In this document: in pieces, positions 1 through 64,000 of the stretch
Numbering within the stretch: the first letter of the stretch is position 1
Layout: each line of letters opens with the position of its first letter
Source of the DNA: an uncultured delta proteobacterium
GTDB taxonomy: Bacteria > Desulfobacterota > DSM-4660 > Desulfatiglandales > HGW-15
DNA length: 64,000 bases
Direction: 5' to 3'
Assembly (NCBI GenBank): GCA_963707125.1
Contig: CAVPOU010000013.1
Location: 64,007 to 128,006 of the forward strand
The notes under the pieces: generated by a model
What the model was told of the DNA's origin: nothing
Seen by the model: the letters and a program-made list of their open reading frames with translations, nothing else
The model's database searches: none
Program-made: the position numbers and the translations under genes

Positions 1-600
1 GATGGACAGCGGGTGACACTCTCAGCCGATGAGCAGCATAAGGAAGAGATGATCACGAATATCGCCTTCCCGGGTCTTGGAGAGTTGGAGGCGATTCCCA
101 ACGGCGATACGGTTGCCTACACCGACCTGCTGGGCATCACGAAGACCGTGCGAGAAGCAGGGCGTTACGCGCTTCGCTGGCCGGGGTGGTCTTCCCTCAT
201 CCGTCCCCTGAAGAAGCTGGGTTTTCTCTCCGAGGAGCCCATTGATGTCGACGGGTGTCTCGTGAGCCCTCACCGGTTCATGGTCAAGCTCCTGGAGCCC
301 AGGCTTCAATACCTTGACGATGAAAAAGATCTCGTGGCCATGCTCAATGTCTTTGAGGGCGTCAAGAAGGGTCGAAAGGCATCCTGGGTCAGCAGTCTTC
401 TGATTGAGAGAGATCTGGAGACAGGTCTTCTGGCCATGAACATCAGTGTGGCAGGTCCTGCGAGCATTGTGGCTCAGATGCTGGGCCGGGGAGAAATCAC
501 AAAGAAGGGACTTCTGTCCCCTGCCGTCGATGTTCCCTATGAGCCTTTTATGACCGAGTTGGCACACCGAGGCATCGTGGTCAGGGAAGAGGTGTCTTGA
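1..600 (+). CDS. saccharopine dehydrogenase-family protein, C-terminal part (5' end outside the window)
   Basis: The frame is open from base 1. The 195 aa tail (..RWPGWSSLIRPLKKLGFLSEEPI.., ..AGPASIVAQMLGRGEI..) resembles the Sacchrp_dh C-terminal domain. Confidence 0.5.
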   Translation, partial: DGQRVTLSADEQHKEEMITNIAFPGLGELEAIPNGDTVAYTDLLGITKTVREAGRYALRWPGWSSLIRPLKKLGFLSEEPIDVDGCLVSPHRFMVKLLEPRLQYLDDEKDLVAMLNVFEGVKKGRKASWVSSLLIERDLETGLLAMNISVAGPASIVAQMLGRGEITKKGLLSPAVDVPYEPFMTELAHRGIVVREEVS

Positions 601-688
601 GAACAGGGGTTATCAGCAAGGGGAAACCCTTTTGCTTGCGGCTGGAAACGTCATGTTCATCAACCCATTTCAACAGGAGGAAAGAAAG

Positions 689-1483
689 ATGGTATGCAAA
701 GGTTTAAAAGCATTGTTGGCAGTCGTCTTGATGACGGGTCTCGCATCCACTGCGTACTCAGGAACCCTCGATGACATCGCCCAGCGGGGAGAGTTGCGTA
801 TTGCCTGCCAGACCCAGGGGCCCCCGTTCAGCTTTGTGGATAAGAACGGGAAGAGGGCTGGCAGTTCCATAGAGTTCTGCGAACTCATGGCAAAAGAGAT
901 GGGCGTCAAGGTGGCCTTCCAGGATTATGATTGGGACGGCCTCATTCCCGCGCTTCTTTCCAAGAAGGCAGACATTCTGGCGGCCGACATGACACCGACG
1001 TTGAAGAGGGCCATGAAAATCGGCTTCAGCACGCCTTTCATGTACACGGGCAGCGTTGTTTTTACAAAAGCGGACGGCCCGATCAAGAGCATGGCAGATT
1101 GCCGGAAACCGGGGCTCAAGATTGCCGTGCTCCTGGGCTCAACCGGTGAAACCGACGCCAAGAACGCTTTTCCCGGCGCTGAACTCAAGTCCTACAAGGG
1201 CGGTGGACCACTCCTGATTGACGCGGTGCTGAAAGGCCATGCGGATATCGGCGTCAATGACTCTTCAGCGGTGGTGGGTCAAATGGCGAACTTCCCTCCC
1301 AACAGCCTCAAAATCTTTCCTGATATGATTTCCAAGCTGCCCCTGGCCTTCGCGGTCCGTTACGACTCGATGGACTTGCTGGAGTGGATCAACCTTTTCT
1401 TTCTCCACATCAGCCTGGACGGCCGTCTGGACAAGAACATCAACTACTGGGTCAATACGCTGGACTGGAAAAAAGATCACTAA
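689..1483 (+). CDS. amino-acid ABC transporter substrate-binding protein (family 3 SBP)
   Basis: AGGAGG sits upstream of the ATG at 689. There is a signal peptide (ALLAVVLMTGLASTAYS), and motifs such as GELRIACQ..PPFSF and DYDWDGLIPALLSKKADI are typical of polar amino-acid SBPs. Confidence 0.8.
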   Translation: MVCKGLKALLAVVLMTGLASTAYSGTLDDIAQRGELRIACQTQGPPFSFVDKNGKRAGSSIEFCELMAKEMGVKVAFQDYDWDGLIPALLSKKADILAADMTPTLKRAMKIGFSTPFMYTGSVVFTKADGPIKSMADCRKPGLKIAVLLGSTGETDAKNAFPGAELKSYKGGGPLLIDAVLKGHADIGVNDSSAVVGQMANFPPNSLKIFPDMISKLPLAFAVRYDSMDLLEWINLFFLHISLDGRLDKNINYWVNTLDWKKDH

Positions 1484-1514
1484 AACAAAGGCGTTTGGAG
1501 TTGCCTCATCCAAG

Positions 1515-1553
1515 CCCCCTCCCCCCTCCCCATTGGAGAGGGAGTGAGGGGGC
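1515..1553. repeat. REP-C hairpin (C-rich arm / G-rich arm)
   Basis: The sequence ccccctcccccctcccc-attg-gagagggagtgaggggg lies just after the SBP stop. Related copies occur at 20155-20197 and 35210-35266. Confidence 0.6.
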
Positions 1554-1598
1554 GGATGTGAGCCGGCCGCAAGCTACCCATTCCCTTAGGCACACGGC

Positions 1599-2267
1599 AT
1601 GCTTGAAACCTTCAACTTCCGAGTCATTCTCGAGTACATGCCCCTGTACTGGAAGTGTTTGCTGGCCACCCTCTGGCTTTCCGGAGCCGGTCTTCTCGGG
1701 GCGCTGGTCGTGGGGGTGGTAGCGTGTGCCATGCGCATCAGCCGTTCGAAGCTTGTTTCAACGGGGGCCGGCATATACATCGAGAGTATTCGTTCGACGC
1801 CCCTTCTGGCGCAACTTTATTTCTTCTACTTTGGCCTACCCTCTCTAGGGATCCCGATGAGTGAAGAATCGACGGGCGTTCTGGCGCTCACCCTAAACAG
1901 TGGGGCCTACATGGCTGAGATCCTCAGGGCGGGTGTGCAGTCGATATCCTACGGACAGATCGAAGCAGCCATGTCTTCCGGCTTGAGCTATCTTCAACGA
2001 ATGCGTCACATCGTTCTTCCTCAGGCCATCGGCGTGACTCTTCCGCCCATGTTGGGTCAGTCCATTGTCCTGTTCAAGGACTCCGCGCTCCTGTCTCTTA
2101 TTTCGATCATGGAGCTGACCCGTGCAGGACAGATCATGACCTCAGAGCGTTTCATGCCCGCCGAAGGTTTTCTGACGACGGCGGTCTTTTACCTGCTCAT
2201 CTATTATATGTTGAAAGGGATTTCTGGGTGGACTCAGAAGCGGCTCATTTTCCGCGAGGCGCGCTGA
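1599..2267 (+). CDS. amino-acid ABC transporter permease (His/Glu/Gln/Arg family)
   Basis: Polytopic membrane protein with the EAA-loop region (QIEAAMSSGLSYLQRMRHIVLPQA). Confidence 0.85.
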   Translation: MLETFNFRVILEYMPLYWKCLLATLWLSGAGLLGALVVGVVACAMRISRSKLVSTGAGIYIESIRSTPLLAQLYFFYFGLPSLGIPMSEESTGVLALTLNSGAYMAEILRAGVQSISYGQIEAAMSSGLSYLQRMRHIVLPQAIGVTLPPMLGQSIVLFKDSALLSLISIMELTRAGQIMTSERFMPAEGFLTTAVFYLLIYYMLKGISGWTQKRLIFREAR

Positions 2268-2284
2268 GAACTGGACAGAAGAAC

Positions 2285-2953
2285 ATGTTCACGATCCATT
2301 TCACGCAACTGATGCAAACCTTGCCCTTTTTCCTCAAGGGGCTCTGGGGAACGATTGCGATTTCCGGCCTGAGCCTTTTGGCGGGAACCCTGGTAGGGCT
2401 TATCTGGGGAATCATCCGCGCCAGTCATTACAAAACCTTGCGAAGGGTCATCGGTGCATGGGTGGACCTCATTCGCGGGACGCCTTTCCTGGTCCAGATC
2501 TTCATCGCCTTCTTCATCCTGCCCGAGGTGGGCATCCAGCTCGAAGCCTTTCCTGCCGCGGTGATCGCCCTGAGCAATCTTTCCGCGTGCTTCATCTGTG
2601 AAATCATTGCAGGAGGCATCCTGGCCATTCCCTCCGGACAGAGGGAAGCAGCCACCGCATCAGGCCTCTCGGGCTACCAGCAGTTGCGGTACGTCATTCT
2701 TCCCCAGGCCCTGAGAGTGATCTTGCCTCCCCTGGTGGGACAGTATGTGCTCTTGATCAAGGATTCGTCCGTGGTGTCGGCTATAGGCGTCATGGACGTC
2801 ACCCGGGTCGGGTGGCTGACCGTTCAACGCGTTCCCGAAGGCTTGCTGGTTTTCGGCCTTGTGGGAGTTCTTTATTTTGTGATTTGTTATCCCTTGATTC
2901 AGTTGTCGAACAGCCTTGAAAAACGGCTGACCGTGGTGACGACCCGGCTTTAG
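2285..2953 (+). CDS. amino-acid ABC transporter permease, second subunit
   Basis: EAA loop present (QREAATASGLSGYQQLRYVILPQAL). I chose the start at MFTIHF, after the upstream gene's stop. Confidence 0.85.
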   Translation: MFTIHFTQLMQTLPFFLKGLWGTIAISGLSLLAGTLVGLIWGIIRASHYKTLRRVIGAWVDLIRGTPFLVQIFIAFFILPEVGIQLEAFPAAVIALSNLSACFICEIIAGGILAIPSGQREAATASGLSGYQQLRYVILPQALRVILPPLVGQYVLLIKDSSVVSAIGVMDVTRVGWLTVQRVPEGLLVFGLVGVLYFVICYPLIQLSNSLEKRLTVVTTRL

Positions 2954-2984
2954 AACCTTAGACCCCTATGCGGTGACTTGTCTG

Positions 2985-3150
2985 CTATTTGCGAAGAAGT
3001 TCAAAAGCGAACCCTGGTCGCCTTCGGCGCCGCCAGAGGCGGGTAAACCGCAGAATTTCGAATAACGAATAAAGAACGCCGAAGGAGAAGATAGAAGAAA
3101 TTAAACTTCATCATTCGAAATTCGGTGTTCGACATTCGATATTCATTCAG
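2985..3150. repeat. REP-A element (cgaata/ttcgaa-rich palindromic MITE-like repeat), copy 1
   Basis: It shares gcgaagaagttca(a/g)aagcgaacc ... attcgaaattc..gttcgacattcgatattcattcag with copy 2 at 5386-5515, and carries an extra ~35 nt internal insert. It sits inside the ABC operon, between the permease and ATPase genes. Confidence 0.8.
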
Positions 3151-3231
3151 TCCATTGGCTTCGATAAATGAATTATTTGCGGCCAAAGGCCCGTAGGGGG
3201 GAGGGGAGAAAGCCCATCGTGTGAGGTCGAT

Positions 3232-3966
3232 ATGAACATGATTACCTTTTCAAAAGTCAACAAGTGGTTCGGGGACCTCCACGTCCTGAAAGACGTGAGC
3301 CTCACCGTCGACGCCGGAGAGGTGGTCGTCATCTGCGGGCCGAGCGGTTCCGGCAAGAGCACATTGATCCGTTGCATCAACCGGCTGGAGGAAATCCAGA
3401 AGGGTGAAATCATCGTGGACAACATGAAGGTCCACGAGAAAAAGACCAACATGACGGACCTGAGGGCTGAAATCGGCTTTGTCTTCCAGTCCTTCAACCT
3501 TTATCCGCACATGACCGCTCTGGAGAACGTGATCCTGGCTCCCATGAAGGTGCGCAAGATGCCTAAGGCGGAAGCGGAAAAACTCGGCATGCAAATCCTT
3601 GACCGCGTTGGGCTGGCCAACAAGGCGAACGCCCATCCGGCCCAGCTCTCCGGCGGGCAGCAGCAGCGCGTGGCCATTGCCAGGGGTCTATGCATGCGTC
3701 CCAAGATCATGCTCTTTGATGAACCGACCTCTGCTCTGGACCCGGAGATGATCAATGAGGTTCTGGACGTCATGCGCGTGCTGGCCAGGGAAGGGATGAC
3801 CATGATTGTGGTTAGCCACGAGATGGGTTTTGCCCGGGAGGTGGCCCACCGGGTCGCGTTCATGGATGATGGAGCGATCATCGAAGTGGCGCCGCCCGAA
3901 GAGTTCTTCCATCATCCCAAGAGCGAACGGTCCAAGGCGTTTCTAAGCAAGATTCTTTCCCACTAG
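3232..3966 (+). CDS. amino-acid ABC transporter ATP-binding protein (GlnQ-like)
   Basis: Walker A (GPSGSGKST), ABC signature ([13 protein letters not shown]) and Walker B ([11 protein letters not shown]) are all present. Confidence 0.9.
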
Positions 3967-4071
3967 CTCAGAAGAAAGGACTGAGCAATGAGTAATGAGG
4001 ACTGAGTGGAGGTCCAAAGACAATTATTTCTTCATCTTTCTCAGTCCTCATGACCCATTACTTTCCCTGGT

Positions 4072-5100
4072 TCACCGAAAGAGAGGAGCGAACTCGTTCG
4101 CCTTGGCAAGAAGGCCGAAGATGCCTCCGGTGTGAAGGAAAACAATGCGCTCACCAAAGGTCTTTGGATTTTGGCGGAGCTCCTGCATCATCCCGAAAAA
4201 GGCTTTGCCCGTATAGACCGGATCAAGAAAGATGCCTTCGGTTGAGGTCAGTTCCATGAGAAGGGAGAGCTCTTCCGGTCTTGACTGCGCATAGCCCAGC
4301 CCCACATAGCCATCTATGATCTCAATGTCCAACTGCCTCGAAAAGGAGATGTTGAGGCGGTACCTGGAGATGGTATCCTCGCATATTGCACCGATCACTT
4401 TGACGAAGTACTCCCGGTCGTCGCAAACATTGATCCCCACTATTCTCGCATTCAAGTCCAGGAGCCTTGTGCCTAGGATCAGCCCGGCCGTGGTGCCTCC
4501 GGAGCCCGTGGCGTGGATGACCGTCGTTCGTTGGCCGGTGCCGCCAGGGAGCTTTTCCAGGTCCTGCTTCAGTTCGGCCGCGGCGTAGATGTAGCCCCAG
4601 GCACCGAGGGCATTGGAGGCGCCCTCGGGGATCACATAAGGTTTCAAGCCTGAGCGGCGAAGAGCGTCTGCCTCACGAGCAAAGATCTGATCCCGCCTTT
4701 TGTATTCATCCGCTGTAATCCACACGATCTCACTTCCTGCCAGCCGATCAAGGAGGAGGTTGCCTTCTGGGGCCGGTGGGTTGGATGGATCAGGGGTTCT
4801 CAGGATGAGGCGACAGCGGAGCCCAAGCCGCGCGGCTGCAATGGCGGTGGCCCGGCTGTGATTGGATTGTGCGCCGCCACAGGTGAGCACAATATCCGCC
4901 CCCTGATGAACGGCATCAGCGAGCACGAATTCCAGTTTGCGCACCTTGTTCCCCGTGAGTTCCACGCCGGTGAGGTCGTCCCGTTTGACGTAGAGATCGA
5001 CTCCGAGTCTCTCGCTCAGTCTGTTCAGTCGCTCCAGAGGAGTGGGGATGCGTGCCAAAGGGACACGGGGTGGATAGGGAATGTTTGTGGCTTTGAGCAT
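4072..5100 (-). CDS. PLP-dependent D-cysteine desulfhydrase / ACC deaminase-family enzyme
   Basis: Motifs RDDLTG.ELTGNKVRKLEF (PLP-lysine motif), GGAQSNH and ATGSGGTTAG are present. The start is taken at MLKATN; the track's 5118 start is a TTG. Confidence 0.8.
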   Translation of the reverse strand: MLKATNIPYPPRVPLARIPTPLERLNRLSERLGVDLYVKRDDLTGVELTGNKVRKLEFVLADAVHQGADIVLTCGGAQSNHSRATAIAAARLGLRCRLILRTPDPSNPPAPEGNLLLDRLAGSEIVWITADEYKRRDQIFAREADALRRSGLKPYVIPEGASNALGAWGYIYAAAELKQDLEKLPGGTGQRTTVIHATGSGGTTAGLILGTRLLDLNARIVGINVCDDREYFVKVIGAICEDTISRYRLNISFSRQLDIEIIDGYVGLGYAQSRPEELSLLMELTSTEGIFLDPVYTGKAFFGMMQELRQNPKTFGERIVFLHTGGIFGLLAKANEFAPLFR

Positions 5101-5385
5101 GATGACAGAACCTCGCAATAAAAGATTTTGTAACTACTCAGGTAGATAGACTGAAGGAAAAGACATGCGAGATCACACAAAGCCAAGATCGTTTGGATAC
5201 GTTGGCAGGTGAGTGTGTCATGGATGATCATTATTGCCCTTCAGTCTTCAGCCTTCAGCCTAAACACCTGAGCAGTTAAGAGATTTTTTGATATAGCATC
5301 CTATCGAAAAATCGAATAAGAATAAAGGATCTTGAAGCCCGCTTTGTCTGGCTACCCATCGGCATTCTAATCTGGGACTTCTCTA

Positions 5386-5515
5386 CTCTTTGCGAAGAAG
5401 TTCAGAAGCGAACCGCAGAATGTCGAATAATGAATAAAGAAGGCCGAAGGAGACAATGGAAGTCATTAAACTTCGTCATTCGAAATTCCTTGTTCGACAT
5501 TCGATATTCATTCAG
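5386..5515. repeat. REP-A element, copy 2
   Basis: Near-identical ends to 2985-3150. It overlaps the artificial N-terminal extension of the track ORF that starts at 5430. Confidence 0.8.
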
Positions 5516-5600
5516 TGCAAAAGATACCAATGGCCCACTGATACAGGTTGGTTTTGGTCAAGGGCCTGCGTTGGGGAGATTGCAGGGAGGATTGCCATCC

Positions 5601-6869
5601 ATGTTTCTTGGCCCTGATGATGTGAACATGGTTCTTGATGAGGGTATCTACGAGAAGATCTCGGCTCTTCCGGCCTATGAAGAAGCCGATGAGGTCATGA
5701 TTCATTACACGGTGACCCAGGAATGCCCGTTTAACTGCAGGGGGTGCATCAATGCGCTCACGGCGGGCAAAGGGAACAGCGGCCGCTCGGACTTCTTCCC
5801 TGACGCAAGCAAGGGTCAGAATCTTGAAAGAGACCTCCTAGGGATTGCCGGGTTGATCAAGAACAGCGGCAAGAAGAGAGCGGTGATTGTCTATTACGGG
5901 GGTGAGCCCATGCTCCGGCTCGACCCTATGAACCATCTCTACCGGACGCTGCCCGGAATCCTGGGAGACTCCACGTCCCTCAAGCACATGGTCATCACAA
6001 GCGGGCACTTTCTGGAAAAAGCGATCAAGAAGAGCCCTGAGCTGGTCTCCAGCATGTGGCTCACGGCCCTTTCGATTGACGGAAATGAAGAGCAGCATGA
6101 TGCCATGCGCAGGGGGACGTCTCTCAGCAAAATCAGGCGCCAGGTGAAAGCCTTGAATCATGTGCGGCAGGGTGAAGTGCTCATCTGGGCGACCCTGCGA
6201 CCTGAGATGTCTCTGTGGGATTGTTTCGACTCCTTCATGTATTTTCGGAAACGCGCGGAGGCGGAGCACTTTTTCTGGCACTGCGATGAAGGCGACGGAA
6301 TGATTCCTGATTTGCCAGGATACCTGGAGAGATATCGCCGGGATCTGGAGAGAATCATGGAAAGCTATGTCGAGCACATGAGCCGGGGGGATCTCCTGTC
6401 GCTCATCCACGTGAACGATCTCCTCCTTTATCTGTTCACTCGAAAGAGGCGAGGAACCACAGCCTGCGCAGTCGAAAGAATGGAGAATTTCGACATCATC
6501 GGCGATGGAAAAGTTCACGCCTGTGCGGACCTGCCTGAAGCCATGAGCATCGGACGCATACTGGAATCGGGTGAGATTGTCTTTGAAGCGGATGCGAGGG
6601 AAAGACTGGGGAAAATCGTGAGCTACAAAACAGACCTTGGGTGCAGCACCTGCGGGGTTGAGCCTTACTGCGGGGGAAGGTGCCCTGTGCAGGCCAACAC
6701 AGGCGGTATAGGACGGGCGCGGCAGTACTGCTTCATGATGCGGGAATACGTGAAGACGGTCAAAACGCATGCGGGTCAAATCGCGAACCTCATGGTTGAA
6801 AAGGGGATTACTCCTGGAGATCTCTACCGCTCCGCCCACCTCACGAAGTTCGCCGATGTGACGCCGTAA
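5601..6869 (+). CDS. radical SAM enzyme with a full SPASM domain
   Basis: The CX3CX2C motif is CPFNCRGC. YGGEPML follows. The SPASM cysteines read CAVERMENFDIIGDGKVHAC ... CSTCGVEPYCGGRC ... QYC. GGGAGGA lies upstream of the ATG at 5601. Confidence 0.8.
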   Translation: MFLGPDDVNMVLDEGIYEKISALPAYEEADEVMIHYTVTQECPFNCRGCINALTAGKGNSGRSDFFPDASKGQNLERDLLGIAGLIKNSGKKRAVIVYYGGEPMLRLDPMNHLYRTLPGILGDSTSLKHMVITSGHFLEKAIKKSPELVSSMWLTALSIDGNEEQHDAMRRGTSLSKIRRQVKALNHVRQGEVLIWATLRPEMSLWDCFDSFMYFRKRAEAEHFFWHCDEGDGMIPDLPGYLERYRRDLERIMESYVEHMSRGDLLSLIHVNDLLLYLFTRKRRGTTACAVERMENFDIIGDGKVHACADLPEAMSIGRILESGEIVFEADARERLGKIVSYKTDLGCSTCGVEPYCGGRCPVQANTGGIGRARQYCFMMREYVKTVKTHAGQIANLMVEKGITPGDLYRSAHLTKFADVTP

Positions 6870-6880
6870 AAGGAACAGAA

Positions 6881-6985
6881 ATCCCCCTTTATCCCCCTTT
6901 ACGAAAGGGGGATAGTTTCTTCTCTAAGGGAAGCCGTGGATCAGGAATCTCCCCTTTGATAAAAGGGGAGGCAGAGGGGATTTTT
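6881..6985. repeat. REP-G hairpins (ccccttt-N-aaagggg type), probably also the terminator of the rSAM gene
   Basis: A perfect hairpin atcccccttt-acg-aaagggggat lies at 6891-6913, and a second hairpin tcccctttgataaaagggga follows. A related element is at 13930-14056. Confidence 0.6.
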
Positions 6986-7014
6986 CCGCGAACTGCAAAA
7001 GGTCTTCCAAAATC

Positions 7015-8169
7015 ATGGAGAAAAATAAGAACCTTCTCATCATTGGAGCATGTGGCGGTGTCGGGAGAGCCTTTCTCCTCAGGCTCGCCAGGGACCGGGG
7101 ACGGTTGGGAAAGCTCGTGCTTGTTGATAAGCAAGATCCGCTGCTTGATGACCGAATTCTTTCTCACCAGGAACTGAACTGTGAATTCCTGAAAGCGACC
7201 ATTGATGTGGACGAGCGGCAGGATGATTATCTTCGTCTGCTGAAGACCCGCTGCATCGACATCGTGATCGACCTGAGCGTCAATGAAACAAGGGCCATGC
7301 TCGCGGTAACAGACAGGGCAGGGGTCAGCACCATCAACACAGGGGTGGCGAACAGGCCGGGGGAGAACTTTTCCGAGGTCGTTCTTGACCTTGTCAAGCG
7401 CAAGACCTCTTCATGGAACGCGCCTCACATCCTCTGCAGCGGAATGAACCCCGGGATCGTCAACATGTGGGTCAGAAGGGGCATTGAAAAATCCGGGGTG
7501 CCGCAGAGCATTGTTCACTTCGAATATGACACAGGCCAGCCGGTGGACGGAGGGGCGCCGATCATTGCCTGGAGCCGGGAGACCTTCCTGGATGAAATCG
7601 TCAATGACCCTGCGGGATACGTGGAGGGACGGGACAAAATCACATTGGTCCAGCCCAATCCTCTCAAGAACCGGATTTCCATGGAGGAGGTCCTTCGCCC
7701 GATCATGAATCTTTCAGTTTATCCGAGAGGCTTCCTTCTCCTCCACGAGGAAAACATTACCCTGGGCCAGCAGTACGATGTGCCGTCTCGCTTTCTCTTC
7801 TCTCTTGACATGAGAACCATGGATTACCTTGAAGAGGTCTACGACAAAAATAGCGAGGTCCCTCCGGGCACTCTGGCCCTCGGAGACAACAGGAAGGTCC
7901 TGCTAAAGGGAGAGGCAACCGTGGGGGTCTGCCTCGAATATGAAAGCACAAGGGAGTACTTCTTCAACACGACAGCGCAGGGGGCTATCCCGGGGGTGAG
8001 CGGGAGTTGCCGGCAGGTTGCGGCCGGGCTTCATGCCGCTCTGTGGACAGTGATTAGGGACCCTTTGGCAAAACGTGTGTACTTCGTCGAAGACCTGCTG
8101 GGAACAACGTGCGAGCGACTAATCATGGCCAACCTTCCCATGCAGCATGTCGTGATTCCGAAAAAATAA
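7015..8169 (+). CDS. NAD(P)-binding saccharopine dehydrogenase / homospermidine synthase-like protein
   Basis: N-terminal Rossmann motif LLIIGACGGVGRAF. The length and layout resemble the Sacchrp_dh family, but substrate specificity is unknown. Confidence 0.55.
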   Translation: MEKNKNLLIIGACGGVGRAFLLRLARDRGRLGKLVLVDKQDPLLDDRILSHQELNCEFLKATIDVDERQDDYLRLLKTRCIDIVIDLSVNETRAMLAVTDRAGVSTINTGVANRPGENFSEVVLDLVKRKTSSWNAPHILCSGMNPGIVNMWVRRGIEKSGVPQSIVHFEYDTGQPVDGGAPIIAWSRETFLDEIVNDPAGYVEGRDKITLVQPNPLKNRISMEEVLRPIMNLSVYPRGFLLLHEENITLGQQYDVPSRFLFSLDMRTMDYLEEVYDKNSEVPPGTLALGDNRKVLLKGEATVGVCLEYESTREYFFNTTAQGAIPGVSGSCRQVAAGLHAALWTVIRDPLAKRVYFVEDLLGTTCERLIMANLPMQHVVIPKK

Positions 8170-8192
8170 ATCTTCCCCCACCGTAGGCCTTT

Positions 8193-8309
8193 CACCGCGG
8201 AGCACGCGGAGCTCGCAGAGACATTAAAGTGGGTTAAAGACGCTGGAAGGAAAAGTTTTGAGGTCTTTCACAAACGGATCCTCTCTGCGTTCTTTGCGCT
8301 CTCTGCGGT
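8193..8309. repeat. REP-B palindromic unit 1
   Basis: The ends caccgcggagcacgcggagctcgcagag ... ctctgcgttctttgcgctctctgcggt are inverted complements of each other. Confidence 0.75.
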
Positions 8310-8318
8310 AAGGCTATC

Positions 8319-8435
8319 CACCGCAGAGCACGCCGAGATCGCCGAGAGGTTGCGGGGGGTTAAATGGGGTTTGGGAAAGGGTTTTGAAGTTTGTTAAACC
8401 CGAATTCCCTCTGCGTTCTTTGCGCTCTCTGCGGT
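8319..8435. repeat. REP-B palindromic unit 2 (tandem with unit 1)
   Basis: Same architecture as unit 1: caccgcagagcacgccgagatcgccgagag ... ctctgcgttctttgcgctctctgcggt. Confidence 0.75.
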
Positions 8436-8443
8436 GAAATGGT

Positions 8444-10798
8444 TCAGCGGGGGGCCGGCGGGAAGTACAAAGAAAAGACGGTTCCTCCTGATTGATGACA
8501 GCTCTCGGTTTTTGAGCACAAGGGGCATGTGCTGATCCGGCCGGGACAGACATCCGTCTCCTTCCTCAAGAACTCGCATCGCGCAGAGGCCATGTCGATC
8601 TGAAAATGGTATCGCTCGGAGAAAATCTTCATGCGCAAAAGGTCTGCGCCTTTGCCGCCGGCATTGAAATCAAACGGTCTCTTCGAAGAATAGGCCATGG
8701 TGTCCTGGGTGTGAAAGAAACCCTCGAAAATTCTTTTCTGCGCTTCTTCCGGGATGCCGACCCCGTAATCGTGAACCAGCAGTAAGGCGCCTTCGCCCTT
8801 TGGTTGAACTGCAATCTCTACTCTCCCTTCATCCGGTGTGTTTTCAATGGCATTCTTGATCAGCCCGTCGATCACCTTTTGCAGAACATCCGGAGGGATG
8901 AAAATGGACGGTGCAGGACCAATCTGCGACAGGATCTCCACCTGGCGGTGGAAAAAAGACGGGCCCAGGGCTTCCAGCCTTTCTTTCACCATCTGATTCA
9001 GCCGCAGTTCCGCTGGAGAGGACTCCTTTGGCCCGAAAAGCTCTGCAATTCGTTTTCGGATCCGTTCGACCACCGCGCCGTTACCGGTCTCCTGGGCCAC
9101 GAGAACAGCCAGTTCATCGGAGCACTGATCCAGCAGGAGGGACAGGACTCCGTAAGGTTTATACTGGCGATCCTCCATGATGTCTTCCACCTGAATCTGA
9201 ATCGCCTCCATGCGATCCAGGTTTCTCTGAGCCATGTCCACAAAAGGCTTCCAGGTCGCTTCCGGCAAGGTCTCCATCTTTCTCTTGAGCACGGCGAGAG
9301 CGCCGGACAGGATGGAGATGGGCGTCCTCAGTTCGTGGGACAGGTGGTTGATCACCTTGTCCTTGGCGCGGTTGAGGCTCGTCACCTCTGTGTAAGCTTT
9401 CTTGAGCTCAGCGGAAACCCGGGCGTTTTCAATGGAAAGAGCAACGGTGCCGGCGATCATTTCCAGCAGCTCTATATCCGCCTGAACAAAGTCCCCCTCT
9501 TTTTTGTTGATCGCGCAGAGCGCACCCCTGGCTTGCTCCCCGCTCCCGAGAGGCACGAGAGCGAGATTCCGCGTCTTAAAGCCGAGCTTCTTGTCCCTCT
9601 GTTCATGGATGTGCCGGTCTGCGGAGGTGTCGGACACAATCATGGGTTCCCCTGTCTTGACGACTTTGCCTGCCAGAAGCTGATCCATGGGGAACCGGGC
9701 TTCTTTGGCTTTTCTCTCCATGTCGGACTTATCGTAGGCCGCTCCCAGGATGAAGAACTCCTGCTTCTCTTCATCGAGCAGGATGGATACACACCCTTCG
9801 ACGTTCAGGAGTCTTTTCACCTCTCCATTGACGTAGTCGAGGATGTCCTCAAGATTTGGATACCTTGGCAGGGCCAGGCTGATGTGAAGCATCGCTTCGT
9901 TGATCCGTGCGATCCGTTTCTCCTGGGTGATATCCCGGAATATGGCGATCACGCCGGAAGGTCCCTCCTCCGATTCTGAGAAAACCGCGGCCCTGATGGA
10001 TACATCGAGCACCCGTCCTTCCTTGGTCATTCTCCTGGACTCATGCCGGACAAGAATCTTGTCTCTGTAAAGGCGTTCCAGATTCTCGATCGTCTCCTTT
10101 TTGGCCTCTTCAGGCACGAAAGGAATTTTCTTGCCCTCGAGCTCATGGAGCGTCCATCCAAGAACCTTGGTGAAGCCGGGGTTCAGATAAACAGGGAACC
10201 CTTCCATCGTGAAGACGCCGATGGGGTAGGGAACAAAGTCCAGAAGGGTTCTGAAACGTCTCTCGGACTTGCGGAGAGCTTCTTCAGCCAGCCTGCGTTT
10301 CGAAACGTCCTGGAAAGTCTCAATGGCTCCCACGATCTCGCCCGTTTCAGAGATCAGAGGGGCTGCGGTGAAGAAGAGCCACTGTCCATTTTCTCCAAGG
10401 TTCGAGAAAAAGAGTTCCGCCTCGTATCCTCCTTCCGCGAGAGCAGACTTCCGGCAGCGCTGACCAAAATGCCTGAGGATTTCTTCTCCCGGAACACGAT
10501 CAACAATGTAATCCACCATGGCGCGGCTGGGCTCTTTGTAAAAGGTCATCCACTGGTTGCTTGTGCCCACCATTTTCTCTGCAGGAATTCCCCTGAGCTT
10601 TTCATAGGCCTTGTTACAGTGGGTGATCACGTGGTTCTTGTCGATCACCAGGGCTGGGATGGCGCTGCTCTGAATGATGAGGGAGAGCCTTTTCTCGCTG
10701 TGCTTCAGATCTTCAACAGACCTCCTGCATTCGGCGAGTTCCCTTTCCTGGGCCTTCACTTTGCTTGCAAGGTCTTCACGGGGTTGCTTGGTCGTCAT
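8444..10798 (-). CDS. cytoplasmic multi-PAS / GAF sensor histidine kinase with a Cys-rich C-terminal insert
   Basis: Contains a coiled-coil N-terminus, PAS repeats, a GAF domain, the H-box HLSHELRTPISIL, the N-box LIKNAIENTP and the G-boxes DYGVGI/GGKGADL. The Cys-rich insert reads CEFLRKETDVCPGRISTCPLCSKTESCH. No transmembrane segment is visible. Confidence 0.85.
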   Translation of the reverse strand: MTTKQPREDLASKVKAQERELAECRRSVEDLKHSEKRLSLIIQSSAIPALVIDKNHVITHCNKAYEKLRGIPAEKMVGTSNQWMTFYKEPSRAMVDYIVDRVPGEEILRHFGQRCRKSALAEGGYEAELFFSNLGENGQWLFFTAAPLISETGEIVGAIETFQDVSKRRLAEEALRKSERRFRTLLDFVPYPIGVFTMEGFPVYLNPGFTKVLGWTLHELEGKKIPFVPEEAKKETIENLERLYRDKILVRHESRRMTKEGRVLDVSIRAAVFSESEEGPSGVIAIFRDITQEKRIARINEAMLHISLALPRYPNLEDILDYVNGEVKRLLNVEGCVSILLDEEKQEFFILGAAYDKSDMERKAKEARFPMDQLLAGKVVKTGEPMIVSDTSADRHIHEQRDKKLGFKTRNLALVPLGSGEQARGALCAINKKEGDFVQADIELLEMIAGTVALSIENARVSAELKKAYTEVTSLNRAKDKVINHLSHELRTPISILSGALAVLKRKMETLPEATWKPFVDMAQRNLDRMEAIQIQVEDIMEDRQYKPYGVLSLLLDQCSDELAVLVAQETGNGAVVERIRKRIAELFGPKESSPAELRLNQMVKERLEALGPSFFHRQVEILSQIGPAPSIFIPPDVLQKVIDGLIKNAIENTPDEGRVEIAVQPKGEGALLLVHDYGVGIPEEAQKRIFEGFFHTQDTMAYSSKRPFDFNAGGKGADLLRMKIFSERYHFQIDMASARCEFLRKETDVCPGRISTCPLCSKTESCHQSGGTVFSLYFPPAPR

Positions 10799-10928
10799 GA
10801 GAAAAACCTCCCGATCAAGGGCTGCGCCATACCGACGTTAATTCTGCGGGCCCGACTCTTCCATGCGCCTGTGGCACGTTGCTGGTCGCAGGTTGGGAGT
10901 CGGCGATGCAGTGTTTTCTGCCTGCTGC

Positions 10929-13757
10929 TTACTGTTTACTGCTTCCTTCTTGTTTCTTCACTCCTCCCTGCTCGGCGAGCGAAGCGGGCGGAAAATAGAT
11001 CATGAAGGTAGTCCCGCCGGAAGCGTGGCAGTTCTCCACCCTGGAGCAGAAGGGACATTGGCTGATCCTGCCGGGGCAGATATCCGTATCTTTGGACAAG
11101 AACTTGCACCTCGCGGAGACCATTTCCATCTTGAAGTTATATCTCTCGGAGAAAATCTTCATGCGCAAAAGGTCTGCGCCTTTGCCGCCGGCATTGAAAT
11201 CAAACGGTCTCTTCGAAGAATAGGCCATGGTATCCTGGGTTGTGAAGAACCCCTCAAAGATCCTTCTCTGGGCATCTTCCGTAATGCCCACCCCGTAATC
11301 CCGCACAACCAGTTCCGCTCCCTCGTTCTTCTTCCGGACAAGAACTTCAATTTTTCCCTCATCCGGGGTGTTTTCGATCGCATTCTTCACCAAGCCGTCG
11401 ATCACCTTTTGCAGCACATCAGGGGGAAGAAAGATCGGGGGGGTCGGCTCAAGTCGGGTGGCGAAGTCCAATTCTCTGTGGGCAAAGTGAGGTTTGAGCT
11501 GTTCCAGGCTCGACTGGATCTCCTGTTCCAGCCTGAGCTCCTTTGAAGCCTCTTCTTTTACGCTGAACAGCTCATCCACTCGCTTCCGGATCTTCTGAAT
11601 AATCCCTTTTTCCCCAAATTCTTCTGCCAGGAGAGTCTCCAGTTCGTCGCCGCACTGGTCGATCATGGAAGTGAGGAGCCCCCGTGTTTTGTACTGCTTG
11701 TTCTCCATGATGTCTTGCACCTGATACTGGATGTCCACGACCCGATCGAGATTTCTCTGGAGTCTTTGGAGGGTAGGTTTCCAGGTCTCTTCCGGAAGAG
11801 CGGCAAGCCTGCGGGTCAGGATGTTCAAAGAGCCTGAGAGAATGGCGACTGGGGTCCGCAACTCATGGGACAAATGATTGATCACTTTGTCCTTGGCGCG
11901 GTTGAGGCTCGTCACTTCCCTGTAAGCTTTCTTCAATTCGTCGGAAAACCTCGCATTCTCCACAGACAGAGCCACGGTTCCGGCAATCATGCTGAGCATC
12001 TCCACATCCGTCTGGTCAAAGAGGCCTTCCTTTTTGTTGATGGCGCACAGAGCGCCGATAATCCGATCGCTGCTTTTCAGGGGAACGAGCACGAGGTTCC
12101 TTGTCCTATAGCCTAGTTTTCTGTCCCGTTCTTCGTGGAGCAATCGATGGGTGGAGGTGTCATTGACGATCAGCGGCTCCCCGGTCCGGATCACCTGCCC
12201 GGCCACAAGCTGATTCATGGAGAAGCGGATCTCCCTGGCCCTTTTCTCTGTATCCATATCATCGTATGCGGCGCCGAGGATGAAGAGATCCTCTTTGAGC
12301 TCATCATGGAGTATCGTGATGGATCCTTCTGTGCCGAGAAGACTCTTTACTTCGCTGTTGACATAGTAAAGAAGGTCTTGCAGGTCCGGGTATTCGGGTA
12401 AGGCCATGCTGATCCGGAGCATGGCTTCGTTGTTGCGGGCGATTCTTTTTTCCTGGGTCACATCCCGAAGGATAACCAGCTCGCCCCCAGGCTCCTCCTG
12501 GGACACTGAGAAGACAACCGCTCTCAGAATCACATCGAGCATGCGGCCGTCTTTGGTCATCCTTTTTGTTTCTTCCCGGAGGATCATCTTTTTTTCAAAA
12601 AGCTGCTTGATCTCCTCAGTCGTTTCATGCTCCATGCCGGGCGGGACATAGTGGATGGGCCGGCCTTCCAGTTCCTCGAGACTCCAGCCAAAGACTTCGG
12701 TGAAAGCCGGGTTCAGATAGGAGACTTTCCCATCCAGGGTGAAGACCACTATGGGATAAGGGGCGAAATCAAGGAGAGTCCTGTATCTCTTTTCAGATTC
12801 TCTGAGAGCTTCTTCCGCTCGCCTGCGTTCGGTCACGTCCTGCAACGTCTCGATGGCGCCTGTGATTTTCTTGTCATCATCCATCAACGGCGCCGCCGTG
12901 AAGAAGAGCCACTTTCCCCCGCTCCCCAGGTCCGGGAAGAATTCCTCCACTTCATAGGCTCCGTCAATGACGCGGGACTTTCTGCACCTGTCTCCATAGC
13001 ATTGCTTCATGTCTTCCTGGGAGGCTCCGTCCACAATGAAGTCGGCCATTACAGGCCTTTCCGAAGCGTAGAAAGCCATCCACTGAGCTCTCGTTCCTAT
13101 GATCTGGCCGGCGCGGATTCCCGTCAGATTCTCGAAAGCCCTGTTGCAATGGATCATGGTGTGCTTGTCGTTGATAACAAAGGTGGGAATGGAGGTTCCG
13201 TGAACGATTTGAGAGAGCCTTTTCTCGCTCTCCCTAAGAGCTGCTTCCGTCTCTCTGCTCTCTGTGATGTCCTGCAGGGTTTCGATGGCACCTATGAGCT
13301 TCGCCTCCGCATCCCGAAGGGGCGTCGCGGTGATGGACAGCCACTTGCCTTTTTCTCCCATCTTTGGAAAAAAGGCCTCGGCTTCGTAAGCCCCTTCGAT
13401 GACCCTGGACTTTCGGCATTTCCTGCCGTAATACCAGACCATCTCTTCTTCAGGAGCCTGATCCACAACGAAGTCTGCCATGTACGGGCGGGCCGTGGCG
13501 GCGGCGTCCAACCACTCCTTGCTGCCGAGGATTTGATCGGCCGAGACTCCGATGAGATTCTCGAAAGACTTGTTGCAGTGGGCGATGGTGTGATCCATGT
13601 TCATCACGAAGGTGGGGATCGGGCTTCCCTGGATCATTTGGGGCAAAACCCGCTCATTTTCTCTCAGGGCCTGTTCTGCGACTCTGGCTCTGGCCGCCTC
13701 TTTTTCAAGCTCTCTGATTCTTCGTTTCAATTCCTCATAGGTAGGCTTGCTGGCCAT
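10929..13757 (-). CDS. paralogous multi-PAS / GAF sensor histidine kinase with the same Cys-rich insert
   Basis: It has one more PAS unit than its neighbour. H-box HLSHELRTPVAIL; Cys-rich insert CKFLSKDTDICPGRISQCPFCSRVENCH. The ATG at 13757 is preceded by GGAGG. Confidence 0.85.
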   Translation of the reverse strand: MASKPTYEELKRRIRELEKEAARARVAEQALRENERVLPQMIQGSPIPTFVMNMDHTIAHCNKSFENLIGVSADQILGSKEWLDAAATARPYMADFVVDQAPEEEMVWYYGRKCRKSRVIEGAYEAEAFFPKMGEKGKWLSITATPLRDAEAKLIGAIETLQDITESRETEAALRESEKRLSQIVHGTSIPTFVINDKHTMIHCNRAFENLTGIRAGQIIGTRAQWMAFYASERPVMADFIVDGASQEDMKQCYGDRCRKSRVIDGAYEVEEFFPDLGSGGKWLFFTAAPLMDDDKKITGAIETLQDVTERRRAEEALRESEKRYRTLLDFAPYPIVVFTLDGKVSYLNPAFTEVFGWSLEELEGRPIHYVPPGMEHETTEEIKQLFEKKMILREETKRMTKDGRMLDVILRAVVFSVSQEEPGGELVILRDVTQEKRIARNNEAMLRISMALPEYPDLQDLLYYVNSEVKSLLGTEGSITILHDELKEDLFILGAAYDDMDTEKRAREIRFSMNQLVAGQVIRTGEPLIVNDTSTHRLLHEERDRKLGYRTRNLVLVPLKSSDRIIGALCAINKKEGLFDQTDVEMLSMIAGTVALSVENARFSDELKKAYREVTSLNRAKDKVINHLSHELRTPVAILSGSLNILTRRLAALPEETWKPTLQRLQRNLDRVVDIQYQVQDIMENKQYKTRGLLTSMIDQCGDELETLLAEEFGEKGIIQKIRKRVDELFSVKEEASKELRLEQEIQSSLEQLKPHFAHRELDFATRLEPTPPIFLPPDVLQKVIDGLVKNAIENTPDEGKIEVLVRKKNEGAELVVRDYGVGITEDAQRRIFEGFFTTQDTMAYSSKRPFDFNAGGKGADLLRMKIFSERYNFKMEMVSARCKFLSKDTDICPGRISQCPFCSRVENCHASGGTTFMIYFPPASLAEQGGVKKQEGSSKQ

Positions 13758-13929
13758 GAACAGAATCCTCCGGGTCAAAGAAAAAAATGAAGCGCCGCAC
13801 GGCGCTGTTTGGATCGCCCAACGTGAACGACAAGATATTACAGGAGGATCGAAATCTCAATCCCAAATGGTGGGAAACCCTGCAGCGTAATATTAGTGGT
13901 CCCACAGTTGTCAGGACACTCTTCACAAA

Positions 13930-14056
13930 TCCCTCCTGACCTCTCCTTCGACAGGCTCAGGACAGGCTCTTTAGCAAAGGGAGGGATTACCCCTCTTTGG
14001 CCGCCGGCCCATAGGGCCTCTGGCCCGGAGGGTAAAGAGGGGTAAGGGGAGATTTT
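13930..14056. repeat. composite REP element (includes the hairpin cccctcttt...aaagagggg)
   Basis: The inverted arms ccctctttgg ... ggtaaagagggg are seen by eye. The style matches 6881-6985. Confidence 0.5.
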
Positions 14057-14195
14057 ACAGACCATGTCAATACAATTTCGAGGCTGTTAAGAACAACAGC
14101 TCTACCTGCCTCAGAAGTGGATCAGATTTCTCTCTTGAATCCACTGTGCCCTTTGATGTTATAATTATGGTGCGTTCCTAAGGAGATAGGACCAT

Positions 14196-14663
14196 ATGAT
14201 ATCGAGAGAGATGGACAGGGTACTCATTGGTTTGGCGAAGATCGAGACTGGACTCTCCAGGGTCTATGAGAAGCTTTCAGGAAAACCCTATTTCAGACAG
14301 CAGGTGAAAAGCTTCTGGTCGGAGCTGGCGAATGAAGAAATGGCCCACGCGCAGGTTTTCAACAAACTCCGGGAAAAAGTGGTTTCCGATAACTCCTTTG
14401 AGGTTCACATCGGCCAGGACCTGGATTACTTGAAGGGATTTGTGAACAAGGCGAAGGAACTGGTCAAGAAGGTCGAAACGGATATTTCGGAAGCAGAAGC
14501 GTATAACCTCTGCGCTGAGATCGAGGGAGAGCTGGATGAGGCAAGCTTTATCGATCGCATTCAGATCCAGGATGACATGCTCAGCCGGAAACTTTCGAGA
14601 GTCAAAGCAGATACCCGGAAGCACAAGATGGTTTTGATTAACTACGCAAGAGGCATCAAGTAG
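14196..14663 (+). CDS. hypothetical helical protein, weakly ferritin/rubrerythrin-like
   Basis: AGGAGA RBS. There is one ExxH-type motif (ANEEMAHAQ), but no second ExxH is seen. Confidence 0.4.
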   Translation: MISREMDRVLIGLAKIETGLSRVYEKLSGKPYFRQQVKSFWSELANEEMAHAQVFNKLREKVVSDNSFEVHIGQDLDYLKGFVNKAKELVKKVETDISEAEAYNLCAEIEGELDEASFIDRIQIQDDMLSRKLSRVKADTRKHKMVLINYARGIK

Positions 14664-14813
14664 TCCTCTTGCGCTGTGACCGTGCCAGCCCGTGACCCGA
14701 ATTTGTTGACAGATCAGCAGGATAAGTTTAAGGTGAGCCTAGAAATCTCAGTTTTTGGAATTCACAACCGTTGCAGGGTGGTGTGCTGAAACCCTTCTCT
14801 CGTGTCTCGCGAA

Positions 14814-15041
14814 ATGATCAGGAACGCAAACCTTCTCGACCAGTTTGAAAGAGAGCAAATCCGAAAGAGGAAACCTGACTACTTTCAGAACCTCCGAATT
14901 TTCGAAAGCCTGTATGAGGAAGCGAAGCACCTGGGAATCTTTCCTCTGAAAGATCCTCTTGAGGGAATTGAAGTCGATATCAAACTTGCCAGGGCGCTGA
15001 ATGTTCAAAGACTTGCTCGAAAGACTCGCTCTAATCCTTGA
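14814..15041 (+). CDS. small hypothetical protein, possible partner of the downstream nucleotidyltransferase
   Basis: A 75-79 aa ORF that overlaps the next gene by 41 nt. Confidence 0.35.
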   Translation: MIRNANLLDQFEREQIRKRKPDYFQNLRIFESLYEEAKHLGIFPLKDPLEGIEVDIKLARALNVQRLARKTRSNP

Positions 15042-15552
15042 ACAGAGCGGCATTCCCTACATGGTTATCGGCGGTCAGGCGGTGCTTGTTTACGGCGAAC
15101 CGAGATTGACCCGAGACATCGATATCACCCTGGGGGTCTCAGCGGAACAGGCCAGTGCGGTACGAGATATCGTCCGCAGTGCCGGGCTCAGGCCATTGGT
15201 CGATCCGGAGGTTTTCACTCTTAAAACCATGGTGCTTCCCTGCCACGACCCTGAAACCGGCATTAGGGTAGACTTCATCTTTTCCTTCACTCCCTACGAA
15301 AAGCAGGCGATGAAGCGGGTGACCTTTGTGGACATAGGTCAGGCGCGAGTAAGATTTGCTTCCCTTGAGGATCTCATTATTCATAAATTGGTTTCCGGTC
15401 GACCCCGCGATCTTGAGGACGTGAGAAGCATGATTCTCAAGAATAAACGAATGAATGAGAAGTATATTCGTAAGTGGTTAAAGGAGTTTGCAGTGCTGCT
15501 GAAACTCCCGCTGGTAGCCAAATTCAACTCTCTTCTAAAGGAAAAGGGATAG
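15001..15552 (+). CDS. nucleotidyltransferase-fold protein
   Basis: NTase signature GGQAVLVYGEPRLTRDIDITLG (G-G-x-n-DxD). Confidence 0.55.
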   Translation: MFKDLLERLALILEQSGIPYMVIGGQAVLVYGEPRLTRDIDITLGVSAEQASAVRDIVRSAGLRPLVDPEVFTLKTMVLPCHDPETGIRVDFIFSFTPYEKQAMKRVTFVDIGQARVRFASLEDLIIHKLVSGRPRDLEDVRSMILKNKRMNEKYIRKWLKEFAVLLKLPLVAKFNSLLKEKG

Positions 15553-15611
15553 AATTCATTATGTCGCTGAAACATGCGACAAGAAGCTTTCACTTAAAGA
15601 GGAGGTCAATC

Positions 15612-16148
15612 ATGAAATATGTATTGAGAGTGGTTCTTGCGGTGTTGTTCGTTGTTTCACTCGTCCCGGCAGCGGCATGGGCCGGCGCAGAATTGGGCCA
15701 GGTCCCTCCGAAGGTGGAACTGAAAGACAATCTGGGTGGCCGGCTCGACGGCAAACCCTGGAGCAGCGACGAGCTCAAAGGGAAGATTCACGTGCTCTTC
15801 TATGTGGACCCTGATGAGAAAGACACGAACAATGATACGAGCGAAGCTCTGGACAAAGAGAAATTCCCGGCCGAGAAGTTCCAGTCCGTCGCCATCATCA
15901 ATATGGCCGCGACCTTCATGCCCAATTTTTTGATTTCCTCTTCTGTAAAGGAGAAACAGGAAAAATACCCCAGGACCCTGTACTTGCGAGACTTCAAGAA
16001 AGCGCTTGTCCAGCAATGGAACCTGGCGGATGACAGCAGCGATATTCTTGCTTTTGACAAGTCAGGCAAAGTCATCTTCCGAAAAGACGGCAAGCTGACC
16101 CAGGAAGAAATTCAGAAACTCATCAAGGTGATTAAGGATAACTTGTAG
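15612..16148 (+). CDS. YtfJ-family periplasmic protein
   Basis: AAGAGGAGG RBS and a signal peptide. GKIHVLFYVDPD..., AIINMAATF and ILAFDKSGKVIFRKDGKLTQEEIQKLI match the YtfJ layout. Confidence 0.6.
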   Translation: MKYVLRVVLAVLFVVSLVPAAAWAGAELGQVPPKVELKDNLGGRLDGKPWSSDELKGKIHVLFYVDPDEKDTNNDTSEALDKEKFPAEKFQSVAIINMAATFMPNFLISSSVKEKQEKYPRTLYLRDFKKALVQQWNLADDSSDILAFDKSGKVIFRKDGKLTQEEIQKLIKVIKDNL

Positions 16149-16227
16149 CACACAGGAAGGGCAGCCTCGGCTGCCCTTCCTGCTTTTGATGCCTTCACCG
16201 TTTGCCCGTGCATCCGGGCTTCCTGAA

Positions 16228-17100
16228 TCACTCCAGGATTTCCCCCGAGAATTTCTGCAGCATCCGCAGTTCTATGCTGTCGAAGGAATAAAAAGGTTTG
16301 ACGGTTGTCAAGGCCTTATGCTCCAGGATCTGTCCGGTTTCGGTATCCAGCAGAGCATACCCATGCTGGGAGAACCTGTATCTTCTCTCGTTTCTGGATG
16401 TGCAGACAAAGTCCTCTTCCATCACGGCTACAATCACCCTGCGACCTTTGAAGGAGCCGAGACCTCTTACCGCATAACCGATCTTTTCCTTTGGAGGAGA
16501 ACACTGCGGAGCACCCCACAGGTTCTCATAAGCCTGGAGTGCGGCGCTCATATCCGTCTCTAAAAGAAGACTCCCCTCTTGGACCGGGGCGGCAGGGAGC
16601 ATTGCGGAAAAGCTTCTGAACTGTGACACGACCAGGACCCTTATCTGCTCAAAGAGACGCTTGTCTTCCGGGGAACTGATTTTCATCCCCACAGGTGCGA
16701 TTTCAAAGTCTTTGGTGGCCCCCTGCTTGTCCCTGCGAGCCCTGAATTCCAAGAGTGGAGAATTTCCGGAACTGATTTTCTCCTCGCCCATGACGGCATT
16801 TTCGAGTCTGAATTCCCATAGAAAGGAGTCTCCTGCAGGCGATACCCTGAGCCGGCCGTAAAGCTCTCCGGAGAGAAATTCGTCCGTGTCTCTCACGTTT
16901 TTGTGGATCCCGAGTTGGGCGGCAAGCTTCATTGCCACAGGTCGATATTCGAGATAGACGGGAGTTTGGATAGGTGAAAAGCGTCCCTCGTACATGGGCA
17001 TGGTTTTGCTCGAAAGCTCCTGTTGCATGGGCGTGATGGTCGGCGCACAGGCACTGAGAAGCAAGAAAACCAGCAGGGTGCAAAAGGTTCTACGGTTCAT
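16228..17100 (-). CDS. lipoprotein of unknown function
   Basis: Lipobox LLLSAC follows MNRRTFCTLLVF. Confidence 0.5.
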   Translation of the reverse strand: MNRRTFCTLLVFLLLSACAPTITPMQQELSSKTMPMYEGRFSPIQTPVYLEYRPVAMKLAAQLGIHKNVRDTDEFLSGELYGRLRVSPAGDSFLWEFRLENAVMGEEKISSGNSPLLEFRARRDKQGATKDFEIAPVGMKISSPEDKRLFEQIRVLVVSQFRSFSAMLPAAPVQEGSLLLETDMSAALQAYENLWGAPQCSPPKEKIGYAVRGLGSFKGRRVIVAVMEEDFVCTSRNERRYRFSQHGYALLDTETGQILEHKALTTVKPFYSFDSIELRMLQKFSGEILE

Positions 17101-17364
17101 GGAGACCTCCTTGAGGGGCATGGCTTTCAATCGACAGGGCACAAAGAAGAAACTACTCCAATCCAAGCTCCAGATCAACTCTTGCTTTTAGTCCCATGGA
17201 TTCAAGGGCATCCAGCTTTGCAGTTTGATTTGCTGACTTGGGCAGCAGTCCGTTTTGTAATAATGCCCCGGATTGTGATATGGAAAGTGTGGCCTATCCC
17301 CGATAATCTCCGCCCCTTGATGACCTGTAGGGGTGAGGGGAAGGCAACGCAATGGAGAGAGTTG

Positions 17365-17640
17365 ATGGCTAAGATTGGACTGGCCCTTGCTTCAGGGCGT
17401 TCGTACCGGGCCGGCGATCAGCTTTCCTACTCTGTGACAGGCGAAACCAAGAAGGTGAAGGTCTATGAAAACAGCAAGCTCGCTTCAATGTATGATCCCG
17501 TGAGCCCGGATGAAAACGTAGCCTACTACCAGGACAAACTGCTTACTCTCTTTGCGAAGTCCAGGGAGTTCTTGCCGAAAGATGAGTCGGTGACGCCGCA
17601 AGCACCAAAAAAGGGCAAGAAGCCGCGGCGCAGTTCCTAA
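17365..17640 (+). pseudogene. possible C-terminal remnant of a family-B DNA polymerase
   Basis: ..AGDQLSYSVTGE...DENVAYYQDKLLTLFAKSREFL resembles the extreme C-terminus of PolB-type enzymes. No upstream polymerase body is present. Confidence 0.3.
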
Positions 17641-17703
17641 GCTGGCAGGTTGCTCAAGAAGGTCATTGTGCGATTAAGAGATGAGGGAAAGATCGGGAGT
17701 ACT

Positions 17704-18381
17704 ATGCGGATTCTTTTAATTGAAGATGATGGGAAGGTTGCTTCTTTGGTTACACGGGGACTAAAGGAGGCGGGATTCGCTGTGGACCTCGCAACGGATG
17801 GTGAGGAAGGCCTGCATAGGGCACTTACCGAGACCTACGATACAGCCATTGTCGACATTATGCTCCCGAAACTTGACGGCTTGAGTCTCATAGAGGAGTT
17901 GAGGCGGCAAAAGGTCAATACCCCCATTCTCATTCTGAGTGCCAAGAGATCCGTGGATGATCGTATTCAAGGCCTCCAGAGGGGGAGTGACGATTACTTG
18001 ACCAAGCCTTTCGCTATTTCTGAACTCCTGGCGCGAGTCCAGGCCCTGATTCGCAGAACGACCGCTGTCTCAGAACCTAACTGTCTTGTGGTCGGAGATC
18101 TCAGTATAGACCTTATTACCCGCGTGGTTAAGAGAGGGGATAAAGAGATCCCTCTGCAGCCAAAAGAATACGCGCTTCTTGAATATCTTGCGCGAAATGC
18201 CGGCAAGGTCGTTTCAAGAACGATGATCATGGAACATGTGTGGGACTACAATTTTGACCCCATGACGAACGTTGTGGATGCGCGGATATGTAAACTGCGT
18301 GATAAAATCGACAAAGACTTCGACACCAAACTTCTGCATACCGTCTGGGGAGCGGGCTATGTTCTCAAGGAAACCATTTAA
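17704..18381 (+). CDS. OmpR-family response regulator (CusR/PmrA-like)
   Basis: MRILLIEDD.., the phosphoacceptor region DTAIVDIMLPKLDG, SDDYLTKPF and a winged-helix C-terminus (WGAGYVL). Confidence 0.9.
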   Translation: MRILLIEDDGKVASLVTRGLKEAGFAVDLATDGEEGLHRALTETYDTAIVDIMLPKLDGLSLIEELRRQKVNTPILILSAKRSVDDRIQGLQRGSDDYLTKPFAISELLARVQALIRRTTAVSEPNCLVVGDLSIDLITRVVKRGDKEIPLQPKEYALLEYLARNAGKVVSRTMIMEHVWDYNFDPMTNVVDARICKLRDKIDKDFDTKLLHTVWGAGYVLKETI

Positions 18382-18383
18382 GT

Positions 18384-19776
18384 GTGACGAGAAAACTGGC
18401 CTTCAAATTAACCCTTTGGTATGCAGGGATATTTTCCGTCTCTTGTTTTGGCGCTCTCATCGTTTTCTATCTCGCCACGGCGTCCGTTATTCGTCACCGA
18501 ACAGATCTTGAACTCTTGAAAGATGCCAAAGAATTTTCGTCTGCCTACATGACAAAAGGCATCGGTGAGCTCAAAGCCGCAATGCTAACCGAAATGGAAT
18601 CCGAAGGGGCCGGTAACATGTTTTTGCGCTTTGTGGATCAGTAAGGGAGAGGAGTTCACCCTCCCAAGCGGATCGGACTGGAGAGACTCTGGCATGGGGA
18701 GAGCGTCCATCAATCGGTTGAGCGGCGGAGAGACCATTTTTTCGAAACCCTTGTTGTCCCGGGTCGTCCATACCCATTTCGGGTCCTTACCTCCAGCATT
18801 GCGCCTGACACTGATCATACAGATAGGACAGTCGCTGGAGGATGACGAGCGGCTGATAGAAGCATGCCGTGAAGTTTTGAGTGTAACACTGGGCCTTATC
18901 GCTGTGTTATCTGCACTGGGTGGTTTTTTGTTTGCCAGACGTGCTCTTGCAGGCGTGGAGGAAGTGACACGGACGGCAAACGAGATATCGAAAGGGGCCT
19001 TTGAACGAAGGGTCGATGTGAAAGGGAGAGGCGAGGAAATTGATACGCTTGCTGAAACGTTCAATCGCATGCTGGGGAAAATCGAGATCCTGATCAAGGG
19101 GATGAAAGAAATGACCGACAACATTGCCCACGACCTCAAGAGCCCGATCACGAGAATCCGCGGTATTGCAGAGGCAGCGTTGACTGGCAACAACTCCCCG
19201 AAGGACTTCGAGCTCATGTCTGGAAGCATTGTTGAAGAGTGTGACCGTCTGCTTGTCATGATCAATACCATGCTGGATATTTCGGAAGCTGAAGCGGGAG
19301 TGGCCAAACTGGCCGTAGAGGAGGTCGACATGGCTCAAGTGGTCCGAGAGGCCTGTGACCTGTTTCAGCCCGTCGCCGAAAACAATCAAGTCCGTATTGT
19401 CCAAAGGCTCACTCAGAACGCCACGATCTCTGGCGACAAAATGAAAATCCAGAGAGCCGTGTCCAACCTTTTGGATAACGCTTTAAAATACACTCCCCAA
19501 GGAGGGACGGTCACAGCTTTGGTCGAAGGAGAAGCCGATCAGGTTGTCCTTTCGGTGAAGGACACCGGCCAGGGAATTTCAGATCGCGACTTGCCGCATA
19601 TTTTTGACCGGTTTTTCAGGGGAGATCGAAGCCGTTCCCTGCCGGGCACAGGGCTGGGCCTCAACTTGACCTTGGCCATTGCCCGGGCACATGGCGGCGA
19701 TGTAGAGGTCACAAGTGTTCCAGGCCAAGGAAGCACATTCGCCATGAGTCTTCCGCGCATCCCCCATCCCCGCTGA
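18384..19776 (+). pseudogene. CusS/BaeS-like sensor histidine kinase interrupted by a frameshift near 18640
   Basis: The N-terminal 86 aa (..NMFLRFVDQ*) and the 381 aa remainder (SKGEEFTLPS.. HAMP, H-box NIAHDLKSPIT, G-boxes) are in different frames. Removing one base gives FLRFVDSKGEEF. Confidence 0.75.
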
Positions 19777-19797
19777 TTCCCTCCTTTTTCACTAAGT

Positions 19798-19815
19798 TAT
19801 TACCAAACGGTAATA
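19798..19815. promoter_or_regulatory. conserved palindromic box TATTACC-N4-GGTAATA (copy 1)
   Basis: Perfect 7-4-7 palindrome lying 32 nt upstream of TATGAT (19848-19853). The whole ~60 nt stretch is conserved at 29437-29492. Confidence 0.4.
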
Positions 19816-19848
19816 TCTTCGTCATCTTCCGGTTAACTTTCCCTCTCT

Positions 19849-20055
19849 ATGATCTCGTCATCAACCTTTAGAGCGCCGCTTGTGGTGACAGGGGACAAGA
19901 GGCGCGATCTGATCGTGAACACCCAGATGTGGACTGATGCATGCGAAGCGATCATTCGTGAGCATCCGGAACAATGGCTGTGGATGACGAGACGCTGGAA
20001 AAGGCAGCCTAAAGGGGAGACCCTGGAGGCTTGCGTGGCTGCCCTACGAAACTGA
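19849..20055 (+). pseudogene. C-terminal fragment of an LpxL/HtrB-type lipid A acyltransferase
   Basis: The tail ..AIIREHPEQWLWMTRRWK matches the conserved end of lysophospholipid/lipid A acyltransferases. The N-terminal body is missing. Confidence 0.45.
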
Positions 20056-20154
20056 GCACGGCACTGGCCCGAAGAAGATCCCAAGCAATCTGCCGATTGA
20101 GTTAGCGCTAAACCCTCCTACTCAGGCGAAGGTCCCTCGGGTAGGTTCTACCGA

Positions 20155-20197
20155 TCTCTCATTCCCCTCCCCAGGCGGGAGGGGTTGGGAGATGGGG
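20155..20197. repeat. REP-C hairpin copy
   Basis: tctctcattcccctcccc-aggc-gggaggggttgggaga. Confidence 0.55.
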
Positions 20198-20314
20198 CTT
20201 CCTGATGCAGCCGCTCTGCGGCTGGAGCCTCACTACCCTTGATAAGCTCTCTCCTATGCAGGTTGAGTGTGTTCAGGCGTCTTTTTAAGCACGACTCCAG
20301 ATGAAGGTGCCATA

Positions 20315-20458
20315 ATGATGACAAGGGCAAAAGGCCGTGCGTCCTTGCTACCGATGCTCGGTCTCTTTTTCACTCTTATCACGGGTTGCGGAACCTTTGA
20401 GAACGGTCAGGGGGGCCAGGATGCCCTCTACCCGGTTTCCTGTTCTGAGAAAACATAG
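20315..20458 (+). pseudogene. 5' fragment of a PAP2 lipoprotein paralogue (compare 31363-32181)
   Basis: MMTRAKGRASLLPMLGLFFTLITGCGTFENGQGGQDALYPV parallels MLRKAKNPVPLLLILGFLTILITGCGTLENGRGWGQDAIYPV. Homology ends at about 20437, followed by a stop. Confidence 0.6.
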
Positions 20459-20476
20459 TAATATTGTATACAGAAT

Positions 20477-21610
20477 ATGGTAATAGCGAATAACATAAAA
20501 TCCATCACGGCATGGAAGAGTTTCAGGCAGCGCCCGCTTATTATTGCAGGCCCTTGCAGTGCCGAAACGGAAGAGCAGATCATGAATACAGCCAGGCAAT
20601 TGGCTGAAACAGTCAAAGTGGACATATTCAGGGCAGGCATCTGGAAACCCCGCACCAGGCCCACTGACTTCCAAGGCGTTGGCGTCAACGGGTTGAAATG
20701 GCTGAAGCAGGTGAAACAGGAATTCAATCTGCCTGTTGCTACTGAAGTAGCTACTGAAAAGCATGTTTATGAAGCATTGAAATATGGCATTGATGTGCTG
20801 TGGATAGGCGCGCGTACTTCTGCCAACCCGTTTGCCGTACAGGAGATAGCCGATGCATTGCATGGCGTTGATGTCACTGTGCTGATCAAGAATCCGATCA
20901 ATCCCGACCTGGAATTGTGGATTGGCGCCATCGAACGTGTGCATAAGGCAGGCATTAATACAATAGGCGTAATACACCGCGGATTCTCCAGCTATGAGAA
21001 AACACAGTACCGTAATCTGCCCAAGTGGCAGATGCCCATCGAACTCATGAGGCGCATACCCAATCTGCCTATAATCTGCGATCCCAGCCATATGGCAGGA
21101 GATACCTTATACCTCCGTGAGATCTCGCAGAAAGCCATTGACCTGAACTTCGACGGACTGATGATCGAATCACATATTGACCCGGCCCATGCATGGAGTG
21201 ATGCGCAGCAGCAGATCATGCCTAATGAACTGCTGGAACTTCTTAGCCGGCTGGTCATGCGCGTACCCGTATCAAACGACAGTAAATTCCTCGATCTGCT
21301 GGATGAGCTGAGAACACAGATCGATCTCTATGACGACCAGCTTCTCGACTTGATGGAACAGCGCATGAAGGTGGCTGAAACCATCGGGAAATATAAAAGG
21401 GAGAATAACATCACCATCCTTCAGACAAGCCGTTGGGACCAGATCATACGGAAGGCTGTTGAGAAAGGCGCCAAAAAGGGGCTTGGCCCTGAATTTATTG
21501 ATAAGCTGTTCAAAGCGATCCACCAGGAATCAATCAATCACCAGATGGAAGTGATGAATAAATCAAACGAGAATAACGCGGCAGCACCGAAGAAGAATGA
21601 AAAAAATTGA
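20477..21610 (+). CDS. aroG: bifunctional DAHP synthase (class I-beta) / chorismate mutase (AroQ, C-terminal)
   Basis: The DAHP synthase part shows IAGPCSAETEEQ, FRAGIWKPRTRPTDFQGVG and ICDPSH. The C-terminal domain is CM-II-like (LRTQIDLYDDQLLDLMEQRMKVAETIGKYK). Confidence 0.85.
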   Translation: MVIANNIKSITAWKSFRQRPLIIAGPCSAETEEQIMNTARQLAETVKVDIFRAGIWKPRTRPTDFQGVGVNGLKWLKQVKQEFNLPVATEVATEKHVYEALKYGIDVLWIGARTSANPFAVQEIADALHGVDVTVLIKNPINPDLELWIGAIERVHKAGINTIGVIHRGFSSYEKTQYRNLPKWQMPIELMRRIPNLPIICDPSHMAGDTLYLREISQKAIDLNFDGLMIESHIDPAHAWSDAQQQIMPNELLELLSRLVMRVPVSNDSKFLDLLDELRTQIDLYDDQLLDLMEQRMKVAETIGKYKRENNITILQTSRWDQIIRKAVEKGAKKGLGPEFIDKLFKAIHQESINHQMEVMNKSNENNAAAPKKNEKN

Positions 21611-22643
21611 AATACACGGATCAGGCAGAACATCGGTCATTTTTGTAGGCGAACGCATAACAAAATTATCCAGTTACCTGCCCCATGGCAAGGTGATTAT
21701 CATCACGGATAAAAATGTGCATCGCTTGTATCATAAGGAATTGGCCGGATATCCCGTCATCGCAATCAGTTTGGGAGAAAAGAATAAAACCTTACAGACC
21801 GTTGAATATATCTATAAAAAGCTAGTCGAGTTGGATGCCGACCGTTCTACATTCATCGTGGGTTTCGGGGGCGGCCTTGTTTGTGATATCACAGGTTTTG
21901 CAGCATCAACATATATGCGCGGACTGCGGTTTGCTTTTGTTCCCACGACCTTGCTTGCGCAGGTAGATGCCAGCGTAGGTGGCAAGAACGGCGTTAATTT
22001 CAACGGGTTTAAAAACATGATCGGTGTGTTCAATCAGCCTGAATTCGTCATATGCGACATGAACATGCTGAAGACACTGCCGAAAAAGGAGATCCTGTGC
22101 GGTTTTGCTGAAATAGTAAAACACGCGTTGATAGCCGATGCGAACATGTTTAATTTCCTAGAGAATAACTTAAGGAAAGCGGTTGCCCTCAACAGCAGAA
22201 TAATTGAAGAACTGGTCTACATGTCTGCTGTTATTAAATCAGAGGTTGTTAACCAGGATGAGCGCGAGAAAGGTTTGCGGAGGATATTGAATTTCGGACA
22301 TACTCTTGGCCATGCCATTGAGAAATGTTCCAACAGATACTCGCACGGAGAAGCTGTAAGCATCGGCATGGTAGCCATATCCGCTTTGTCGGTGAGAAAA
22401 GGATGGCTAAAACCCGAAGAATACACCAGGATTGAAACGCTTATCCGTTCGATCGGCCTGCCGGTGCATGTTCGCATTCCAGCCAGCAGCATTGAAGAAG
22501 CCATGCGAAAAGACAAGAAGAGAGAAGGTAAGAGTATCCACGTCGTATGCCTCAAGGGCATTGGCAATACAACTGTTGCGAAAATAGACGTGGGCAAATT
22601 GCCCGCCTTGTTAACCGGAAATGATCTTTTTTATAAACATTAA
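21597..22643 (+). CDS. aroB: 3-dehydroquinate synthase
   Basis: GGGLVCDITGFAASTYMRGLRFAFVPTTLLAQVDASVGGKNGVNF; LNFGHTLGHAIE. Confidence 0.9.
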   Translation: MKKIEIHGSGRTSVIFVGERITKLSSYLPHGKVIIITDKNVHRLYHKELAGYPVIAISLGEKNKTLQTVEYIYKKLVELDADRSTFIVGFGGGLVCDITGFAASTYMRGLRFAFVPTTLLAQVDASVGGKNGVNFNGFKNMIGVFNQPEFVICDMNMLKTLPKKEILCGFAEIVKHALIADANMFNFLENNLRKAVALNSRIIEELVYMSAVIKSEVVNQDEREKGLRRILNFGHTLGHAIEKCSNRYSHGEAVSIGMVAISALSVRKGWLKPEEYTRIETLIRSIGLPVHVRIPASSIEEAMRKDKKREGKSIHVVCLKGIGNTTVAKIDVGKLPALLTGNDLFYKH

Positions 22644-22655
22644 CCGGTTATCCAT

Positions 22656-23306
22656 ATGTTATGTGTTTCAATTTCTGAACCGTCAGTGAAAAAGATCCTC
22701 AACCTTATAAAGAAGTCTGAGATTGCAGAGGTTCGCCTTGATCTGATGGATCTGAGTGATCAGGATATTGAGAAAGTATTTTCAGGCGGAGGCAAGATCA
22801 TTGCCACGTGCCTTTCCGGCAAATTCAGCGATGAACAGCGGAAGAACAAACTCAAGAAAGCCATCGAGTCAGGCGCTTCCTACGTGGATATCGAGCTTGA
22901 TGCACCAGATGGTTTCAAAAAAGAATTGGTATCAGCGGCACACAAACGTAACTGCAAGGTGATCTTATCCTATCATAATTTCACTGGAACACCGCCGACG
23001 GATGAGTTGAGCAAGATGGTTGATGCTAGTTTTGCAGAGGGGGCGGATATTGCCAAGATTGCGTGCCTTGCCAACAGCGAAGCGGATGCTCTGAGAATAC
23101 TTTCGCTTTATACGAAACACAAGAACCTCGTGGCATTGGGCATGGGAGAAAACGGAAGGATCACACGTGTGGCCTCATTGCTGATGGGTGCTCCGTTTTC
23201 TTACGTGTCGACCGGTACAGCCAAAGAAACTGCACCCGGACAGATAACCGAGAAACAGATGAAAAAAGTAATGGAAGGATTGGCAAAGGGAGCTTCAATC
23301 AAGTAA
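22656..23306 (+). CDS. aroD: type I 3-dehydroquinate dehydratase
   Basis: AEVRLDLM, YVDIELD and ILSYHNFTGTP are present, and the length is typical. Confidence 0.8.
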   Translation: MLCVSISEPSVKKILNLIKKSEIAEVRLDLMDLSDQDIEKVFSGGGKIIATCLSGKFSDEQRKNKLKKAIESGASYVDIELDAPDGFKKELVSAAHKRNCKVILSYHNFTGTPPTDELSKMVDASFAEGADIAKIACLANSEADALRILSLYTKHKNLVALGMGENGRITRVASLLMGAPFSYVSTGTAKETAPGQITEKQMKKVMEGLAKGASIK

Positions 23307-23484
23307 TGATGTGGACAATGGCTGCCTAACTATTTGCCGCTTTTATTAAGGGTGTGACGGCAAGCTTCCTCTGGAATCTTTTTGAGTTTAATAAATGTAA
23401 AGTTGAATGGAACGCAAACTTGGTTATCACTTCGATCATGGGTGCTGTGTTGTTTCTGAGCAGAACAACAAGTAAAAATCAACA

Positions 23485-24789
23485 ATGAAAATGTTCGCAG
23501 TTACGGGCGATCCCATCCTTCACAGCAAGAGTCCGGACATTTTCGGAGCTGTGTTCACGAAAAATGGCATAGATGCAGCGTATTTTCGCCTGGCAGCTGA
23601 CACGGCGGCTGAAGCCGTGGAGCTGGTGAAGGCGCTGGAGCTATCAGGCTTGAATGTTACCGCACCTTACAAGGGCGATGTCATCGCGTTCCTGGACGAA
23701 ATAGATGGAGATGCGGAAAAGATTCATGCAGTCAATACGATCGTGAATGATAATGGCCGGCTGAAAGGCTACAACACCGATTATATCGGAGTTATTGAGT
23801 CGTTCAGGGATAAAAATATAGACGTAAAAGACAAGGCCTGCGTCGTTATCGGCGCTGGAGGGGCTGGAAGAGCCGCTCTTTACGGCATTCATAAAGCAGG
23901 CGCGGATTGCACCGTCATTGATATTGATGAGAAGCTGGCTGAACGCGTTGCCCGTGAATCCGGATGCAATGCCGCAAAATACGATCAGCTTGGATCACGC
24001 GTCATATCCTCCGATATTGTCGTTTATGCAGTGGATGCCTCTACAATCAAAATATTGAAAGAGGAATCGATCAGGCCGGAGCAGGTAATTTACGACATGA
24101 ATTACAAACAGTCATTCCTTACGGAACTGGCCGGTAAAAAGGGATGCCGCCTGGTGACCGGCGCCGATATGCTCATCAACCAGGCGATACCGGCATATAA
24201 ATATTTTCTCGGGAATGATCCGGATAAAGAAGTAATGTGGGAAGGATTCCATACCAAACCATTAACCAAAAAACTAGAAGCAATCGCCCTTGTTGGTTTT
24301 ATGGCTACAGGGAAAACAAGTGTTGGAATTGCTCTTGCGCAGAAATTCGGATATGAGTTCATTGAGCTGGATGACCTGATCGTTAAGACTACAGGGATGA
24401 CGATAGCAGATATGTTCAGGATAAAAGGTGAACCGGCCTTCCGGGCCATTGAAAGAGATATTCTAAACCAAGAGATAAACAGGACAAATGTTGTTGTCTC
24501 GTGCGGAGGAGGCATTGTCATTTATCCGGAGAACAGGCGTATCCTTAAGGAGAACTTTTTGACGGTTTGGCTTTATAATTCTATTGAAACAAGCGTGAAA
24601 CGCGGGAACGACGGGACAAGGCCTTTGCTGATTGTTGATAATCCCGTTGAAACAGCAAGAAACCTTTTCAACAACCGAAAAGGATATTATGCCGGTGCCG
24701 CAGACATGATGGTGAATACTGAGAATAAACAAGTGGAAACAATCGTACACAAAATCTATGCAGAGATTAGTAAGGCCTTCGGACATTAA
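23485..24789 (+). CDS. aroE-aroK: fused shikimate dehydrogenase / shikimate kinase
   Basis: The N-terminal part shows SKSP..F and GLNVTAPYK...HAVNTIV. The C-terminal part has the P-loop LVGFMATGKTSVG with the FIELDD shikimate-kinase layout. Confidence 0.85.
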   Translation: MKMFAVTGDPILHSKSPDIFGAVFTKNGIDAAYFRLAADTAAEAVELVKALELSGLNVTAPYKGDVIAFLDEIDGDAEKIHAVNTIVNDNGRLKGYNTDYIGVIESFRDKNIDVKDKACVVIGAGGAGRAALYGIHKAGADCTVIDIDEKLAERVARESGCNAAKYDQLGSRVISSDIVVYAVDASTIKILKEESIRPEQVIYDMNYKQSFLTELAGKKGCRLVTGADMLINQAIPAYKYFLGNDPDKEVMWEGFHTKPLTKKLEAIALVGFMATGKTSVGIALAQKFGYEFIELDDLIVKTTGMTIADMFRIKGEPAFRAIERDILNQEINRTNVVVSCGGGIVIYPENRRILKENFLTVWLYNSIETSVKRGNDGTRPLLIVDNPVETARNLFNNRKGYYAGAADMMVNTENKQVETIVHKIYAEISKAFGH

Positions 24790-26005
24790 AGGTACAATCA
24801 AGGCGCCGACGTCAAAGAGCATGATGCAGCGAAGTGTGGCCGCCGCTTTATTGGCGGACGGCCGCACCGTTCTCCGTAACCCGGCGCTGTGCGACGATTC
24901 AATGGCGGCACTGGATATTGCACGCAGACTGGGCGCAGTGATAGAAATCAAAAAAAATGAAGTCCTTATCAAAGGCGGCTTTGCCCCCAATGAAGATCAT
25001 GTTAACTGTCATGAATCGGGCTTGTGTATGCGGATGTTCGCCCCTATTGCTTCACTTCATAACTCACCAATCACGATCAACGGCAGCGGCTCCTTGCTCA
25101 AACGGCCTGTTGGTATGATCGAAGACGCCCTGAAGCAGTTGGGCGTGGAATGCAAAACAAACATCGGGTTGATGCCTGTTACCGTGAAAGGCCCCCTACA
25201 TGGCGGAAGAGCCATGATTGACGGATCAGTCAGTTCACAACTTCTGACCGGCTTGCTGATGGCATTGCCCTTGGTCGAGAGTAAATCGCAGCTCATGGTG
25301 GATGACCTTAAGAGCAAACCTTATATTGATATGACTTTGCAGGTATTGTCGGAGTTTGGTATTGAAGTAGAGAACATGGATTATGAAGCGTTCAACATCC
25401 CTGGAAAACAGAGATACCATGCGCGCGATCATAGTGTGGAGGGCGACTGGAGCGGCGCGTCATTCCTGCTTGTGGCTGCAGCACTGTCCGGTCAGGTGAA
25501 AGTAATCATGCTGCAGAAGAAAAGCGGGCAGCCGGACAAAGCCATTGTGGAAGTACTCCGGAAAACCGGGGCGGTGGTAGACGTCAAAGAGAACAGTATC
25601 GAGGTTAAAAAGAATATGTTAAATGCGTTTGAATTTGATGCCACCGAATGCCCCGACCTGTTCCCGCCACTGGTGGCGCTTGCCGCGCATTGCAATGGCA
25701 TCACAACTATCAAAGGCGCCGAACGCCTTAAACATAAAGAAAGCGACCGTGCCGTAGCACTTCGCGAAGAATTTGGTAAATTAGGTGCTGATATCAGGGT
25801 TGATGGCGATGAGATGATCATCAGGGGGGGGCAGGTGAAAGGGGGCAAGGTGAATTCGCATAATGACCACCGGATAGCCATGGCAGCCGCCGTTACGGCT
25901 GTCGCCGCTCAAAGCGAAGTGATCATCGATGGGGCACAATGCGTTGCTAAATCCTATCCTGCGTTTTTTGATGACATGGATAAGATCATGGTTCCTTCAT
26001 TATGA
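24758..26005 (+). CDS. aroA: EPSP synthase (3-phosphoshikimate 1-carboxyvinyltransferase)
   Basis: KAPTSKSMMQR, LKHKESDR and NDHRIAMAAAV are present. It overlaps aroE-aroK by 32 nt. Confidence 0.9.
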   Translation: MQRLVRPSDIKGTIKAPTSKSMMQRSVAAALLADGRTVLRNPALCDDSMAALDIARRLGAVIEIKKNEVLIKGGFAPNEDHVNCHESGLCMRMFAPIASLHNSPITINGSGSLLKRPVGMIEDALKQLGVECKTNIGLMPVTVKGPLHGGRAMIDGSVSSQLLTGLLMALPLVESKSQLMVDDLKSKPYIDMTLQVLSEFGIEVENMDYEAFNIPGKQRYHARDHSVEGDWSGASFLLVAAALSGQVKVIMLQKKSGQPDKAIVEVLRKTGAVVDVKENSIEVKKNMLNAFEFDATECPDLFPPLVALAAHCNGITTIKGAERLKHKESDRAVALREEFGKLGADIRVDGDEMIIRGGQVKGGKVNSHNDHRIAMAAAVTAVAAQSEVIIDGAQCVAKSYPAFFDDMDKIMVPSL

Positions 26006-26041
26006 TATAAATTGACAGCAGGTAAATAAAAATACAATCTT

Positions 26042-27022
26042 ATGAATTCCTTCGGAAGAATATTCAGAATAAGCATCTTCGGCGAATCTCATGGGAAGGG
26101 CGTGGGAGTTGTCGTTGACGGCTGTCCGCCAGGCATAACGCTTGCTGAAAAAGATCTCGAAGCCGACCTCGCCCGCCGCAAAAGCGGAGCAAAAGGCACT
26201 ACATCCCGCAGGGAGGATGATAAACCCATTTTCCTGAGCGGCGTGCACGACGGCAAGACAACGGGCAGCCCGATTGCCGTCCTGTTTCATAACGCCGACG
26301 TCATCTCATCCGATTATGATCTGTTCAGGGATGTGCCGCGGCCGGGCCATGCCAACTTTGTTGCAAAGAAGAAATACGACGGGTTCAGCGATATCCGCGG
26401 GGGAGGGCATTTCTCGGGCCGCCTGACCCTGGGGCTCGTTACCGCCGGCGTGATAGCAAAGAAGATCATCCATCCCATTCGTGTCAAAGCCGAGCTCATG
26501 GAAGCAGGCGGGAACAAGAATATTGATAAAGCCATTCAGAGGGCCATAGAAAATAATGATTCGATCGGAGGCATTATCGAATGCAGATCACGGAACATGC
26601 CGGTAGGACTGGGCGAGCCATTCTTCGACTCGGTTGAATCGCTCATCAGCCATCTCGTATTTTCTATTCCCGGTGTTAAAGCCATTGAGTTTGGCTCCGG
26701 CTTCAAAGCGGCCGCCATGACAGGCATTCAGCACAATGACCCGATCGTCGCTATCAGTGGAAAAACCAAAACCAACCATGCGGGTGGCATCAACGGAGGC
26801 ATCACCAACAGCAATGAACTTGTGTTCAGGATAGCCGTGAAACCAACGGCAAGCATATCGAAAACACAGCACACAATGAACACAAAGATCATGAAAATGG
26901 TTGATCTTGAAGTGAAAGGCCGCCACGACCTGTGCATAGCCCTGCGTATCCCTGTCATTGTTGAAGCGGCAACAGCCATTGTTCTCGCTGATCTTAGGAT
27001 GATCAACAAAACCGTTTCGTGA
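26042..27022 (+). CDS. aroC: chorismate synthase
   Basis: FGESHGKGVGVVVDGCPPG, RPGHANF, RGGGHFSGR and GRHD are present. Confidence 0.9.
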   Translation: MNSFGRIFRISIFGESHGKGVGVVVDGCPPGITLAEKDLEADLARRKSGAKGTTSRREDDKPIFLSGVHDGKTTGSPIAVLFHNADVISSDYDLFRDVPRPGHANFVAKKKYDGFSDIRGGGHFSGRLTLGLVTAGVIAKKIIHPIRVKAELMEAGGNKNIDKAIQRAIENNDSIGGIIECRSRNMPVGLGEPFFDSVESLISHLVFSIPGVKAIEFGSGFKAAAMTGIQHNDPIVAISGKTKTNHAGGINGGITNSNELVFRIAVKPTASISKTQHTMNTKIMKMVDLEVKGRHDLCIALRIPVIVEAATAIVLADLRMINKTVS

Positions 27023-27050
27023 AGAGGTTACTATATTCTGGCTGCAACGC

Positions 27051-27248
27051 ATGGGGCAGGATGAACTGACGGCAACGCAATATCTTTTGAACGATGCTTA
27101 CGATGTCGTCCTATTAGATATCATGGGGGTAAATGGTTTTGAATTGCTAAGGCTGAGTGCTTCGAGAGGATTTCCAACACTCATGGTGACCACTCATGCT
27201 GTGACCCCAGAAGCGGAGGTCATTAATCCTGCGGGCAAAGCCTCTTGA
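27051..27248 (+). pseudogene. internal fragment of a receiver-domain (REC) protein
   Basis: YDVVLLDIMGVNGFELL...MVTTHAVTPE parallels FDVAVLDIMGVDGYKLL...MLTAHALSPD of the intact regulator at 60961-61446. The N- and C-terminal parts are absent. Confidence 0.5.
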
Positions 27249-27272
27249 CATATAAAATCCTGCTTATATACT
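27245..27272 (+). promoter_or_regulatory. sigma70-like promoter candidate for cmoA
   Basis: TTGACA (27245-27250), a 16 nt spacer, then TATACT (27267-27272), about 50 nt upstream of the cmoA ATG. Confidence 0.4.
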
Positions 27273-27324
27273 GGCTTGAAAAAGGAATTTCTTATCTATA
27301 AATTAGCTTCAAAGGAGAGGTTTC

Positions 27325-28056
27325 ATGTCGTCAAAAAGTGATGCCCTGTTCCGAAGGAAAAAGCGTCAAGTGAAGGATTTCGATTTCGGCAAGGACACGG
27401 CCAAGGTTTTTGACAATATGCTCGACCGCTCCGTCCCGTTCTATACAGAGACCCAGCGAATGATTGGGGAGATGGCGGCCGATTTTGCTGTCTCCGGCAC
27501 CAACCTCTACGATCTGGGATGTTCTACCTGCAATACATTCATTCAGATCGATTCCGTGATAGCCAAGGGTGTGAATTTCATCGGTACGGATTCCTCGGAG
27601 GCGATGCTTGCCAAGGCGAAAGAAAAACTAGCGAGCTATCCAATCAGCCACCCTTGTGAGCTCATCTGTTCAGATCTGAATAAGAGCGTGAGCATTGAAA
27701 ACGCCTCCGTGGTCATTATGAACCTAGTCCTTCAATTTGTCAGACCGCTTCGTCGCCCGCGCGTGGTCGAGGAAGTCGCTTCCGGCATCAATAAGGATGG
27801 ATGTCTCCTCCTGGTTGAGAAGGTGCTCAGTCCGGACTCGACGATCAACAGATTGTTCATCAAATACTACTACGAAATGAAAAAGAGGAACGGCTACTCG
27901 GAGATGGAGATTGCACAAAAAAGGGAAGCCCTCGAAAACGTGTTGATTCCGTACCATTACTTCGAGAACCGGGATCTTCTTGTGGAATGCGGGTTTAGGC
28001 ATTGCGAGATGTTCTTCAGGTGGTATAACTTCTGCGGGATGATAGCCATAAAATGA
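27325..28056 (+). CDS. cmoA: carboxy-S-adenosyl-L-methionine (Cx-SAM) synthase
   Basis: Resembles E. coli CmoA along its whole length as I recall it (F..M..RSVP.Y, LYDLGCS, IENASVVIMNLVLQF, NGYSEMEIAQKREALENVL, NFCGMIAIK). AAAGGAGAGG RBS. Confidence 0.85.
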   Translation: MSSKSDALFRRKKRQVKDFDFGKDTAKVFDNMLDRSVPFYTETQRMIGEMAADFAVSGTNLYDLGCSTCNTFIQIDSVIAKGVNFIGTDSSEAMLAKAKEKLASYPISHPCELICSDLNKSVSIENASVVIMNLVLQFVRPLRRPRVVEEVASGINKDGCLLLVEKVLSPDSTINRLFIKYYYEMKKRNGYSEMEIAQKREALENVLIPYHYFENRDLLVECGFRHCEMFFRWYNFCGMIAIK

Positions 28057-37286: not shown

Positions 37287-37378
37287 GTAGGCACAAAGCT
37301 GCAAAGGCACAGAGGCACAAAGGGGTACAAAATGACTTTTCTGCTTTGTGACTTTGTCCCTCTGTCCCTTTGTCCCTG
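37287..37378. repeat. REP-E palindrome built from degenerate 9-mers (ggcacaaag / ctttgtgcc)
   Basis: The left arm reads aggcacaaag..aaaggcacagaggcacaaag and the right arm reads ctttgtgactttgtccctctgtccctttgtccc. A larger copy is at 51911-52086. Confidence 0.7.
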
Positions 37379-37399
37379 AGGAAGCAGTTTATTCTCTGG

Positions 37400-38521
<1,122 letters not shown>

Positions 38522-38642
38522 TCATAAAACTGCTTCGCAGGAGGAGCTTGACACAGTGGAAGAGCTCAGGCACCATATTATCACCCCTTCGAGCATGTTT
38601 TTCCAGCCAGGGGAGAGTTTTCTTCCATCATGATGGGGTAGG

Positions 38643-39482
38643 ATGCCAGGCGTAAACATACAGGGTATGACAGGAACAAGGAAACGCGCTGAGTGCCCGA
38701 GCCAGGTGAAAAGGGGGCATACCCTCAAGGGCTGGATAGGCCTTTGCGGTGTGGTCCTGCTCCTTCTCGGCGGGGGGTGTGCCGGTAAACCACCGGTCCC
38801 TCCAAAACCGCCTCCTGCTCTACCCGGTAAAGAAGTGCCCCGCATGGGATACTCGATTCAGGTTGGGGCCTTCACGAATGCGGACAACGCGATTCGTCTC
38901 GCAGAGTCCCTGGAAAAGCAAGGCTTGACGGCTTACTATTTCCATCACAAGTCCGGCCTCTTCAAGGTTCGTTTTGGTGATTATCCCACCCGGGAGGCTG
39001 CTCGTGTCAAGGCGGAGGCTCTGGTTCAAGCCGGAGTTTTCAGCGAGTACTACATCGTGACCCCTGAAGACTATTCGCTGGCCAGGGTGAGGCTCTACGG
39101 GGAAGCCACGGTGAGGAACGAGATTGTGGAAACGGCTGAAGGTTTTATCGGTCTTCCGTACCAGTGGGGCGGTTCTTCGACTGAGGAAGGTTTTGACTGC
39201 AGCGGACTCACCATGGCCGTCTTTCAGTTGAACGGCCTCAACTTACCCCGTTCTTCAAGGGACCAGTATACCATCGGGGCTCCGGTTGAAAGGACTGAGC
39301 TTGCAAAGGGAGATCTGGTCTTTTTTGCCACAAAAGGTCTGGGAAAGATCTCCCACGTGGGGGTGTATGCCGGTGATGACCGGTTTATTCATGCTCCTGG
39401 AAAAGGCAAAACCATAAGGGTGGATTCTCTTTCAGACAGGTACTACTATGGCCGATATGTAGGCGCGAGAAAATATCTCTAG
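38643..39482 (+). CDS. SPOR-domain / NlpC-P60 (C40) peptidoglycan hydrolase lipoprotein
   Basis: Lipobox LLLGGGCAG. The SPOR-like region is YSIQVGAFTNADNAIRL. The NlpC/P60 part reads YQWGGSS.EGFDCSGL...HVGVY. Confidence 0.75.
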   Translation: MPGVNIQGMTGTRKRAECPSQVKRGHTLKGWIGLCGVVLLLLGGGCAGKPPVPPKPPPALPGKEVPRMGYSIQVGAFTNADNAIRLAESLEKQGLTAYYFHHKSGLFKVRFGDYPTREAARVKAEALVQAGVFSEYYIVTPEDYSLARVRLYGEATVRNEIVETAEGFIGLPYQWGGSSTEEGFDCSGLTMAVFQLNGLNLPRSSRDQYTIGAPVERTELAKGDLVFFATKGLGKISHVGVYAGDDRFIHAPGKGKTIRVDSLSDRYYYGRYVGARKYL

Positions 39483-39608
39483 CAGGTTGCTGAAAACCGC
39501 CCATCTACGGCGTTGACCTCACCCCTCGTCATTGCGACGTACTGGACTGTACGTCTCACTCCTCGGGGTTTCGGCCGCCTTGTATCTGAGCGCTTTTGAG
39601 CAACCTGC
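39482..39608. repeat. REP-D MITE-like element with terminal inverted repeats gcaggttgctgaaaa / ttttgagcaacctgc
   Basis: A second copy is at 50831-50950. The shared core is cgtcattgcgacgtact....gtacgtctcactcctcgg. Confidence 0.8.
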
Positions 39609-39659
39609 GGGCAGGGTTTTTTTATGCTAAGAGCAATGAGTTAAGAAGGAGATCCGAGC

Positions 39660-39986
39660 ATGCATCATTTCACACAGCTGTATGAGTTTGCGGCTTCAGT
39701 CGGTGCCCTGGAGGGGTTCGTCTATAAGAGGCCTGATGTGGAAGCGGGCACGATAGAGAAGTGGGTTGAGAACCAAGAAAAAGCCTATCAACTGCTTCCG
39801 GAAGAAGTTCTGAAAGAAATTCAACCGGCTCTGGATGGCACTCTGGGAAGGGCGGTGAAGTCGGTCAGCAGGGCTCTTGGAGAGGAACATGTTCTGGTTC
39901 AGAAATTGAAGGCCATGGTGAAGGGACCCATGCCGTACTCGCCGGACGATTTCCAGAAAAAGAAATGGTTTCAGAAGCAGGGTTAG
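39660..39986 (+). CDS. hypothetical protein
   Basis: AAGGAGA RBS, 108 aa. Confidence 0.4.
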   Translation: MHHFTQLYEFAASVGALEGFVYKRPDVEAGTIEKWVENQEKAYQLLPEEVLKEIQPALDGTLGRAVKSVSRALGEEHVLVQKLKAMVKGPMPYSPDDFQKKKWFQKQG

Positions 39987-40047
39987 GGGTTGAAGGAACT
40001 TCATGCTGTTTCTGAAAAATAGTACCGGGGAAATCGGGGACGGCGGC

Positions 40048-40716
40048 ATGGCGTTGGAGGGGCTCATTTTTGACCTGGACGGGACGCTCATCGATTCCGT
40101 TGGGGTTTATTACGTCATGATGGAGTCGGTATTTGAAAGGCTTCATTGGCCCCGGGTGTCCAGAGAGGTGATGCGGAACGCCATAAAAGACGGTGGGTTC
40201 GACTGGGGCTTGGTTCTCCCGTCCGGAACTGGGCGTTCCGACGAGGATCTGATTGCCTCAGCAAGAGTAGTCATCAGAGAGATGTATCCTCGTGTATTCG
40301 AAGAAGAGGTGGATGTGGTGCCCGGAGCAGAGCACCTTCTGAAAAGACTTCATGAGCGCAACGTGAAACTGGGCCTGGTGACGTCCACCCTTGGGAGGTT
40401 CATCGAGTTCAAACTCATTCCATTGAAAAAGCGCGGGCTCCACGACCTGTTTCACTCGGTCATCACCCTTGACGATGTAAAAAACAGAAAGCCCTCCGGA
40501 GACCCTCTACTGGAGTGCGCGAGGAGGCTCGGGGTCAGCCCTGGGAAATGCGCCTACGTGGGAGACGCGGCAGGAGACATCGTGGCCGGAAAGGCGGCCG
40601 GCATGAGGACCATCGCCGTTTTGACCGGGGTAGATGACTACGAGGCGCTTAAAGGAGAGGATCCCGACATGATCCTTGATAGTGTCTCTCAGTTGCAGGA
40701 ACAACTGAACCTATGA
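40048..40716 (+). CDS. HAD-superfamily phosphatase (phosphoglycolate phosphatase-like)
   Basis: LIFDLDGTLIDS, LVTST and YVGDAAGDIVAGKAAGM are present. Confidence 0.75.
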   Translation: MALEGLIFDLDGTLIDSVGVYYVMMESVFERLHWPRVSREVMRNAIKDGGFDWGLVLPSGTGRSDEDLIASARVVIREMYPRVFEEEVDVVPGAEHLLKRLHERNVKLGLVTSTLGRFIEFKLIPLKKRGLHDLFHSVITLDDVKNRKPSGDPLLECARRLGVSPGKCAYVGDAAGDIVAGKAAGMRTIAVLTGVDDYEALKGEDPDMILDSVSQLQEQLNL

Positions 40717-40717
40717 A

Positions 40718-40915
40718 ATGGTGAGCCAGGTATTCCGGGCCTGCGTTGAGCCCGACACGGATGATTTCACGTCCAGCGGGGTATGGGGGAAGAATGATCC
40801 CCGGGAGGCCGACCCTGAAGAGGCAAAGGCGCGATTTGAAGAGAAGGTGAATTTCCTGGTGGAATTCATCAGGGTCTGGAAGACCATTCCAATCCCTCCT
40901 GCGTTCGAAGAGTAG
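40718..40915 (+). CDS. small hypothetical protein
   Basis: A 65 aa ORF starting 2 nt after the HAD gene's stop. Confidence 0.3.
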   Translation: MVSQVFRACVEPDTDDFTSSGVWGKNDPREADPEEAKARFEEKVNFLVEFIRVWKTIPIPPAFEE

Positions 40916-40936
40916 GATGGGCAAGTCGGTGATCTC

Positions 40937-41422
40937 ATGAAGAAGCCACTCACAGAAATCGTCATCCCCAAAGAAGAGGCGGTATTCTTCCTGGACAAAC
41001 ACGGCTTCTGGCGCCACAAGGAGCAAGGGAAATTCGAACACAGGAAGATCATCGATTACTTCCATTCCAGCATTCGAAAAGACGAAAAAGGCTATCACCT
41101 CAGACAAAAGCTGGGGAATTGCATCGAAAAAGTTTATTTCTATCACGAAGACGCGGCATTGTTTGTCTTCGACGTGATCAAGGGAGAAGAGATTTTCCTG
41201 GTGCTGAATACACAGAAACGGGTCAAGCTCAGACCAAGAAGCCTTTTTGTGAACGATGACAGTTTGTACATGAACTCCGCAGAACACCGGATCAAGTTCA
41301 CGGACCACAGCCTCATTCGGATTTCGGACCTCCTGGATTTCGAGGGCGATGACTATTTCATCACCGTGAAGGGGAGGCGGTACAAGATAGGGCAACTGAA
41401 AAAGGAAACCCCTTTGATATGA
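40937..41422 (+). CDS. DUF1285-like hypothetical protein
   Basis: ..LDKHGFWRHKEQGKFEHRKIIDYFHSSI.. recalls the DUF1285 layout. The assignment is tentative. Confidence 0.4.
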   Translation: MKKPLTEIVIPKEEAVFFLDKHGFWRHKEQGKFEHRKIIDYFHSSIRKDEKGYHLRQKLGNCIEKVYFYHEDAALFVFDVIKGEEIFLVLNTQKRVKLRPRSLFVNDDSLYMNSAEHRIKFTDHSLIRISDLLDFEGDDYFITVKGRRYKIGQLKKETPLI

Positions 41423-41431
41423 AATTTGATG

Positions 41432-41562
41432 GGTTCGTAAAAAGCCCCAAGGTCGTCACTCCCGCGGAGGCGGGAGTCCAGAAGAGTTTGCTAGGACTGG
41501 ATTCCCGCCTTCGCGGGAATGACAGAAAAGGGCATTTTCTGACTTCTTGCGAAACCAGCAAC
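41432..41562. repeat. REP-F element (cccgcggaggcgggagtcc ... ggattcccgccttcgcggg)
   Basis: The inverted arms are seen directly. The element translates to the recurrent AGVQ..LDSRLRGNDR pseudo-peptide and inflates the track ORF that starts at 41419. Confidence 0.65.
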
Positions 41563-41589
41563 TTTCACCTCCCAAACACGTCGCTGAAG

Positions 41590-43317
41590 ATGATGAACAG
41601 ATTTCTGCTGCTCTGCACCTGTGTAATGCTTCTTCTTGCCTCGGGGTGCGCCGGCAGTGCCCCCCTGATGAGTCCGGTCTTGAAAAGATCTGATCCTGTC
41701 TCGGATATCATCAAAGACTACCAAAGCCTGACCATCACGAAACCGGAACCGGTGAATTCCCGTGTTCGATTGGTGGCGGGAGATGCCTTCACGCTGCTGC
41801 CCAGGGAAACCCGCACCAAAGAAATCCTGAGGTACAAAATAGGGGATGAACCCGCGGTGGCCGGAGGGAAGTATCACAACATCGCTGCGTCCTCGGGATA
41901 TCTTTACTTGAGTGTCGAGCCCTCTCAGGAAGTGAAGTCCTTGAAACCCATGGACGTGGAAATCCTCGTGTGGAAGAGAGCCGACTGGCTCCAGATCGCT
42001 GCTTTTTTCGAGGCGATGAAAAAAGACCATCCGAACAGTCCCTCAGTGGCTGTAGCCTATCATGAGGCGAACCTGCGGTATGAAGCTGACGCGGCCTCCA
42101 GAAAGACCTCGGAACGCATAGAGGAGGCCAGGAAGCAGTGGGAGGAGGAGAAAGAGAAGACCGCGGTGCTTTCAAAACAACTGGAGGACAAGGAGAAAAG
42201 AGAAAGAGCCCTGATGGGAAGACTCGCCGAGGGAGCGAAGGTCCCTCCCGTGATCCTGGTGGTTTCACCTAGAGACGGGTGGGAAACCGAAGCGAACGTC
42301 TTGGTGCTCTCGGGGGTGATCCAGGATGACCAGGGGCTGGAGGCTCTGGAGATATCGGTCAATGACGAAAAGCTCAAGACCTACTGGACTGGGATGGATC
42401 CCTCCTCAGGTCAGGAGACGGCAAAACGTCTGGAATTCCAGGAAAGGATCCCTCTTCGAAAGGGAGAGAATCAAATCAAAATAAATGCTGTGGATGTGGA
42501 AGGGTTTTTTGCTGAAAAAATAATCACCGTGCGAGGTGTCGAGAAAAAGAGGAATGTTTGGGCCGTGGTCATTGGCGTCAACAGCTATCCCCATGTGAGG
42601 CGGTTGAAGTACGCGGTGAACGATGCCATGGCCTTTTGCAATCACCTGGTAGAGTACAACCAGGTCCCGAAAGAGAATGTGATCCTGCTCCTTGATGAGG
42701 AGGCCAATCTGACACGCCTCAGAAGTGCCCTCGGCGTCTATTTGAAGAATAAGGCTTCTAAGGATGATATGGTCATTGTTTATTTTGCAGGGCACGGAGC
42801 GACGGAGAGGGAGGCGACCAGCCCTGATGGCGACGGATTGGAGAAGTATCTGCTGCCTTACGACGTTGATCCCAAGGAACTCTACGCTACGGCCATGCCC
42901 ATGGAAGAGATCTCCCGCCTCTTCAGCCGAATCCGATCGGATCGGCTGGTTTTCATTGTCGATACGTGCTACAGCGGGGCGAGCGGGGGCAGAACCATCA
43001 GTGTGGCAGACCTCAGGGCGGGCATCTCCGACGGGTTTTTGGATCGAATCACGGGCGGCAAAGGAAAGATCATTCTGACGGCAAGCGGCGCGAACGAAGT
43101 CAGCGCCGAGAGCGATGAACTGCAACATGGCATCTTCACCCACTTTTTCATCAAGGGACTTCAGGGACAGGCCGATTCGGACGGCGACGGATTGATCACC
43201 GTGGACGAGATTTACACCTATGTCTCCAAACAGGTCCCTCAGGCTACAAACCAGGAACAGCATCCGGTCAAGAAGGGGATCGTCGAAGGCCCCCTGGTGC
43301 TGAGCATTGTACGATGA
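41590..43317 (+). CDS. caspase-family (peptidase C14) lipoprotein with coiled-coil and Ig-like N-terminal regions
   Basis: Lipobox LLLASGCAG. The caspase His/Cys dyad context is VIVYFAGHGA and FIVDTCYSGASGG. Confidence 0.75.
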   Translation: MMNRFLLLCTCVMLLLASGCAGSAPLMSPVLKRSDPVSDIIKDYQSLTITKPEPVNSRVRLVAGDAFTLLPRETRTKEILRYKIGDEPAVAGGKYHNIAASSGYLYLSVEPSQEVKSLKPMDVEILVWKRADWLQIAAFFEAMKKDHPNSPSVAVAYHEANLRYEADAASRKTSERIEEARKQWEEEKEKTAVLSKQLEDKEKRERALMGRLAEGAKVPPVILVVSPRDGWETEANVLVLSGVIQDDQGLEALEISVNDEKLKTYWTGMDPSSGQETAKRLEFQERIPLRKGENQIKINAVDVEGFFAEKIITVRGVEKKRNVWAVVIGVNSYPHVRRLKYAVNDAMAFCNHLVEYNQVPKENVILLLDEEANLTRLRSALGVYLKNKASKDDMVIVYFAGHGATEREATSPDGDGLEKYLLPYDVDPKELYATAMPMEEISRLFSRIRSDRLVFIVDTCYSGASGGRTISVADLRAGISDGFLDRITGGKGKIILTASGANEVSAESDELQHGIFTHFFIKGLQGQADSDGDGLITVDEIYTYVSKQVPQATNQEQHPVKKGIVEGPLVLSIVR

Positions 43318-44309
43318 AGATCCTGAAAATAATGCTGGGACTGATCACGGTTCTGATTGTGGTCGTTTGCGGTTTTATTTGGGGATATGCCCCCCTCAGA
43401 GACGAGCGACTCAATGTCAAGAACGCCAGGTTCATGGCGGATTTTCGCGTTAAGGCGGAGGAGATCGACTCCAAGTTCAACCACCAGGATTCTGTCGTCA
43501 ATGGGATCAAGTGGCACTATGTCGATCAAGGGCCGAAAGACGGGACGGTCATCCTGTTCTTACATGGTCTACCGGAGGGATGGTATTCGTGGCGCTACGT
43601 GCTTCCGTTGATCGACCCCAAATACCGCGTGATCGCACCGGACATGAAAGGCTACGGCCGTTCAGACAAATCGGACAGCGACTACAATTGGCATACGGTG
43701 GCGAGACAGACGGTGGAGTTCGTGAACAGCCTGGGCATAGATAAATTCTATGTCGTCGGGCACGACTGGGGCAGCCTTGTAGGAAGCGTTCTCGTGAACG
43801 ACCATCCCCGTCGAATTCTCGGGTATGTCCGGATGCAGGCGGACCTGCTTCGGCCGGGGACCGTCACGAACTGGATCAAGAAGCCCCAGTTTCTCCTATT
43901 CCAGTCCAATTGGCTGGCCACCTATATGATGCGGGACGCGGAATGGTTTATCGATCGCGTGTACCCGCCTCGTATGAAAAAGCCCTTCGACCCTGTGGAC
44001 AGAGAGTACTTCATCAATGAATTCTCCCGTCCGGGCGTTGCCGAACAGGTGCCCAAGTATTTCAAGATAGGCAACTGGGATCTGGAGGCGGCGCTCGACA
44101 GGATCTGCAGAGGCAAATTCTCCTTCCCCATCATGATCCTTCAAGCCGACAGTGATCCGGCTCAGCCGGTTTCCATTTTCAAGGACGTGCCGCATGAATG
44201 CCCCAACGTTGAGCTCAGGTGGATAAAGAATGCCAGTCACTTCTCAAATCTGGATCAACCGGAAGAGGTGGCTCGGGCTATCAATGAGTTTGTCAACCGA
44301 GACAAATGA
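43314..44309 (+). CDS. alpha/beta hydrolase (epoxide hydrolase / haloalkane dehalogenase-like) with N-terminal TM anchor
   Basis: ILFLHGLPEGWYSWRY, DMKGYGRSD and the nucleophile elbow VVGHDWGS are present. Its start overlaps the caspase gene's stop. Confidence 0.8.
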   Translation: MKILKIMLGLITVLIVVVCGFIWGYAPLRDERLNVKNARFMADFRVKAEEIDSKFNHQDSVVNGIKWHYVDQGPKDGTVILFLHGLPEGWYSWRYVLPLIDPKYRVIAPDMKGYGRSDKSDSDYNWHTVARQTVEFVNSLGIDKFYVVGHDWGSLVGSVLVNDHPRRILGYVRMQADLLRPGTVTNWIKKPQFLLFQSNWLATYMMRDAEWFIDRVYPPRMKKPFDPVDREYFINEFSRPGVAEQVPKYFKIGNWDLEAALDRICRGKFSFPIMILQADSDPAQPVSIFKDVPHECPNVELRWIKNASHFSNLDQPEEVARAINEFVNRDK

Positions 44310-44319
44310 ATGCCTTGCT

Positions 44320-44907
44320 TCAGCGAAGAACGGAGGGTAAGGGCTTTGAGGTTCCCGTGATCAACCGGACGGCCTGCATCGGCAGGTAGACCATGCCCGT
44401 CTTAGGCGCATAGACCACGATGCCTTCAAGAGGGATCTCTCTAGAATCCATCCTGAGAATGTTCTTGTTCACCGGCAGTTCGGCCCACTTTCCCCGGTAC
44501 TCGATCTTGACCACGGGGTTGTTTGGATCCACCTTCTTTACGGTGACAATGGCCCCAGGAATCGCTTTCTCCGGGTCCACGAAGAGGCGGTCGTTTAATC
44601 TGGCCAGGTTCAGCCCTAGAGCTCTGGCGCACACCGTCGCGATATCCGGACCATCCAGCAGCCCCTGCGGTTTGTCCGGGCCGTAGGCACAAGCTGCGGA
44701 CGCTGAATCGCAAAGGACCGAGTCCACGGAATAAGTTTTCACCGCGCCGACCTGAATGGCATCAAGGGCTAGGGGGCTTCCTTTGAACCAACGGGCAAAA
44801 GTGTACTGTTCGCTGGAGCAGCCGTCCACGATGAGCACGATCACGCTCTTCGCTTTCCCGGCTGCCAGAGCCTCCGGCCCGGCCAGAAGCAAGAAGAGGA
44901 TCGCCAT
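44320..44907 (-). CDS. secreted protein with a degenerate alkaline-phosphatase-like N-terminus and a stalk-like C-terminus (possibly a decayed gene)
   Basis: SVIVLIVDGCS and CDSASAACAY resemble the first AP motifs, but most of the AP core is missing. Confidence 0.35.
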   Translation of the reverse strand: MAILFLLLAGPEALAAGKAKSVIVLIVDGCSSEQYTFARWFKGSPLALDAIQVGAVKTYSVDSVLCDSASAACAYGPDKPQGLLDGPDIATVCARALGLNLARLNDRLFVDPEKAIPGAIVTVKKVDPNNPVVKIEYRGKWAELPVNKNILRMDSREIPLEGIVVYAPKTGMVYLPMQAVRLITGTSKPLPSVLR

Positions 44908-45139
44908 GATATTTAGAAGGCAGTAGTGAAAAATTTTTTCCTCATCTCTCTTTTCTCCTCTTGGTATGAAAGACTGAAGTGCTACAAAAAGCAAGAGGTT
45001 TCCTGAACCGCCCCTTTACAGGGCCAGGGGTAGAGGGGGGTATTTCAGGCAGGACGGAGGATGGGGGAGGGGCTCGCCCTGAAAATTTCGCCCATGGCGG
45101 ACCCCGCAAAGCGGGGATTTAACCGGGCAAGGTCAGCTC

Positions 45140-45517
45140 GTGGGCTATCCGATTCTCGATCTGAGTTCAAGAGGCGGGGATCTGAAGCGATATGTCCGCG
45201 ATCTGGAAGAGGTGTTGATTCGGACCCTGGAGGATTTTTCCATAAAGGCCGGTCGGGATCCTGAGCATGTGGGCGTCTGGGTCGGTCAAAAGAAAATCGC
45301 TTCCATCGGCTTGAGCATACGCGAATGGGTAACCATGCACGGCTTTGCTCTCAATGTTTCCCCTAACCTGGAACACTTCTCGCTTATCCATCCTTGCGGC
45401 TTCAAAAACAGGAAAACCACTTCCATGCAGGAGGTCCTGGGGTTCCAACCTTCCATGGAAGAAGTGACCGAAAGGCTTCTGTGCCACTTCTCTGAGGTCT
45501 TTGACCTGGAACCCTGA
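45140..45517 (+). pseudogene. lipB: 5'-truncated lipoyl(octanoyl) transferase
   Basis: GQLVGYPILDL...KIASIGLSI...HGFALNV...IHPCG covers only the C-terminal ~60 percent of LipB. The frame is closed by a TGA at 45080, and no N-terminal part appears in any frame. Confidence 0.65.
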
Positions 45518-45527
45518 CCCGATGCCA

Positions 45528-47015
45528 TTAGGATTCCTTGACGCGGTTCAATTTGCAGATTTTGCGGAAATGATGGCCGTAAATCGCAAAGGTAACCGTC
45601 AGAGAAAACAAACGGGGCCGGTGAAAAAAAGTCCACAACAAGAGCTTCCAGTATTGGAATCGCTCTCTGCCGAGAATACCAAGGCGGATGATTGAACGGA
45701 AGAATCCCACCAGACGGTGAAAATCCATGGGGGTTCTAATCTCCGGCGTTTTGTACTCTCGAAGAAAGGTCATGGCTCGCTTGTAGTAAGGTTTGGGCGA
45801 GTAGATGTGCTGCATGATGCTTCTGTATCCGTCGCGCAGCGCAGCATTGCCCATCTTGGAAAGGATGTTGGTTGTGCCGTCCACGTTGTCTCCGGAGAGG
45901 AGGCCGATCAAGCGGCCCTCCCTTCTCATGCGGTCATAGAGTCTGGTGCCGGGAGGAGCGTTCAGCAGGCCAACCATGGCCGTCACGATTCCGCTTTTTT
46001 GGATAAACTCGATCTGCCGCTGAAAGATGGAAGGGGTGTCGCTGTCGAACCCTATAATGAAGCCTCCTTGCACTTGCAGCCCGGCCCGCTGCATGAGCTT
46101 CACACTCTCGATCAGGTCCCGGTTCTTGTTCTGCTGCTTGTTGCACTCAGCGAGGCTTTCTTCATTGGGCGTTTCAATGCCTATGAAGACCGAGTCAAAA
46201 CCGGCCTTGGCCATCATCTCCATGAGCGGCTGGTCGTCGGCCAGATTGACCGATGCCTCTGTGTTGAAGGGAATTCCTTTCTTGCCTTCTTGCCACTGAA
46301 TCAGGGCGGGCAGAAGATGGGCCTTGAGATAGGCTTTGTTCCCGATGAAGTTGTCATCCACGAAAAACACAGGACTGCGCCAGCCCAGATTGTAAAGCCC
46401 GTCCAGTTCCACAATAATCTGTTCAGCGGTTTTGGTGCGCGACCGATGCCCGAACAGTGCCGTCACGTTGCAGAAATCACAGTTGAACGGGCAACCGCGG
46501 GAGAACTGGAGGCTCATGGAGGCATAGTGTTTTAAGTCCATCAGCTCCCACATAGGAGCAGGTGTTTTTTGAATATCGCAAAAATCGGATGTCTCGTAGA
46601 GGTGCTTAGCGCAGCCCTTCTCCAGATCCTCCAGAAATGGAGGAAGGGTCAGTTCGGCTTCATTCAGCACAAAATGGTCCACCTCTCCAAACTGATCGTG
46701 CTCGCTGGTGAAGAGCGGCCCTCCTGCAATGATTTTTAGACCGGCGCTTTTGCACCGGGCAATGATTTCACGCGCCGATTCTCTTTGCACGACCATCGCG
46801 CTGATGAAGGCGCAATCCGCCCAGGCCAGGTCTTTTTCCGTGAGCTTTGCCACATTCAAGTCCACTAACTTCTTCGGCCATGCTTTGGGGAGCATCGACC
46901 CGATGGTCAGCAGCCCCAGCGGCGGGAAGGCCGCTTTCTTGTGAATGAATTTCAGCGCGTGCTTAAAGCTCCAGAAGGTATCCGGATATTGAGGATAAAT
47001 CAGCAGGGTTCGCAT
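45528..47015 (-). CDS. B12-binding-domain radical SAM protein (class B, DUF4070-type C-terminus)
   Basis: The N-terminal cobalamin-binding-like fold begins MRTLLIYPQ... The radical SAM motif is RGCPFNCDFCNV. Confidence 0.85.
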   Translation of the reverse strand: MRTLLIYPQYPDTFWSFKHALKFIHKKAAFPPLGLLTIGSMLPKAWPKKLVDLNVAKLTEKDLAWADCAFISAMVVQRESAREIIARCKSAGLKIIAGGPLFTSEHDQFGEVDHFVLNEAELTLPPFLEDLEKGCAKHLYETSDFCDIQKTPAPMWELMDLKHYASMSLQFSRGCPFNCDFCNVTALFGHRSRTKTAEQIIVELDGLYNLGWRSPVFFVDDNFIGNKAYLKAHLLPALIQWQEGKKGIPFNTEASVNLADDQPLMEMMAKAGFDSVFIGIETPNEESLAECNKQQNKNRDLIESVKLMQRAGLQVQGGFIIGFDSDTPSIFQRQIEFIQKSGIVTAMVGLLNAPPGTRLYDRMRREGRLIGLLSGDNVDGTTNILSKMGNAALRDGYRSIMQHIYSPKPYYKRAMTFLREYKTPEIRTPMDFHRLVGFFRSIIRLGILGRERFQYWKLLLWTFFHRPRLFSLTVTFAIYGHHFRKICKLNRVKES

Positions 47016-47216
47016 CGACTTCCTTTCCTCTAATCCTCTCAAGTGTTGCAAATGTCCTTTTGATTTTTTTATCAAAGTTGGAGGATGGTGATCATCGAGC
47101 AGGAATTGGATGACCGAGTTCAGATTCTTTTCTTTTTATCGGGAACCAGAAGGGATGCAATGGTTGAAGAGTGGCATGACCTTTATGCAACGCCGACCGT
47201 TCCAAAATTCTAATTA

Positions 47217-47247
47217 GGGCACCCCACCTTAATTCGGCAGGGTGCCC
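47217..47247 (-). terminator. hairpin terminator downstream of the cold-shock gene
   Basis: The arms gggcaccc / gggtgccc form an 8 bp stem, followed by a T-rich stretch on the minus strand. Confidence 0.5.
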
Positions 47248-47267
47248 TTTACAGTTAAGAGCCGTTA

Positions 47268-47468
47268 TTAAACTGCGGTGACATTCGCCGCGGCCGGGCC
47301 TTTTTTCCCTTGCTCTATGTCGAAGGTAACTTTATCGCCTTCTCTGAGAGACTTGAAGCCGTTTCCCTTGATCGCGGAATGATGAACAAATACATCAGGA
47401 CCGCCCTCTTGGGCAATGAAGCCGAAGCCCTTCTGGTCATTGAACCACTTAACAGTTCCATTAGCCAT
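47268..47468 (-). CDS. cspA: cold-shock protein (CspA family)
   Basis: [15 protein letters not shown] (RNP1) and VFVHHSAI (RNP2); 66 aa. Confidence 0.9.
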
Positions 47469-47963
47469 AGTGACAACCTCCTTTCAAAAAGATTCTAATA
47501 GTTTCAAACTTCAGGGTGCCACTTTTGACAAATGGATTTTCCCTCAGAAGGAAACCGGCCAGCGTACAAAGCCAAGCCTTCTTAGTTATGTCAGACATTT
47601 TAAGCTTCTTTTAATCAAAGTCAAGTTATTTGAAATTTAGCTCTGCAATTCAGACACTACAGGGCATGGGGCGAGCCATAAACAGTGGGTCCTGGCTGTT
47701 TATTGGGGGTTGAAGGGGTGTAGAACGTCAAAGGGTGAAGCGAGTAGTCCTTGACGAGAGGGCACGGCGAACCGCCTCAGGGGAGGTTGAACATGGCGAG
47801 ACTGGGAAAAGGGTGGTTCCATTTTTTGAAGAAGGGATTTTAGGGGGGTCAGCCTCGTTGGTCAACGAGGGAAAGGCCGGGGCGAACTTGACACCAGGGT
47901 TGCCGCGTTCTATAGTTCGCTTCCGAAAAAAGAACTTTAATCCTCTGACAGAAGGAAAGCGTT

Positions 47964-48413
47964 ATGGACCAGAAACAGGCAAAACCAAAGAGATCGGGAC
48001 TTCCTCTCATCAAGAGCAAGAAAGATGTTCTTGCGGTGGTAAGCGTCTTCCTGGGAATCATGGCGACCTCTGTGCTATTAGGGTTAGCTGCTGCGGCAGA
48101 GCCTCAGTCATCCCTTTCTGCAGATGCGGTCATCACCGCGAGTTCTCCCGTAGCGATTGTTTTTATGATCAGTGTATTGGCCCTGAAGGTTACGGCTTTC
48201 GTTCTCGGTTACCTCATCGTGCGCCTAGGGCATGACACCCTCATCAGGGGTGTGACAGGAGAGATAGATTTCGGCTTCTCGGGTAGCGGATTCAAAACAA
48301 AGCTAAAGGCAGCCAGCCCCGGGGCCCTATTTGTGCTCATGGGAGCGGCCATTATCATCTGGGGCCTGGCCATGCAAAAACCGTTTGAAGTCAAAGCCGG
48401 TCCCCCCCGCTGA
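47964..48413 (+). CDS. small integral membrane protein, unknown function
   Basis: Three predicted hydrophobic helices. Confidence 0.4.
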   Translation: MDQKQAKPKRSGLPLIKSKKDVLAVVSVFLGIMATSVLLGLAAAAEPQSSLSADAVITASSPVAIVFMISVLALKVTAFVLGYLIVRLGHDTLIRGVTGEIDFGFSGSGFKTKLKAASPGALFVLMGAAIIIWGLAMQKPFEVKAGPPR

Positions 48414-48502
48414 ATGAACCGCTGTGCAAGCAGCGCCCAAGGGTGACGAGACCCTTCACAGGGCAAAGGTTCCAGACTAAGAAGGAAGGAGAAAACGCGA
48501 GT

Positions 48503-48937
48503 ATGAAGCGAGCCTATCGGCGAATCCATCTCCATGTGTTTGTTCTTCTGATCGCAGTTCTTTGCATCGTCTCATCACCCGTGGCCGCACAAGACAATGA
48601 AGCAGAAGGCAATTACAAGAAGTTCATGGCCATTTACGGGCAAGAAAAACCGACCAAGGCAGAGCTTCAGAGTGCACTGGGCTTTCTTGCAAAAGCCAAT
48701 GATCTTTCGCCGAATACATACAAGTACGTGTTCAGCCTGGGCGCGCTGAACAACACCCTTGGTCGTTTTGAGGAAGCCTCTCGGTGGCTCGAAAAAGCCC
48801 ATTCCCTTGCCTCAACCGAACAGCAAAAACATGCGATTCAGGATGAAATTGACTACTGCCAGGTTCAACTGGCCAAGGTCAGAGCGAGTCGATGGAGTGG
48901 CTCAGAGATCTTCCAAACGGCTGAACCCTCTCCCTAA
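48503..48937 (+). CDS. secreted TPR-like protein
   Basis: A signal peptide follows MKRAYRR, and the body shows a helical-repeat pattern. Confidence 0.4.
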   Translation: MKRAYRRIHLHVFVLLIAVLCIVSSPVAAQDNEAEGNYKKFMAIYGQEKPTKAELQSALGFLAKANDLSPNTYKYVFSLGALNNTLGRFEEASRWLEKAHSLASTEQQKHAIQDEIDYCQVQLAKVRASRWSGSEIFQTAEPSP

Positions 48938-48944
48938 CTGGCGC

Positions 48945-49421
48945 ATGGACAGGATGCGTGAAGAAGAGGTGCCTTCCCTGAAGTCATTGGCCCGGCAGGC
49001 CTCAGACATAGGCCTCCATTCTCCTGAGATTGCAGAGATCCGCCTTTTTCTGTTGTTCCTGGATCAGCAACAAAAGGCGGACGATCTCTATCGCATGGCT
49101 AAGAAAAAAGGCCACACATTCGATTTGGGAGAAGAGATCGGGGAACTGGGGCTGACCGAGAGCGAGTGGCGGGCCTTTCTGAAGACCGCATTTCGAGACT
49201 ACAAGGCGGATATTTCCCGGGGATCGGGGGAAATGTCCAATCCGGATGAGGTCAGGTTCCTTCAGCAGGCGTTAAATGAGCTATTGGGTGCGAATCTGAA
49301 GACGGATGGGATATGGGGTCCTACGACACAACAAAAGCTCATAGAATTCCAAAGCAAGTTTAACCTGGGAGCTGACGCTGTCCCTGGTCCTAGAACGATT
49401 GCTGAACTCAAGAGACAGTAG
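48945..49421 (+). CDS. peptidoglycan-binding (PG_binding_1) domain protein
   Basis: VRFLQQALNELLGANLKTDGIWGPTTQQKLIEFQ. Confidence 0.55.
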   Translation: MDRMREEEVPSLKSLARQASDIGLHSPEIAEIRLFLLFLDQQQKADDLYRMAKKKGHTFDLGEEIGELGLTESEWRAFLKTAFRDYKADISRGSGEMSNPDEVRFLQQALNELLGANLKTDGIWGPTTQQKLIEFQSKFNLGADAVPGPRTIAELKRQ

Positions 49422-49545
49422 ACTCTTGCCCGGATGAAGGCTCTGGAATCTAACCCGTAAGCTTGGATGTCCCTTGGCGAGGGGAGATAAGAGCGAGAAC
49501 GCTCATAATTAGCGCCACAAACCATTACATTATTGAGTCTTAGTT

Positions 49546-50835
49546 ATGTTGATCAACTCAGCCCCCTTCGCTTTGATTGTAGAGAAACTGCGCGCCGGTC
49601 AAATGGACCTCACCACGTATGTGGATGAGATGTGCGATCGTGTGGCAAAACTGGATTCGCGCATCGAAGCAATGCTGCAGGAGCCGGACCGGCGCAGCCG
49701 CGTGAGGTCCGAGGCGAGAGAACTCCAAACGCGCTACCGGGATCCTGCAACGCGGCCGCCGCTCTATGGTGCACTGGTTGCTGTGAAAGATATTTTTCAC
49801 GTATCAGGCTTTGTTACAGCCGCAGGGTCAGCGGTACCTCCCGAACTTTTTGCCGGCCCTGAGGCCACATGCGTCCAAATGCTTCGCGATGCGGGTGCGA
49901 TCATCCTTGGAAAATCGGTTACAACCGAGTTTGCGTATTTTGAGCCCGGTCCGACCCGCAATCCCCACAACCTCTCACACACTCCCGGCGGCTCCAGCAG
50001 CGGGTCGGCAGCTGCGGTGGCGGCAGGGTTCTGCACCCTGTCGTTGGGCAGCCAGACCATAGGCTCCGTGATCCGGCCCGCAGCCTTTTGCGGTATCATT
50101 GGCTTTAAGCCGACGCTTCATCGGATCCCAACAGCGGGGCTCGTCTATTTCTCCCGGACCATGGACCAGATTGGGTTCTTCACACAAGATTTGGCAGGCA
50201 CTGCGTTGGCCGCGTCAGTGCTCTGCCGGCCGTGGAGGTCTGTTTCTGCGACAGCTATCTTGCCTGTCTTGGGAGTCCCTACAGGCCCCTACCTGCAACA
50301 GGCAGACCCGGAAGGGTTGCTGGCGTTTGAGCAGCACTTGTCAAAGCTAGAAACTTTGGGTTGCACGATTAGAAGAGTGCCGGCCTTGCCCCACATTGGG
50401 GAGCTTAACAATCTTCACCGGCGCATGGTCTTCGCTGAGTTCGCCCGGGAACATGCTGAAATATACGCCATGCATGCGCCTCTTTATCGAAAGCGGACCG
50501 CTGAGATTATCGAGATTGGGAAAAAGGTCAGCGACCAGGAACTCGCGACTGCCCGAGCCAATTCCTCGGCCCTGAGGCGAGAGCTGGAGGCTGCGATGGC
50601 TCATACAGGCATTGATCTGTGGGTTTCCCCTTCCGCTCCAGGTCCTGCCCCTGAAGGCATCCAGGCCACGGGCGATCCCAACATGAACTTACCCTGGACT
50701 CATGCGGGAATGCCGGTGATCACGTTGCCTGCTGGACAGGCTAAAAACGGGCTTCCCCTTGGCTTACAGTTTATTGCCCCTTTTGGTGCGGACGAACTAC
50801 TGTTGGCTTGGTGCCAGGTGCTCGCAGATGGCTGA
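49546..50835 (+). CDS. amidase-signature family enzyme
   Basis: The amidase signature GGSSSGSAAAVAAG is present, with a conserved K (VAVKDIF). Confidence 0.85.
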   Translation: MLINSAPFALIVEKLRAGQMDLTTYVDEMCDRVAKLDSRIEAMLQEPDRRSRVRSEARELQTRYRDPATRPPLYGALVAVKDIFHVSGFVTAAGSAVPPELFAGPEATCVQMLRDAGAIILGKSVTTEFAYFEPGPTRNPHNLSHTPGGSSSGSAAAVAAGFCTLSLGSQTIGSVIRPAAFCGIIGFKPTLHRIPTAGLVYFSRTMDQIGFFTQDLAGTALAASVLCRPWRSVSATAILPVLGVPTGPYLQQADPEGLLAFEQHLSKLETLGCTIRRVPALPHIGELNNLHRRMVFAEFAREHAEIYAMHAPLYRKRTAEIIEIGKKVSDQELATARANSSALRRELEAAMAHTGIDLWVSPSAPGPAPEGIQATGDPNMNLPWTHAGMPVITLPAGQAKNGLPLGLQFIAPFGADELLLAWCQVLADG

Positions 50836-50950
50836 AAAACGCCCATCTACTGCGTTGCCCTCGTTCCTCGTCATTGCGACGTACTCTTATGTACGTCTCA
50901 CTCCTCGGGATTTCGGGCGCCTTGTATCTGAGCATTTTTGAGCAACCTGC
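50831..50950. repeat. REP-D element copy 2 (left end overlaps the amidase stop)
   Basis: gctgaaaaacgcccatctac...cgtcattgcgacgtact...ttttgagcaacctgc. Confidence 0.8.
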
Positions 50951-51050
50951 GTGGTCTTTCTCGATAGAGAGTTTGGCAAAAGAGTAGGCGTCATCTTTGA
51001 AATACAGCTTAGGGATTTTTCGTCCAATCTTCAAAGAAAGGAGAAAGCTT

Positions 51051-51911
51051 ATGCATCAAAAGGTTATTGATTTGTATGAAAAGTACTCTCATGGATCATT
51101 GGATCGGCGTGAATTCCTCAAGAGACTCGCCCTTGTTGCCGGCGGCACGGCTGCTGCCAATGCGCTGCTGCCTTTGTTGGAACGGAATTCTGCAAGAGCG
51201 CAAGTCGTAGCAAAGGATGATGCCCGTCTGATTGTGGAGAACATGAAATATCCCGGTGAGACAGGCGAGGTTCGGGCTAATTTCGTCAGGCCCAAGGGAG
51301 ATGCAAAACTTCCCGGCGTGGTCGTTATCCACGAGAATAGAGGACTGAATGCCCACATCGAAGACGTGACCAGGCGCATTGCTCTGGAGGGATTCTTGGC
51401 TATAGCGCCGGACGCCATGTCACCACTTGGTGGGACTCCGGAAGACTCTGAGAAGGCCCCTGCACTCATTGGTCAATTAGATAAGGAAAAGACAACAAAG
51501 AATTACCTTGCCGCGGTCAAATATTTAAAGACCCATCCTCTGTCTAACGGGAAGGTGGGAGTCGTGGGATTCTGCTGGGGAGGTGCAATGGCCAACCAGG
51601 TGGCCGTTTATTCTCCGGATGTGGTTACGGTAGTTCCCTATTACGGCGCCGCGCCGGCACCTGAAGATGTCCCAAAAATTAAAGCCTCGTTGCTTTTGCA
51701 TTATGCCGGTATTGATGAACGAATTAATAGTGGCATCCCTGCATTTGAAGCAGCCCTCAAGAAGGCATCAATCGATTACAAACTCTACATGTATGAGGGG
51801 GCTCAACATGCGTTCAATAATGACACAACCCCTGCCCGATATAACAAGGAGGCAGCCCAGCTTGCCTGGCAGAGGACCATCGCGTTCCTCAAGGAAAAGC
51901 TGAAACCCTAA
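51051..51911 (+). CDS. Tat-exported dienelactone hydrolase-family protein
   Basis: Twin-arginine leader DRREFLKRLALVAGG. VVVIHENRGLN and GFCWGG are present. Confidence 0.8.
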   Translation: MHQKVIDLYEKYSHGSLDRREFLKRLALVAGGTAAANALLPLLERNSARAQVVAKDDARLIVENMKYPGETGEVRANFVRPKGDAKLPGVVVIHENRGLNAHIEDVTRRIALEGFLAIAPDAMSPLGGTPEDSEKAPALIGQLDKEKTTKNYLAAVKYLKTHPLSNGKVGVVGFCWGGAMANQVAVYSPDVVTVVPYYGAAPAPEDVPKIKASLLLHYAGIDERINSGIPAFEAALKKASIDYKLYMYEGAQHAFNNDTTPARYNKEAAQLAWQRTIAFLKEKLKP

Positions 51912-52086
51912 GGCACATAGGGACAAAGGCACATAGGCACAAAGCAAAACAAGGGACATAGTCACACAGGCACAGAGGGACAAAGCAGAAGACTTCTTCT
52001 TTTCTTTACCCTTTGCATCTTTGCCCCTTTGTCACTTTGTCCCTTTCTTCGGCTTTGTGCCTTTGTGACTCTGTCCCTTTGCCCCT
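51911..52086. repeat. REP-E large palindrome of degenerate 9-mers
   Basis: The left arm reads aggcacatagggacaaaggcacataggcacaaag... and the right arm reads ...ctttgtgcctttgtgactctgtccctttgcccc. Confidence 0.75.
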
Positions 52087-52099
52087 CAAACTATCAGCT

Positions 52100-53374
52100 T
52101 TAGCTGATAGGGGTCGACTTCCCCATGCAACATTTCTTGTACTTCCTGCCGCTGCCGCAGGGGCACGGGGCGTTACGACTTATTCTGGGATGAGGCTGGG
52201 TCTGCATGGCAGGGCGAGGAGGCACTTGCCCTTCGATGCTCTCCCTGTGCCGTAGGGCGGACAGTTCTGCAAGAAAAGGCTGGCAGTGGGTAAAAAAGCG
52301 TTTGTAGCCCGCACACAAATAGTTCAGCCCTGCTTCGCCATCGGGGGTCCGGAGAATGCGATCCTTCGGGCACCCTCCGTTACAGAGAGGGAGGACCTCA
52401 CATTCCAGGCAATACCGGGGTAAGGTGTCCCATTTGACTTGGCCGAATGCCCTCTGCCTCGGACCTTCGATGAGATCGACCAGCCGGGTCTCACGGATAT
52501 TCCCCAAGTGGTGTTCTTTGTGGACGAAGTGATCACAGGCAAAAAAATCTCCATTGTGTTCGATCACGGGAACATCACCGCAGCTTTTCTTAAAGATACA
52601 CAGTGTATGCTCCTGCCCCAAGGCTGTTCTGGCCGCCTCCTCGAAGATCTGGACTTTTATCTGCCCGATATCCTGACTCGTCCACTCATCGAAGATGGCG
52701 CAGAGAAAAGCGCCAAAGGCCTCAGAGGGGACGGTGCAAGAGCTTACAGTTCCATCGATGTCCGGCCGGGGCTCTACCAAAGGTAAGAAACCCATGTATG
52801 TGGCTTTGATCTGCTTAAAGAACCGGTAAACCTCGGCGGGGTGGTGGACATTGTGCGCGTGTACCACGCACAGGATATCGCATGGGATTCGGTGCTTACG
52901 CAGGAGTTCGTAACCGCTCATTGCCTGGCTGTGGGTGGGTTTCCGCCCTTGGTAAGGCGATGGCTGTCATGCATTTCCTGCGGACCGTCCAGGCTGATCC
53001 CCACGGCCAAATCCTTCTGCAGCTAAAAACCGGCACCAGTCCTCATCGATGAGGGTGCCATTGGTTTGAATCCCGTTGATGATCTGACGGTGAGAGGGCT
53101 GATGCTTGCGCTGCAATTCAACGATCTTGTGAAAGTAATCCAATCCGAGCAGGGTCGGCTCCCCGCCGTGCCAGGAAAAAGGGATTACCGGATCGGGGGA
53201 GGTTTCAATGTGCTGAAGGATGTATTCTTCCAGGATATCGTCGGGCATGCGAAAGGAGTTTTCATCAGGATAGAGGCTTTGTTTTTTCAGGTAGTAACAG
53301 TAGTCACAACTGAGGTTACAAATGGAGCCAATGGGTTTAGCAAAAATTTGATAGGGGCGGGAGGCCTTGGCCAT
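52100..53374 (-). pseudogene. anaerobic sulfatase-maturating-enzyme-like radical SAM/SPASM gene with a SEC-C tail, disrupted by two frameshifts
   Basis: The N-terminal ORF carries CNLSCDYCYY and GGEPTL. The expected LAVGISLDGPQEMHDSHR is in a second frame and KPTHSQAMSGYELL... in a third. The C-terminus reads NAPCPCGSGRKYKKCC. Confidence 0.7.
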
Positions 53375-53396
53375 GGTGTGATCTCCCTCTATGCCG

Positions 53397-54074
53397 CTAG
53401 ACCTTGCTCTGAAAAAGCTTTTCTTTCAAAACCAGACATGCAGCCACAAAAACCACAAAGTCGACAGCAACCGTCAGGAAGATAAAGATAAGGCCCGCAA
53501 AGGCAGATGACGCAGGCATTTGTGATTCTGCGCCAGTATGCCCCATGAAAGAACCTAGGGCGATGGAGAGCATCGAAAGAACGACCAGGGGCAAACTGAA
53601 CTGGAAATTTCCAATCAGACACTTAATCCCAAGCGGTATGCAAGAAAATCTCTCTCCTGTGAGAAACACAAGGGGGATGACATAGATGCTCAAAATATTG
53701 ATCAATCCGTACACGAGTTCAGTAACGGTGCCGGCCGCCAACCCGGAAGAATAACTGATCAGAAGCCAGATGAACAAGGGAGCATGCAAGACGATGCTCA
53801 CTGAAATGAAATTCCACCAGTGCTGACGTAAAAGCTGTCCCCAAGGCACAGGACCTTGGCCAGTGATGATTTCAGTAAATCGCCCATACATTAAAGGATA
53901 TATAATCAAGGTTGCGAGAACAGAACCTAAAGTCAATATCCCGCCAAAGCCCTCTGGAAAAAGAACCGACAAATAGGAGGCACCGATGACTAGATAGGGC
54001 ACAATAAGTAAAGCAGCATTTGATTTGATGAGATTTATTGCTTGAACAATGTGTGGCCGTATGGACTGATCCAT
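53397..54074 (-). CDS. polytopic membrane protein, unknown function
   Basis: About 6 hydrophobic helices. Confidence 0.45.
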   Translation of the reverse strand: MDQSIRPHIVQAINLIKSNAALLIVPYLVIGASYLSVLFPEGFGGILTLGSVLATLIIYPLMYGRFTEIITGQGPVPWGQLLRQHWWNFISVSIVLHAPLFIWLLISYSSGLAAGTVTELVYGLINILSIYVIPLVFLTGERFSCIPLGIKCLIGNFQFSLPLVVLSMLSIALGSFMGHTGAESQMPASSAFAGLIFIFLTVAVDFVVFVAACLVLKEKLFQSKV

Positions 54075-54147
54075 TTACTATAACCTTTCAAGAATGAGCT
54101 GATCGATAACCGCCGACCGCTTATCTCTTCCCCTCTTTCCCTTCTTT

Positions 54148-54489
54148 TTAGCTTTCCAGTTCCTCCAGCACCTTAAAAACAAACCGGATAGGCCATTGAG
54201 CCGGACCGCCATTCAAGGCAAGGGCAACTGCCGCTGTTTCCAGGATCTCCTCCCGGCTGGCTCCAAGGTCAGCAGCACTGCTGACATGGAATTCAATTCA
54301 GCCATAACACTTTTGCGTGATACTGATTCCCAGAGCAACGAGCTCTTTGTATTTCCGAGACAAGGCGCCGTCTTTCAAGGCATCGGCTTCCAGATCTTCA
54401 AATTTACGAAAGGTGCTGATCCCGCTGCGAAACATAGCTTGATTGTACTTCTTGCGGGTTTTTCTTATTTCACTGATCTCATCGAACAT
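54148..54489 (-). CDS. AhpD/carboxymuconolactone-decarboxylase-family protein with an in-frame UGA (probable selenocysteine, C-x-x-U)
   Basis: The track ORF stops at TGA 54298-54300 right after ..ITQKCYG. The same frame continues as IEFHVSSAADLGASREEILETAAVALALNGGPAQWP.. to a TAA at 54148. The TGA sits where the family's second CxxC cysteine is expected. AGGAGA RBS. Confidence 0.7.
54268..54285 (-). promoter_or_regulatory. candidate bacterial SECIS hairpin
   Basis: GUCAGCAGUGCUGCUGAC (7-8 bp stem, G/U-containing apical loop) starts 12 nt after the UGA. Confidence 0.5.
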
Positions 54490-54891
54490 CGCTTTCTCCT
54501 AGATAGAATTTGGTTTTGATAGGGTGGACTATACGGAATAGCCGCTCGTGTGTCAAGGTAAGGGACGGGCGTTTACCCATTTCTTTGCACCCCCTTTGCC
54601 AAGACTTTGTGAGATACCTTCCGAGGAGCCGCCTCCATATCCGCAGCAAACGGAAAAAACATAAAGCAGCCAAGGCGGAGAGGTACCCCGAACAAAAGAA
54701 ATACCAAAGGGAGAAAGACGGCGATCAAAGTGCCGGCCAGGATCAGGAAGGAAACCCGCTCACCTCCGCCCTGCTCCCCGAAAACTGGTCCGGATGTTGT
54801 GATAGTTTTCAGGCATAATCGGGGCCGCGGATGAAGAAGACAGGTGTGAGTCGAAGGCGGTTAAGGGTAGAGAGGATGATCAGGATGTTGC

Positions 54892-54935
54892 GGGAGGAGG
54901 TGAAAGGGTTATGACTTGACAACACCAAGAAACCC
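54892..54935. repeat. 44 bp inverted repeat, left copy
   Basis: gggaggaggtgaaagggttatgacttgacaacaccaagaaaccc matches the reverse complement of 57958-58001 at 42 of 44 positions. Confidence 0.85.
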
Positions 54936-54972
54936 GTAGGCGGGCAAGCCTGGCGTTCACCGTGGATATCGT

Positions 54973-55275
54973 TCATGCGATGGCCAACGCATGGACCTCT
55001 CGCGCCAGCCGGTCTCCTATTCGATCCTCCTCTCGGGCAAGTTCAAAGTGGCTTTGAAGATTAAGCCAGAATTGAGGGGCCATGCCAAAGTAACGTCCGA
55101 GACGCAACGCGGTGTCCGCCGTGATGCACCTGTCGCCATGAACAATTTCGTTGATGCGGCGGGCAGGGACGCTGATATCCTTCGCCAGGCGATACTGCGA
55201 AATGCCCATAGGCTTGAGGAACTCCTCCAAGAGAACCTCGCCGGGGTGGATGGGAGATATCTTTCTCTTGTTCAT
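54973..55275 (-). CDS. higA: HigA-family antitoxin (XRE HTH)
   Basis: IHPGEVLLEEFLKPMGISQYRLAKDISVPARRINEIVHG.R.ITADTALRLGRYFG..PQFWLNLQ. Confidence 0.85.
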   Translation of the reverse strand: MNKRKISPIHPGEVLLEEFLKPMGISQYRLAKDISVPARRINEIVHGDRCITADTALRLGRYFGMAPQFWLNLQSHFELAREEDRIGDRLAREVHALAIA

Positions 55276-55285
55276 GTTTCTGCTC

Positions 55286-55501
55286 CTAATGATAGTCTAC
55301 GATCTCCACGTCATAGGCATTCCCATCTTGCCACCGAAAGCAGATGCGCCATTGATCGTTAATCCGGATGCAGTGTTGTCCTAATCTGTTCCCACTCAGT
55401 GCTTCCAACCGATTCCCCGGGGGCACCCGTAGTGCGGTGAGATCGGGAGCCGCATCAATCATCCAGAGCTTGCGCTCAAAGTGCTGGTTGCGATTACCCA
55501 A
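55286..55501 (-). CDS. higB: HigB-family toxin, apparently N-terminally shortened
   Basis: LRVPPGNRLEALSGNRLGQHCIRINDQWRICFRW. It has a TTG start immediately after the neighbouring gene, and about 20 N-terminal residues of typical HigB are missing. Confidence 0.65.
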   Translation of the reverse strand: MGNRNQHFERKLWMIDAAPDLTALRVPPGNRLEALSGNRLGQHCIRINDQWRICFRWQDGNAYDVEIVDYH

Positions 55502-55513
55502 TAGAACTCAACC

Positions 55514-56398
55514 TCAAGCTTTCTTCGTGTGAGTGATGATGTCCTTGGCGATCTGAGCCCAGACCTCCCCGTGCGGCAGGTCGTGCCCCATGCCTTCTAT
55601 GATCTTCAGCTTAGCCCCCGGCACAGCCTCGGCAGTATCCTTGCCTGCCTCCACTGAGACAAGAGGATCGGCATCACCGTGAATGATCAGGGTAGGTACC
55701 CTTACGCCTTTCAGCGCGGGCTTCCTGTTCTCTTGCGTCAATACGGCAACGAGTTGCCTACCGGTGCCTTGCGGGCAGTAGGCGCGGTCGAATGCCTTAG
55801 CCATGGTGCCACGGACCCATTCCTCATCAAGTCCGAACCGGGGCCCTGTAATCGCCCGGAAAACGTTGAGGTAGAACTGGACGAAGGGCTCACGTTCCTG
55901 AGGGGGAGGGGTGAGCAAAAGACCCATCACCTCAGGCTTAGGCTGCGGGAGATGGGGGTTGCCTGTTGTGCTGTAGATGGATGTCAGGCTTAACACACGC
56001 CGGGGATAATTGATTGCAAGGCTCTGTGCAATCATTCCTCCCATGGACATGCCGCATATATGGGCCTTATCAATTTTCAGAGCATCAAGCAGGCCAACCG
56101 CATCAGCGGCCATGTCCTCGATCGAGTAAGGAGGGGTGACTTTCTGACCGCTCATCAGTTTACCAATCACGTCCATAATGTCAGGCACGCCTGCCTCTTC
56201 GAACTTTGTTGAAAGCCCTGCATCCCGGTTGTCGAACCGGATCACATACCGGCCGGCATCCGCAAGCTGCCTGCAAAATTCTTCGTCCCAATAAATCAGA
56301 TGGCCGCCCAGCCCGATAATGAGGAGGATCGGGGGCGAGGACGGGTTCCCGAAGGTTTCATACTCAATCCGGATATTGTTTGCGCTTGCTTTGGGCAT
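55514..56398 (-). CDS. alpha/beta hydrolase
   Basis: The nucleophile elbow is GMSMGG. ILLIIGLGG and IIHGDADPL are also present. Confidence 0.8.
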   Translation of the reverse strand: MPKASANNIRIEYETFGNPSSPPILLIIGLGGHLIYWDEEFCRQLADAGRYVIRFDNRDAGLSTKFEEAGVPDIMDVIGKLMSGQKVTPPYSIEDMAADAVGLLDALKIDKAHICGMSMGGMIAQSLAINYPRRVLSLTSIYSTTGNPHLPQPKPEVMGLLLTPPPQEREPFVQFYLNVFRAITGPRFGLDEEWVRGTMAKAFDRAYCPQGTGRQLVAVLTQENRKPALKGVRVPTLIIHGDADPLVSVEAGKDTAEAVPGAKLKIIEGMGHDLPHGEVWAQIAKDIITHTKKA

Positions 56399-56599
56399 TC
56401 GATCACCTCCGTGTTCTTGGTACCTCGTCGAAATAGAAATCCTATTTACTAGAGAATATCCTCTTTTGCAGGCATGATCAATGAGGATTTGGTCACCGAA
56501 CGGGAAAATGGAAGAAACAAAATCCGCAGAATTCGAAAGGGGACATTTGATTTTTTGGAAATGCGAGTATATTCGGCCTGACCGGAAGAACTTATGCGC

Positions 56600-57031
56600 T
56601 CAAACGGTCAGAATGACTCCGATGACAATGAGAAGAGTTCCGATGACCGTGAAAACATCAATGACTTCACTCTCCTTCATGGCGAGATAGGCCACCACCA
56701 TGGTGAAAAGAGGATAGATGCAGGTGACAGGAACCACTATGGCCACTTTGCCGATCGCCATGGCCCAATAATAAGAGACAAGTGCAACGGAGTTGCAAAG
56801 GCCCGAGAGAACAGCGAACATCACCCCTTGTTTAGTTGCCGATGTCCATCCCTTATGCTGCCCTGCTGCAAGGAAGAAGAGGATCATGAAAAGCAGGGCC
56901 GTGGCATTGGCAATGGTCGCCCCATATAAAGGATTCAGCCCACTCAAGAGCCCCTTCTTGGCAAAAATCGGCGCCAGCCCAAAGCATACGGATGCAAGAA
57001 CAGCCTCGGTTTGACCGCGCAAGCGATTCAT
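56600..57031 (-). CDS. EamA-domain (DMT superfamily) half-transporter
   Basis: A single EamA-like domain with about 5 TM segments. Its ATG overlaps the stop of the upstream half (ATGA). Confidence 0.6.
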   Translation of the reverse strand: MNRLRGQTEAVLASVCFGLAPIFAKKGLLSGLNPLYGATIANATALLFMILFFLAAGQHKGWTSATKQGVMFAVLSGLCNSVALVSYYWAMAIGKVAIVVPVTCIYPLFTMVVAYLAMKESEVIDVFTVIGTLLIVIGVILTV

Positions 57032-57351
57032 TTCCTTCCCTTCATCAAAAGGATGTACACTCCGGATAGAGTTAGGCCGATGCCGACGAACTGGAGGACG
57101 CTCACTTTCTCACCCAGCACGGTTACCGCAAAGGCAACGGAGATAATAGGGTAGGTGGAACTGATCGCAATGCTCTGGGTCACGCCGATGAATCGGAAAC
57201 TGCTGTAGTAAAGAGCCCTTCCCAGGAGATAGTTGAAGAATCCTGCGAGCATGAAGTAGAAGCGGATCAACAGCGGGATATCGAGAAAGCCGGAGAACTC
57301 TTGCACGCCACCGATCCCTATCAGGAAGACCAATGCCAAGAAATCATTCAA
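57028..57351 (-). CDS. EamA-domain half-transporter, N-terminally short (TTG start, no good RBS)
   Basis: EamA-like helices ending ..GIGLTLSGVYILL. An in-frame TAG lies 15 codons upstream of the TTG. Confidence 0.45.
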   Translation of the reverse strand: MNDFLALVFLIGIGGVQEFSGFLDIPLLIRFYFMLAGFFNYLLGRALYYSSFRFIGVTQSIAISSTYPIISVAFAVTVLGEKVSVLQFVGIGLTLSGVYILLMKGRK

Positions 57352-57513
57352 CCTCGGGAGAATGACGTGAGGAGAACCTGTGCCAAGTGCACCGCACTAA
57401 GCCATCAAGTTTACTGGCGCACAAAAGGCGACACTGGCTGTCCTCAAAAGGGACGATGCGTACCGGCTCTCCCTGGAGGGCAAGCGCTATTTGTGGAACC
57501 TGTGATCGGCGTG

Positions 57514-57648
57514 CTATTTGGTCAAATACGAAATGAGGATGACGATCGCGACCCCCGCTACCAAGATCACCATAAAACCGCCCATGCCCAGGAAGGTAAT
57601 AAATGCGCTCCAGAACCCTTTTTTTTCCTTTGCTATTTTTTCGTTCAT
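57514..57648 (-). CDS. 44 aa single-TM small protein (not in the ORF track)
   Basis: My own translation is MNEKIAKEKKGFWSAFITFLGMGGFMVILVAGVAIVILISYLTK. GGAGG sits 6 nt upstream of the ATG. Confidence 0.35.
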   Translation of the reverse strand: MNEKIAKEKKGFWSAFITFLGMGGFMVILVAGVAIVILISYLTK

Positions 57649-57957
57649 GACAACCTCCATGTGCCAAACGATGGCTAGCGATAAGTTATCGATTGCTTAC
57701 ATTTTACTGCAGACATCGTGTACGTCAAGCAAAAAGTGATCGTTTACTGACTATTTTTCTTTGTTTCTAATCTCATATGATTGTGAATGGATTTATCGCA
57801 GAGATGAATGGTCCTGGAGAGAAAATGGCAGGTTACGATTTGGGAATGAAACCTATCGGGCGGGCAGATAGACTGTCGCTTATGATTTCCCAATTCATAC
57901 GTAACAAATCTTATTTTGTCTAGTGATCCATTTGAGTTGTGCGGCATTATCCTCTAA

Positions 57958-58001
57958 GGGTTTCTTGGTGTTGTCAAGTCATAACTCTCTCACCTCCTCC
58001 C
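57958..58001. repeat. 44 bp inverted repeat, right copy (overlaps the 3' end of the integrase remnant)
   Basis: gggtttcttggtgttgtcaagtcataactctctcacctcctccc. Confidence 0.85.
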
Positions 58002-58231
58002 TCTTGCATGATAACGGTCATGGCTTTGAAGTAGTCCCTCTGCACTTTGAGGTTAGAGACAGTGCAGTACCTTTGCGTGGTTTTGATCCTGCTGTGGCCC
58101 AGAAGATCCTGGATGGTGACCAGGTCTGCATCGGCATTAAGTAACTGTGTGGCCATGGTATGGCGTAGATGATGACAAGAAACTTCCAATCTTGCTGACC
58201 AAGACGGGATCGTCCCGACCGTGGCGCTCAC
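57974..58231 (-). pseudogene. C-terminal remnant of a tyrosine recombinase/integrase
   Basis: [12 protein letters not shown] (HxxR) and [13 protein letters not shown] (catalytic Tyr region) are present. The N-terminal ~250 aa are absent. Confidence 0.7.
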
Positions 58232-58376
58232 TTCCCACGCTCTTTGATCCTATCTCTTTCCACACCCCCTGGGCGGGGCCACTGGCATTCCATTTCAAAA
58301 AGCTAAAATGTTACGAAAAAATGACATTACCCACTTCAAGAGAGGCTCGCTGTCCGGTTTATTGCCATCGCATGGG

Positions 58377-59591
58377 TTATCCCATTTTCTTGCATAGAAA
58401 GTGCAAGTTGAAGGGGTCATCAGGGATATCCAATACCTGAACCGTTCTAAACCCGGCTTCGTTAAGCATCTTGACTGCTCCTTGCCGCCCCCACATCATC
58501 CCTAGACCTGCACCGCCATCAACTAAACCTACCGGCATGCAATGCATCAAGCTGACCGTGTATAAGAAGGGTCCAATGGGATGATCCTTATTATCAGACA
58601 AATAACTGCTTGCTGCTATATCGACCATTGAAAACAACCCGCCCTGCCTCAATATCGCATGAACATTGATCAGAGCATCGAGCGGTCGGGTTTGGTCGTG
58701 AATAGAGTCAAAGGCCGTCACGTAATCAAATGACTCCAGAAGGTGACGATTATCCTTGAGAAAAGCAGCATCCAAGTTAAGAAAAGACACATTTCGCAAT
58801 CTCTTGCTTGACGCCACACATCGAGCTTTCTCAATAGATTCATCTGAGATATCAATACCAATGAACGCACTATTAGGGAACGCTTCTGCCATGAGCATAA
58901 CCGCAATACCCTCGGCGCATCCAAGATCGCATACGTGTATTCCGCTCCTCAACTGCTCTATGAGTCGACCTTCCGCAACAGAGGGCAGAAATTTGTCGAC
59001 CAGAACTGCGCGATGTTTGGCATCAGCCAATTGGGCCATAAATTCATAAAACGCTGGATAATGGCGATACGTTACCCCTTCACCCGTGCTAAATCCTTGG
59101 AGTACCGGTTCAATTGCGCAGGTCGTCAGCAGCGGTATCTCTTGGGTGTATACTCCCAGATTAGAGTTGCCGGCTCGCCTCGTTATCAGGTCAGCATGCT
59201 CCTTTGGAAGATAGAATAAATCCTCTTCTGATGAGCTCTGTGACAATTCCACAATCCCTCCTGAAACCATCACCCCAAGCCATTCTTTGACATACCGTTC
59301 ATTCAATCCCGCTTTCTTTGCGATAGCTGAATCGGTTTGTGGCAATTCAAATCCATCCATCACGTCGAAGAGTCGAGTTCTGTATCCAATCGCCAAAGCG
59401 AGATTCAGTGCGCCATCATTTAGGATAGCAGTCAGGCGCTTTGAGAATTTCCTTTGTTTTTCAACCGAGTTCGCATTCATAAGTCGCCTACACTCTAAAC
59501 ACGGGATAATCGTCTTCCGGGGATATGTGTAGAATACTCTGGCTTCTAGCGTTGTAGGATTTGCCACGTCTGGATTCTTGCGGTTGCTCAC
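58377..59591 (-). CDS. class I SAM-dependent methyltransferase with an N-terminal helical/winged-helix-like domain
   Basis: The SAM motif I is VCDLGCAEG. The acidic loop reads FIGIDISDE. G+C is lower than in the neighbouring genes. Confidence 0.7.
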   Translation of the reverse strand: MSNRKNPDVANPTTLEARVFYTYPRKTIIPCLECRRLMNANSVEKQRKFSKRLTAILNDGALNLALAIGYRTRLFDVMDGFELPQTDSAIAKKAGLNERYVKEWLGVMVSGGIVELSQSSSEEDLFYLPKEHADLITRRAGNSNLGVYTQEIPLLTTCAIEPVLQGFSTGEGVTYRHYPAFYEFMAQLADAKHRAVLVDKFLPSVAEGRLIEQLRSGIHVCDLGCAEGIAVMLMAEAFPNSAFIGIDISDESIEKARCVASSKRLRNVSFLNLDAAFLKDNRHLLESFDYVTAFDSIHDQTRPLDALINVHAILRQGGLFSMVDIAASSYLSDNKDHPIGPFLYTVSLMHCMPVGLVDGGAGLGMMWGRQGAVKMLNEAGFRTVQVLDIPDDPFNLHFLCKKMG

Positions 59592-59718
59592 AAAAAATGA
59601 TCCCGGCGTGAAGTCAGGTTCTGGTATGGATTATCAACAGTATCTATAACCCATGATTGGCGCCACCTTCTCAGAGGGTCTCAATCTTTACGGGCTATGA
59701 CACGACTACCGTCAGGCT

Positions 59719-60216
59719 TCAGGATCTTTTTCTCCTCTTCCGCGCAACTGTCCTGCCCCTGCTGCTCTTCGCTTGAGCCTCGGCCACTTTCGTTCTTGCC
59801 TCTCTAGCCCCCAGCCCTCTGATCGAAAGAAGGGCTGCCTTGGTTTTGTCGCGCAGTCTCAGCGCCCCCTCCTTCCTTTCCCACAGGTACACCGAGTGAG
59901 CGGTGGTTCCCAATAATTTTCCGAAATCGGACTGGCTCAGACGCAATCTGTTCCGGAGACTGCGAATGCCTTTTGATGTTAACCGGGCTTTCGTGGTTTC
60001 TTCAGTAACCGTCTGAGGGGATTCTACCTGGTACTTTTTCATCGTCGCTACGAGGCGCCTGTTCTCCTTTTCAAGTAAGAGCACTCTTCTCTTCAAATCC
60101 GCCACAATTTTCCTTAGCCACGTGTTCGACTTTCCAATCCCCTGAGTAGCGCCTTTGGCTTCCTTCCTGCTGATTCTCATAATTTCCGCTTTCAGAACTT
60201 TCGCAATGTTCGACAT
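59719..60216 (-). CDS. HTH (XRE-like) DNA-binding protein with a basic tail
   Basis: LRLSQSDFGKLLGTTAHSVYLWE. Start taken at MSNIAK. Confidence 0.5.
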   Translation of the reverse strand: MSNIAKVLKAEIMRISRKEAKGATQGIGKSNTWLRKIVADLKRRVLLLEKENRRLVATMKKYQVESPQTVTEETTKARLTSKGIRSLRNRLRLSQSDFGKLLGTTAHSVYLWERKEGALRLRDKTKAALLSIRGLGAREARTKVAEAQAKSSRGRTVARKRRKRS

Positions 60217-60890
60217 AGCATGCACTCCTTTCGTTTCCGGGTTCATAATATCCAGCATATTCTAAGGCATCTAAAAATACTTATATATGAAACATTCAGA
60301 TATTGCAATTTCATAAACTCATCGTCAAAGGAGATGCTAATTCCAGAAGGAGTTAACAGGGCGCAGTGGATCATGGAAGGTTTACCTCACGGCAAGACAA
60401 GCAGGGCTGGATGCCCCTGGTCCCGTTCATCAGGTCATGGGGCGGGGAATGGAATGAGTAAAGATATTCCGCAATAAGGCTTATGGAGAGGACTTTCTGG
60501 ATCGAGGAATCGAATCTGTGTTCGGGATCTATTGTTCTCAATCTGGCCTTTTTGGGCACTTCATTCTTGACCTATCGAACGAGAGTTGCGTTCAGAAGAG
60601 AAGTCCGATCCGAGAAAAGGTACAGTGGCCTCCCAACAGAACAAGCGCGGTCCGTCAGGAGTGAGGTAAGCCCATTTTGATAGGTTTCTCCATGAGTAAC
60701 CTCCGCTATGGAGGCTAAAGTGTGGAAGGCAAAATACTTATGCCATGGGTTGTAAAAGGCCTGGGAAGTCAAGAAAAACCTTTTCCTTAGAACCGGTTGA
60801 ACCGGACGGGTCCAGCCCGACGGATTGAGGCCTATATCAAAACCTCGTGGGGCAGCAAGAAAAAAGTTGAGGGTACGGAAAGGCAAAGTA

Positions 60891-60911
60891 AAAGCCCCTT
60901 TCGGGGCTTTT
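60891..60911. terminator. bidirectional hairpin terminator
   Basis: aaagcccc-tttc-ggggcttt is flanked by A/T runs and lies 50 nt after the stop of the response-regulator gene. Confidence 0.6.
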
Positions 60912-60960
60912 ACCAGAGGAAGGCTCCAGAGATCAGAGTCAGCGCTTATGAGGCAGAGTC

Positions 60961-61446
60961 TCAAGTGTAGGGGAAGGTGCGCCAGAATTCCTTGTCCTTG
61001 TCCTTCCATTCCACTTCGAATTTCCTGTTGTAATAGGACTCGAATCTTTCCAGCCAGCGCCACCAGGTGCTTTTCCCTGCCTCGACCGCCTGCAACACAT
61101 CATTCAGGTACTCTGCGATGTCTACGATTTTGTCCTTAGGCACATAGAGGGCGGCTCCCCTCTTGTAGGAGGTGATCGTGTGGTCGGGACTCAAAGCATG
61201 GGCGGTGAGCATCACAGGGATCACTTTTCTGTTCCGTGCAATCTCGAGAAGCTTGTATCCATCCACGCCCATGATATCCAGAACAGCCACGTCAAAAACC
61301 TGGGTTTCCAAAGCCAGCTTGGCCTCTTCAAAGGTAGAAGCCTTCACCACCTCACACATGGACAGCAGTTCTTCGAGAGTCTCAAGGACGTCAGGCTCAT
61401 CATCCACGATCAGAACAATTTTACCTTCCAGAAGATTCCTGGTCAT
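60961..61446 (-). CDS. single-domain response regulator with a short C-terminal extension
   Basis: IVLIVDDEPDV, the phosphoacceptor region DVAVLDIMG and LTAH..YVPKD are present. GGAGG sits upstream of the ATG at 61446. Confidence 0.8.
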   Translation of the reverse strand: MTRNLLEGKIVLIVDDEPDVLETLEELLSMCEVVKASTFEEAKLALETQVFDVAVLDIMGVDGYKLLEIARNRKVIPVMLTAHALSPDHTITSYKRGAALYVPKDKIVDIAEYLNDVLQAVEAGKSTWWRWLERFESYYNRKFEVEWKDKDKEFWRTFPYT

Positions 61447-61670
61447 TTTCAAACCTCCGTTGAAATATTCTTCCCATCCCTCTATTTTCCAATAGGCCGA
61501 AGCGATTTTTCTGTCAACTTCTTTTTCAAGGTGTAAAAGAATGGGGGCGGGAGACCTTGCTGAATCTAGGGTTGACAACGCTTCGAGGTTGCCCTTAGAA
61601 TTGCTTGCAGGGTCATATCGTAAATAGGAAATCCCCGTCGTTCCTTAGAGGGTCCAGAAGGAGATAAGAA

Positions 61671-62627
61671 ATGCAGGAAGAGAAACCGGAAAGATCTCAT
61701 GTTCGAGGACACGGCCGCATCGCCGTTTTGGTGCTCCTCATCCTTGTCGTTTTCTGTGTCGTGGTGATGGTGATCAATTCCAGAAAGCCCCAGTCTCATC
61801 CCATGGAAAAGTTGGACAAGAAGGTCAAAGGCGCTCACTTCATCAAGATCAATGAGATGCTGATCAAGGATATGGCTGATAACTGGCTGCCCAACGATAC
61901 GTTCTGGCCAACGGCCTTTCTGGATAACATGCCCAATTTCCAGCTGGGTGTCCTTGAGGTTGTGCGATACAATGCCAGGGTGTTGCGGGATAACCTCTCT
62001 CGCATGAGGACGACAGACCGGCTGGACCCAAGTGCCGAAGCCGCTTTCACGAATTTGTCCAATGACCCCTTCAAATGGTGGTTCCCGTCTGCTGAAAGCA
62101 AATGGAAACTGGCCTTCCAACACCTGGAGACTTACAACCAGAATCTCGCTTCAGGGAAGTCTCATTTCTATCCCAGGGCCGACAACCTGATAGAACTCCT
62201 TAATCAGTATCTGTCTCTTATGGGTGGAGCGAACACCCGGTTGATCAATGCACCACGGGATCTGAAAGCCGCTGTTTCCATCGAGGGGCAGAAGGATAAG
62301 GCAGCGCCGGCTCAAACCGTGGACATCGATATTCCCTGGCGACAAATTGATGACAACTTCTACTATGCCCAGGGCGTGGCTTACGCATTGTATGAGTCCT
62401 TCAGGGCGATTCGAGTCGACTTCAACGAGGTTCTCACGGACAAGAACTCCGTGACCCTGGTCGACAAGATCCTGGAGATTCTCGGTCGATGCTATTTCGA
62501 GCCCTTGATCGTTTTCAATGGGGACCCGGACAGCATTTTCGCAAACCATTCCTTGAATCTCTCAGGAATATTCAATGACGCCAGGCAGAAGATGAATTCC
62601 CTGACCGTGGCCCTGATGCAAGGGTAG
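61671..62627 (+). CDS. DUF2333-like membrane-anchored protein
   Basis: It has an N-terminal TM segment. WLPNDTFWPTAFLDNMPNFQLGVLEVVRYNARVLRDNLSR resembles DUF2333 as I recall it. Confidence 0.45.
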   Translation: MQEEKPERSHVRGHGRIAVLVLLILVVFCVVVMVINSRKPQSHPMEKLDKKVKGAHFIKINEMLIKDMADNWLPNDTFWPTAFLDNMPNFQLGVLEVVRYNARVLRDNLSRMRTTDRLDPSAEAAFTNLSNDPFKWWFPSAESKWKLAFQHLETYNQNLASGKSHFYPRADNLIELLNQYLSLMGGANTRLINAPRDLKAAVSIEGQKDKAAPAQTVDIDIPWRQIDDNFYYAQGVAYALYESFRAIRVDFNEVLTDKNSVTLVDKILEILGRCYFEPLIVFNGDPDSIFANHSLNLSGIFNDARQKMNSLTVALMQG

Positions 62628-62804
62628 GGAAGACGGCGCCTAAAGTGAGCACGATGCTAAGGCCCACGGTTAAAGACCCTAAGACGCCAGAAGGATAGGA
62701 GAGCGATGGGTAATACAAGGGAGCTAAAGGAGTTCTTTCGATCGATGATGCATTATCCGATGCACCGTGCTCCGTGCGCCGTGCTACAGGTGTTAGTGTC
62801 TAAA

Positions 62805-63146
62805 ATGCATGAAATGTCCATTGCCCAGAGCCTGATCACCATCGTCCAGGAGGAGATGGCAAGAAACGGCGCGAAAGCGCTCAGGTCGGTGCGCCTGAGT
62901 ATCGGGGAGATGTCCGCCATTGTGCCGGAGTCTCTGTCCTTTTGTTTTGAGATTATCATCGAGGGAACTCCTCTTGAAGGGGCGAGACTCATCATGGACA
63001 GGATTCCTCTCAAAGGATACTGCCCGGACTGTGAACGGCCGTTCCCTATCAAGGAGTTTGTTTTCGTTTGCCCGACCTGCGGCAGCACAAATGTGGAAAC
63101 GATTGAGGGACAGGAGCTGTCGATCGTCGAGATGGAGGTGGAGTGA
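62805..63146 (+). CDS. hypA: hydrogenase nickel-incorporation protein HypA
   Basis: MHEMSIAQSL is present, with the zinc site CPDC...CPTCGS. Confidence 0.85.
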   Translation: MHEMSIAQSLITIVQEEMARNGAKALRSVRLSIGEMSAIVPESLSFCFEIIIEGTPLEGARLIMDRIPLKGYCPDCERPFPIKEFVFVCPTCGSTNVETIEGQELSIVEMEVE

Positions 63147-63149
63147 GAA

Positions 63150-63290
63150 AAAGAGAGAAGACAGGAGACAGAATACAGAAGACAGTAGTAAAACCAGTGA
63201 ACGGTGAGCAGTGGGCAGTTAGGAAGACAGAAGACAGTAGGAAAAGCGAGGAACGGTGAACGGTCAACAGTGAACGGTGAACCGTGAACG
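63150..63290. repeat. degenerate short tandem motifs (agaagacag / gtgaacggt)
   Basis: Repeated gacag.ag and (g)gtgaacg(g) units lie between hypA and hypB. Confidence 0.55.
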
Positions 63291-63308
63291 ATTTGGCGGA
63301 GGTTTTTC

Positions 63309-63989
63309 ATGAAAGTTTCGGTGGTGAGAAATATCCTGGAGGCGAACGAGCGGATCGCTGAACAAAACAAGGCTTTGTTTCAAGAACATCACCTGCTGGT
63401 CATCAATCTCATGAGCTCTCCGGGTGCTGGAAAAACCAGCCTTCTGGAAAAAACGATTGATGCCCTGAAAAAGGATCTCCGAATCGGAGTGATCGAAGGA
63501 GATATCCAGTCCACGAGCGACGCCGAGCGCATTGCCCGGAAGGGAGTTCCCGCGGTGCAGATCAACACGGGAGGGGCATGCCATCTGGACGGGAACATGA
63601 TCCGGGAGACCTTTCAAGAGTTCGATTTCAGCCGATTGGATCTCCTGGTGGTCGAGAACGTCGGAAACCTTGTTTGTCCTGCGGAGTTCAACGTAGGAGA
63701 GGACTTTAAGGTCATGATCTTAAGCGTTGCGGAGGGGGATGACAAACCGTCCAAGTACCCTCTCATGTTTCACGAGTCGAAAGTGCTCCTGGTCAACAAA
63801 ATAGATCTCCTTCCCTATGTGGATTGCAGCGTGGAGAAAATCATTAAGGACTCTTTGAACATCAATCCGGAGTTGGCCATCTTCCAGGTCTCTTGCAAGA
63901 CCGGGGAAGGCCTTGAAGACTGGTACCGGTGGTTGCGTGAGAGAGTGAAGGAGAAATCGCGGAGCTTCAGAGAGGGATGCCACGGTTGA
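63309..63989 (+). CDS. hypB: hydrogenase nickel-incorporation GTPase HypB
   Basis: The P-loop is SSPGAGKTSLL. ENVGNLVCP and NKIDL are also present. Confidence 0.9.
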   Translation: MKVSVVRNILEANERIAEQNKALFQEHHLLVINLMSSPGAGKTSLLEKTIDALKKDLRIGVIEGDIQSTSDAERIARKGVPAVQINTGGACHLDGNMIRETFQEFDFSRLDLLVVENVGNLVCPAEFNVGEDFKVMILSVAEGDDKPSKYPLMFHESKVLLVNKIDLLPYVDCSVEKIIKDSLNINPELAIFQVSCKTGEGLEDWYRWLRERVKEKSRSFREGCHG

Positions 63990-64000
63990 CGATTTGAAAC

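Follow-up and report, generated by a model that had tools for sequence, protein, structure and literature searches.

The minus-strand interval 54489..54148 of the window (the whole 64-kb stretch of DNA that was analysed) very probably holds a single intact gene in which the UGA at codon 64 is decoded as selenocysteine; its product, 113 residues long and all-helical, belongs to the carboxymuconolactone decarboxylase (CMD)/AhpD-like superfamily. The frame runs on past this codon, its product is homologous on both sides of it to known CMD proteins, the UGA falls on the catalytic cysteine, and the codons that follow are under purifying selection. A hairpin immediately downstream is constrained at the sequence level, and that constraint is tied to the presence of the UGA. 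Insertion of selenocysteine at UGA-64 would presumably depend on SelB. The type of selenoprotein is already known; the gene in the window adds a member to it, and its main effect is to correct a truncated annotation.

Gene structure and start signals

The open reading frame 54489..54298 on the minus strand translates to 63 amino acids that end ...LVALGISITQKCYG at the TGA 54300-54298, and the upstream part, from the ATG at 54489 to that TGA, reads MFDEISEIRKTRKKYNQAMFRSGISTFRKFEDLEADALKDGALSRKYKELVALGISITQKCYG. Past the TGA, where the local motif is ...QKCYG-UGA(54300-54298)-IEFH..., the unchanged frame yields IEFHVSSAADLGASREEILETAAVALALNGGPAQWPIRFVFKVLEELES up to the TAA at 54150-54148. The whole frame, 54489..54148 on the minus strand, has 113 sense codons when the UGA is counted. 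A preliminary description of the locus, made by reading the sequence, had reported a 63-residue frame ending at TGA 54298-54300 and 49 more in-frame residues as far as the TAA at 54148; translation reproduces both, and its account of the gene, the UGA and the hairpin is exact to the single base. The gene and the signals in front of it are as follows.

54148..54489, minus strand: coding sequence of the probable CMD/AhpD-like selenoprotein, 113 codons including UGA-64, plus TAA (translation; PF02627; TIGR00778; Cys homologues)
54496..54500, minus strand: Shine-Dalgarno sequence AGGAG, 6 nt ahead of the ATG (direct reading of the sequence)
54528..54556, minus strand: promoter-like TTGACA-17 nt-TATAGT, 5' of the gene (11/12 consensus matches)

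The promoter-like element is the sole TTGACA-17-TATAGT site within 53300-54900. Identical hexamers with identical spacing are present at L001, a 96%-identical orthologous locus from a metagenome-assembled genome (MAG) that is 90% identical to the window in nucleotide sequence, and the element probably serves the selenoprotein gene as its promoter.

A UGA codon at the second redox cysteine

The codon on which the interpretation turns is the following.

54298..54300, minus strand: in-frame UGA, codon 64, putative selenocysteine at the second position of C61-Y-G-U64 (aligned to an invariant Cys; TGA/TGY loci)

Domain searches were run with Cys put in place of the stop. The match to the Pfam CMD model PF02627 (5e-18; 65.3 bits, cut-off 23) extends over residues 27-99, the UGA among them, and for the NCBIfam model TIGR00778 (ahpD_dom) the score is 49 bits, above the cut-off of 27.8. 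Among solved structures the best sequence matches are lpg0406 (5dik, 4e-16), RclX (7y4r) and TM1620 (1vke/1p8c), and in the alignments to 5dik, 7y4r and 1vke/1p8c the UGA occupies the second Cys of CxxC; the query segment QKCYG[U]IEFH pairs in 5dik with QCPGCIGFH and in 7y4r with TRCDGCIGVH.

A protein database search returned about 40 full-length Cys homologues of 115-130 amino acids, for most of which identity to the query lies at 55-72%; full-length homologues at 55-71% identity align over 99-100% of the length. The same search returned about 45 clusters of ~63-residue proteins, all ending ...CYG, which are orthologues cut at the same codon by gene callers. Three such 63-residue proteins are the GenBank entries MCX5877775.1, MBW2004585.1 and OGP64777.1, as had been anticipated when the gene was first described as one likely to be annotated in truncated form. 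C61, C64, E49, E66 and H68 are invariant in the alignment of 23 full-length Cys homologues, and the UGA-64 column is invariant within the Sec-type set. The earlier proposal that the UGA stands for the second Cys, giving C-Y-G-U, is therefore borne out by the alignment to Cys-containing CMD homologues that had been suggested as its check: the UGA sits at the redox Cys, at a position (C64) that is invariant in those 23 proteins and matched in the solved structures.

Related loci and selection downstream of the UGA

The comparative set comprised 80 related loci from a metagenome scan together with the genome locus L001. Codon 64 is TGA in 53 related loci and TGC or TGT in 28, and the same TGA, frame and hairpin recur across the 53 TGA loci. 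In a neighbor-joining tree, a crude one that carries no support values, Sec forms are interleaved with Cys forms. The named orthologues derive from MAGs of Deltaproteobacteria.

An alignment of the 42 distinct Sec-type genes is gapless and has no further stop in the 49 downstream codons. Among these 42 orthologues the mean pairwise amino acid identity is 0.73 for the part ahead of the UGA and 0.79 for the part behind it; loss of conservation past the UGA, which the preliminary description had named as grounds for giving up the selenoprotein reading, is thus absent. Column entropy at codon positions 1/2 and 3 (40 genes) is 0.43/1.13 upstream and 0.36/1.19 downstream, and since the pattern is alike on either side of the UGA, the downstream part is under the same protein-level purifying selection as the upstream part.

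Were the UGA a true stop, the gene would be either a pseudogene or a CMD fragment truncated to 63 residues, and the similarity downstream would be a relic. Gene callers and GenBank do give 63-residue entries, TGA is the commonest stop in the window, and Sec machinery was not seen there by a tRNA scan and an examination of ten large ORFs. A relic, however, would gain stops, frameshifts and non-synonymous changes, whereas in the 42 orthologues, down to ~60% identity, all 49 codons past the UGA remain open and free of gaps, and these codons are better conserved than those upstream and show a coding-type pattern of substitution. A product of 63 residues would also be left without the second catalytic residue, without His68 and without two of the five helices. 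The relic interpretation is close to refuted, and its probability is very small.

The exact 63-residue product of the window gene is indexed in 49 contig-collection blocks, and in all four of the contigs with that product that were examined (three from separate ENA assemblies, one from a JGI metagenome) the TGA and hairpin are identical. The adjacent radical SAM gene contains likely indel errors or mutations, which might suggest that the TGA, too, is a sequencing or assembly error for a TGY Cys codon. Because the same TGA and hairpin were recovered from the same organism in separate ENA and JGI assemblies, sequencing error is excluded; both elements are present as well in L001, from the MAG of 90% nucleotide identity, and at ~50 more distant loci. 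An error at this codon is accordingly refuted, and what chance is left to it is negligible.

A candidate SECIS element next to the UGA

The hairpin lies within the coding sequence and consists of a strong core and a weaker extension.

54268..54285, minus strand: core hairpin of the candidate SECIS, GUCAGCA-GUGC-UGCUGAC, 7 perfect bp with a 4-nt loop opening G-U (conservation; bSECIS consensus)
54261..54291, minus strand: extended candidate SECIS with a weaker lower stem UUCCA/UGGAG and a bulged U (predicted in the window and in L001)

A 12-nt spacer, AUUGAAUUCCAU (54297-54286), separates the UGA from the core, and the apical loop begins 19 nt past the UGA. The perfect hairpin that had been noted 12 nt beyond the UGA was found where it was described, at 54285-54268, with 7 bp and a 4-nt loop. 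The lower stem is predicted in the window as 5 bp (54291-54287 with 54265-54261), and as a 4-bp variant when a different stretch is folded; it is partly kept in orthologues, where pair 13-36 forms in 20/31 and pair 14-35 in 28/31. Taken alone, the folding energy of 54305-54240 is only modestly unusual (-26.7 kcal/mol, z = -2.5, with 5/200 shuffles as stable). The hairpin is nonetheless more than a chance structure, since the same TGA, frame and hairpin are conserved in 53 independent metagenomic loci. It stands at a constant distance from the UGA in every Sec-type sequence and is missing from the Cys-type sequences, which encode VTAAL or VTAAM at this place rather than VSSAAD.

Bacterial SECIS (bSECIS) elements are expected to have a loop of 3-9 nt, a stem of 4-16 bp, a G within the first two loop positions, a spacing between UGA and loop of 16-37 nt, and a minimum free energy of -7.5 kcal/mol or below (PMC13188914). 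The window hairpin has the loop GUGC, 7 bp, a spacing of 19 nt and an energy of -14.7 kcal/mol (45 nt from the UGA), and all 31 of the 31 distinct Sec-type sequences conform to the published consensus. Folding the region and comparing it with SECIS models, as had been recommended, thus returned the predicted hairpin in agreement with that consensus; its position and size are those of a bacterial SECIS, as first claimed, and it is present in Sec forms and absent from Cys forms. No Rfam SECIS or other relevant RNA family matched anywhere in the window at gathering thresholds, nor did any over 54100-54560 at E up to 10. Rfam's models of bacterial SECIS elements are lineage- or gene-specific, and the absent match therefore says little.

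The way in which the hairpin varies among Sec-type genes is informative. Third-position entropy in its six codons is 0.36; for the flanks the values are 1.13 and 1.19, and for the Cys forms 0.83. The six core pairs contain 19 variant cells, of which 17 are changes from G-C to G-U or from C-G to U-G, by which pairing is kept; the remaining 2/19 break the terminal pair. A search of the Sec-type alignment for compensatory double substitutions in the stem gave 0 pairs and did not exceed shuffle controls, for which reason conservation of the stem is claimed and covariation is not. The case for an RNA structure is built on conservation, changes confined to wobble pairs, and linkage to the UGA. The closest Cys form (P0001), which is 71% identical and has TGT at the codon, still has GTCAGCA GTGC as its 5' arm and loop, but the 3' arm has decayed to TATGAAT. 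It is a natural control: with the UGA gone, the structural constraint has gone as well.

It might be argued that the hairpin is conserved merely through conservation of the peptide VSSAAD, no RNA structure being needed, as the stem lies within coding sequence beside the active site and shows no compensatory covariation. Yet the four-fold degenerate third positions of the stem (GUC, GCU, GCU) are nearly invariant or change only from C to U opposite G, while the flanking third positions vary freely. The Cys-type homologues, with their VTAAL/VTAAM, have no hairpin, and in the TGT form that keeps VSSA the 3' arm has decayed. Even the tolerated replacement of Ala73 by Val (GCU to GUU), which is non-synonymous, retains a G-U pair. 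Conservation through the peptide sequence is hardly credible on these grounds, and selection on the RNA hairpin itself is the preferred explanation.

Selenocysteine machinery and use of UGA in the window

No tRNA of any kind, and hence no tRNA-Sec (selC), was found in the 64-kb window with ARAGORN, and 24 related loci likewise gave no tRNA, tRNA-Sec included. When the ten largest plausible ORFs of the window (a D-Cys desulfhydrase-family enzyme, radical SAM proteins, a caspase-like protein, hydrolases, NifS and an amidase) were scanned against NCBIfam, no SelA, SelB or SelD was detected. Since linkage between sel genes and the genes they serve is not required, the negative result in the window neither supports nor refutes decoding of the UGA as selenocysteine.

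TGA is the commonest ordinary stop of the window, ending 23 of 47 genes. This rules out a genome-wide reassignment of UGA (codes 4/25) and means that the recoding must be local and site-specific. A scan for ORF pairs split by a single TGA gave 122 mechanical candidates in the window. Apart from the gene under study and the radical SAM gene, the translations flanking the TGA are unlike those of a split gene, and the radical SAM gene is accounted for by two frameshifts. No convincing second selenoprotein gene was found in the 64 kb.

A further possibility is that the UGA is read through, with the hairpin acting as a stimulator, and that Cys or Trp is inserted by near-cognate decoding. Downstream hairpins in general can stimulate read-through, which lends this mechanism some plausibility, and no sel genes were located by the tRNA scan of the window and the survey of its ten large ORFs. 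Near-cognate decoding does not readily explain why, at a position where the redox Cys is invariant, the codon alternates with Cys codons only, the hallmark of a Sec/Cys pair, nor why the hairpin fits the SelB-type SECIS consensus in its spacing and loop G. Moreover, the family has already been catalogued among CxxU selenoproteins (PMC1088965, PMC13188914), and the named orthologues belong to the Deltaproteobacteria, the bacterial group with the richest selenoproteomes (PMC1794560). Insertion of Cys or Trp is improbable when set against these observations, and selenocysteine is retained as the most suitable assignment for residue 64.

Gene neighborhood

Two genes follow the selenoprotein gene on the same strand.

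54074-53397, minus strand: 225-aa membrane protein with no family match, downstream of the selenoprotein gene
53374-52100, minus strand: anaerobic sulfatase-maturase-type radical SAM/SPASM gene (intact orthologue TIGR03942, 441 bits)

The radical SAM gene holds likely indel errors or mutations. Upstream of the selenoprotein gene are HigB/HigA and an alpha/beta hydrolase. This gene order is shared solely with close relatives (L001, L088-L091), and in a marine-sediment clade the gene is flanked instead by SDR and acyl-CoA synthetase genes. No AhpC/Redoxin or peroxiredoxin gene was found among the called genes in the surrounding ~20 kb of L088-L091, and no universal neighbor emerged across the related loci. 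The neighborhood offers no firm clue to function.

Probable catalytic residues and a proposed mechanism

Three residues in addition to codon 64 are likely to take part in catalysis.

54343..54345, minus strand: Glu49 codon, proposed proton-relay glutamate, 12 residues before Cys61 (invariant among Cys homologues)
54307..54309, minus strand: Cys61 codon, first residue of CxxU, proposed resolving thiol (invariant)
54286..54288, minus strand: His68 codon (U64+4), proposed proton-relay histidine (invariant among Cys homologues)

The proton relay of AhpD is made up of Glu36, Cys48, Cys51 and His55 in PA0269 and of Glu118, Cys130, Cys133 and His137 in M. tuberculosis AhpD (PMC3141380). The spacing of E49, C61, U64 and H68 equals that of these residues in both proteins, and His68 corresponds to His55 of PA0269 and to His137 of M. 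tuberculosis AhpD. By homology, Glu49 would likewise have a proton-relay role. Cys133, the second Cys of M. tuberculosis AhpD, is exposed and forms the mixed disulfide with AhpC (PMC6626918, citing Bryk 2002 and Koshkin 2004). The UGA of the window gene occupies the position of this same Cys133, and its product would carry selenium at the corresponding place. Selenoenzymes usually carry Sec in place of the attacking Cys.

A plausible course of events can be put together from these parallels. The hairpin 54285-54268 would place a G/U-containing apical loop 19 nt past the UGA and act as a bacterial SECIS, recruiting SelB.GTP.Sec-tRNA(Sec) to a ribosome with the UGA in its A site, where this complex would outcompete RF2 at UGA-64. 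The product would bear a C61-Y-G-U64 redox center with Glu49 and His68 at the AhpD proton-relay positions. The Sec64 selenolate might then attack either a peroxide directly or an oxidized partner (a peroxiredoxin-type sulfenate or a disulfide). Resolution of the adduct by Cys61 would yield an intramolecular selenenylsulfide, which an external reductant would reduce again, regenerating the protein. The protein is most likely a selenol/thiol oxidoreductase, and its substrate or partner may be of one of the kinds just named.

Comparison with known systems

With regard to fold, the closest Cys homologue was modeled with AlphaFold (pLDDT 93). The model superimposes on TM1620 and lpg0406 with TM 0.86-0.90, while it reaches a TMq of just 0.42 to 1gu9 and 0.50 to 2ijc. 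The good fit to the former pair and the poor fit to M. tuberculosis AhpD assign the protein to the small TM1620/lpg0406-type CMD group. TM1620 (1p8c, 1vke) and lpg0406 (5dik) are of the same size and all-helical fold, and their CxxCxxxH aligns residue for residue with the window protein, at ~30-40% identity; they have Cys where the window protein has UGA/Sec. Both are small CMD proteins described as "possibly involved in antioxidative response". M. tuberculosis AhpD (1gu9) and PA0269 share with the window protein the relay motif Glu...Cys-x-x-Cys-x3-His and its helix-turn-helix (PMC3141380), but differ from it in topology and size, as the TMq values indicate, and the variable fifth position of the relay, His132 in the former and Tyr50 in the latter, is Gly63 in the window protein. 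Assignment to AhpD in the strict sense fails: the relay residues match, but topology, size and linkage to ahpC do not. The protein may work like AhpD without being its orthologue.

The consensus for bacterial SECIS elements is the model of Zhang and Gladyshev, in the form summarized in PMC13188914, with E. coli fdhF as the prototype. The window hairpin is similarly placed in the coding sequence right 3' of the UGA, with a 7-bp upper stem and a loop that starts G-U; it agrees with the consensus yet has no match to an Rfam SECIS family.

Several curated families of AhpD-type selenoproteins resemble the window protein locally, in the AhpD core, and CxxU is present in several of them. The scores, each followed by its curated cut-off, are 28.5 and 110 for NF041047 (the GSU3128 family), 12.1 and 175 for NF041238 (AhpD_rel_CFYUT), 51.5 and 510 for NF041537 (ArsM/AhpD), 41.4 and 380 for NF045649 (MduS), and 37.4 and 120 for TIGR04169. 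All lie far under the cut-offs, and membership in any of these five families is rejected. Since the protein falls below all the curated NCBIfam cut-offs for AhpD-type selenoproteins, it may represent a subclade that has not been curated. The clade signature, over ~113 residues, is MF..RKKYN..CYGU-IE[YF]H..WPARFVFKVLEEL.

A broader suggestion is put forward tentatively, and is rather doubtful as a whole: that the ~113-residue proteins with CYGU-IE[YF]H are a subfamily of their own, as yet uncurated, among the TM1620/lpg0406-type CMD selenoproteins, occurring in Deltaproteobacteria (Desulfobacterota) of sediment, soil and freshwater, with an unusually invariant SECIS (GUCAGCA-GUGC-UGCUGAC) and repeated switches from Sec to Cys that leave decaying SECIS elements behind, and that in the lineage of the window the gene is perhaps co-transcribed with the membrane protein and the radical SAM maturase. 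Co-transcription with a membrane protein and a sulfatase-maturase radical SAM protein, if true, would hint at a redox role beyond the recycling of peroxiredoxins.

In practical terms, a single 113-codon selenoprotein gene with a transl_except at 54300-54298 should replace the 63-residue fragment, and the same correction is due for the ~45 clusters of truncated orthologues, MCX5877775.1, MBW2004585.1 and OGP64777.1 among them. The finding opens no new question of selenium biology. The data set, which sets 53 Sec loci beside 28 Cys loci and one TGT form whose SECIS is half decayed, exemplifies the constraint that a SECIS within a coding region places on synonymous sites, and the release of that constraint once Cys replaces Sec.

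The closest known system is the CMD-like or "AhpD-like 2" family, and the statement in the preliminary description that the family was already known agrees with the literature (PMC1088965, PMC2398784, PMC13188914), in which CxxU members are recorded. CxxU selenoproteins called "AhpD-like protein" and "CMD domain-containing protein" were described in 2005 from the Sargasso Sea metagenome (PMC1088965). In the GOS data, "AhpD-like 2" (pfam02627, CxxU) comprised 70 sequences and was commoner in non-marine samples (PMC2398784), and both a 2026 review (PMC13188914) and BSepDB (PMC13326102) include CMD/AhpD-like CxxU selenoproteins. This family and the window protein have in common the domain PF02627, Sec on the second Cys (CxxU), a SECIS hairpin downstream and many Cys homologues; for published "AhpD-like 2" representatives such as MBW1767730.1, the likeness is drawn from the description of the family rather than from sequence comparison. 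The window protein fits the CMD/AhpD-like CxxU family in every respect in which the two can be compared.

Genomic neighbors of the selenoprotein gene

The selenoprotein gene, a CMD/AhpD-like frame whose UGA at codon 64 is taken to encode selenocysteine (Sec), has these neighbors in the window:

54973-55501, minus strand: HigB-like toxin of 71 aa paired with an HTH_3 antitoxin of 100 aa, immediately upstream of the selenoprotein gene's promoter
53397-54074, minus strand: predicted membrane protein of 225 aa, following the selenoprotein gene after a 73-nt gap
52100-53374, minus strand: radical SAM/SPASM/SEC-C gene of the anaerobic sulfatase-maturase type, broken into ORFs of 135 and 273 aa

The predicted membrane protein, which had no match in Pfam or NCBIfam, is kept beside the selenoprotein gene in close relatives only (71% identity in locus L001), and the two genes may be co-transcribed. 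What splits the radical SAM gene is a pair of frameshifts that offset each other: one nucleotide is gained (+1) near 53013 and one is lost (-1) near 52944, the latter in a G run, with 23 garbled codons between them. An in-frame TGA within this gene was considered as a second Sec codon and rejected, being a product of the frameshifts. The orthologue is an unbroken 424 aa in three close relatives that share the gene neighborhood (L088, L090 and L091), and the split in the window comes either from an error of assembly or from a lesion specific to the strain. Two more radical SAM genes lie elsewhere in the window, as do hypA and hypB:

5430-6869, plus strand: SPASM-domain radical SAM protein, 479 aa
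45528-47075, minus strand: B12-binding radical SAM protein, 515 aa
62706-63989: hypA and hypB

A different arrangement, not present in the window, is found at 22 loci of the marine/saline-sediment clade (L009-L036 and relatives), where the gene with TGA at codon 64 (Sec-type) is preceded by an SDR-type dehydrogenase (-1200 to -300, counted from the UGA) and followed by a 522-aa AMP-dependent acyl-CoA synthetase (+350 to +1930).

Orthologues in public records

Every orthologue record looked up stops short at the Sec codon. MCX5877775.1, MBW2004585.1 and OGP64777.1 are entered as 63-aa proteins, titled "carboxymuconolactone decarboxylase family protein" or "hypothetical protein", and the JGI name for the truncated orthologues is "YurZ".

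Exchange of Sec and Cys

In P0001, the closest homologue with cysteine at codon 64 (TGT; loci L092-L095), the predicted SECIS hairpin, about 190-240 nt into the gene, survives in its 5' arm and loop, and its 3' arm is decayed, which has the look of a recent replacement of Sec by Cys. The next gene downstream of P0001 encodes a PF09719 (C_GCAxxG_C_C family) protein. In a crude neighbor-joining tree of 62 forms, computed with no support values, Sec-type and Cys-type sequences are interleaved, the Sec-type L034, L063 and L070, for instance, being placed among Cys clades, and this interleaving suggests that Sec and Cys have been switched independently several times.
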